DNA of 29,537 bases from a virus. Its lineage: Duplodnaviria; Heunggongvirae; Uroviricota; Caudoviricetes. The position numbers were made by a program, and so were the translations under genes. How positions within the stretch are numbered: position 1 is the stretch's first letter; each line of letters begins with the position of its first letter. Below are positions 1 through 29,537 of this stretch, piece after piece. The notes below the pieces were generated by a model, which was not told the origin of the DNA, made no database searches, and saw only the letters and a program-made list of their open reading frames with translations. The stretch lies in the IMG/VR virus record IMGVR_UViG_3300032007_001569; one strand, given 5' to 3'.

Positions 1-17
1 GGTAAGGAGGGCGGCAT

Positions 18-446
18 ATGTTTGATATTTAGGCTATTACCTCGCCGAAGCCTACTGATTGCGGCGCAACATGCCTGAAAATGTTGCTTGCTTACTATGG
101 TGTAGATGTTCCGCTGGCTCAGCTAGTCAAAGATTGCAACACTCGCATTTCTGGTTGCACGGCAAAAGACATTCTCGTCGCTGGCCGTTTGCATGGCCTG
201 AACGACATGATCGCGTTCAAAATGGACGCCGATGAGCTTATTCGTCAAGATCGTCCGGCGATTATCTGGTGGCGCTTTAATCACTGGGTTGTTTTTGACG
301 GTGTAGACGACGAAGGCAAAGTCGTCATTTGCAATCCAGACAAGGGACGCTATCGCATGAGTAAAGGTACATTTACCAGCTTTTATACTGACATTAGTCT
401 CTGGAATGGGGAGCCGCACGATATTGATGAGGTAGAAACGGCATGA
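18..446 (+). pseudogene. Stand-alone C39-family cysteine peptidase with an in-frame amber stop at codon 5
   Basis: RBS AAGGAGG (4-10), ATG at 18, reading MFDI*AITSPKPTDCGATCLKMLLAYYG in frame with the 81..446 ORF. The catalytic DCG motif (Cys codon 60-62) lies upstream of the called start; NHWVV (His) and NPDKG follow. Confidence 0.7.
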
Positions 447-1282
447 AATTCGACGGCTCTAATTTAGAAGCTGTAGTTGATGAACATCTTCGCTGGCTTA
501 ATGAAGAGGCCAATGATGATGGCGAAATCCTCGACGATTGGCGCGCAGATTTTTCTGGAGCTGATTTACATGGCTGTGTTTTAGCCAATATCCCATTGTA
601 TGGCGCACTTTTTTGCGATGCAAATTTACGCTACGCTGATTTAACCGGCGCGGATTTATCACGGGCTGATTTTTCGCGAGCGAACATGTGTGGCGCACGG
701 CTCGAATGGGCCAATCTGCATCAGGCTAAAAATCTTCCTTTTGTGCCTATGGCGTGTCCTGATACAGGAAGTTTTATCGGCTGGAAACAGGCGCTATACA
801 GATATGCCGATGGGACGCTTGGCGGAAGAGTTATCTTAAAGCTACTCATTCCAGAAGATGCAGAAAGAACATGCGATACAAAGCGCGAATGCAGGGCGAC
901 GAAGGTAAAGGTTTTAGAAATACAAACTATTCAAGGTGATGTTCTGATTGATTCACCATCGGATGACTGCGCTGTCTCAATCAAGAACCATACAACGGAA
1001 TATCATGTTGGTGAAATTATAACAGTTCCAGATATTAGCGCCGATGACGGATTCTTTCGTTGGAATGGTGTATGGCATTATGAAAGAGGCCTCTTCTTTT
1101 TTGTGAACCGAAAAGAAGCCGTCTTCTATTTATCTGCTGGCGAAGATGGAGATGGAAATCCAATAGACGCGCATCGAGAGTTTATCAGAATAATAAAAGA
1201 GAAATCTGAAATGGCTGGCATAGAGGCATATAAAGATACGGAGCAAGATAAAGCAATGCAGATTTGGCAGGGTAAAGCATGA
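443..1282 (+). CDS. Pentapeptide-repeat protein with DUF5758-like C-terminal domain
   Basis: A(D/N)LxxADL repeats (ADFSGADLHG, ANLRYADLTGADLSRADFSRANMCGARLEWANL), then CPDTGSFIGWK...KLLIPEDAER...CRATKVKVL; ATGA overlap with the upstream gene. Confidence 0.85.
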   Translation: MKFDGSNLEAVVDEHLRWLNEEANDDGEILDDWRADFSGADLHGCVLANIPLYGALFCDANLRYADLTGADLSRADFSRANMCGARLEWANLHQAKNLPFVPMACPDTGSFIGWKQALYRYADGTLGGRVILKLLIPEDAERTCDTKRECRATKVKVLEIQTIQGDVLIDSPSDDCAVSIKNHTTEYHVGEIITVPDISADDGFFRWNGVWHYERGLFFFVNRKEAVFYLSAGEDGDGNPIDAHREFIRIIKEKSEMAGIEAYKDTEQDKAMQIWQGKA

Positions 1283-1614
1283 GTGATATTCCTATATTTG
1301 ATATTTCTGAAAAATGCAAACAGTGTCCTCAGTTGAACAATGCATCAGTAAGCGTATTTTGCGACGTAAAATTTGACCCAAATAAAAGCGGCATTGATAG
1401 GTGTGTCTTGCCAGAGCTAGAGGAGCTTTGGAAAAAAGGAATTGAAACAACGTGCTCATGTTGCGGCCACGGTGAACCAGATACGGCATGGATTGTGGTC
1501 AAAACAAATTATCGCCAGAAAATGATCGATCTCGGCTATGAAGAACGTCATCCAAAATACTACGACTGCTCATGCGGGACATTCTTTCGCGCAAAACTCA
1601 GAGGTGCTGTCTGA
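1279..1614 (+). CDS. Hypothetical Cys-rich phage protein
   Basis: ATGA overlap with the upstream gene; GIETTCSCCGHG motif; function not recognised. Confidence 0.65.
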   Translation: MSDIPIFDISEKCKQCPQLNNASVSVFCDVKFDPNKSGIDRCVLPELEELWKKGIETTCSCCGHGEPDTAWIVVKTNYRQKMIDLGYEERHPKYYDCSCGTFFRAKLRGAV

Positions 1615-1646
1615 GCCGAAACAATATTATTCATGGAGGCGCTTTA

Positions 1647-2081
1647 ATGGAAATAAACATTCAAGTTGAAGGTCAACGGTTACGGATCGAATCAAATTAT
1701 AAAAGATTAGTATATGGCACTCGAAAATTTATCAAGTTCATTTTTGACTTCAGTGATGACTGGGATGGGCTAACTATATTTGCCCAGTTTGTTCAAGATG
1801 GCGAAGATCGTAATGTCTTTTTAGATGCTGATGGAAGTGTATATTTGCCGTCAGACATTAAACCCGGCAGATGCGACATGATTTTATATGGTACGGGCAA
1901 TGGCGATATTATTGCAACATCAAATTCACTTGCATTTTTAATTGATGATAACCATGTGATTATTGATGAAAGTAGTATAGGCATTACTCCATCTCTATAT
2001 GAACAACTTGTTGCAAAGGTCAACGAAGTTACTAATAGCGTTGCGACCGTTGCTGAAGTCAAGTCGTTTTTAGAGATATAA
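1647..2081 (+). CDS. BppU N-terminal-like baseplate/fibre-associated protein
   Basis: RBS GGAGG before ATG 1647, a better start than 1572. MEINIQVEGQRLRI...FIFDFSDDWDGLTIFAQF pattern is typical of BppU_N-like phage proteins. Confidence 0.65.
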   Translation: MEINIQVEGQRLRIESNYKRLVYGTRKFIKFIFDFSDDWDGLTIFAQFVQDGEDRNVFLDADGSVYLPSDIKPGRCDMILYGTGNGDIIATSNSLAFLIDDNHVIIDESSIGITPSLYEQLVAKVNEVTNSVATVAEVKSFLEI

Positions 2082-2094
2082 AATGGAGGGGCTT

Positions 2095-4527
2095 ATGGCT
2101 GAACTAGAAAAGAAATTAATAGATTTGGAAGGTCTTAAAGTCCTTCACGAATATGCCGAAAAGACATATGCAACCGGCGCGGAAGTTGTTACACTAAACA
2201 ATCGCGTCGACTCAATTATTGCGTTACCTGATGGAAGCACTACCGCAGACGCAGAGCTGGTTGATATGCGTGTAGGCATCAATGGCACAACATATCAAAG
2301 CGCCGGAGATGCTGTCAGGGCGAATGCGACGGCGATTGAATCATTGATGGATGAAACGTACATCCATAAGACGAATATAGATGATTTTTACTGGCGGCCC
2401 AAAGTGCGGGTAAACTCCGCCGGGGCCTACGCCACCAATCAGGCCCATTACACGGGCATCTACGCGGATTCAAGCCAGAATCTGCTGTACGTGTACCCGG
2501 GGAGCACCGTGATGGCAAACGCCGGCTATGTCATGGACTACTCGATCAAATCCGAGAGCGGCGCGACGCTGGAGAAGCAGCAGGGGGTAGCGGCGGAAAC
2601 GGTGGTCACCATCAGCCACTACGGCGCGCTGCGCCTGTCTGTGACGGATGTGGACGGCACGGCGGACACCGGCACCGCCGAGAGCGCCGCCGCCGTGGCG
2701 AAGGCGGGGTTGACCATCGACCTGGCGACAGAGCCGATCAAGGACACGGTGGCGCGGAACGCGACCGACATCGCCGAGCTGCAGAGCGCCGTCTCAGCGG
2801 ACGCGGCGGCGGTCGCGGGGCTGACGAACGCCATCTACATACACGACGAGATCACGCCGGAGCTGGAGCAGGGCTCCATCACCACATCAAACGGCCAAAA
2901 TTCAGTGGCGGACAATCGCGTCAGGACTGGCTTTTACACCTACGCGGCCCCTGTGTCCGTGACCATCGGCAGCGCATACAAGTACTCCTGGCGGCGGTAT
3001 CAGGCGGACGGGACATATATCGACAGCTCCGACTGGATCCCCGAGAGCAGCACGCTGGAGTTTGCCGTGGGCCAGAAATTCCGGCTTGTTGTCGCGTATC
3101 AGGAGAGCGGCTCGATCACGCCCAGCGATGTAACAGAGCTCTCGCTCTCCATGTCCGCAATCACCGACACACTGCTGACCAAGCCGGGCAAGGCGGCGGA
3201 CGCGAAGGCCACGGGCGACATGATCCGGCAGATCGCCCGGTATGAGCACAGCGTTTCGCCTACGAGTGCGCTTGTCGGCAATGTAAGCATACGAGCGGCG
3301 AAGACGATCAATTTCAGCGACGGCACGCCGCCCATGCACGAGTGGTATCTGCTGCAGAGCACGAGCAACGCCTTTTACAGATCGAAAGACCTGTCGAATA
3401 AAGAATATTTGTTCACATTCACCCCTCCGAGCGGCAATGTGGCCGACTGGTCTGCGGGCATTACCGCCTCGAACGACGTGCTTTTTGTCGCCGACGCCGC
3501 TGGGCTATCCTATGATGTCAACGGACGACTGAGTGACGATAACAGAATTAACCCAGTGGTTTTCTTAGCATCGGAGAATTACTCTGTTATGCACACGATT
3601 GATTTTGGGAGTGCTCTTAAACCTTGCGGTTGGCTGGAAAATGTCGGTTACTGCTTGCTCCCGAGCGGCGACATTGTTTTTTGCGAGTACACGCGGGGCA
3701 CGGTCAAAACCGCCAACGTCTGGCGCGTGTCCGGCGATGTAACGGACGCAGAAAACTGGACGGTAACCTGGTCGCACGACATCATTGACGCGATGCAGAC
3801 CGGGCCTGATGGCATAAAGCATTGCCACGAGATGCAGTATGATTTCTATACCGGTATCGTTTATTTTGGAACAGGAGACAGCGAGACTGGTTCACAGAAT
3901 TACTATAGCACAGACAATGGCATGACATGGACGCGAATCTACGGTTCCGGCACAGATCAGAAAAACCGATGCAGACGATTGACGTATGTGTTTACAAAAG
4001 ATCATGTGTACTGGGCCAGCGACTCCTATCAGTCAGAAAATCATCATTTCTTTATTGCCCAGCGCGACAGTGACGGTGTTGTTGACATTGCGAATGCTAC
4101 ACAGATTGATTTGCCGAGTACGAATAACCAGGCGTGTTATGGTTGCGTGTACCTTCAAGCGCTCAACACAGTGGTTATGATGGATAGAATCGACAATGTA
4201 GGCGGTAGCGTATTTTACTGGTATTGCTATGACATCGACGCGCAAGCGGTGAAACTGATCGGGACGTTTAATTCTGTTGGCTCAATTACAAATGCACATC
4301 TTGGGTTTAGATGCAAATTCGTAGACTGGTATCCGAAGTTAAACGCGATATTAACTGGTTTCAATCCGCGCAGCGGATCGTATAACCCGGACACCAATGT
4401 CAACGCTTTATGCGGCAATCGCGGTGGAGAGACTGGAACAGGTGACAATAGGATCAATAACCTAATCATGTATGTTTACAAATCCGGCTCGGAATACTCA
4501 TTCAGAGCTGATACGATGTGGATTTAA
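2095..4527 (+). CDS. Mosaic virion fibre/receptor-binding-like protein with C-terminal Asp-box (BNR) beta-propeller
   Basis: RBS GGAGGGG before ATG 2095. Contains phage fibre motifs AELVDMRVGINGTTYQSAGDAVR and TLLTKPGKAADAKATGD, and the Asp-box YSTDNGMTW at 3904-3930. Confidence 0.65.
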   Translation: MAELEKKLIDLEGLKVLHEYAEKTYATGAEVVTLNNRVDSIIALPDGSTTADAELVDMRVGINGTTYQSAGDAVRANATAIESLMDETYIHKTNIDDFYWRPKVRVNSAGAYATNQAHYTGIYADSSQNLLYVYPGSTVMANAGYVMDYSIKSESGATLEKQQGVAAETVVTISHYGALRLSVTDVDGTADTGTAESAAAVAKAGLTIDLATEPIKDTVARNATDIAELQSAVSADAAAVAGLTNAIYIHDEITPELEQGSITTSNGQNSVADNRVRTGFYTYAAPVSVTIGSAYKYSWRRYQADGTYIDSSDWIPESSTLEFAVGQKFRLVVAYQESGSITPSDVTELSLSMSAITDTLLTKPGKAADAKATGDMIRQIARYEHSVSPTSALVGNVSIRAAKTINFSDGTPPMHEWYLLQSTSNAFYRSKDLSNKEYLFTFTPPSGNVADWSAGITASNDVLFVADAAGLSYDVNGRLSDDNRINPVVFLASENYSVMHTIDFGSALKPCGWLENVGYCLLPSGDIVFCEYTRGTVKTANVWRVSGDVTDAENWTVTWSHDIIDAMQTGPDGIKHCHEMQYDFYTGIVYFGTGDSETGSQNYYSTDNGMTWTRIYGSGTDQKNRCRRLTYVFTKDHVYWASDSYQSENHHFFIAQRDSDGVVDIANATQIDLPSTNNQACYGCVYLQALNTVVMMDRIDNVGGSVFYWYCYDIDAQAVKLIGTFNSVGSITNAHLGFRCKFVDWYPKLNAILTGFNPRSGSYNPDTNVNALCGNRGGETGTGDNRINNLIMYVYKSGSEYSFRADTMWI

Positions 4528-4536
4528 GGATTAAGG

Positions 4537-5043
4537 ATGAACGTCGGAAAGATATTTGAAAACGACTTCAAAAAATCAATGCCAGACAATATATTGCTTT
4601 TCCGCCTTCCAGATGCCGCACAAGCATTTGGGGGCGGAAATCTACGATTTAGCAGGAAAAATCCATTTGACTATTTACTATTCAATTCAGATCGTGGCAC
4701 ACTATTTGCCTTAGAGCTAAAAACCGTAAAAAGCAAAACCATCTCTTTCGAGCGTAGTTACAACGATCATGGAGATATACATTATCATCAGATTGTTGGA
4801 TTGAACATGTACAAGGATTTTGCTAATGTGACATGCGGTTTCATAATTGAATTTAGAGAAATTGAACTGACAATATTCCTAGATATAAATGAGTTCAACC
4901 GTCTTCTTGACATAATTCCCAAGAAGAGCTTTAATGTAAACGATCTGTCCAAATATGAAATCAAATATACTGTCATACCCCAACGTCTGGTAAGAACCAG
5001 ATACAGGTATGACATTAATAATATAATTGGCGATGTTAGCTAA
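4537..5043 (+). CDS. recU: RecU-like Holliday junction resolvase (PD-(D/E)XK)
   Basis: GKIFENDF, NPFDYLLF, LELKT and IHYHQI motifs match the RecU pattern. Confidence 0.8.
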   Translation: MNVGKIFENDFKKSMPDNILLFRLPDAAQAFGGGNLRFSRKNPFDYLLFNSDRGTLFALELKTVKSKTISFERSYNDHGDIHYHQIVGLNMYKDFANVTCGFIIEFREIELTIFLDINEFNRLLDIIPKKSFNVNDLSKYEIKYTVIPQRLVRTRYRYDINNIIGDVS

Positions 5044-5076
5044 GTTCGTCAATAGGCATGGAGGAATTGTAGTTTT

Positions 5077-5661
5077 ATGAAGTATAACGTAGAAGTTGAT
5101 ACACGGCTTAGTCTTTCAGATTATTTCAATGTGGTTGATGATCTCGTCCTGAGCTATTTTGACGTTGATGGCAAGTATCAGCCACAGATGGGATTTATCA
5201 ATTCAATCAAGGTGTTCTATAATTACTGCGTAAAGCACAGTGCGCTTGATGGAATTGTAGAGCATGACTTTTCAAATCTTGTCGATGTTGAAATCATCAT
5301 GGAGCATGACGAGATTATGCGGGAGTATTTTAAGGCAACATTTATAGATTATGAGTGTTCGTATGTCGATTTTGCGCGGGCTTATCGGGACGCGCTTGAC
5401 ATTGTGGAGCACAAAAAGTCATCTGTTGGCAATTTGACAGAGCAGTTTGGCGCGGCGCTTGAAAAGATCGTTACGCGGATTAATGAGGTTGTCAACCGCG
5501 AAGACCTTGATAAAATGGCTAAAATTTCAAAATACTTCGCTGAATATGGCGTTGATGTCGATGCGATTATGAAAGCCTATGGCAAATCTGAAAAGTTCAA
5601 CGGCGATCTCGTCAACCTAGAAGAGCGTCGGAAGCAGAAACAGGAAGAACAGAAAGAATGA
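5077..5661 (+). CDS. Hypothetical phage protein (possible tail assembly chaperone)
   Basis: 194-aa acidic helical ORF in the co-directional tail operon; function inferred from position only. Confidence 0.6.
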   Translation: MKYNVEVDTRLSLSDYFNVVDDLVLSYFDVDGKYQPQMGFINSIKVFYNYCVKHSALDGIVEHDFSNLVDVEIIMEHDEIMREYFKATFIDYECSYVDFARAYRDALDIVEHKKSSVGNLTEQFGAALEKIVTRINEVVNREDLDKMAKISKYFAEYGVDVDAIMKAYGKSEKFNGDLVNLEERRKQKQEEQKE

Positions 5662-5666
5662 TGTAA

Positions 5667-6116
5667 ATGGAATTTACGAATGCACAACAGCTTTATGCTG
5701 AATTGCAAAGACGCCAGCGACAAGCTATGGATCGCATGAGGCAAGAGGCGCTCAATGCGATGCGCGCGGAGACTTCGGCTTATTATGATGGGTCATCGCC
5801 AAGAATATATAGGCGAACTTACATGTTGCTGAAAAGCCCTCGCACATCTGCCCCGACGACAAGCGGCGATATTATGTCATTTGATGCCTATTTGGATCAG
5901 AAATACAGATACCCGTCAATCCAGTATGGGCATCAGCGCCCGAGCAAAGCCCCAACCATGACAGATGTCCTGAATCTGACAAATTATCAAACCTCCGCCA
6001 ATTCGAGCGTTGGTTATCTCCATCCGGCTATTGGTCGCCCGCATTATTGGGAAAGAGCGAATGATAGAATGAGAAACATCGCACAGAACACTTTAGGCTC
6101 ATTCTTTCCGAGGTAA
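5667..6116 (+). CDS. Hypothetical phage morphogenesis protein (HK97 gp10-like possible)
   Basis: Co-directional; helical N-terminus, YRRTYMLLKS and a C-terminal PAIGRPHYWERA pattern reminiscent of tail-completion proteins. Confidence 0.55.
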   Translation: MEFTNAQQLYAELQRRQRQAMDRMRQEALNAMRAETSAYYDGSSPRIYRRTYMLLKSPRTSAPTTSGDIMSFDAYLDQKYRYPSIQYGHQRPSKAPTMTDVLNLTNYQTSANSSVGYLHPAIGRPHYWERANDRMRNIAQNTLGSFFPR

Positions 6117-6127
6117 GGGGTGGTCGC

Positions 6128-7180
6128 ATGAAATCTCAAATAGACGGAAGAAGCACTGTATACAATGCAATCACATCGGATGAGAAGTTGAGTCGGATTC
6201 ATAAAGAGAATAAAGAATTAGAACGTGACTTCCTAGAATATCTGTCTTCTACAAATAAATCCAAAGAAACGATCAAGCAGTATCGCGCGAATCTGCATGT
6301 TTTCTGGTGCTGGAATCTGGAATACAATGACAATAAGCGTTTTACAAAGATTACAAAGAGAGAACTTGTTCGCTTCCAGAAACATGCACTTGACGAGTGG
6401 GGCTGGTCTCCACGGAGAATGCGGACGGTAAGGGCTACGATCTCATCATTGAGCAAGTATATTGAAAACATCCTTGATGACGAGTACGAAGATTACAAAG
6501 CTATTATTGGGAAAATTGAACCACCGCCCGATTCTGAGGCAAGGACAAAAACGGTGTTCAAGGAAGAGGAACTAAATGCGCTTCTGGATTACCTCGTAGA
6601 GAAGAAGGATTACATGAAGGCGTGTGCGCTCTCACTGGCTATAAACAGTGGGCGCAGAAAGGCGGAACTCCCCCGCTTCAAGGTCGGATATTTCAGGCCG
6701 GAATTTACAATTTGTAGCGGGGCGTTATACAAGACGCCAGAGATGGTGCAGACAAAAGGACGCGGCGAAGATGGGAAGCCGCTTTTTTTATACACTCTTA
6801 CTGCCCCATTCAATCCATATCTCGATCTTTGGCTTAAAGAGCGGGAACGCTTGGGTATTGTCAGCCAATGGCTATTCCCAAAGCGTAAGCATGGCGCATG
6901 GCTCGACGAACCAATCGAAATCAGTACACTTGATTCTTGGGCGAGAACTTTCAGCAAGTTGCTTGGCAAGGCTTTTTATTGGCACAGCATCCGGCATTTC
7001 TTCACTACGAAGCTGGTCTCATATGGTATTCCGGCTGCGGTGATACAGGATGTTGTCGGATGGGAGTCTGCCGACATGGTAAATCGATATGATGATACTG
7101 ACAAAGACGACCGTTTTGAAAAATACTTCGGAGCTGAAGGCATCCGAAAAGTCGAAGCGGGATCGCTGGAAAAAATCTAA
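6128..7180 (+). CDS. Tyrosine recombinase, SPbeta YomM-like, within the tail module
   Basis: Catalytic set present: SGRRKAE (R), TKGRG (K), HSIRH (HxxR), GW, RYDD (Y). SAM-like N-terminal domain; lies directly upstream of the TMP, as yomM does in SPbeta. Confidence 0.9.
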   Translation: MKSQIDGRSTVYNAITSDEKLSRIHKENKELERDFLEYLSSTNKSKETIKQYRANLHVFWCWNLEYNDNKRFTKITKRELVRFQKHALDEWGWSPRRMRTVRATISSLSKYIENILDDEYEDYKAIIGKIEPPPDSEARTKTVFKEEELNALLDYLVEKKDYMKACALSLAINSGRRKAELPRFKVGYFRPEFTICSGALYKTPEMVQTKGRGEDGKPLFLYTLTAPFNPYLDLWLKERERLGIVSQWLFPKRKHGAWLDEPIEISTLDSWARTFSKLLGKAFYWHSIRHFFTTKLVSYGIPAAVIQDVVGWESADMVNRYDDTDKDDRFEKYFGAEGIRKVEAGSLEKI

Positions 7181-7240
7181 AATACGCAATCTACATGGCG
7201 GCATTGCGGCCACTCGCGGATTGCAGAAAGGATGATGTAA

Positions 7241-9712
7241 GTGGCAAGCGCTAATGACTTTGTAACCAGAATAGCGACTAGACTTGATACAACTGGTTTT
7301 GACCAGGCAATGAGAACACTTGTCAATACCAACCATCAAGTGGATGTTTCGCTTAATATGGCTACAATAAACCGCCAGATTACAGATTTGGAGCACAGGC
7401 TTCTTAACCTGAACAATCTGTTCAACAACGCTGGCGGTGGTGCTGGTGGCGGTGGTGGCGGTCGAGGACGTGGCCGTGGCAACAATGTATTTGACCTAAT
7501 GTATCGCGAAGCTGTCGATACAGCACGGGAAATCAGCCAAATCCGAATATCGCTTCCGCAAATTGATACGCGCACAAACGCGCGGCAAATCAATGAAGCG
7601 ATGGGTCAGCTTAACGCGCTGGAGGCTAGATACCGTCAGCTTATGCAGACGCTCAATGGCAACCTCACCGCGAACCAGGCATATACGCTTAACCATATTC
7701 TCGATACGCGCGGCAGACGAGTTGACCTTGCGACTGCGATTGTTGGCGACACGAACCAAATCAATGAAGCGCGAAGAGCATACGAACAACTGTTCTCATT
7801 GGCTCAGAGAATTGGTTCTATGCAAACACAGATCGCCGGATTGGACGCGAGTAAAAACGGCGGTCAGATTGCCACGCTGACTAATCAGCTTAATCAGTTC
7901 CGACAGGAGTATGCCAATGTTTTGCAGAGCGTTACGACACTCAGCCGCGAACAGCAGGATAATATTCTTGGTGTTTTTGAAAACACGGGGAATCAGCTAG
8001 ATGTTATTGCGGCAAAATTAGCAGACGCCAGACAGCGGCTCGCCGAATCAATCGGACAAAAGATTGACAATGGTGAATTGGAATCGAGCATTTCAAGACT
8101 CAGTGCCGGTTATGAGCGGTTAGGAAGCGTTGGTGGAGAAAAGGTAAAAGCGCTCAAAACAGATATTGATGAATTAAAGCAAATTCAGTCTGACCTATCT
8201 CAAACACACGATGTTGACCAGATCATATCAATGTATGAGCGGTTCAAAGATACGGCGGCGCGCGCGAAAAATACAATATCAGAATTATCTGTTGAGCAAA
8301 AACGCTTTGCGTCGGCCTCACAGGTTAATGCGTTTGACAAACAGCTATCAAGCTGGCTTGAACGCAACCGGAAGTCCGCTGGTGAATTTGGAGTATCTGT
8401 TGAGCAGGTTCAGCAGAAGCTACGCGAATTGGCCGCGAGCGGCAAAGTGCCGATAACTGTACTGAATCAGCTACAAAAAGAGTTTGCTGAAACAGATATG
8501 GAGGCGCGAAAGGCTGGTGCAACGACCAGTGCTCTCCAGTCTACAATGCAGAGCCTCGGCGACCAGTTGAAGAGATACCTGTCGTTCGCTGCGGTCGTCA
8601 ATCTGTTTAAGCAGATGGCGAAGGAAGTTCTTGCGGTTGATACAGCCATGACGGGCTTGTATCGAGTGACAAATCTTTCTGCAAGTCAATATAAACAACT
8701 ATATTCGCAGATGGTTCAATCTGCAAAGCAATATGGTTCTACGCTGACAGACATTATTGACGCGACGACCGGCTGGGTTAAGCTGGGATTTGCGCCAGAT
8801 GTCGCACAACAACTTGCAAACATCACGGCAACCTATCAGCACGTTACGGATTTGGATTCTGGAACGGCGGTTAAAAACCTTGTTACAGCCTACAAGGGTT
8901 TTGAAAAACAGCTTTTGGAGGCAAATAACGGTAATACTGCTGCGGCCATAACTCAAATCACCGACATATATGATAAGCTCGGTAACGAGTTTGCTGAAAG
9001 CGCGGCAGACTTAGGCGATGGCTTGTCGAAATCCGCTTCCGTTCTGGCAACAGGTGGCGCTTCAATTCAACAAGCGGCTGGCCTATTTACAGGCATACAA
9101 GAAACGATTCAAGATAGTTCTGTCGCTGGTCAGACGCTAAAGATTTTAACTTTGCGTATTCGCGGCATGAAGGGTGAGCTGGAAGAGCTTGGCGAAGAGG
9201 TTGATGATGATGTCGATTCTCTGTCCAAGGTACAGACGCAAATTCTGAATCTTACACACGGGAAAGTCAACATCTTTGACGATCAGCAGAATTTCAGAAA
9301 TATCTATGAAGTCCTTCGTGATATTGCCGGAGTTTATGGCGAATTGAATGATGCCGATTCTGCTGCATTGCTTGAAGTCATTGCAGGTAAGAACCGCGCA
9401 AACGCAGTTCAGGCATTGCTTAATCAGTGGGATCAGGTTGAAAAGGCTACTGAGGCCGCATACAATTCTGCTGGCACCGCTGCCGCAGAACAGGAAAAGT
9501 ACATGCAGTCTTTGCAGGGTCGTCTTGATTCATTCAAGGCTTCCTGGCAAGCTCTGGCAAATGATGTTATTGATTCAGACCTACTTAAATCTGGCGTCGA
9601 TTTCGGCGCTCGTATACTAGACACAATAGACGCGCTCATCAATCGCATTGGCGTTCTTATTCCGCTCGCCACGGCATTGACAGCGGCGTTGAGCTTCAAA
9701 TCTAAAACCGGT
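7241..9712 (+). CDS. Tail tape measure protein, exon 1 (824 codons)
   Basis: TP901-type TMP core (VDTAMTGLYRVTNLS...YGSTLTDIIDATTGWVKLG...). TMP-like sequence ends at KSKTG (GGT 9710-9712), the predicted 5' splice site; the last 28 codons of the called ORF (to 9799) are intron sequence. Confidence 0.9.
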
Positions 9713-10242
9713 GAACTAATTATCAGTTCCGATGCAGACTACACTATGCACCGAGTGCGCCGGAAAGCTACTAATGGTAACATGAACGATGTCGCGTGAT
9801 AATTCGCTTCGCGGCAAAGAGGGCTTTAAGAATCGTCGTTAATTGGTATGGGTGGCTCCGTACCCGAAGAGACTGGGACGAACTGTGCGTGAACCTACAT
9901 ACGACGCATGGAACTATCAGCAGCTATATCCCTATGCGAAGAAGGGAAAGTTCAGAGGCTACCAACGCGCACGGAAGCGATTGGCTTTCGTGAAGGTATA
10001 GTCCAAACTGGGATCGGCAGTAGGATAAAGCCGATTCAAAAAGCCAAGCCAGTGCGCTAACTGGCGTGTAGAAAATAGCGGGGTGGCACTCCCCTATCAT
10101 GCGTGAGATAAAATGTGCGTTTAATCAATGAGGCATAGCTCGTTCGGTGAGTGATTGTGGAGGTTTGACATGGGGTTGGCGTTTAGCCGTTGTCCGAATA
10201 GGGTTTCCGAAAAAGAAAAACGCAGTAACTTCTAAAAGGTGA

Positions 10243-10271
10243 TTGCCATATGGTTCGCCGCAGTGTATAAT
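10243..10271 (+). promoter_or_regulatory. sigma-A-type promoter inside the intron
   Basis: TTGCCA (10243-10248), 17-nt spacer, TATAAT (10266-10271); followed by RBS GAGGTG and GTG 10297. Confidence 0.75.
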
Positions 10272-10296
10272 AATAGGAAGAAATAGAGGTGATTAT

Positions 10297-10965
10297 GTGG
10301 AAAACTTCATACTGTTAATGCTCTTTACTTATCCTGGCGCGATTTCATACTGGGTATATACTAGATGCGCAAGCGACAAAACGTTTTACGTCGAACCAGA
10401 TTCTTTTAGCAGGACTGCAATTTCTTGTTTTTGCAGTATTGTTGTGACTTTATTGACGTTGTTAATTTCATCGTTGTTCTATCATATACCAAGCATCAGC
10501 GGCCTCACAAAATTCCTAACAGAAACTAATAATATATGGTTTTATGTTCTTGCCTCATTAGGTGTTAGCGTTTTTGTTGGGTTTTTATGGTATGCCATTT
10601 ATTATATTCAATATGAAATAGACAATAAGCGCAAGAAGGAATCAAAGAAGTCGCCAGCAGGATTATATAAGTCCGTTTGGGTGCAATTATTGAAGGAGTA
10701 CGAAATCGGCGGCTGTATTGTGATTATTCGGCGCAAAGGCCGCATTGTAAGAATGGGATTCCCACAGATCATCCCCGATGAAATAACATCTGATTGTGGC
10801 ATCGTCCTTTCTTACTGCGGCGAAGTTGAGAACGAATACGCAAAAGAAAACCACGGCCTCATTCAGGAGCGCGTATATAGTTATTACGATATGCACAATG
10901 ACGTTGAGCTTGAATTTCTCAATGCAAAAGCTCTAGCAAAAGCCATATCGAAAAAGAAACTCTAA
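10297..10965 (+). CDS. Intron cargo: multi-TM membrane protein (DUF6338-like)
   Basis: GTG start with RBS GAGGTG at 10286-10291; about 3 hydrophobic helices, starting LLMLFTYPGAISYWVY, then a soluble C-terminal domain; AT-rich (17/60 GC in 10561-10620). The family label is by resemblance only. Confidence 0.75.
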   Translation: MENFILLMLFTYPGAISYWVYTRCASDKTFYVEPDSFSRTAISCFCSIVVTLLTLLISSLFYHIPSISGLTKFLTETNNIWFYVLASLGVSVFVGFLWYAIYYIQYEIDNKRKKESKKSPAGLYKSVWVQLLKEYEIGGCIVIIRRKGRIVRMGFPQIIPDEITSDCGIVLSYCGEVENEYAKENHGLIQERVYSYYDMHNDVELEFLNAKALAKAISKKKL

Positions 10966-10976
10966 AAACTAGATTC

Positions 10977-11144
10977 CTATCTACGCTTAGGCTTCTTTCG
11001 CGGCTTTCGCGTTTCGGGTTTGGGGCGCGGTTTAGGCACTATCCCAATGGATGGCTCATGCGAGTGCGCTATTTTTCTGGCGATAAGTTTTTGCCTTCTG
11101 CGCCCTATTACCCTGATATGACGAGCGATTTTTGAGCTTCTCAT
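10977..11144 (-). CDS. Intron cargo: 55-aa Arg/Lys/Pro-rich peptide (not in the ORF track)
   Basis: AGGAGGT RBS 6 nt before ATG 11144, overlapping the stop of the upstream gene; MRSSKIARHIRVIGRRRQKLIARKIAHSHEPSIGIVPKPRPKPETRKPRKKPKRR*. Confidence 0.55.
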   Translation of the reverse strand: MRSSKIARHIRVIGRRRQKLIARKIAHSHEPSIGIVPKPRPKPETRKPRKKPKRR

Positions 11145-11156
11145 TCATAAACCTCC

Positions 11157-11714
11157 TTACCACTTATATCCGCAGTTGTTACACTTAAACTGTGCCCGCG
11201 CCGTAGGATTCGCTACGCCGAACGCGGTTTGAGCCAAATCCCTGCGGATGCCGGAAACGGGAACGATGTCCGTGCTACCACAGGTCGGGCATTTGGGAAC
11301 GAGGCCGAGGGCCTGTTTGATGTATGGATCGTCGGTGCGGATTGTGCCAGTGGTTATGAGCTGGTGGGCATAGTCGTCAAATTTGGCTTCGGTTTCACGA
11401 ATGAGATTTTGCTTGTGTTTCTTCCAATGCTTAACCGTATTTTTCCAATCGTGTGTAGTTGAATAATATCTATATATTGCACCAATTAAGCCTATAATGG
11501 TCAGAACAAAGCAAATCAATATGGCAAAGTTGGTGACGCTCCTATCTACGCCATATAGGTTTGAAAATACAATGATTCCAACAACCCCTACTACGAGCAC
11601 CTTAAGATAATTTCCAGAAGTATAAGTAAACCGTGGTTTAGGAGGTTTCTTCATTGCAATAATATCTTCGATTGCATTGGTTTTAATTTTGTCAAGGGAT
11701 TGAATATCAAGCAT
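11157..11714 (-). CDS. Intron cargo: two-TM membrane protein with C-terminal zinc ribbon
   Basis: Two hydrophobic helices (VLVVGVVGIIVF, FAILICFVLTIIGLIGAIY); CPTCGS...CNNCGYKW; RBS GAGGT upstream. Confidence 0.85.
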   Translation of the reverse strand: MLDIQSLDKIKTNAIEDIIAMKKPPKPRFTYTSGNYLKVLVVGVVGIIVFSNLYGVDRSVTNFAILICFVLTIIGLIGAIYRYYSTTHDWKNTVKHWKKHKQNLIRETEAKFDDYAHQLITTGTIRTDDPYIKQALGLVPKCPTCGSTDIVPVSGIRRDLAQTAFGVANPTARAQFKCNNCGYKW

Positions 11715-11756
11715 AATCTTTTACCTCGAGGCCGATCACAACGAACTTCAATTAAC

Positions 11757-11785
11757 ATTATATCAGTATACCATTTGTTTGTCAA
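11757..11785 (-). promoter_or_regulatory. Perfect-consensus sigma-A promoter, antisense to the TMP
   Basis: Reverse strand reads TTGACA (11785-11780), 17-nt spacer, TATAAT (11762-11757), about 45 nt upstream of ATG 11714. Confidence 0.9.
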
Positions 11786-11827
11786 CCTTATTTTGCTGGC
11801 AATTCACGCACGCAAGCAAATAGTTTG

Positions 11828-14800
11828 GCGCTCTTCGTTGACATAACAAAAGGTGCAGCAAAAGCAACGGCCTCTATGAAGGCGCTTAACATTGCAGCAA
11901 ACGCTGCCATTATAGGTGTTGCTGCATTTGGAGTTCAATTAATAGCTCAAAGGATAAACGCCCAACGTGTACTTGCAAATCAAGTAGACGATATTGTAAG
12001 TACATACAAGCAGAGTATTTCACAATTCGATTCAAATAAAGGCGAATTTGATAGCCTAGCAAAACGATATGTAGAATTAGGAAATGGCGTTGATGAGCTA
12101 GGCAAGAATATATCCCTAACTACAGAAGAGTATTCTGAATATCAAGAAATTACAAATAAAATAGCTACTTATGTACCAAGCCTCGTTAGAGGTTTTGATG
12201 ATACTGGTACTGCCATTCTAAATGTTAAGGGTAATGTTGAAGAGTTGATTGCGGCATATGGTGCGATGGGTGATGCCGCAAATAATTCTATACTTGAGAA
12301 CGCTTTTAACATATTCGCAGATTTTAAGAATAAACGAGATGCAAGAGCCGCAGGGAAAATGGACGATGTTATTTCTACGGCCCTTGATATTGTTGGCATA
12401 CATCCAACGCGAAATGATTATGAAATGCCGAAGTATGCTTATGATGTATTACAACGCGCTGTTAATACCAATGATATAGATTCTTTCGTTAATCAATGGG
12501 GCCGGTCAAATTTCAATGGCCGCACGCAACTATTCGATCTATTAAAAGAGATTGCACCATCAATTTGGTCTAAACAGCTTGAAGCATACAATATGCACCA
12601 AAAATCATATTTGGATGCGGAAATTGATTTCCTTAGAAACGCACTACAAGATACATCAACACATTTTGCCCTAGAGAACGTAGTTTCTGCATACGATCAG
12701 CAAAGTAGAGAAATGATTACTGGGCTGTCTACTGTCGCAAATGCCTATCTTAAAAATAAATTTAGCACTGACATGGCTGATATGCCAGATTCATTAAAAA
12801 ATATAGTGCATGGATGGGTTGATAGCAGAGACTATTCATTCTATGAATCTATTAAAAGTGAAACTGAGATATACGATGCGATAAATGGTATTATTGATAT
12901 AGTATCTCAGCTACAAAATTATACCGTAAAAATGCCTGACACCGCTGGCAATGTCAACCTTAAAAACAGAAAAGTAATTGACGCAGCAAAACTTGCAATG
13001 GCTGGATGGGATGACGCTGGCGAAGGCATTGCCACTCTATTCTCTTCAACTTACAGCGCTGGCAATAAGGAACAGGGATATGATTATGAGTACGGCAAAA
13101 ATGTCGTGATTAATTGTACCCCAATTCTACCAGATGGTTCCGTATTAAGCCCGCAGGAACTTGAAGACTATTTATATGATATTATTTCTAGCGGCCGAGA
13201 CCTTCTAGAAGCCGACAAACCAGAAAATGGTGGTTTAGGTTTATTACTAGGCATTGATGATGTTAAAGGTACACTTGAAGATGCCTACGAGGAAGCCGAG
13301 CGGCAAACTGAACGTCTACATGTTCTTCAAGATTATTACTACAATAATCGAAACGCTGGCGAACCGATCATCGCAGCATTCGATATAAGCACTAAGTTTA
13401 ATGGCAATGAGTGCTCTATTGATGAGTATCTTTCTGCGATGGCAGAAGCACAGGATGCGTTTTCAGTCCTTGACCCGGAGACACAAGCCATTATTGCACC
13501 AGAGCTAGACCTCAACACTGAAAAGCTCGAACAGCAATACGAGAACATGGTCAATCGCCTCACCAATGCTTTTGGCGGCGACAAGAGGGGGCTTATTGAA
13601 GAGCTGCTCGGTTCGTTGACCGGCGAAGAGTTTGCAAACCTCTACTCCTTCGACGGCGAGTTCCTAGACATGTCTTGGGATGAATTGCAGAATATCATCA
13701 CCGGCGTTCAGGAATTGACAGAAGCCGCAAAGGAATTTACCTTTACGCTGGACGATGAGAGCGCGGCGCTGGATAAGGTCACAGAATCTATCAGTGCTTC
13801 CGCGACGGCTACCGGTCTGAGCGCCGAACAAATCGGGCTTCTCGTTGATCGTTACAGCGAGCTAGACGGTTATGATCCTTCTAAACTATTCGAGCGTACA
13901 GAGCACGGCATCCACCTAAATGTCGATGCGTTGGAAGAGCTGGAGGCTCAGTACAGGAAGATCAAATTCGACGGCCTCAATAAACAGCTTGACGAACAGA
14001 TTGACAAGTATAACGAGCTGACAAAAGAGATCAATAACTGCAACGATGCGTTCGAGCTTGACAATTTGCGCAAGGAGCAATCTGCTGTTCTGGCGCAAAT
14101 TAACAGCACGGCAAATCTTATCGCCCAATACAAGGGCTTGACTTCAGCGTATAACGAATGGCAAAAAGCCCTTAGCACACCGAATGAGGGCGACGCTTAC
14201 GATAAGATTACTTCTGGTATTGAGTCTACTTTGGAGCTTCGCAAGAAGGGGCTTATTGGTACAGACGATTTCCAGAAATTCGCTCAATTATTCTCGTATA
14301 ACGATTTAACAGGACAATCTGCAAGCGAATACGCTAAGGTATTTGATACTCAATACCCAAAAATGAAAGCCTATTTCACGGATGGTTATGAAGGTTGCGA
14401 GGCGTTTCTTCAGAAAGTTCATGAGCTAAACGCTGAGTGGGCCTCACTCGACGATAACGGTAATTGGCAGTTTGATTTTAATAGTGACGAACTTGCACAA
14501 GAACTGGATATTAGTGTCGAAGCGGTTCAAACAATTCTTGACAAGCTCAAGGATTACGGTTTTGACGTACATATCAATTCAAATACCGAAGAAATTGAGT
14601 CACAGCTTGAACCTGTTAAAAATACCATCGAAAATGAGCTTGGCGACGCGAACGCAAATCCGACGATCACTTGGCAAAACAAGACGGACGCTGTTGACGC
14701 TTTCAAGCGTAAGACACATTTAGCTTACGGTGAGATTATTTGGAAGAATATTACCACAACGGTAAATACTTCCACAAAGACTGTCACCACAAAAACTACA

Positions 14801-17677
14801 TCAACAACCGGTGGTAGTAGTGGTGGTAGTACAGGTGGCACTAAAAAGACACCTCCGAATGGAGCTACCTTTACGCCAACTTATACCGGTACAGCCTATG
14901 CCAGCGGGGATTGGGGAACCAAAAAATCTGGTACGGCCCTGGGCGGAGAATTGGGCACAGAACTATTGGTGCGCGGCGGACGTTTTGTAACCATTGGAGA
15001 TCATGGCGCAGAACTTTTCAACTACAAGCGCGGCGACATTATCTTTAATGCCGCTCAAACCAAGGAGATATTTGAAAAAGGTAGAGCTATTTCCAACGGC
15101 GGCAGAGGCAGAGCGCTTGTTACAGGTACGGCGTTTGATTATGGTTCGGGCGGATGGAACTTGTATGATCCAAGCACCGGCATATCAACCGCCACGACAA
15201 GCACAAAGACAACCACTTCCAGCAGCTCTTCATCATCCTCTTCATCTTATTCCTCATCGTCCTCTTCTTCCGATTCAGATACTTCTATATTTGATTGGAT
15301 TGAGGTCGCGGTTGAGCGCATCGAGCTATTAATCAGCAGATTAGGCCGCACAGCCCAAAGCACCTTCCGCAATTTGACCAGGCGTTTGTCTGCTACATAT
15401 GACGAAATCTCTAAGGTTGGCGGAGAAATCCAAATCCAGCAGCAGGCGTACTATCGTTACCTGCAACAAGCAGAATCCGTTGCCCTTGACGAGAATCTGA
15501 AGCGCGCCGTTCGCAACGGCGTGATTGACATTCGGGAATATGATAGCGCTACCCAAGAGCTGATCGATTCATACTCCGAATGGTACAGCAAGGCGCTTTC
15601 GGCGGCAGACGCGGTCGAAGAATTAAATGAAACTCTTGGCGAGTTGTATCAGTCTCGTTTCGAGGCAATTCAAACCAATTTTGAAAATAGCCTTGCCTTG
15701 TTCGATCACATGACAACTTCATATGGCAACGCTCTCAATATGATTGAAGAACGTGGTTATATGGGCGGCGCTTCTCTTTACAGAGAAATGCAGAATGTTG
15801 AGCGGGAAAACATCGTCACTCGACAAAATGAGCTTAAACAACTGACACAAGCAATGTCCGACGCTGTTAATTCTGGCGCGATTGAGCTGTATTCTGAATC
15901 GTGGTACGAGATGCAGCAAAATATCAATGCTGTAAAAGAGGGCATCCAAGAATCAGAAATTGCGCTTGTCAAGTATGGCAATGCGATTCGCCAGATTGAT
16001 TGGGATGTTTTTGATTACATGCAGAACCGGATTGGCAACATCACCTCGGAGTCTGAGTTCTTAATCAAGCTACTGGGCAACTCCGAGTTGTTTAAGGAGA
16101 ACGGCCAGCTTAACGAAAAAGGGCAAGCGCAAATGGGCTTGTATGCCATGAACTATAATGTTTATATGGCACAGGCTGACAAATATGCGGCTGAAGTAAA
16201 ACGCATCAATGCGGAGATTGCGCGCGATCCAGCCAATAAGACACTGATTGAGCGCCGCGAAACCCTGCTGAACTTACAGCGTCAGTCTATCGAGGCGGCA
16301 GAAGATGAGAAGAAGGCTGTTCGAGACCTCGTTGAAAACGGGATCAAGATTGAGCTTGATGCGCTAAAAGAACTGATAGACGCATATGAGGATTCCATTG
16401 ACAGCGCTAAAGATTTGCACGATTACCAAAAGCGCATTGACAAACAGGCTGGCGAGGTTGCCTCAATCCAGAAGCAACTTGCAGCGTATGCCAACGACAC
16501 GTCCGAAGAAAACCGGGCAAGGCTTCAGAAATTGCGGACAGACCTGTCTGAGGCAATGGAAGAGCTGAACGAGACGCAGTACGATCAGTTTATCAAAGAT
16601 CAGAAGAAACTACTCGATGATCTATATGCTGATTATGAAAGCCTGTTAAATCAGCGGCTTGATGATACAAATGCGCTTATGGGCGACATGATTGATGCGA
16701 CGAATCAAAGCGCGGCATTAATCAGCGATACCATTATTGAGCAAGCAACACAAGTCGGATATACCTTGTCTGATAGTATGATGACAGCGTGGGAGAATAG
16801 TGCGACTTTCGATGTCGTAACCAGATATGGCGCTAGTTTTGATTCTCAGCTAACGACCGTAAACGCAATGCTCTCACGAATTGCGGCCAGCGTTGCCGAT
16901 GTAGTGCGCTACGGCGATATGATCTCCAGCAGTACAATCAGTAGCACAACATCAACAACATCTACCGTGTCATCGCCTGGACTTCCTACTGCTTCGCATA
17001 CTGCGCTTTCTGCTTCGGAAGTCCCATATACTCCCCCAGCGCCTACATCATCAAGTAGCGGTTCCTCTTCCGGCTCATCTGGTTCTGGATCGGGCTCCGG
17101 TAAGAGGGTTAAGGTTGGCGCGGGAACATGGTGGATAAGGTCTGCGCCGAGTATGTCCGGCACGCAATTAGGCGTTGCGAAAGAAGGCGACAAATTCACT
17201 TATACCGGCACGACAAAAAATAATTTCAATGGTATTATTTATAAGGGACAAAATGCCTGGATAAGCGCATCAGGAAGCAGCATCATTGGTTATAAGACAG
17301 GCGGTATCATTGCGGATATGCAGAAGGTGGCAATGCGCAATGGTGATGATATGATAACTGTCAATACCTTGAAAAAGGGCGAAGGCATCATGTCAGTTTC
17401 TCAAACAGAAGCGTTTAGAAAGATGGTTGAGCACTTACCGGCGCTGGAGGGCATCGTAAGCGTCTCCGGCTCTCTTTCCAAATTCAGAAATGGTGCTCAT
17501 AGTGCGGGCACAGCCAATACCTTTGAAATCAACATTCCCATTGAGCATGTGCAGGATTATAACGATTTTGTTATGCAGTTAAGGAATGACGGCAGGTTTG
17601 AGAAGTTTATCCAATCAATTACTGTCGATACGGCAGTTGGTGGTAGCAGACTCGCCAAAAATAAATTTCAATGGTGA
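11828..17677 (+). CDS. Tail tape measure protein, exon 2 (1949 aa); spliced TMP 2773 aa
   Basis: Begins ALFVDITKG directly after omega-G, with no SD before TTG 11825. Long helical and Trp-periodic regions, YASG...GELGTELLV TMP motif, Ser/Thr linkers, an SH3b-like domain near the C-terminus; followed by Dit. Confidence 0.9.
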   Translation, partial: ALFVDITKGAAKATASMKALNIAANAAIIGVAAFGVQLIAQRINAQRVLANQVDDIVSTYKQSISQFDSNKGEFDSLAKRYVELGNGVDELGKNISLTTEEYSEYQEITNKIATYVPSLVRGFDDTGTAILNVKGNVEELIAAYGAMGDAANNSILENAFNIFADFKNKRDARAAGKMDDVISTALDIVGIHPTRNDYEMPKYAYDVLQRAVNTNDIDSFVNQWGRSNFNGRTQLFDLLKEIAPSIWSKQLEAYNMHQKSYLDAEIDFLRNALQDTSTHFALENVVSAYDQQSREMITGLSTVANAYLKNKFSTDMADMPDSLKNIVHGWVDSRDYSFYESIKSETEIYDAINGIIDIVSQLQNYTVKMPDTAGNVNLKNRKVIDAAKLAMAGWDDAGEGIATLFSSTYSAGNKEQGYDYEYGKNVVINCTPILPDGSVLSPQELEDYLYDIISSGRDLLEADKPENGGLGLLLGIDDVKGTLEDAYEEAERQTERLHVLQDYYYNNRNAGEPIIAAFDISTKFNGNECSIDEYLSAMAEAQDAFSVLDPETQAIIAPELDLNTEKLEQQYENMVNRLTNAFGGDKRGLIEELLGSLTGEEFANLYSFDGEFLDMSWDELQNIITGVQELTEAAKEFTFTLDDESAALDKVTESISASATATGLSAEQIGLLVDRYSELDGYDPSKLFERTEHGIHLNVDALEELEAQYRKIKFDGLNKQLDEQIDKYNELTKEINNCNDAFELDNLRKEQSAVLAQINSTANLIAQYKGLTSAYNEWQKALSTPNEGDAYDKITSGIESTLELRKKGLIGTDDFQKFAQLFSYNDLTGQSASEYAKVFDTQYPKMKAYFTDGYEGCEAFLQKVHELNAEWASLDDNGNWQFDFNSDELAQELDISVEAVQTILDKLKDYGFDVHINSNTEEIESQLEPVKNTIENELGDANANPTITWQNKTDAVDAFKRKTHLAYGEIIWKNITTTVNTSTKTVTTKTTSTTGGSSGGSTGGTKKTPPNGATFTPTYTGTAYASGDWGTKKSGTALGGELGTELLVRGGRFVTIGDHGAELFNYKRGDIIFNAAQTKEIFEKGRAISNGGRGRALVTGTAFDYGSGGWNLYDPSTGISTATTSTKTTTSSSSSSSSSSYSSSSSSSDSDTSIFDWIEVAVERIELLISRLGRTAQSTFRNLTRRLSATYDEISKVGGEIQIQQQAYYRYLQQAESVALDENLKRAVRNGVIDIREYDSATQELIDSYSEWYSKALSAADAVEELNETLGELYQSRFEAIQTNFENSLALFDHMTTSYGNALNMIEERGYMGGASLYREMQNVERENIVTRQNELKQLTQAMSDAVNSGAIELYSESWYEMQQNINAVKEGIQESEIALVKYGNAIRQIDWDVFDYMQNRIGNITSESEFLIKLLGNSELFKENGQLNEKGQAQMGLYAMNYNVYMAQADKYAAEVKRINAEIARDPANKTLIERRETLLNLQRQSIEAAEDEKKAVRDLVENGIKIELDALKELIDAYEDSIDSAKDLHDYQKRIDKQAGEVASIQKQLAAYANDTSEENRARLQKLRTDLSEAMEELNETQYDQFIKDQKKLLDDLYADYESLLNQRLDDTNALMGDMIDATNQSAALISDTIIEQATQVGYTLSDSMMTAWENSATFDVVTRYGASFDSQLTTVNAMLSRIAASVADVVRYGDMISSSTISSTTSTTSTVSSPGLPTASHTALSASEVPYTPPAPTSSSSGSSSGSSGSGSGSGKRVKVGAGTWWIRSAPSMSGTQLGVAKEGDKFTYTGTTKNNFNGIIYKGQNAWISASGSSIIGYKTGGIIADMQKVAMRNGDDMITVNTLKKGEGIMSVSQTEAFRKMVEHLPALEGIVSVSGSLSKFRNGAHSAGTANTFEINIPIEHVQDYNDFVMQLRNDGRFEKFIQSITVDTAVGGSRLAKNKFQW

Positions 17678-17686
17678 TTGCAATGT

Positions 17687-17714
17687 GGCGGGGTGTGAAT
17701 TTTCACGCCTCGCC
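17687..17714 (+). other. GC-rich hairpin after the TMP stop (processing/stability element)
   Basis: GGCGGGGTGTGA / TCACGCCTCGCC, 12-bp stem with two G.U pairs; no U-tract, so not a classic terminator. Confidence 0.5.
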
Positions 17715-17743
17715 CTTGCAAATATACAATGGGAGGAATCTAT

Positions 17744-18046
17744 TTGATTTTATTTTCTCGTTTTGCGAATGAGACAATCGACCGCCTTACTAGAGAAAAA
17801 ATAGAACTGGTGGAAGAGAAATCCAAATTAATGGCAGACGTAAAAAGACTAAATGAAAGGCTTGGTATTGCGTTGAAGAAAGAGGCAACCGTTGACCAGC
17901 TCATGAAGCAATACCAAACCGAAATTAAAAATGCAAGAAAGCTACAGCAAGAATACAAAGAACTCATAGATAAAACCATAATTGAAAAAGAAAAGTATGA
18001 GTCTGAAATGAACGATTTGCTTGGCAGATTAAAGAATGAACACTAA
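17744..18046 (+). CDS. Small coiled-coil phage protein between TMP and Dit
   Basis: RBS GGGAGGA before TTG 17744 (the ORF track starts at 17729); heptad-rich Lys/Glu sequence. Confidence 0.65.
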   Translation: MILFSRFANETIDRLTREKIELVEEKSKLMADVKRLNERLGIALKKEATVDQLMKQYQTEIKNARKLQQEYKELIDKTIIEKEKYESEMNDLLGRLKNEH

Positions 18047-18071
18047 TACATGAGGGGAGGATGGGCGATGT

Positions 18072-18875
18072 ATGTTTGCATTGGATTTTGAATATGATGG
18101 CCGCTATCTGAGCGACTATGGTTTTATTATTTGTGATTTCAATGGCACTTCTGGTGCCGAAGAGATTACTGCTGGGTCTAGGATAACATTCAACAAAGTT
18201 CAGACTCACTCTGGTTTGAAATATAATCTAACAAGTATAAATTATGGAGAGTGTTTGACTACAACATTCGATATATGTAAAGACCCTGAATTATTCGATG
18301 ATTTACTGATTACCAATCCCGAATTAAGAGATTTGATGCGCTGGTTGAACAGAAAACAATTTCTGGAATTTAGCGTGAGATATGATGACTTTGAAAAAAA
18401 CACTTGCACATACAATGCGAGTTTTAATATTAGCAAAATCTGTGTCGCCGAAAAACTGTACGGCTTGCGTCTGACACTCGAAACGGATTCGCCGTTTGGC
18501 CACGCGAAAAAGGAGACATTGGAGTGGCACTCTACTCCTTCAATCGAGGAAGAAATAGAAAATAAGTCTGACGAGTTGGGCGACTTGTTCCCGATTTTGA
18601 CAATTACCTGCCGCGAAAGCGGAGATTTTTCTATCAGTAATAGTGCCAACAATCACTCAATGGAGATAACTGATTGCGTCGAGAATGAAGTGCTTTCAAT
18701 CGATTGTGAAAATCAAATATTAATCTCGTCTGAGCAACGGAATCTTCTGGCAAATTTTAACTTTGACTTTTTTAGGCTTTCAAACACATTGGAAGATAAT
18801 AAAAACAGAATCACCACCTCTTTAGAATGCGACATCAAACTCGAATACTACCCAATCTATAAAGGTGGATTATAA
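18072..18875 (+). CDS. Distal tail protein (Dit-like)
   Basis: MFALDFEYDGRYLSDYGFII N-terminus, LETDSPFG and ENEVLSIDCENQIL motifs; located between TMP and Tal. Confidence 0.8.
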   Translation: MFALDFEYDGRYLSDYGFIICDFNGTSGAEEITAGSRITFNKVQTHSGLKYNLTSINYGECLTTTFDICKDPELFDDLLITNPELRDLMRWLNRKQFLEFSVRYDDFEKNTCTYNASFNISKICVAEKLYGLRLTLETDSPFGHAKKETLEWHSTPSIEEEIENKSDELGDLFPILTITCRESGDFSISNSANNHSMEITDCVENEVLSIDCENQILISSEQRNLLANFNFDFFRLSNTLEDNKNRITTSLECDIKLEYYPIYKGGL

Positions 18876-18895
18876 TACGAAATGGAGATAATGTA

Positions 18896-21800
18896 ATGGC
18901 TGTTAAAATTCCATTTGATAGCGCTATGTTACCTATTATGCCCACCTTTGTTTTGGCAACACGAAGCGGTGAAAAGTTAGGCACATTGCCGGTGTCACAT
19001 CTTCACTTTGCAGACGAGTTTGCATCAAAGTCTGATCTTCAATTTGTTGTATACAAGTACAATAATGATGTTGAGCTTGCTATATGGGATCAGATTGCAG
19101 ATTTCAAGTTGGTTTGGTGCCCAGAGTGGGATATATGGTATGAAATAAGCGTAGAAATCAATGAGACGAATACCATTCTCAAAAATGTTTCATGTTCAAC
19201 TCTTGGTGTTGCAGAACTATCTCAGATTATGATCTATAACACTGAGATTAACACAGAAGACGATATTGCACGAGATGATTATGTTCCGACTACTCTATAT
19301 AATGGTTTTAATCCGAACGCTTCCCTTTTGCATCGAATCTTAGAAAAAGCTCCGCATTATACGATTGAGCATGTCGATAGTACAATAGCAAGAATACAAC
19401 GAACGTTTTCATTCGATAACAAGAGCATCTGTGATGTATTTAAGGAAATTGCAGAAGAAGTCGGATGCCTCTTCGTCTATAACTCTGGCACAAAAAATGG
19501 TGTGATTGAAAGAAGCATCTCAGTATATGACCTAGAATCTAACTGTATAGAATGTGGATTTCGCGGCGAATTTGATGATGTGTGCCCGAATTGCGGCAGC
19601 ACATCAATTCAGGCTGGCTATGGCGAAGACACAAATATCCTTGCTACAATAGACAATATAGCCAGCGAAATTGGCTATTCTTCTGACACTGGTTCTGTCA
19701 AAAATTGTTTCAGGCTGGTGGCCGGTGACGATCTGATGACCGCGACTATCGCGAACTGCAATCCAAACGGCAGCTCTTACATATGGCATATCACAGATGA
19801 GACCATGAGCGACATGTCCGATGTGCTTAGAGCCAAGATAAAGGCGTACAATGTTTTATATGAGCACTTCCGAAATGAGAACGAAGCTGTCATTGATTCT
19901 GGCCTTCTGACTTCATATAATTCCCTTGTCGCTAAATATCAAACTTACAGGCCGGAGCTACGGCCTTTGCCGCAGAGCTTTGTAGGCTACGCAAGCCTGA
20001 TGGATGCCTATTACGATACCATCGACTTTAATCTGTTCTTGCAAAGTCAACTAATGCCTTCGCCGTATATAGCCGAAACATCAGCAGCACTAGAGGCTAG
20101 TAAACTAACAACGACCAACCTCTCCCCCATTGGCGTTACAAATATTGCCACATGTTCTAATGCGACGGCGACGAGCGCGGTGCTTGCGATTGCAAAAACG
20201 CTTGTTGACCCACGTTATCAAGTCAGGGTCGCAAGCAGCTCTTATCAAAACCGTGTGTGGAGCGGCGTCTTTAATGTTGTGAGTTACGCCGACGAAACCG
20301 ATACTGCATCAACCGGCACAATATACATTGTTATCACGGGTGATTATGAGACATATGTAAGACAGCGAATTGAAAAGTTACTTAATCAAGGTTCTGATTA
20401 TGTCACCGATATATCTGATCTATTTAAGCTGAATAACTCAAATTTCGCTGGAGCTATTAGGAGATATTGTCTTAATAGTCTTGTCTCCTTTCAGAGCGCC
20501 TGTCAAGGCTGCATTGACATCCTTGTAGAACAAGGAATTGCCAATGATGAAACATGGGCTTCGGAAGAAAACAATCTATACAGAAATCTCTATATGCCTT
20601 ATTATCAGAAGTTACAAATTCTCGAAGCAGAAATCGCGCTTCGCGAATATGAAATTTCAATTATCGCGGGCATACGAGATGTCAATGATGAATTGATCGA
20701 AGATGGCGTACAAACATTAATAATGTACCAAGTTCGCCAGATTCAGTCGGCTTTGGATTTTGAAAAGTTTCTTGGAGAAACATTGTGGAAGGAGTTTGCC
20801 GCATATCGTCGTGAAGATACTTATCAAAACGATAACTTCATTTCTGATGGATTGTCCACAGCGGAGCTTTTTGAAAACGCCAGGGAATATATAAATGTCG
20901 CGTCGAATGAATTATTCAAAGCGTCTACATTACAGCACTCAATTTCGTCAAAGCTCAAAAACTTGCTTGTTATCGATAGCTTCAAGCCCATCATCAATAA
21001 TTTCAAGATCGGAAATTGGATTCGTATTGGGGTTGACGGCAAGATTTGCAAGCTAAGGCTTATTCGTTATGAGATCGATTTCGATAATCTCTCGAATATT
21101 GATGTCAGCTTCTCCGATGTCAAGCAAGTCAGGAATGGACTTACTGATCTTCAAAGTATTCTGAACAATGCCTCATCGATGTCATCATCTTATGAAGCGA
21201 CGATACGGCAAGTCACACAAAATAAAAAGGCTAAACAGATTGTTAATGACTGGGTAAACAAAGGGCTTGATATGACGCAAGCCAAAATCGTCAGTAATGC
21301 CACAGACCAAAGCATAACATGGGATGAACATGGTATTCTTTGCAGACAGTATGATTCCATATCTGATAGTTATGACGACAGACAGCTAAAAATCATAAAT
21401 CGCGGCCTATATGTTACGGATAATAACTGGCTTACATCAAAGGCCGGTATCGGCGACTTTATCTTCTACAATCCTGAGACTGGTCAAATGGAAGAAGCCT
21501 ACGGCGTGATTGCTGATACGCTTGTTGGCAATTTGATTCTTTCGCAGAAAGTTGGCATATATAATGAAGGCAACACCATTAAACTAGATGAAAATGGCAT
21601 CACTCTTGTTTCAGATGTCATAGGTAGAAATACAGACGTTTTCAAAATTCAGAGAAAATACCTTGATAGCGACAACAATGAGGTAGTTGAAAATGTCATC
21701 TATTTTGATAATGAGGGAAACGCTAACTTCATCGGTCAAATTACCGCGACAAGCCTTAGAATTGTGACGGACGGCAGCACAAGCGTTCCAATATCTGAGT

Positions 21801-24298
21801 ATGTCGATGATAGGTTTGGCGACGCGCTCGATTCAACGGTGAGCAATGTTGAAATTGAGTATGGAGTTTCTGCGTCAAGTTCAACGCCCCCCAGCAGTTG
21901 GTCAACAAGCGCCCCCGCATGGTCAGCAAACCAGTACATATGGTCTCGGACAAAGATCACGAAGGGCGACGACTCAATCTATTATAAGCCTAGCGAGGAT
22001 GGCGTTTGTATTGAGGGACAGGATGGCCTTAGTATAGATAATATTGAAGAACAGTATTATCTGTCTACTTCTCAAAGCACGCAAACGGGTGGAAGTTGGC
22101 TAGATGCTTGCCCAAGTTTCGTTTTAGGGAAATACTACTGGACAAGAAGTAAGATTACATGGAACGACACAAGTGTAACATATACTACTCCGATACTGGC
22201 AACTGGACTTAATGACGCAAATCTTACCGCGACGGCTGCTCACACTTTAGCCTATAATATTACGACAGGCGACAACAAAATAGATTTCCATATCAATAAT
22301 ACTAATGCCAGAGTTGAGATTGATAACACGAGCGGATTAAAGATTACAGGGCTTTCGGGCAATTACTTCCAAGTCACAGATTCTCAGATGGGATTTTTCG
22401 CGAGCAATGGCGAACCGCAGTTGGCGTTTAGCAATGGCGATTTGGCAATAAGCGGTGTTTTAACAGCCTTGACAAGCTCAAATATTGCAGGATGGTATAC
22501 TACTAGCGATGCTATTTATCGTGGGTCAAGCGCATTTGATGCATCTAACGGTATTTATTTTGGTTCTAGCGGTCTTAGCTTGGGTAACGCTTTCAAGGTT
22601 AGTGTTACTAATACCAACAACACATATTCCTTTTCTGAGTTTACGCTTGGCTCACCGACAAATGGCTTATATCCACTATCATACAAATTTGATTCAGATG
22701 AAGGAAAATACGTACTTTCTCTGAACAGCGTAGAATTTGATGACAGTTTTATAAGTACAGTATCTTCCATATCCGCTTCAACTGTCAACGCATATAATTC
22801 GATATATCGCACGACAATTATTGATGGCACAACGCCTATCTTTCCAAGCGGAGCGTCCGATGGTGATATTGGTGTACTGTATGATGTAACAGCATCGTCT
22901 TCGTCTAATAATTTTAGCTTCACAGCACAAAGCATCAGTGTATACGGAAGCAATCAGCAATCATATCTATACGGTTTCTATGATACAGTTGGCGGTTTGA
23001 ATATGTTGGTTAATTCACAATACGCCACGGACGGCTCCAATATAAGCTCATCTTTTGCAAATTATTGTCGAGCCGGTAGATCACAGGGCACAACCGGAAA
23101 TCATATGCCCGGCCTCGCGTATAGAAACTTTGTGATAAGTGGATCGGCTTCATCTGGAAGTCAGGTAAAAATCAGTTTTACATATTCGACATGGGTTTAT
23201 ACTGGTACATCTGGAAACTATGAGATGGAAGCTGGCAAGAGCCGGTCAACTCTTCCGATATACCTATATGATGTAACGGCTGGTCGTCGTGTTGGTGTTT
23301 GTACGTCTTTTATTGGACATTCAGGGAATACCACCGAAAAATGCACAGAGTCTTATACGATAACTCTTACAAATTCCATTGCAAGCGGCAATATAGTTGC
23401 CGTCGTATTCTATTCTGATACGACAAAGACCTTAGTCCACATCGATCTATCTTCAATTACGCTGTTGAATACTGTCTCCAATTCCACTTCAACAACAACA
23501 ACAACACGGGCGATCTATATAAGAGATAACGGCGCGTGGGTGATGATGGCAGATGGTAGTTCTAGCGGTAGTGGTGGCGGCTCGTACAATTTGCCTGTTG
23601 CTAATTCAAGTACACTTGGCGGCATAAAAGTTGGTAGTGGATTATCGATTGCTACGGATGGCACACTTTCTGTCATTGGGGCATCTGTAAGCGAACCTCT
23701 TTATTATGTGAACAATACCATGTATTTGTTTTACACAAACAAATTTCAGGTAGTTACCCATAATGGTTCTCGTTGCTTAGATTTGAAACTCGGGACAGGC
23801 TTAGCTGAAAACACCAATGGCGAAATTTATGTCACGTCATCCGGAGGGGTATCAATAAGTTATACTGCGCCATCCGCAGGGCAATCGGGCTCTACACAAA
23901 AAACAGCGGCAAACATTTACTATCGTGCGGGGACAAGTGGTACATGGCAGTATACTTCGGGTGACTTTGTGGCGTCTGACTGTGGTACTATTAATTCCAC
24001 ATCAATTTATTGTAACACACAAATTCTCTTCTTTTCATTCATGTATGCTTCAATGCAAGGTACACAGTTTCAACTTCTTGTTCCAGGTTATTCGGGTTGT
24101 TATGCAACTCACTTTTCGATAGAGGTTGAGACAGATTATGTAAATGACACAATGATAACCGGGTTCTGCAATCATGCCAATCTTGAGGCTTGGATGTTCA
24201 CTGTACCAGATAGCGGACGACAATATATACAAATCAATTCTATCTCTGGAAGAGAAGAGAACATAATAGTAAAGCGGCTGTACATATATTACAACTAA
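18896..24298 (+). CDS. Large tail-tip protein (Tal / prophage endopeptidase-like with fibre-like C-terminus)
   Basis: Follows Dit; embedded zinc ribbon CIECG...CPNCGS; two YxxSxS...W...YxWxRxKIT repeats (~21845-22170); LPVANSSTLGGIKVGSGLSI fibre motif. Confidence 0.8.
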   Translation: MAVKIPFDSAMLPIMPTFVLATRSGEKLGTLPVSHLHFADEFASKSDLQFVVYKYNNDVELAIWDQIADFKLVWCPEWDIWYEISVEINETNTILKNVSCSTLGVAELSQIMIYNTEINTEDDIARDDYVPTTLYNGFNPNASLLHRILEKAPHYTIEHVDSTIARIQRTFSFDNKSICDVFKEIAEEVGCLFVYNSGTKNGVIERSISVYDLESNCIECGFRGEFDDVCPNCGSTSIQAGYGEDTNILATIDNIASEIGYSSDTGSVKNCFRLVAGDDLMTATIANCNPNGSSYIWHITDETMSDMSDVLRAKIKAYNVLYEHFRNENEAVIDSGLLTSYNSLVAKYQTYRPELRPLPQSFVGYASLMDAYYDTIDFNLFLQSQLMPSPYIAETSAALEASKLTTTNLSPIGVTNIATCSNATATSAVLAIAKTLVDPRYQVRVASSSYQNRVWSGVFNVVSYADETDTASTGTIYIVITGDYETYVRQRIEKLLNQGSDYVTDISDLFKLNNSNFAGAIRRYCLNSLVSFQSACQGCIDILVEQGIANDETWASEENNLYRNLYMPYYQKLQILEAEIALREYEISIIAGIRDVNDELIEDGVQTLIMYQVRQIQSALDFEKFLGETLWKEFAAYRREDTYQNDNFISDGLSTAELFENAREYINVASNELFKASTLQHSISSKLKNLLVIDSFKPIINNFKIGNWIRIGVDGKICKLRLIRYEIDFDNLSNIDVSFSDVKQVRNGLTDLQSILNNASSMSSSYEATIRQVTQNKKAKQIVNDWVNKGLDMTQAKIVSNATDQSITWDEHGILCRQYDSISDSYDDRQLKIINRGLYVTDNNWLTSKAGIGDFIFYNPETGQMEEAYGVIADTLVGNLILSQKVGIYNEGNTIKLDENGITLVSDVIGRNTDVFKIQRKYLDSDNNEVVENVIYFDNEGNANFIGQITATSLRIVTDGSTSVPISEYVDDRFGDALDSTVSNVEIEYGVSASSSTPPSSWSTSAPAWSANQYIWSRTKITKGDDSIYYKPSEDGVCIEGQDGLSIDNIEEQYYLSTSQSTQTGGSWLDACPSFVLGKYYWTRSKITWNDTSVTYTTPILATGLNDANLTATAAHTLAYNITTGDNKIDFHINNTNARVEIDNTSGLKITGLSGNYFQVTDSQMGFFASNGEPQLAFSNGDLAISGVLTALTSSNIAGWYTTSDAIYRGSSAFDASNGIYFGSSGLSLGNAFKVSVTNTNNTYSFSEFTLGSPTNGLYPLSYKFDSDEGKYVLSLNSVEFDDSFISTVSSISASTVNAYNSIYRTTIIDGTTPIFPSGASDGDIGVLYDVTASSSSNNFSFTAQSISVYGSNQQSYLYGFYDTVGGLNMLVNSQYATDGSNISSSFANYCRAGRSQGTTGNHMPGLAYRNFVISGSASSGSQVKISFTYSTWVYTGTSGNYEMEAGKSRSTLPIYLYDVTAGRRVGVCTSFIGHSGNTTEKCTESYTITLTNSIASGNIVAVVFYSDTTKTLVHIDLSSITLLNTVSNSTSTTTTTRAIYIRDNGAWVMMADGSSSGSGGGSYNLPVANSSTLGGIKVGSGLSIATDGTLSVIGASVSEPLYYVNNTMYLFYTNKFQVVTHNGSRCLDLKLGTGLAENTNGEIYVTSSGGVSISYTAPSAGQSGSTQKTAANIYYRAGTSGTWQYTSGDFVASDCGTINSTSIYCNTQILFFSFMYASMQGTQFQLLVPGYSGCYATHFSIEVETDYVNDTMITGFCNHANLEAWMFTVPDSGRQYIQINSISGREENIIVKRLYIYYN

Positions 24299-24336
24299 TT
24301 AGATATTGTAGTTTGATTAAATAAAGGAGAATAGAA

Positions 24337-24705
24337 ATGAAACAAACAAAAATAAACGGCGCTTATCAATTTCTTCAGGATATACGGCAGACAAGGATTA
24401 ACGGAAATTCTGCTCGACAAATTTACTTTCTCAAAAAGGCATTGGAGCCACACTTTCAATTCTACATCGAGGAAACAAGAAAGTTAATTGAAGAGTGTGG
24501 CGGAACTGTTGCGGAGAATGGCCGAATCAACTTCACCAATAAGGAAAAGGCTCAGGAGTACATGAAGGCTCAGGCAGAGCTTGATAATGCCGAGGTTGAG
24601 CTGAATGTTCCTGTTGTGCAAATCTCTCTAGGGCAGAATCCCAACTTAGCCCTTTCTGAGGAAGATATTGAAAACGCCGAAGGCTTTATCGAATTTGTTG
24701 AATAG
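24337..24705 (+). CDS. Hypothetical phage protein (tail-fibre chaperone-like)
   Basis: RBS AAAGGAG; small helical protein between the tail tip and the lysis genes. Confidence 0.65.
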   Translation: MKQTKINGAYQFLQDIRQTRINGNSARQIYFLKKALEPHFQFYIEETRKLIEECGGTVAENGRINFTNKEKAQEYMKAQAELDNAEVELNVPVVQISLGQNPNLALSEEDIENAEGFIEFVE

Positions 24706-24716
24706 AAAGGAGCTTT

Positions 24717-25103
24717 ATGATGAATGTTTTGACTGGACTAAATACCTTCTTAGCATTTATTAATAACAACTGGACAACAATCGCTGTGACAATCGGCCTT
24801 GTCGTTGGAATCGTTGCGAAAATCAGAGATTACTTTTCTAAGGACACCGACGAAAAGGTGGCTATCGCAAAGACCGCAATCAAGGAATATATGCTGAAGC
24901 TCGTCAGTGACGCAGAGATGGATTACGAGGATTGGAAACATGCCGGTAGCATTAAGCGCGCGCAGGTCATTGGTCAAATCTACACCGACTATCCAATCCT
25001 GTACAAGGTTGTAGATCAGGAAGAGCTTATCAAATGGATCGACAACACCATTGATGAAGCTCTGGTAACTCTCAGAACCGTTATTTCTACGAATAACGGT
25101 TAA
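24717..25103 (+). CDS. Holin-like protein (LL-H family resemblance)
   Basis: One N-terminal TM helix, then VSDAEMDYEDWKHAGSIKRAQV; located in the lysis cassette. Confidence 0.6.
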   Translation: MMNVLTGLNTFLAFINNNWTTIAVTIGLVVGIVAKIRDYFSKDTDEKVAIAKTAIKEYMLKLVSDAEMDYEDWKHAGSIKRAQVIGQIYTDYPILYKVVDQEELIKWIDNTIDEALVTLRTVISTNNG

Positions 25104-25108
25104 AACAT

Positions 25109-25567
25109 ATGGACACAAAAACTGTGTGGGAGATACTTGCCGCAATACCCATTGGTACATTTGTTGCCTGGGTGGTTGTCATTGCAGCAATCATCTCTTC
25201 AATCGTCGGAGCCACAATAAAGGTATACAAGCTGTTTGAGAGGCATCATAAGATCATTGAAGAAAACGAGCAGCAAAAGAAGCTATTGACAGAATATGGC
25301 GAAGCGATCAAAAAAATCAATTCGTCACTAGACGATGTGAAGAAATCCCTGAGCGAACAACGCGACGTAAACCTGAAACAAATCAGACACGAGATTGTGC
25401 GGACATGCGACGAAGCCCTGCAATCCGGCAATATCACGGCCAGCGCCTTTAAGTCACTCGAAGAGCTTTATGACGAATACAAAAATGTATTTGGCGGAAA
25501 TGGATATGTGAAGTCGTTGGTCGCAAAGGTCAGACAGTTGCCGATTACAGGAAGTATCGAAGAATAG
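25109..25567 (+). CDS. Lysis-module membrane protein (TM + coiled coil)
   Basis: N-terminal TM, coiled coil, LYDEYKNVFGGNGYV motif typical of phage holin-adjacent proteins. Confidence 0.65.
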   Translation: MDTKTVWEILAAIPIGTFVAWVVVIAAIISSIVGATIKVYKLFERHHKIIEENEQQKKLLTEYGEAIKKINSSLDDVKKSLSEQRDVNLKQIRHEIVRTCDEALQSGNITASAFKSLEELYDEYKNVFGGNGYVKSLVAKVRQLPITGSIEE

Positions 25568-25578
25568 TGTGATGTTAT

Positions 25579-25851
25579 ATGGCACATGCAAAACGCAAGA
25601 AAATAGAATTTTCAAAAATACTTGTTGCCTGGGCGCTACTTGTTACGACAATTAGCGCCCTCGCTTCTTATTTGCTTGCCCTGCTGGATCACGCGCCATG
25701 CGAGGAAATTACGATAGCGATTGCCGAAGCGTGTATTGCAATCGCCGTCGCCTATGAAGCAAAATCCTACGGCGAGAAAAACAGCAGAAACAAGTACGGC
25801 ATAGACGCGCTCGGCAACAGGATTGATTCAGAGACCAGCTTTGATGGTTAA
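25579..25851 (+). CDS. Two-TM holin-like protein
   Basis: KKIEFSKILV..., two hydrophobic helices, YEAKSYGEK; directly upstream of the endolysin. Confidence 0.6.
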   Translation: MAHAKRKKIEFSKILVAWALLVTTISALASYLLALLDHAPCEEITIAIAEACIAIAVAYEAKSYGEKNSRNKYGIDALGNRIDSETSFDG

Positions 25852-25867
25852 ACAAGGAAGATAAACA

Positions 25868-27670
25868 ATGGCGAAAAAGATAGCTGACATCTCGCGCAAT
25901 CAAGGCGACATTGACTGGGGCCTGGCGCGAAAAGAATTAGATTTCGTTATATTCCGGGCAAGCAAGGGCGATTATGCTGACAATAGATACCTCGAATACA
26001 CCAGCCAATGTGGCGTCCCTTATGCCGCCTATCATTATGTTAAAGCCGCCACAGCTTCAGATGCGCGAACAGAGGCCCGATTTTTTGTCGAGTGTGCCAA
26101 CAAGGCACACCCACTTTTTTATATAGGCGATGTGGAGTATGAGGCTCAGACAGAGACGACTACAGAGCCGGTCTGTGTGGCTTTTCTCGATGAACTGAGA
26201 AAGCTCGGTTGTAAGCGAATCGGGCTTTACATCAACCGCAAATATGATTGGGCTGGCAAGGCCATTGGAATGTGCGACATCATGTGGATTCCACATTGGG
26301 GCGCGAATGATGGCACACTACCGGCCAGCGAATATGAGCCGAAACATCCATTTGATTTATGGCAGTACACAAGCCGTGGCCGCGTGGCCGGTATAGACGG
26401 AAATGTGGATTTAAGCATTTTGCGGAACAGGACACTTGATTGGCTCATTTCGGGCGAAAGCGATCAAAAAGAAAGTGTGAATAAGAAAATGAAATACAAC
26501 AACACAAACAAACCCATCATATGTATGCAAAGCCAAAGCACCTGCTACAGAGGCACTAAGCCAATGGATGTTTGGGGTGTTCTTTGGCATAGCACGGGGG
26601 CAAACAATCCCAATCTCTCGCGCTACATTCAGCCGTCAGATTCTTTGGCTGGACGTTCGGCGGACACATACAAAGATAGAAATGAAGCATTGGCCGTCAT
26701 AGGCGTAAATAAGTATGGTAACGACATCAATCATAAAGAGCGGAATATGGGGATGAACGGCTGGATCGGCAAGCTGGCAAATGGTGAGGTTGCGGCTGTC
26801 CAGACCATGCCCTGGAATTGGGCACCTTGGGGCTGCGGCGCTGGAAGCAAAGGTTCCTGCAATAGCCACTGGATTCAATTTGAAATTTGTGAAGACAATC
26901 TCCAGAACCCGGATTATGCTATGCAGGTATACAAAGAGGCGTGTGAGCTAACCGCCTACCTCTGCAAGATGTTTAACATCAATCCATTTGCTACTGTCCA
27001 GTTTAAGGGTGTAACCGTTCCGACGATTATTGACCACAAGACAAGCCATGCGCTTGGCCTGGGAAACAATCACGGCGACATTGAGCATTGGTTCCCGAAG
27101 ATTATCGGAAAGACGCTGGAAGACATTCGAGAAAATGTCGCCGCCCTGATGAACGCGAGCGGAGATATTGTCATTGAGCCGCCTGTCACCCCGCCGACTG
27201 GAACGACCACAACCGGAGTCGCTTTCGGGAGCCGCACAATTAAGCGCGGCGTCAAGGGAAGTGATGTGAAGGAGCTTCAGGAGAAGTTGATGGCGCTTGG
27301 CTACAAGCTACCGAAATACGGTGCTGATTCGGATTGCGGCGGCGAAACCGTCAATGCAATCATCGCATTCCAGAAGGACAATGGCCTGACGGCAGATGGA
27401 ATATTCGGTGCAAAATCCTTTGCGAAGCTAAATGAACTACTGGCATCGAAGCCCGGAAACGATGGAACAACTAATGGCACTATAAAGCTGGTCGTGACCG
27501 GCAATGCTGTGAATGTCCGTAATGCTCCTTCAACGACGACGGGTAAAATTATGTATGTCGTGAAGAAAAACGATATGCTCAATGCGGTTGCCATTGATGC
27601 CGCGACACAGTGGTACAAGCTCGATGATGGTAATTACATTAGCAACCTCTACGTTTCAACATACCGATAA
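25868..27670 (+). CDS. Endolysin: GH25 muramidase + Amidase_2 + PG-binding_1 + SH3b
   Basis: IADISRNQGDIDW...DVE...WQYTSRG...GNVDL (GH25); VLWHSTG, QFEICED, IIDH (Zn amidase); GSDVKELQEKL...FQKDNGLTADGIFG (PG-binding); VNVRNAPST (SH3b). Confidence 0.92.
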   Translation: MAKKIADISRNQGDIDWGLARKELDFVIFRASKGDYADNRYLEYTSQCGVPYAAYHYVKAATASDARTEARFFVECANKAHPLFYIGDVEYEAQTETTTEPVCVAFLDELRKLGCKRIGLYINRKYDWAGKAIGMCDIMWIPHWGANDGTLPASEYEPKHPFDLWQYTSRGRVAGIDGNVDLSILRNRTLDWLISGESDQKESVNKKMKYNNTNKPIICMQSQSTCYRGTKPMDVWGVLWHSTGANNPNLSRYIQPSDSLAGRSADTYKDRNEALAVIGVNKYGNDINHKERNMGMNGWIGKLANGEVAAVQTMPWNWAPWGCGAGSKGSCNSHWIQFEICEDNLQNPDYAMQVYKEACELTAYLCKMFNINPFATVQFKGVTVPTIIDHKTSHALGLGNNHGDIEHWFPKIIGKTLEDIRENVAALMNASGDIVIEPPVTPPTGTTTTGVAFGSRTIKRGVKGSDVKELQEKLMALGYKLPKYGADSDCGGETVNAIIAFQKDNGLTADGIFGAKSFAKLNELLASKPGNDGTTNGTIKLVVTGNAVNVRNAPSTTTGKIMYVVKKNDMLNAVAIDAATQWYKLDDGNYISNLYVSTYR

Positions 27671-27768
27671 ATGAACAGTTCCTCCTACGCCTATTTTGAA
27701 TGCGCACCACGGGAGGACTTATGATAGCATGTGGTGTTCCGCCGCCATGAAGTGCGGACGATATATTT

Positions 27769-27809
27769 TAAGGGACTGCAAGACAAAATCTTGTAGTCCC
27801 TTACTTTTT
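27769..27809. terminator. Rho-independent terminator between convergent genes
   Basis: TAAGGGACTGCAAGA-CAAAA-TCTTGTAGTCCCTTA, 15-bp stem with one G.U, followed by CTTTTT. Confidence 0.88.
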
Positions 27810-27813
27810 GCGC

Positions 27814-28227
27814 TCAGTTGTCTAACATGCTGAGAATATCGTCAATGGTCTTCCCGCTTTCTGCCAGCTTCGCCATGAGAGCGTCGCGCTTTTCCTTCTC
27901 GACTTTACGAGCGGCGCGGGCCTTGGCGAGTGATTCCTTACGATGCTCCGCCCTTTCTTCTGGTGTGAGCTTCGGGCGATTCACTTTGTTTTCGGCCTTG
28001 GCTTTATTCTCAATGATACGAGCTTTCTTTTCCTGAAGCGCGGCGAGTTCATCTTTGGCATGTTCAAGCGCGGCAATTCGTTCATCCAGCTTCTTCTTCG
28101 TTTCAGCCACCAATATTTCACGAGAGGCAATCAGTTTGGTAACGCTTTCCGTCTTTGCCTCGATGGCGGCAATACGCTCATCATATGTCGGGTAAGGTTT
28201 TCTTTGCTTCTTTGAGCTAGTCATCAA
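27814..28227 (-). CDS. Small basic coiled-coil protein (moron-like)
   Basis: RBS GAGAGGGG, TTG/ATG start at 28227/28224; all-helical and Lys/Arg/Glu-rich; has its own promoter and terminator. Confidence 0.8.
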   Translation of the reverse strand: MMTSSKKQRKPYPTYDERIAAIEAKTESVTKLIASREILVAETKKKLDERIAALEHAKDELAALQEKKARIIENKAKAENKVNRPKLTPEERAEHRKESLAKARAARKVEKEKRDALMAKLAESGKTIDDILSMLDN

Positions 28228-28258
28228 TATGCCCCTCTCTTAATTCGCTTGTGCCTAT

Positions 28259-28287
28259 ATTATACCAGATATGTCTAGCCTTTTCTA
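28259..28287 (-). promoter_or_regulatory. Extended -10 sigma-A promoter for the 137-aa gene
   Basis: Reverse strand TAGAAA, 17-nt spacer ending TGG, then TATAAT (28264-28259). Confidence 0.7.
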
Positions 28288-28317
28288 GTCATTTGCAAAA
28301 ATATTTCTCCAACAACG

Positions 28318-28367
28318 AAAAAAGAAAAAGCACAGGGCAAGCATCATACGATTTTTCCCTATGCTTT
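28318..28367 (-). terminator. Possible terminator downstream of the integrase
   Basis: AAAGCA-C-AGGG / CCCT-A-TGCTTT stem with a long loop, followed by a U-rich run on the minus strand. Confidence 0.35.
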
Positions 28368-28410
28368 ATAGCGAAATTGTGTCATATCGAGGATAAATTC
28401 TCCCTTTTGA

Positions 28411-28652
28411 ATTGGTGTAGAAGTGGTGTCAAATCGCACACATCACACCCGAAATCCATTGATTCCGTTGACTTTTTCGCCGAGTCTTCTGTTAAGTTGT
28501 CATTAGAAAAACGTAGCATTTCCACTTATCGGCATAAGTCGGCATAAGCCTGAAAAGCTAGGTATTTCAACATGTTTCGCATTTGGCTCGAATGCCAATT
28601 CCCGGCATATCTCGGCATAAGTCTGGTGTCGATTGGTGTACGATTGGTGTCA
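28411..28652. repeat. Probable attP: arm-type direct repeats flanking a core
   Basis: TGGTGT x2 (28413, 28424) and x3 (28624, 28634, 28645); (T/C)CGGCATA x2 (28529, 28539) and x2 (28602, 28612); adjacent to the integrase 3' end. Confidence 0.7.
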
Positions 28653-28664
28653 AAAATCCTTTGG

Positions 28665-29537
28665 TCAGACATTTTTTTTGACCTTCAGTTCGGTGTCATC
28701 CGGCATATCCACAAGCCGCCCCATCTGCTCCACAACGCTTTCGACATCTGAATGTGCATAAGCGTTGAGGGTAAACGCCACATCGGAATGCCCCATTATG
28801 TACTGTAGCGTTTTGGGCTGCATTCCCGCATTTGCCATATTGGTGCAAAACGTATGCCTGAACACATGTGGTGTGATATTCGGCATGACATAATCTGGAT
28901 GGCGCTTATGGAACTTTATATTCGCGTTGCGCAATGTCACCTGGATGTTCTGTGACGTTTTCGGATTCCCGTAGGCGTTGAGTAGGATAAATCCACTCTT
29001 CCCGTCGATTATACGCTCAATCTTCGGTGCTTTCCTGTTCGATAAGATGCGTTTCAAACTTGCGTATACATCGGCGGACATCGGAATATACCGCTCTCCA
29101 CTTTTCGATTTTGGCCCGACAACGCAAAGGGTTCCATCGGCTTTCTTGTACAACTGATGGTCAACGCGAATTAGGTGGCTATCAAAATCAATGTCTGATT
29201 TTGTCAGCCCGCAAAACTCACTGACACGCAAACCAGTTCCAAGCAAAACGACGTATTCGTCATAGCTCGTGTAGAAGAAATCGTCGGTTTTAATGAAGTC
29301 CATCCAAATCTTTTGTTGTTCCAATGTCAAAGCTGGTTTTGGTTGCCTGTTATCTTGTATGACACTCTTCAAGCGAAAACCAAATGGATTTCTGCCCACC
29401 AAATCATCGTCACACGCAACCTCAAATGCCCGCCAAAGCAGAAAGCGCACGATTTCTATGACGCTATACGACTTTCCTGATGCAGATAATTCCTTTATCC
29501 ACAGTTGTGCGTCAATCTTCTTCATTTTGTCTATCGG
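28665..29537 (-). CDS. int: Phage integrase (tyrosine recombinase), 5' end outside the window
   Basis: GLRVSE (R), KSKSGER (K), HVFRH, MGH, AYAH (Y); the frame stays open to the window edge. Confidence 0.92.
   Translation of the reverse strand, partial: PIDKMKKIDAQLWIKELSASGKSYSVIEIVRFLLWRAFEVACDDDLVGRNPFGFRLKSVIQDNRQPKPALTLEQQKIWMDFIKTDDFFYTSYDEYVVLLGTGLRVSEFCGLTKSDIDFDSHLIRVDHQLYKKADGTLCVVGPKSKSGERYIPMSADVYASLKRILSNRKAPKIERIIDGKSGFILLNAYGNPKTSQNIQVTLRNANIKFHKRHPDYVMPNITPHVFRHTFCTNMANAGMQPKTLQYIMGHSDVAFTLNAYAHSDVESVVEQMGRLVDMPDDTELKVKKNV

Follow-up and report, generated by a model that had tools for sequence, protein, structure and literature searches.

A putative group I intron with an accessory-gene cargo in the tape measure gene of a rumen siphophage

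In the 29,537-nucleotide stretch of phage DNA analysed here (the window), two open reading frames (ORFs) of the tape measure protein (TMP) are separated by an insert of 2115 nt (9713-11827). The locus raises the question of whether these ORFs are parts of one gene interrupted by a group I intron and, if so, what the genes inside the insert are doing there. Phage group I introns are usually viewed as selfish elements that are kept by a homing endonuclease in a peripheral loop. The analysis indicates that the insert is probably a group I intron that splits, between Thr-Gly and Ala-Leu, the TMP gene of a large rumen siphophage, and that its loop serves as a cargo bay for accessory genes.

The ORF list of the window places the ORFs 7241-9799 and 11825-17677 in one reading frame, and the PHROG TMP profile phrog_4211 matches both of them colinearly. 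The two proposed exons are as follows (in motifs given below, a slash marks the splice junction).

7241-9712, plus strand: TMP exon 1, 824 codons, 3' end AAA ACC GGT, matching PF10145 and phrog_4211 positions 427-953
11828-17677, plus strand: TMP exon 2, 1949 codons plus stop, matching phrog_4211 positions 1005-1644

The unbroken TMP homologues P0013, P0037/38, P0056, P0058, and P0011 gave single high-scoring pairs (HSPs) spanning the proposed junction KSKTG/ALFVD; at the junction, FESLNGIGLF of P0011 is aligned to FKSKTG/ALF of the window. As these homologues align straight through the junction, ORFs 7241-9712 and 11828-17677 are the two in-frame halves of one TMP, which agrees with the in-frame splice of the original prediction. 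The dN/dS values relative to the relatives (0.10-0.24 for exon 1 and 0.07-0.30 for exon 2) show that both exons evolve under purifying selection. The terminal 9 nt of exon 1, AAAACCGGT, are invariant in six lineages while the adjacent codons vary. The first ORF reaches its natural stop 29 codons inside the insert, an in-frame TTG is present at 11825, and no Shine-Dalgarno sequence or other RBS could be read from the sequence 5' of exon 2.

The 5' end of the insert is occupied by a group I-type core of approximately 400 nt. The window has one instance of the R...S pattern TTCAGAGGCTA-N-GGTATAGTCC, at 9951-10004, vs none in 100 shuffles. Its R element is GUUCAGAGGCUAC at 9950-9962 and its S element is AAGGUAUAGUCC at 9993-10004; together they form P7 with the guanosine-binding G-C pair, as had been predicted. 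The strands of this P7 are identical to those of L011, a verified intron that matches RF00028 with 84 bits, and the layout of the 3' half of the core agrees with L011 as well as with the RF00028 consensus. Eight RF00028 matches were obtained among 20 sampled metagenome sites that have this R/S pattern. The elements of the ribozyme, all on the plus strand, are listed below.

9708-9763: P1, in which exon CCGGU and intron GAACU (9708-9717) pair with the guide AGUGCGCCGG (9754-9763), as read from the sequence
9764-9770/9821-9827: P2, around P2.1 (9790-9799/9804-9816); four variants folded independently agree
9834-10003: catalytic core, from the R/S pattern and pair counts
9834-9840/9964-9969: P3
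9845-9864: extra hairpin between J3/4 and P4, a non-textbook layout
9873-9876/9917-9920: P4 (4 bp), for which an alternative register is possible; J4/5 is GACGAA
9883-9890/9904-9911: P5
9923-9933/9943-9951: P6
9957-9961/9999-10003: P7
9970-9978/9984-9992: P8
10005-10107: peripheral P9 domain, with the P9.0 strand AAA at 10005-10007 and P9 at 10011-10018/10030-10037
10048-10065 and 10080-10094: P9a and P9b, hairpins on which independent folds of the window and the relative L001 agree
10100-10107: 5' strand of the closing helix, UGCGUGAG
11803-11827: intron 3' tail, in which the cargo loop is closed by pairing of UUCACGCA (11803-11810) with 10100-10107

The splice-site elements were read as originally claimed. 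In P1, the 5' splice site is indicated by the wobble pair U9712.G9759; the L1 loop has 36 nt with a small hairpin. The guide GAGUGC-GCCGG (9753-9763) pairs with both exons: its part GAGUGC (9753-9758) doubles as the P10 strand facing GCGCUC (11828-11833) at the start of exon 2. Five versions of the first six nucleotides of exon 2 were found (GCGCUC, GCACUC, GUACUC, GCAGUC, and GGAUUC), each making 5-6 of 6 pairs with the guide. At the other end, UUU (11824-11826) can pair with AAA (10005-10007) as P9.0, and omega-G is 11827. The closing helix is a long-range helix of 8 bp. The end of exon 1, AAAACCGGU, is kept in six lineages, as are AGUUUG/G and the strand of this helix; within the tail, TTCACGC and AGTTTG/G form conserved islands and the rest has diverged among these lineages.

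All core helices from P3 to P8 could be drawn, with 98.7% of cells paired vs 36-49% when the partners were slid, in a structure model drawn from the same sequences that were used for its pair counts. Compensatory pairs were counted by the tool in P6 (two) and P8 (one), three in total vs 0.5 in shuffles. The independent folds of the window and L001 gave two or three compensatory changes in P9, one in P9a, and also some in the extra hairpin; the P2/P2.1 region (9764-9827) showed one-sided, wobble-compatible changes at three pairs. P3, P4, and P7 are invariant among the variants, which leaves the pseudoknotted core without covariation support. The core identity between the window and L001 is 91% over the compared stretch, in a set holding only two well-diverged core variants, and the identity of their exons is about 70%. 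P7 is separated from the 3' strand of P3 by 2 nt only (CC), and the P7.1/P7.2 hairpins of IA2 ribozymes are absent. An initial P3/P4 assignment (9793-9797 with 9965-9969; UUCGC with GCGAA) was dropped, as the 3' strand of P4 would fall in the loop of P6, which has two compensatory changes.

The covariance model search, proposed at the outset as a check, did not recover the core. The Rfam model RF00028 gave no match to it at the gathering score or at E<=10 in the window and in slices of 225-2600 nt (2.6 kb, 441 nt, 225 nt), nor to the same core in any relative at E<=10. In the control with phage T4, the same model placed one locus above its cut-off and gave 36-40 bits (E 1e-8 to 1e-10) for two others, these three presumably being the known T4 introns. 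Since RF00028 finds the T4 loci and misses this core, the core is unusually distant from the model. Exact-pattern scans of viral contigs gave no matches, and a pattern scan of metagenomes found over 120 further group I-type sites, whose relation to this core is limited to the R/S motifs.

The cargo occupies 10108-11802, following P9b and enclosed by the closing helix, and contains the following elements.

10123-10228, plus strand: drum-like structured RNA (RF02958), the first cargo element
10243-10271, plus strand: sigma-70-type promoter TTGCCA-17-TATAAT of the DUF6338 gene, 11/12 matches
10297-10965, plus strand: gene of a DUF6338-like membrane protein, GTG start, RBS AGAGGTGA, 222 aa
10977-11144, minus strand: very basic ORF of 55 aa, RBS AAGGAGG, directly downstream of the 185-aa gene
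11157-11714, minus strand: gene of a 185-aa protein with an N-terminal MKKPxKP, two transmembrane helices, and a C-terminal CPTCGS...CxxCGYKW zinc ribbon
11785-11757, minus strand: extended sigma-70-type promoter TTGACA-17-TG-TATAAT of the 185-aa gene, 12/12 matches with TG

The three ORFs and two promoters of the original prediction were found again, and a structured RNA that it had overlooked was added. The cargo had also been called AT-rich, which holds for a part of it only, the GC content reaching 0.45-0.575 within 10900-11400. The drum-like element matches RF02958 over the full model length with 40.9 bits (gathering score 43, E 1.2e-5) and has the same score in the relatives. The published drum motif is followed by a terminator (PMC5737381), whereas none follows the element here. 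Because the promoter at 10243-10271 lies downstream of the drum, the drum would be absent from the leader of the DUF6338 mRNA. The possibility that it is an RNA partner of DUF6338 was rejected: no drum is found close to the DUF6338 homologues of L136, L137, and L139, and the drum of L015 is combined with other downstream genes.

The 222-aa protein has three long N-terminal helices and a C-terminal alpha/beta domain (model pLDDT 69). It scored 25.1 bits with PF19865 (cut-off 26.5) and had an atlas feature score of 0.96 to PF19865-bearing clusters. The model of the 185-aa protein has a pLDDT of 79. Fold searches with both models gave uncharacterised or generic helical matches only and no named fold, and the C-terminal domain of the DUF6338-like protein was hardly covered. 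In four variants, the 55-aa ORF has stayed in frame despite an upstream indel of 2 nt; between L007 and the window, about nine nucleotide differences fall in one stretch of about 36 nt with a single amino-acid change. Both hexamers of the promoter at 11757-11785 are kept in all tail variants while the neighbouring sequence diverges.

As predicted, no HNH, GIY-YIG, or LAGLIDADG family was detected in the cargo ORFs with Pfam, PHROGs, NCBIfam, and PADLOC, and these databases gave no His-Cys, PD-(D/E)XK, or other nuclease family either. As a positive control, the ORFs of sibling TMP insertions (L003, L010) matched HNH/homing-endonuclease PHROGs with E 1e-10 to 1e-55. These sibling insertions in the TMP genes of relatives give near-threshold RF00028 matches (46.8 and 44.9 bits) and contain HNH/homing-endonuclease ORFs; therefore, the TMP gene family is intron-prone.

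Among the relatives, the same ribozyme core occurs with three cargo sets that differ in content but occupy one and the same peripheral loop, so that the cargo has been exchanged between lineages. The reverse gene of the protein with two transmembrane helices and a zinc ribbon (2TM/zinc-ribbon) occurs in every relative of the intron and is the sole cargo common to all versions. The drum-like element is present in L003, L007, L010, and L015 and absent from L001, and the DUF6338 relative in L007 is faint. L010 combines exons of the L001 type with a window-type 5' part of the intron; its left breakpoint lies at most about 10 nt from the 5' splice site and its right breakpoint inside the intron. 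Homologues of both larger cargo proteins occur elsewhere in prophage lysogeny modules: a DUF6338 homologue has a serine integrase on one side and CI/Cro-type genes on the other, and a homologue of the zinc-ribbon protein adjoins a CI-like repressor and tRNAs, outside any intron. No matches were obtained in isolate phage genomes with the locus DNA, the drum element, or the DUF6338 protein as query.

RNA-library contigs with 100% identity cover 9869-10066, 10294-10854, 10986-11162, 11204-11354, 11555-11705, and 11631-11781. These contigs on the intron interior are weak evidence for a cargo intron, as DNA carry-over is possible; the contig 11631-11781 extends past the predicted antisense start site, which may reflect DNA carry-over or sense-strand RNA. 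In the one RNA sample that contains this DNA, no contig spans 9712/11828 and none lies on the exons within 8800-12800, a result that is uninformative for splicing and exon expression, being based on assembled contigs with a depth of 2-5. The predicted ligated junction is AAAACCGGU/GCGCUCUUC, with the junction peptide context SFKSKTG/ALFVDITK.

How else could such a locus be read? It is very improbable that there is no intron and that an ordinary island of accessory genes lies between two independent tail genes, with a group I likeness arising by chance. The negative Rfam search and the cargo promoters would suit this reading, but the absence of the R/S pattern from the shuffles, the junction, at which unbroken homologues continue colinearly and in frame, and the conserved and covarying non-coding core speak against it. 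The Rfam result would equally suit a decayed, splicing-incompetent group I relic, fixed and unexcised, from which two tail proteins or only the first would be made, and so would the atypical layout between P3 and P4, the stop 29 codons into the insert, the in-frame TTG at 11825, and the lack of junction RNA among the RNA-library contigs. We consider such a relic improbable: the core has diverged less than the exons, and by compensatory changes; six lineages have retained the splice-site nucleotides, P10, and the closing helix; the TTG belongs to the conserved UUUG omega-G motif and lacks a Shine-Dalgarno sequence; and the unbroken homologues are single proteins.

We also give little credence to an IStron-like mobile element, in which a cargo product (e.g., the zinc-ribbon protein, perhaps with the drum RNA) would be an unrecognised nuclease or transposition factor and the cargo would be machinery rather than passengers. 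The layout, a 5'-terminal ribozyme with the cargo immediately ahead of the 3' end, agrees with it (PMC4227781), the reverse gene is the only cargo shared by all versions, the left breakpoint of the L010 mosaic suggests movement as a unit, and weak IS-type zinc-ribbon matches were obtained. However, these generic or IS-type matches were the only ones, with no TnpA, TnpB, or transposase family above threshold and no HNH or similar family detected in the cargo. The zinc-ribbon protein contains two transmembrane helices and lacks a catalytic domain, its homologues lie beside repressor genes outside introns, the ribozyme is without the P7.1/P7.2 of IStron (IA2) ribozymes, and the intron-internal right breakpoint of L010 is as expected from ordinary recombination.

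The probable reading, a cargo-bearing group I intron, would work as follows. The late transcript would include the whole insert, and its first ~400 nt would fold into P1-P9. The 8-bp helix 10100-10107/11803-11810 would bring the 3' tail of 25 nt close to the core over 1.7 kb of cargo. Splicing initiated by guanosine, with its sites at U9712.G9759 and omega-G 11827, would then produce one TMP frame of 2773 codons. The loop of the closing helix would be the cargo bay, holding the drum-like RNA, the DUF6338 gene, and the reverse 2TM/zinc-ribbon gene with the 55-aa ORF, presumably moron-type genes expressed from their own promoters independently of the late operon. Judging by context only, our best guess, and a tentative one, is that the cargo protects the lysogen or infected cell at the membrane, by superinfection exclusion or in another way. 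The original prediction had described the ribozyme as a landing pad for accessory genes. Group I anatomy at an in-frame junction and promoter-bearing non-endonuclease genes support it, and three cargo sets in one loop are what a landing pad would lead one to expect; its further suggestion that purifying selection on splicing protects the insertion site may also apply. In a bolder version, which seems unlikely, the intron would be an endonuclease-less cargo shuttle: the ribozyme, drum RNA, and cargo would move as a unit between the TMP alleles of phage lineages at the splice site, via reverse splicing or a nuclease acting in trans, with the drum aiding movement or cargo control and the membrane proteins excluding competitors at TMP-dependent DNA entry.

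The peripheral loop that normally houses an endonuclease is here an apparently exchangeable bay for promoter-bearing accessory genes and a structured RNA inside an indispensable phage gene. If splicing occurs, phages can park accessory genes in the middle of the late operon at no cost, and the drum RNA gains a new context for its study. It would also be a warning for annotation, as an apparent pair of tape measure genes flanking an island in gut phage genomes may be one spliced gene. Cargo introns may be common in gut phages.

The TMP location of the intron is not new, since TMP introns were described in 2008 (PMC2504315) and the TMP intron of ICP1 is spliced (PMC10448857); these cases also complete the background of the original prediction, in which phage group I introns were said to lie usually in other genes. 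It is only the cargo that is unusual, and no description of phage group I introns carrying promoter-bearing accessory cargo was found in the literature. The introns TMP-IVS1, IVS2, and IVS3 in the TMP genes of Bacillus cereus-group prophages (Tourasse and Kolsto 2008, PMC2504315) share with the present one the host gene, the in-frame position, and an early intron stop codon. Several of them are without a complete endonuclease gene, and the same intron is common to different phages (PMC2504315). They are small, however, and empty or with endonuclease remnants, and neither promoter-bearing accessory genes nor structured RNA has been reported in them (PMC2504315). Their partial matches are the introns of SPbeta nrdE, Twort, and similar phages (PMC2504315), whereas the core described here is without P7.1/P7.2. 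In ICP1, an intron with an HNH endonuclease gene splits the TMP gene and its splicing was shown by RNA-seq and RT-PCR (Barth et al. 2023, PMC10448857). The content of that intron likewise varies among isolates while the flanks are constant (PMC10448857); its cargo is a homing endonuclease and its splicing is experimentally established, while that of the intron in the window is predicted.

The IStrons CdISt1 and BcISt1 have IA2 ribozymes with P7.1/P7.2 (Tourasse et al. 2014, PMC4227781). As in the window, a 5' ribozyme is combined with a non-endonuclease cargo of variable content in a terminal loop before a short 3' tail (PMC4227781), and the cargo of the window intron is placed as in IStrons, after the P9 subdomains and just before the 3' end. 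IStrons owe their mobility to their cargo, an IS200/IS605 or IS607 element, and have many insertion sites (PMC4227781). The intron in the window, in contrast, has no transposase and one fixed site, and its cargo consists of membrane and small proteins and RNA.

The rps3 gene resides in a group I intron of fungal mitochondrial rnl, and such organellar introns resemble the present one in housing a functional gene unrelated to mobility. Their cargo differs in being host housekeeping genes on the same strand that are expressed from the intron RNA, whereas here the cargo consists of promoter-bearing phage accessory genes. That organellar group I introns can house non-endonuclease genes has been stated in general terms (PMC4227781).

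Finally, the cargo itself resembles morons and superinfection-exclusion (Sie) genes in encoding predicted membrane proteins with their own promoters, and homologues of its two larger proteins lie between integrase and repressor genes. Sie2009 and Ltp are small membrane-anchored superinfection-exclusion proteins of lactococcal and streptococcal phages with their own promoters. Exclusion of the Ltp type has been reported to act on the TMP of the incoming phage (PMC3952083). No sequence or fold relationship between the window cargo and Sie2009 or Ltp was found and, in contrast to them, this cargo is located inside a late structural gene.

The phage DNA of the window was assembled from a bovine gut sample, and its tape measure protein (TMP) gene appears as two forward ORFs in the same frame (7241-9799 and 11825-17677). 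The first ORF carries PF10145 and matches the TMP profile phrog_4211 (2625 positions) at 427-953, and the second matches the same profile at 1005-1644. A search with the first part of the downstream ORF retrieved 62 long TMP homologues. The homologues P0013, P0037/38, P0056, P0058 and P0011 are unbroken and align across the junction of the two joined halves in single HSPs, from which we conclude that the ORFs are halves of one gene. These proteins span KSKTG|ALFVD, so the junction had been correctly placed in the original prediction; the closest motif is FESLNGIGLF of P0011, compared with FKSKTG|ALF in the window. No ribosome-binding site was found upstream of exon 2, and both exons are under purifying selection (dN/dS 0.07-0.30). 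If exon 1 is not spliced, translation reads 28 intron codons, P1 and the guide among them, up to a stop at 9797-9799, so that ribosomes could disturb the folding of P1. It should also be noted that many long homologues (P0002-P0012, P0026, P0047, P0050) start mid-gene at a few recurrent positions, about 230, 190 and 100 residues before the junction. Other intron sites or truncated contigs would fit these starts.

The insert between the exons (9713-11827) is quite probably a functional group I intron. From P6 on, its layout follows the Rfam consensus: the GC...GU closing pairs of P6, J6/7 UCA, P7, two nucleotides, the 3' strand of P3, P8, J8/7 GAAGGUA, the 3' strand of P7, and P9. The predicted P1 with its U.G wobble, P10, P9.0 and omega-G can all be read from the sequence as proposed. 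The window contains a single copy of the R/S pattern TTCAGAGRCTA-N15-45-GGTATAGTCC, and 100 shuffles contain none. A search of 185,579 species genomes gave one site only, the following bacterial intron, whose R and S strings are exactly those of the phage intron:

4112-4342 of locus L011: group I intron of a Saccharibacteria genome bin, scored by RF00028 at 84 bits; a tRNA gene lies just downstream

Among the metagenome sites having the pattern, 8 of 20 match RF00028, and three more contigs have RF00028 matches elsewhere. The covariance-model check did not bear out the prediction, as RF00028, the Rfam group I intron model, gave no match to the focal core in the window or in any relative. Applied to T4 as a control, the same model gave three loci, one above the cut-off and the others at 36-40 bits; these are presumably the three known introns of this phage. 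A negative at the gathering score is therefore common, but total silence of the model is unusual. The silence likely results from the large P2/P2.1 domain, the 36-nt L1, the extra J3/4-P4 hairpin and the 4-bp P4.

The strongest support for the group I reading comes from related phages, of which eight further lineages or fragments were recovered via the exon-2 part of TMP and the cargo protein encoded on the reverse strand. Over the compared stretch, the core of L001 is 91% identical to that of the window, and the flanking exons are ~70% identical. In the six-sequence alignment, 98.7% of the cells are paired, as against 36-49% when the partners are slid, the structure having been drawn from these same sequences. 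Three pairs changed on both sides (two in P6, one in P8; 0.5 in shuffles). Independent folding of the hairpin regions of the window and L001 recovered the same hairpins and revealed additional double changes: A-U to C-G and U-A to C-G in P9, and others in P9a and the extra hairpin. L001 has lost exactly the bulged U of P3. No variation was seen in P3, P4 and P7 among the sequences compared, and these helices therefore provide no covariation evidence. In six tail variants, the only islands of conservation are AGTTTG|G and TTCACGC, the latter pairing with GCGUGA at 10101-10106, a stretch that does not vary. The nine nucleotides ending exon 1 are invariant, and the first six of exon 2 occur in five forms, each of which retains 5-6 of the 6 guide pairs.

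The cargo lies at 10108-11802, between P9b and the closing helix, and consists of three units with the following features:

10123-10228: drum-like RNA (RF02958; 40.9 bits, gathering score 43, E 1.2e-5)
10243-10271: near-consensus promoter for the DUF6338-like gene
10297-10965: DUF6338-like gene
11785-11757, reverse strand: perfect extended promoter
11714-11157, reverse strand: the reverse gene, whose 185-aa product has two transmembrane helices and a zinc ribbon at the C terminus
11144-10977, reverse strand: basic ORF of 55 aa, preceded by a strong RBS

The frame of the 55-aa ORF is maintained in four variants, under purifying selection. Family and profile searches of the cargo found no endonuclease, transposase or defence family, and protein models with fold searches matched only uncharacterised membrane or zinc-ribbon proteins. 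The claim that the intron carries two promoters and genes other than a homing endonuclease thus agrees with these results, and the original observation as a whole was confirmed.

The same slot holds three versions of the cargo:

V1 (L003, L007, L010): the set of the window
V2 (L001, L002; intron of 1122 nt): the reverse gene alone
V3 (L015; intron of 2453 nt): drum, four other small ORFs and the reverse gene

The V3 ORFs of L015 (87, 55, 188 and 70 aa; reverse strand, 871-2093) follow an intact drum and match no known family, except for a weak DUF3978 match of the 188-aa membrane protein. The drum RNA is linked to the focal intron and not to DUF6338. Phages that share only ~70% identity in exon 1 are 96-99% identical in the 5' part of the intron (core through 55-aa ORF). 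L010 combines L001-type exons (95%) with a window-type 5' part, the left breakpoint lying no more than ~10 nt from the 5' splice site and the right one inside the reverse gene. Judged by this identity and the L010 mosaic, the intron or its 5' module has moved recently between lineages.

Other insertions of 1.2-1.6 kb interrupt the same TMP gene in relatives, at positions equivalent to 8983/8984 and about 15907 of the window in L003 (reverse strand) and, in L010, some 300 nt ahead of the focal intron. Their ORFs match HNH and homing-endonuclease PHROGs (E between 1e-10 and 1e-55), whereas no endonuclease ORF was detected in the focal intron. Two of them come near the RF00028 threshold (46.8 and 44.9 bits). 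A 1190-nt insert at 8983/8990 was also present in the DNA run of a 90-95% relative; the TMP gene of the window lacks every one of these insertions. Directly upstream of this gene, within the tail module, lies a forward tyrosine-recombinase gene (6128-7180; 350 aa; PF00589, phrog_1 integrase), an odd place for an integrase that is kept in L001, L002, L003 and L007. In L001, at 172-3244, a few kb upstream of the tail genes, a DUF6273 gene precedes a reverse transcriptase gene (RVT_1), an arrangement resembling a diversity-generating retroelement.

One DUF6338 homologue (41% identity) is flanked by serine integrase and CI/Cro-type genes, and one homologue of the zinc-ribbon protein (48% identity) adjoins a CI-like repressor beside tRNA genes; outside this intron, both families therefore act like accessory genes of lysogeny modules. 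This context, the promoters of the cargo genes and the membrane topology of their products point to putative moron-type functions, e.g., superinfection exclusion. Contigs of a bovine gut RNA library are identical to stretches inside the intron, which is compatible with transcription of the cargo. One of them (11631-11781) runs ~30 nt past the predicted antisense promoter start site; some of the signal therefore reflects sense-strand intron RNA, another start site or DNA carry-over.

The original interpretation holds in part. Excision of the intron from the TMP transcript is predicted, and the idea that the intron serves as a landing pad, or cargo bay, for accessory genes is well supported by the comparison with relatives. 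Its location in the TMP gene is not new: TMP introns were published for the B. cereus group (PMC2504315), and splicing of the TMP intron of ICP1 was demonstrated (PMC10448857). Our literature search found no paper in which the group I intron of a phage houses a drum RNA or accessory genes that have promoters of their own. IStrons also carry their cargo before the 3' end, as the focal intron does, but they differ from it in having IA2 ribozymes and a transposase as cargo (PMC4227781).

Follow-up and report, generated by a model that had tools for sequence, protein, structure and literature searches.

An antisense, self-promoted zinc-ribbon gene in a cargo-carrying intron of a phage tape-measure gene: a candidate moron-type accessory gene

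The window analyzed here, a 29,537-nt stretch of DNA from a tailed phage (Caudoviricetes) of IMG/VR, carries a gene for a 185-aa zinc-ribbon protein that lies antisense within the tape-measure gene, inside a predicted group I intron. We suggest, giving it about an even chance, that it represents a moron-type accessory gene within an intron that carries cargo, and that its product most probably acts for the lysogen at the membrane's inner face. As is the case for morons, its transcription in the lysogen would be carried out by host RNA polymerase and would not depend on the late operon. The intron would let the essential tape-measure gene tolerate the insertion, since the cargo would be spliced out of the tape-measure mRNA. 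The ribbon protein would form an N-in/C-in hairpin in the cytoplasmic membrane, with the ribbon at the inner face, and could act there as a protective or accessory factor of the lysogen, either by exclusion of incoming phage DNA or as a membrane-level defence or sensor. An earlier note on this DNA had proposed an independently promoted accessory gene of the moron type, and this part of its proposal gains support from the conserved promoter hexamers, from a variable slot accompanied by defence genes and from the presence of an integrase.

Sequence comparison supports a tape-measure gene interrupted by a group I intron, for which self-splicing is predicted. The corresponding features are the following.

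7241 to 9712, plus strand: tape-measure exon 1, 824 codons; the unspliced frame continues to a stop codon at 9797-9799
9713 to 11827, plus strand: group I intron (Q, R and S boxes, covariation, in-frame exon joining, uninterrupted homologue)
9713 to 10135, plus strand: ribozyme core (boxes, covariation, 94% nucleotide identity to the related contig L160)
10243 to 10965, plus strand: gene for a DUF6338-like multi-pass membrane protein, the second cargo gene (Pfam similarity; own promoter)
11828 to 17677, plus strand: tape-measure exon 2 (within the ORF 11825-17677)

The two ORFs on either side, 7241-9799 and 11825-17677, match consecutive parts of phrog_4211 (427-953, then 1005-1644). T9712 stands before the 5′ splice site and G11827 is the terminal base of the intron, and the 824 whole codons of exon 1 join the second frame. 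In the Enterocloster phage PMBT24, the homologous tape-measure gene is continuous through the intron point. The core contains a Q-like box (9916-9924), an R box (9950-9963) and an S box (9993-10004), with P7 pairing R with S. A homologous segment of ~430 nt occupies the same place in five other loci, and in the resulting alignment of six homologues we observed compensatory changes in 37 of the 94 predicted pairs, P7 included. The group I structure is supported because of this covariation and not because of folding energy, the minimum free energy of the 5′ part of the intron being no better than that of shuffled sequences (z = -0.15). Searches of 556 nt with the Rfam model Intron_gpI (RF00028) gave no match at E values up to 10, Rfam reported no group I or group II intron in the window, and no family reached its gathering score in nine related loci. 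Many phage introns are known to escape the RF00028 model. The intron that the earlier note had placed in the tape-measure gene is thus upheld by its boxes, its covarying pairs and the in-frame exons, with no match in Rfam. The phage is temperate, with an integrase gene (28665-29525) beside that of the GH25/amidase lysin (25868-27670).

The gene under study occupies the 3′ part of the intron, on the strand opposite to the tail and late operon.

11157 to 11714, minus strand: ORF of the membrane-anchored zinc-ribbon protein, 185 aa, stop codon at 11157-11159 (homologues, selection, AF2)
11472 to 11600, minus strand: transmembrane hairpin (hydrophobicity of the translation and AF2)
11160 to 11297, minus strand: C-terminal zinc-ribbon domain, residues 140-185 (CPTC...CNNC, ending GYKW; alignments A1 and A3)

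Helix 1 spans approximately residues 39-56 (11547-11600) and helix 2 residues 63-81 (11472-11528), connected by a loop of 6 residues. Lys/Arg-rich segments lie on either side of the hairpin, and a Lys-rich tail follows beyond helix 2. Given these flanks and the short loop, the positive-inside rule predicts an N-in/C-in topology. The AF2 model, obtained with a 12-sequence alignment, has a pLDDT of 80 and places the helices at residues 34-51 and 58-95, in agreement with the hairpin layout. The N-terminus consists of an amphipathic helix with a conserved KKPxKP stretch, and one long, Lys-rich helix extends between the hairpin and the C-terminal ribbon, whose cysteines are found at residues 142-145 (CPTC) and 178-181 (CNNC). 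With this topology, the ribbon and the long helix are predicted to lie at the inner face of the cytoplasmic membrane. We found no lipobox or signal peptide in the 185-aa translation, and no column of the ribbon alignment holds an invariant His, Asp or Glu. The earlier note had read from the DNA a protein with two membrane helices and a CxxC...CxxC tail, encoded opposite to the late operon. Hydrophobicity, the AF2 model and the CPTC and CNNC motifs confirm the former, and the orientation is also as it had stated. Of the structure prediction that it had suggested as a check, the AF2 model supports the hairpin layout; fold and profile searches gave nothing specific.

A protein search retrieved nine full-length homologues (P0001-P0009) at 37-88% identity, and more than 100 further proteins which match only over the last ~47 residues. 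The only close homologue seen in its genomic context is P0003, encoded by L160, a 56.7-kb metagenome contig with the same order as the window: tape-measure exon 1, insert, antisense gene, exon 2. Between the two, exon 1 shows 82% amino acid identity and the antisense gene ~60%. Their nucleotide similarity is a mosaic. It reaches 94% identity over 9434-10229 and 88% over 11157-11395, where it stops exactly at the stop codon of the ribbon gene (11157), and a short island of similarity at 11778-11867 contains the -35 region of the promoter. No similarity to L160 was found over the DUF6338-like gene, in whose place L160 has an unrelated gene. The C-terminal ribbon domain is conserved at 88% in nucleotides and ~95% in amino acids, and the last 80 codons comprise 53 identical, 23 synonymous and 4 non-synonymous ones. 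From this excess of synonymous changes it follows that the ribbon gene is real and selected. As far as can be judged from these codons, the 185-aa ORF is a real gene under purifying selection in its C-terminal 80 codons. Because the changes are mostly synonymous, we ruled out that the conserved 3′ half of this ORF arose by overprinting or from non-coding sequence. The N-terminal membrane half, in turn, has ~35% amino acid identity to L160, and forms, together with residues 1-362 of the adjoining exon 2 (37%), one divergent block between conserved flanks. Among GenBank phages there was no DNA match to the window and no tblastn match to the 185-aa protein, and single-sequence queries against IMG/VR retrieved nothing for this protein or for the end of exon 1.

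The ribbon gene is preceded by signals for its own expression.

11757 to 11785, minus strand: predicted sigma-70/sigma-A promoter with extended -10 (consensus match, kept in L160)
11723 to 11727, minus strand: Shine-Dalgarno sequence GAGGT, read from the sequence, 9 nt before the ATG at 11714

The -35 hexamer TTGACA (11785-11780) is separated by a 17-nt spacer from the -10 hexamer TATAAT (11762-11757), and a TG at 11765-11764 makes the latter an extended -10, TGnTATAAT (11765-11757). Both hexamers, a spacing within 16-18 nt and the TG are those of a sigma-70/sigma-A promoter; the extended TG is common in Firmicutes promoters. Transcription is predicted to start near 11750 on the minus strand. 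The earlier note had located a perfect consensus promoter on the minus strand about 40 nt inside the 3′ splice site. We measured 42 nt from the upstream edge of the -35 box to the proposed splice site (11827/11828), from which the antisense promoter points away, and the 12/12 match is the only one within the 29.5-kb window. With up to one mismatch allowed, the window has three matches versus 0.28 expected (none of 100 shuffles reached three), and two of the three fall within the 2.1-kb insert. L160 retains both hexamers, the 17-nt spacing and the TG, with the spacer and the 5′ UTR diverged. More generally, a promoter score of at least 10 with an extended -10 was observed upstream of 44% of ribbon genes versus 14% of control windows. 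Promoter-like sites of any kind in the 9-13 kb region of this AT-rich phage DNA number 16, with 10.5 expected.

We examined the occupancy of this position across phages with two sets of loci. The loci of the first set were fetched from bacterial genomes and IMG/VR by the ribbon motif alone and then searched with the two tape-measure halves of the window. In 66 of its 68 phage or metagenome loci, the ribbon gene lies antisense between tape-measure-like pieces, both halves being found in 45 and one half in 21; in none of the 68 was a tape-measure piece found on the ribbon gene's own strand. The exon 1 alignments stop at residues 806-824, that is, at the splice site. In the shortest introns (L080 and L103), the ribbon gene is the sole ORF. 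The loci from bacterial genomes have a tape-measure setting in 15 of 51 cases and no tape-measure neighbour in the other 36, so that the ribbon domain must occur elsewhere too. To remove selection bias, the second set of 80 IMG/VR loci was collected with the tape-measure alignment as the only query. In all 80, the exon 1 frame ends 2-32 codons past the junction. Exon 2 could be located in 53, with inserts of 2.9-7.2 kb. A ribbon-domain ORF is present, always antisense, in 40 of these 53 inserts (75%), many of the contigs being related and from one study, and the 53 inserts represent 37 distinct architectures. In 36 of the 40, the ribbon ORF is the final gene ahead of exon 2; four are short remnants. 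The 13 ribbon-less inserts have other small antisense genes in the slot, such as lipobox lipoproteins and N-terminally anchored proteins. These surveys show that, in the tape-measure introns of gut Clostridia phages, the antisense slot by the 3′ splice site is most commonly filled by ribbon genes, as recognized by their predicted products. Since 13 of 53 inserts lack it, the ribbon gene is dispensable, and its status as an obligatory intron component was ruled out. Most slot members are soluble, with extra N-terminal ribbons, and only 3 of the 68 phage loci encode a ribbon protein with two membrane helices. The window copy is a rare membrane-anchored variant. The gene resembles a moron both in having its own consensus promoter with an independent orientation, antisense to the tail operon, and in being present in some relatives and replaced in others (40 versus 13 of 53).

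The intron of the window holds 1.7 kb of cargo with two genes, each with its own predicted promoter; that of the DUF6338-like gene is near-consensus (TTGCCA-17-TATAAT, 10243-10271, plus strand). In the relatives, the stretch from the ribbon gene to the ribozyme core holds 146 more ORFs, from many unrelated clusters. Cargo representatives match NsnA (3.5e-121), NsnB (1.2e-112) and the ThsB TIR protein (2.9e-39), and the GmrSD_N domain occurs in the cargo of 13 loci. Further matches include a metallophosphatase "effector", DUF3800, the SocA/Panacea antitoxin domain and Bro-N, and one relative (L146) carries a TnpB gene. Relative to the ribbon gene, most of the recognized defence genes have the opposite orientation. 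Because the introns of relatives contain such a changing set of defence and accessory genes, the intron constitutes a hotspot for them; by its predicted gene content, it works as a bay for exchangeable cargo of this kind.

Searches for a specific function of the ribbon protein returned its zinc ribbon and little else. The ribbon family comprises more than 3,560 protein clusters of 85-270 aa, and no enzymatic Pfam domain, or fusion to one, was found among the best 120 of the more than 3,560 clusters. For the 185-aa protein, PHROGs, NCBIfam and Pfam produced only sub-threshold, generic zinc-ribbon matches, those of Pfam being weak, far below the cut-off and including the TFIIB/TFIIS type. Matches to Lar-type restriction-alleviation proteins (E 0.003-0.09) were treated as ribbon cross-matches. 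PADLOC-DB gave no defence family at E values up to 0.1. A profile search of PDB that started from the ribbon alignment matched only the knuckles of HypA, RadA and similar proteins, and the ESM Atlas returned only unnamed zinc-ribbon clusters with scores below 0.9. Foldseek searches of PDB and BFVD and VIA-align revealed nothing beyond the helical-hairpin background (best E 0.012, best Z 8.7). No Pfam or NCBIfam match to homing endonucleases (LAGLIDADG, GIY-YIG, HNH, His-Cys box, PD-(D/E)xK) was obtained for the protein and ten family members; with no catalytic motif and a membrane-anchored copy, this identity was ruled out.

The earlier note had favoured superinfection exclusion linked to the tape measure. 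In that explanation, the protein prevents entry of the DNA of related phages in a manner that depends on the tape measure, and the linkage reflects its target. We consider this unlikely. It would suit a small inner-membrane protein with its own predicted promoter in a temperate phage, and HK97 gp15, a membrane exclusion moron, likewise directly adjoins the tape-measure gene. The antisense lipoprotein genes in the same slot of ribbon-less relatives recall Ltp of TP-J34. However, the likeness to gp15 and Ltp that the earlier note had evoked does not extend to the sequence (BLASTP E = 4.5 and E = 0.44, respectively), there is no lipobox, and given the external loop of ~6 residues the protein is unlikely to act as a block at the cell surface in the manner of Ltp. 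The membrane half and the start of exon 2 diverge from L160 as one block, but a single recombination tract over adjacent DNA accounts for this. Moreover, slot members are mostly soluble: with two helices predicted in only 3 of 68 phage loci, a membrane mechanism cannot be the common denominator of the family. Linkage to the target is not required for such a gene, and the association with the tape measure is explained more simply if the intron is a tolerated parking place, for which target recognition is unnecessary. Sequence, profile and fold searches found nothing that ties the ribbon protein to superinfection exclusion or to tape-measure recognition. A defence role more generally is suggested by the neighbouring genes only.

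The main rival to a moron-type accessory gene is a function linked to the intron itself, because position and orientation are so constant. The ribbon could bind intron RNA or DNA and assist splicing, retention or spread, or else antisense transcription could tune splicing or tape-measure expression. The gene takes the place that a homing endonuclease gene usually occupies in group I introns, at a fixed position and in a fixed orientation beside the 3′ splice site, and is the sole ORF of the shortest introns. Zinc ribbons are often nucleic-acid binders, and the ribbon mRNA is complementary to the excised intron RNA. Nonetheless we regard such a function as improbable: nuclease motifs and invariant His, Asp or Glu residues are absent, the membrane anchor of the window copy would be odd for an RNA or DNA cofactor, and the promoter is directed away from the 3′ splice site. 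The 36 of 51 bacterial loci without a tape-measure neighbour also speak against it, and as 13 of 53 inserts have no ribbon gene, splicing cannot depend on it. Two membrane helices followed by a Lys-rich cytoplasmic tail, together with the weak TFIIB/TFIIS-type matches, could also point to a membrane-tethered regulator (with an anti-sigma-like or transcription-factor-like ribbon) or to a lysis-timing protein of the holin/antiholin type. We find this very hard to credit, since those matches are generic and far below the cut-off, the gene is far from the lysin gene, its promoter is of a constitutive type and antisense to the late genes, and 185 aa is large for a holin. The holin class itself, with its two helices and basic tail, was rejected on the distance to the lysin (14 kb), the antisense orientation and the length of the protein. 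Finally, a functionless chance ORF beside a chance promoter match can be practically discounted. AT-rich phage DNA is rich in promoter-like sites, as seen in the 16 sites of the 9-13 kb region, but the 12/12 match is unique in the window, its hexamers are kept in L160, the C-terminal codons have 23 synonymous versus 4 non-synonymous changes, and the family has thousands of members.

The moron-type accessory gene proposed here has partial counterparts in several known systems. Like HK97 gp15, it is a gene for a small membrane protein with a host-type promoter, located in the tail block of a temperate phage and adjoining tape-measure sequence. Unlike it, gp15 has 62 aa, is intergenic, lies on the strand of the late operon and has no zinc ribbon, whereas the gene of the window is antisense, is placed in an intron that interrupts the tape-measure gene, and encodes a protein of 185 aa with no sequence similarity to gp15. 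Ltp is prophage-expressed and envelope-associated and has its own promoter, and ribbon-less relatives of the window carry antisense lipoproteins in the slot; the window protein differs from Ltp in having no signal peptide or lipobox, in its predicted exposure to the cytoplasm and in showing no similarity to it. IStrons consist of a group I intron joined at its 3′ end to an IS200/IS605-type element. They share with the introns described here a group I ribozyme with non-endonuclease genes in the 3′ part, and TnpB is found in L146. In contrast to IStrons, the cargo of the window consists of promoter-bearing accessory or defence-type genes with no transposase module, and there is one conserved site in one gene. 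Group I introns have been described in the tape-measure genes of Bacillus cereus-group prophages (TMP-IVS1, IVS2 and IVS3; Tourasse and Kolsto 2008, PMC2504315); they are described as containing a GIY-YIG or H-N-H homing endonuclease gene, remnants of one, or no complete one. There, too, a prophage tape-measure gene is interrupted, in several cases with no complete homing endonuclease gene (PMC2504315). The term "antisense" is absent from that paper (PMC2504315), whereas the intron of the window has 1.7 kb of cargo with two promoted genes. The hotspots of P2/P4-type prophages and satellites are described as combining a fixed position with changing anti-phage systems (bioRxiv 10.1101/2021.01.21.427644). 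So described, they resemble the present introns, in which anti-phage genes also change at a fixed position of related temperate phages, but they are intergenic, whereas the site here is inside an essential structural gene, would be tolerable via RNA splicing and has a zinc-ribbon gene as its usual resident.

Each component taken singly has precedents, be it the moron, the phage structural gene with a group I intron or the defence hotspot of a prophage; their combination is unusual. Searches of a paper collection turned up no description of an antisense, self-promoted zinc-ribbon gene in a cargo-carrying tape-measure intron. Only tentatively, as a rather doubtful generalization, do we propose that the CPTCGS...CxNCGYKW proteins may form a new, widespread, prophage-expressed class, acting in exclusion or defence or as intron-keeping factors, with tape-measure introns as a new kind of hotspot. 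If this generalization is true, tape-measure group I introns would be a previously unrecognized hotspot, in which splicing lets an essential gene carry kilobases of swappable, independently promoted genes. An intron serving as a cargo bay would also explain how defence genes can reside within a tail gene of large gut phages while the tail is preserved. Standard annotation misreads such loci as two tape-measure genes and hypothetical proteins, with no Rfam intron. The uncharacterized ribbon family, with more than 3,500 clusters, is a candidate for functional study, and the membrane-anchored copy of the window offers a convenient handle for localization and exclusion studies.

Two further features were noted downstream of the ribbon gene, where no convincing terminator was found directly 3′ of it.

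10977 to 11144, minus strand: possible second cistron of 55 aa, very basic, just downstream of the ribbon gene; absent as a conserved ORF in L160
10048 to 10065, minus strand: hairpin and T-run, the first terminator-like site past the antisense unit (putative terminator)

The hairpin and T-run (10065-10048 on the minus strand) lie ~1.1 kb downstream of the ribbon gene and are weak by energy. On the plus strand, the same positions correspond to columns 404-421 of the homologue alignment, where the intron has a conserved, covarying hairpin with an A-run before it.

The intron of the tape-measure gene is a hotspot for defence-type genes, as seen from the inserts between the tape-measure halves in the related phage and metagenome loci (L081-L160 and L163-L242). 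The cargo of these inserts comprises NsnA/NsnB, a ThsB-like TIR, GmrSD_N, a metallophosphatase effector and DUF3800, as well as SocA/Panacea and MazF-like pairs and TnpB. These defence-type genes lie mostly on the same strand as the tape-measure gene. In several loci, the exon 1 alignment is broken a second time (L083, L084, L089, L092, L093, L096, L098-L100, L102, L106, L109, L115, L119 and L130), by an interruption of 2-3 kb located near window residues 515/522, 555/718, 618/622, 642/646, 655/656, 691/695 or 704/709. Apparently, then, these tape-measure genes house more than a single insert. The upstream insert of L093 contains a sense-strand ORF of 320 aa, whose C-terminus, judging by its sequence, looks like a homing-endonuclease-type nuclease.

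The intron of the window also contains a near-threshold match to a structured RNA, and two further features lie upstream of the tape-measure gene:

10123-10228, plus strand: match to the drum RNA (Rfam, 40.9 bits, E = 1e-5)
6128-7180, plus (late) strand: tyrosine recombinase gene (Phage_integrase and SAM-like N-terminal domain)
443-1282, plus strand: gene for a pentapeptide-repeat and DUF5758 protein, at the window start, upstream of the tail genes

The drum score is near, and below, the Rfam gathering score of 43. The segment lies directly 3' of the ribozyme core and directly 5' of the DUF6338-like cargo gene, and it is kept in L160, a related metagenome contig. An association of the drum, skipping-rope and DUF3800 RNAs with neighbouring genes, in both relative orientations, has been described (Weinberg et al. 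2017, PMC5737381), and DUF3800 genes are found among the cargo of two related tape-measure introns (L118 and L120). We suggest that the cargo cassettes of tape-measure introns may be a home of these orphan RNA motifs. The tyrosine recombinase gene, immediately 5' of the tape-measure gene, is also kept in L160 and comes on top of the integrase at 28665-29525.

Compared with L160, the window shows a single contiguous divergent block (11395-12900), spanning the ribbon protein's N-terminal membrane half (~35% amino acid identity) and exon 2 residues 1-362 (37%). Preservation inside it is confined to the island with the promoter and the 3' splice site. On either side lie the ribbon domain, which is well conserved (~95%), and the remainder of exon 2 (68%). 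The block could reflect either one recombination tract or a signal of co-adaptation.

Downstream of the ribbon gene on the minus strand, we noted two features:

10977-11144, minus strand: very basic, Pro-rich ORF of 55 aa with an AGGAGGT site
10048-10065: covarying intron hairpin, preceded on the plus strand by a conserved A-run

The ORF with its AGGAGGT site overlaps the ribbon gene stop and has no conserved counterpart in L160, whose similarity to the window stops at 11157. Read on the minus strand, the hairpin is followed by a T-run, and could thus have a second role as candidate terminator for the antisense unit. The corresponding hairpin in L103, a short intron with the ribbon gene as sole ORF, lies roughly 100 nt past the ribbon gene stop.
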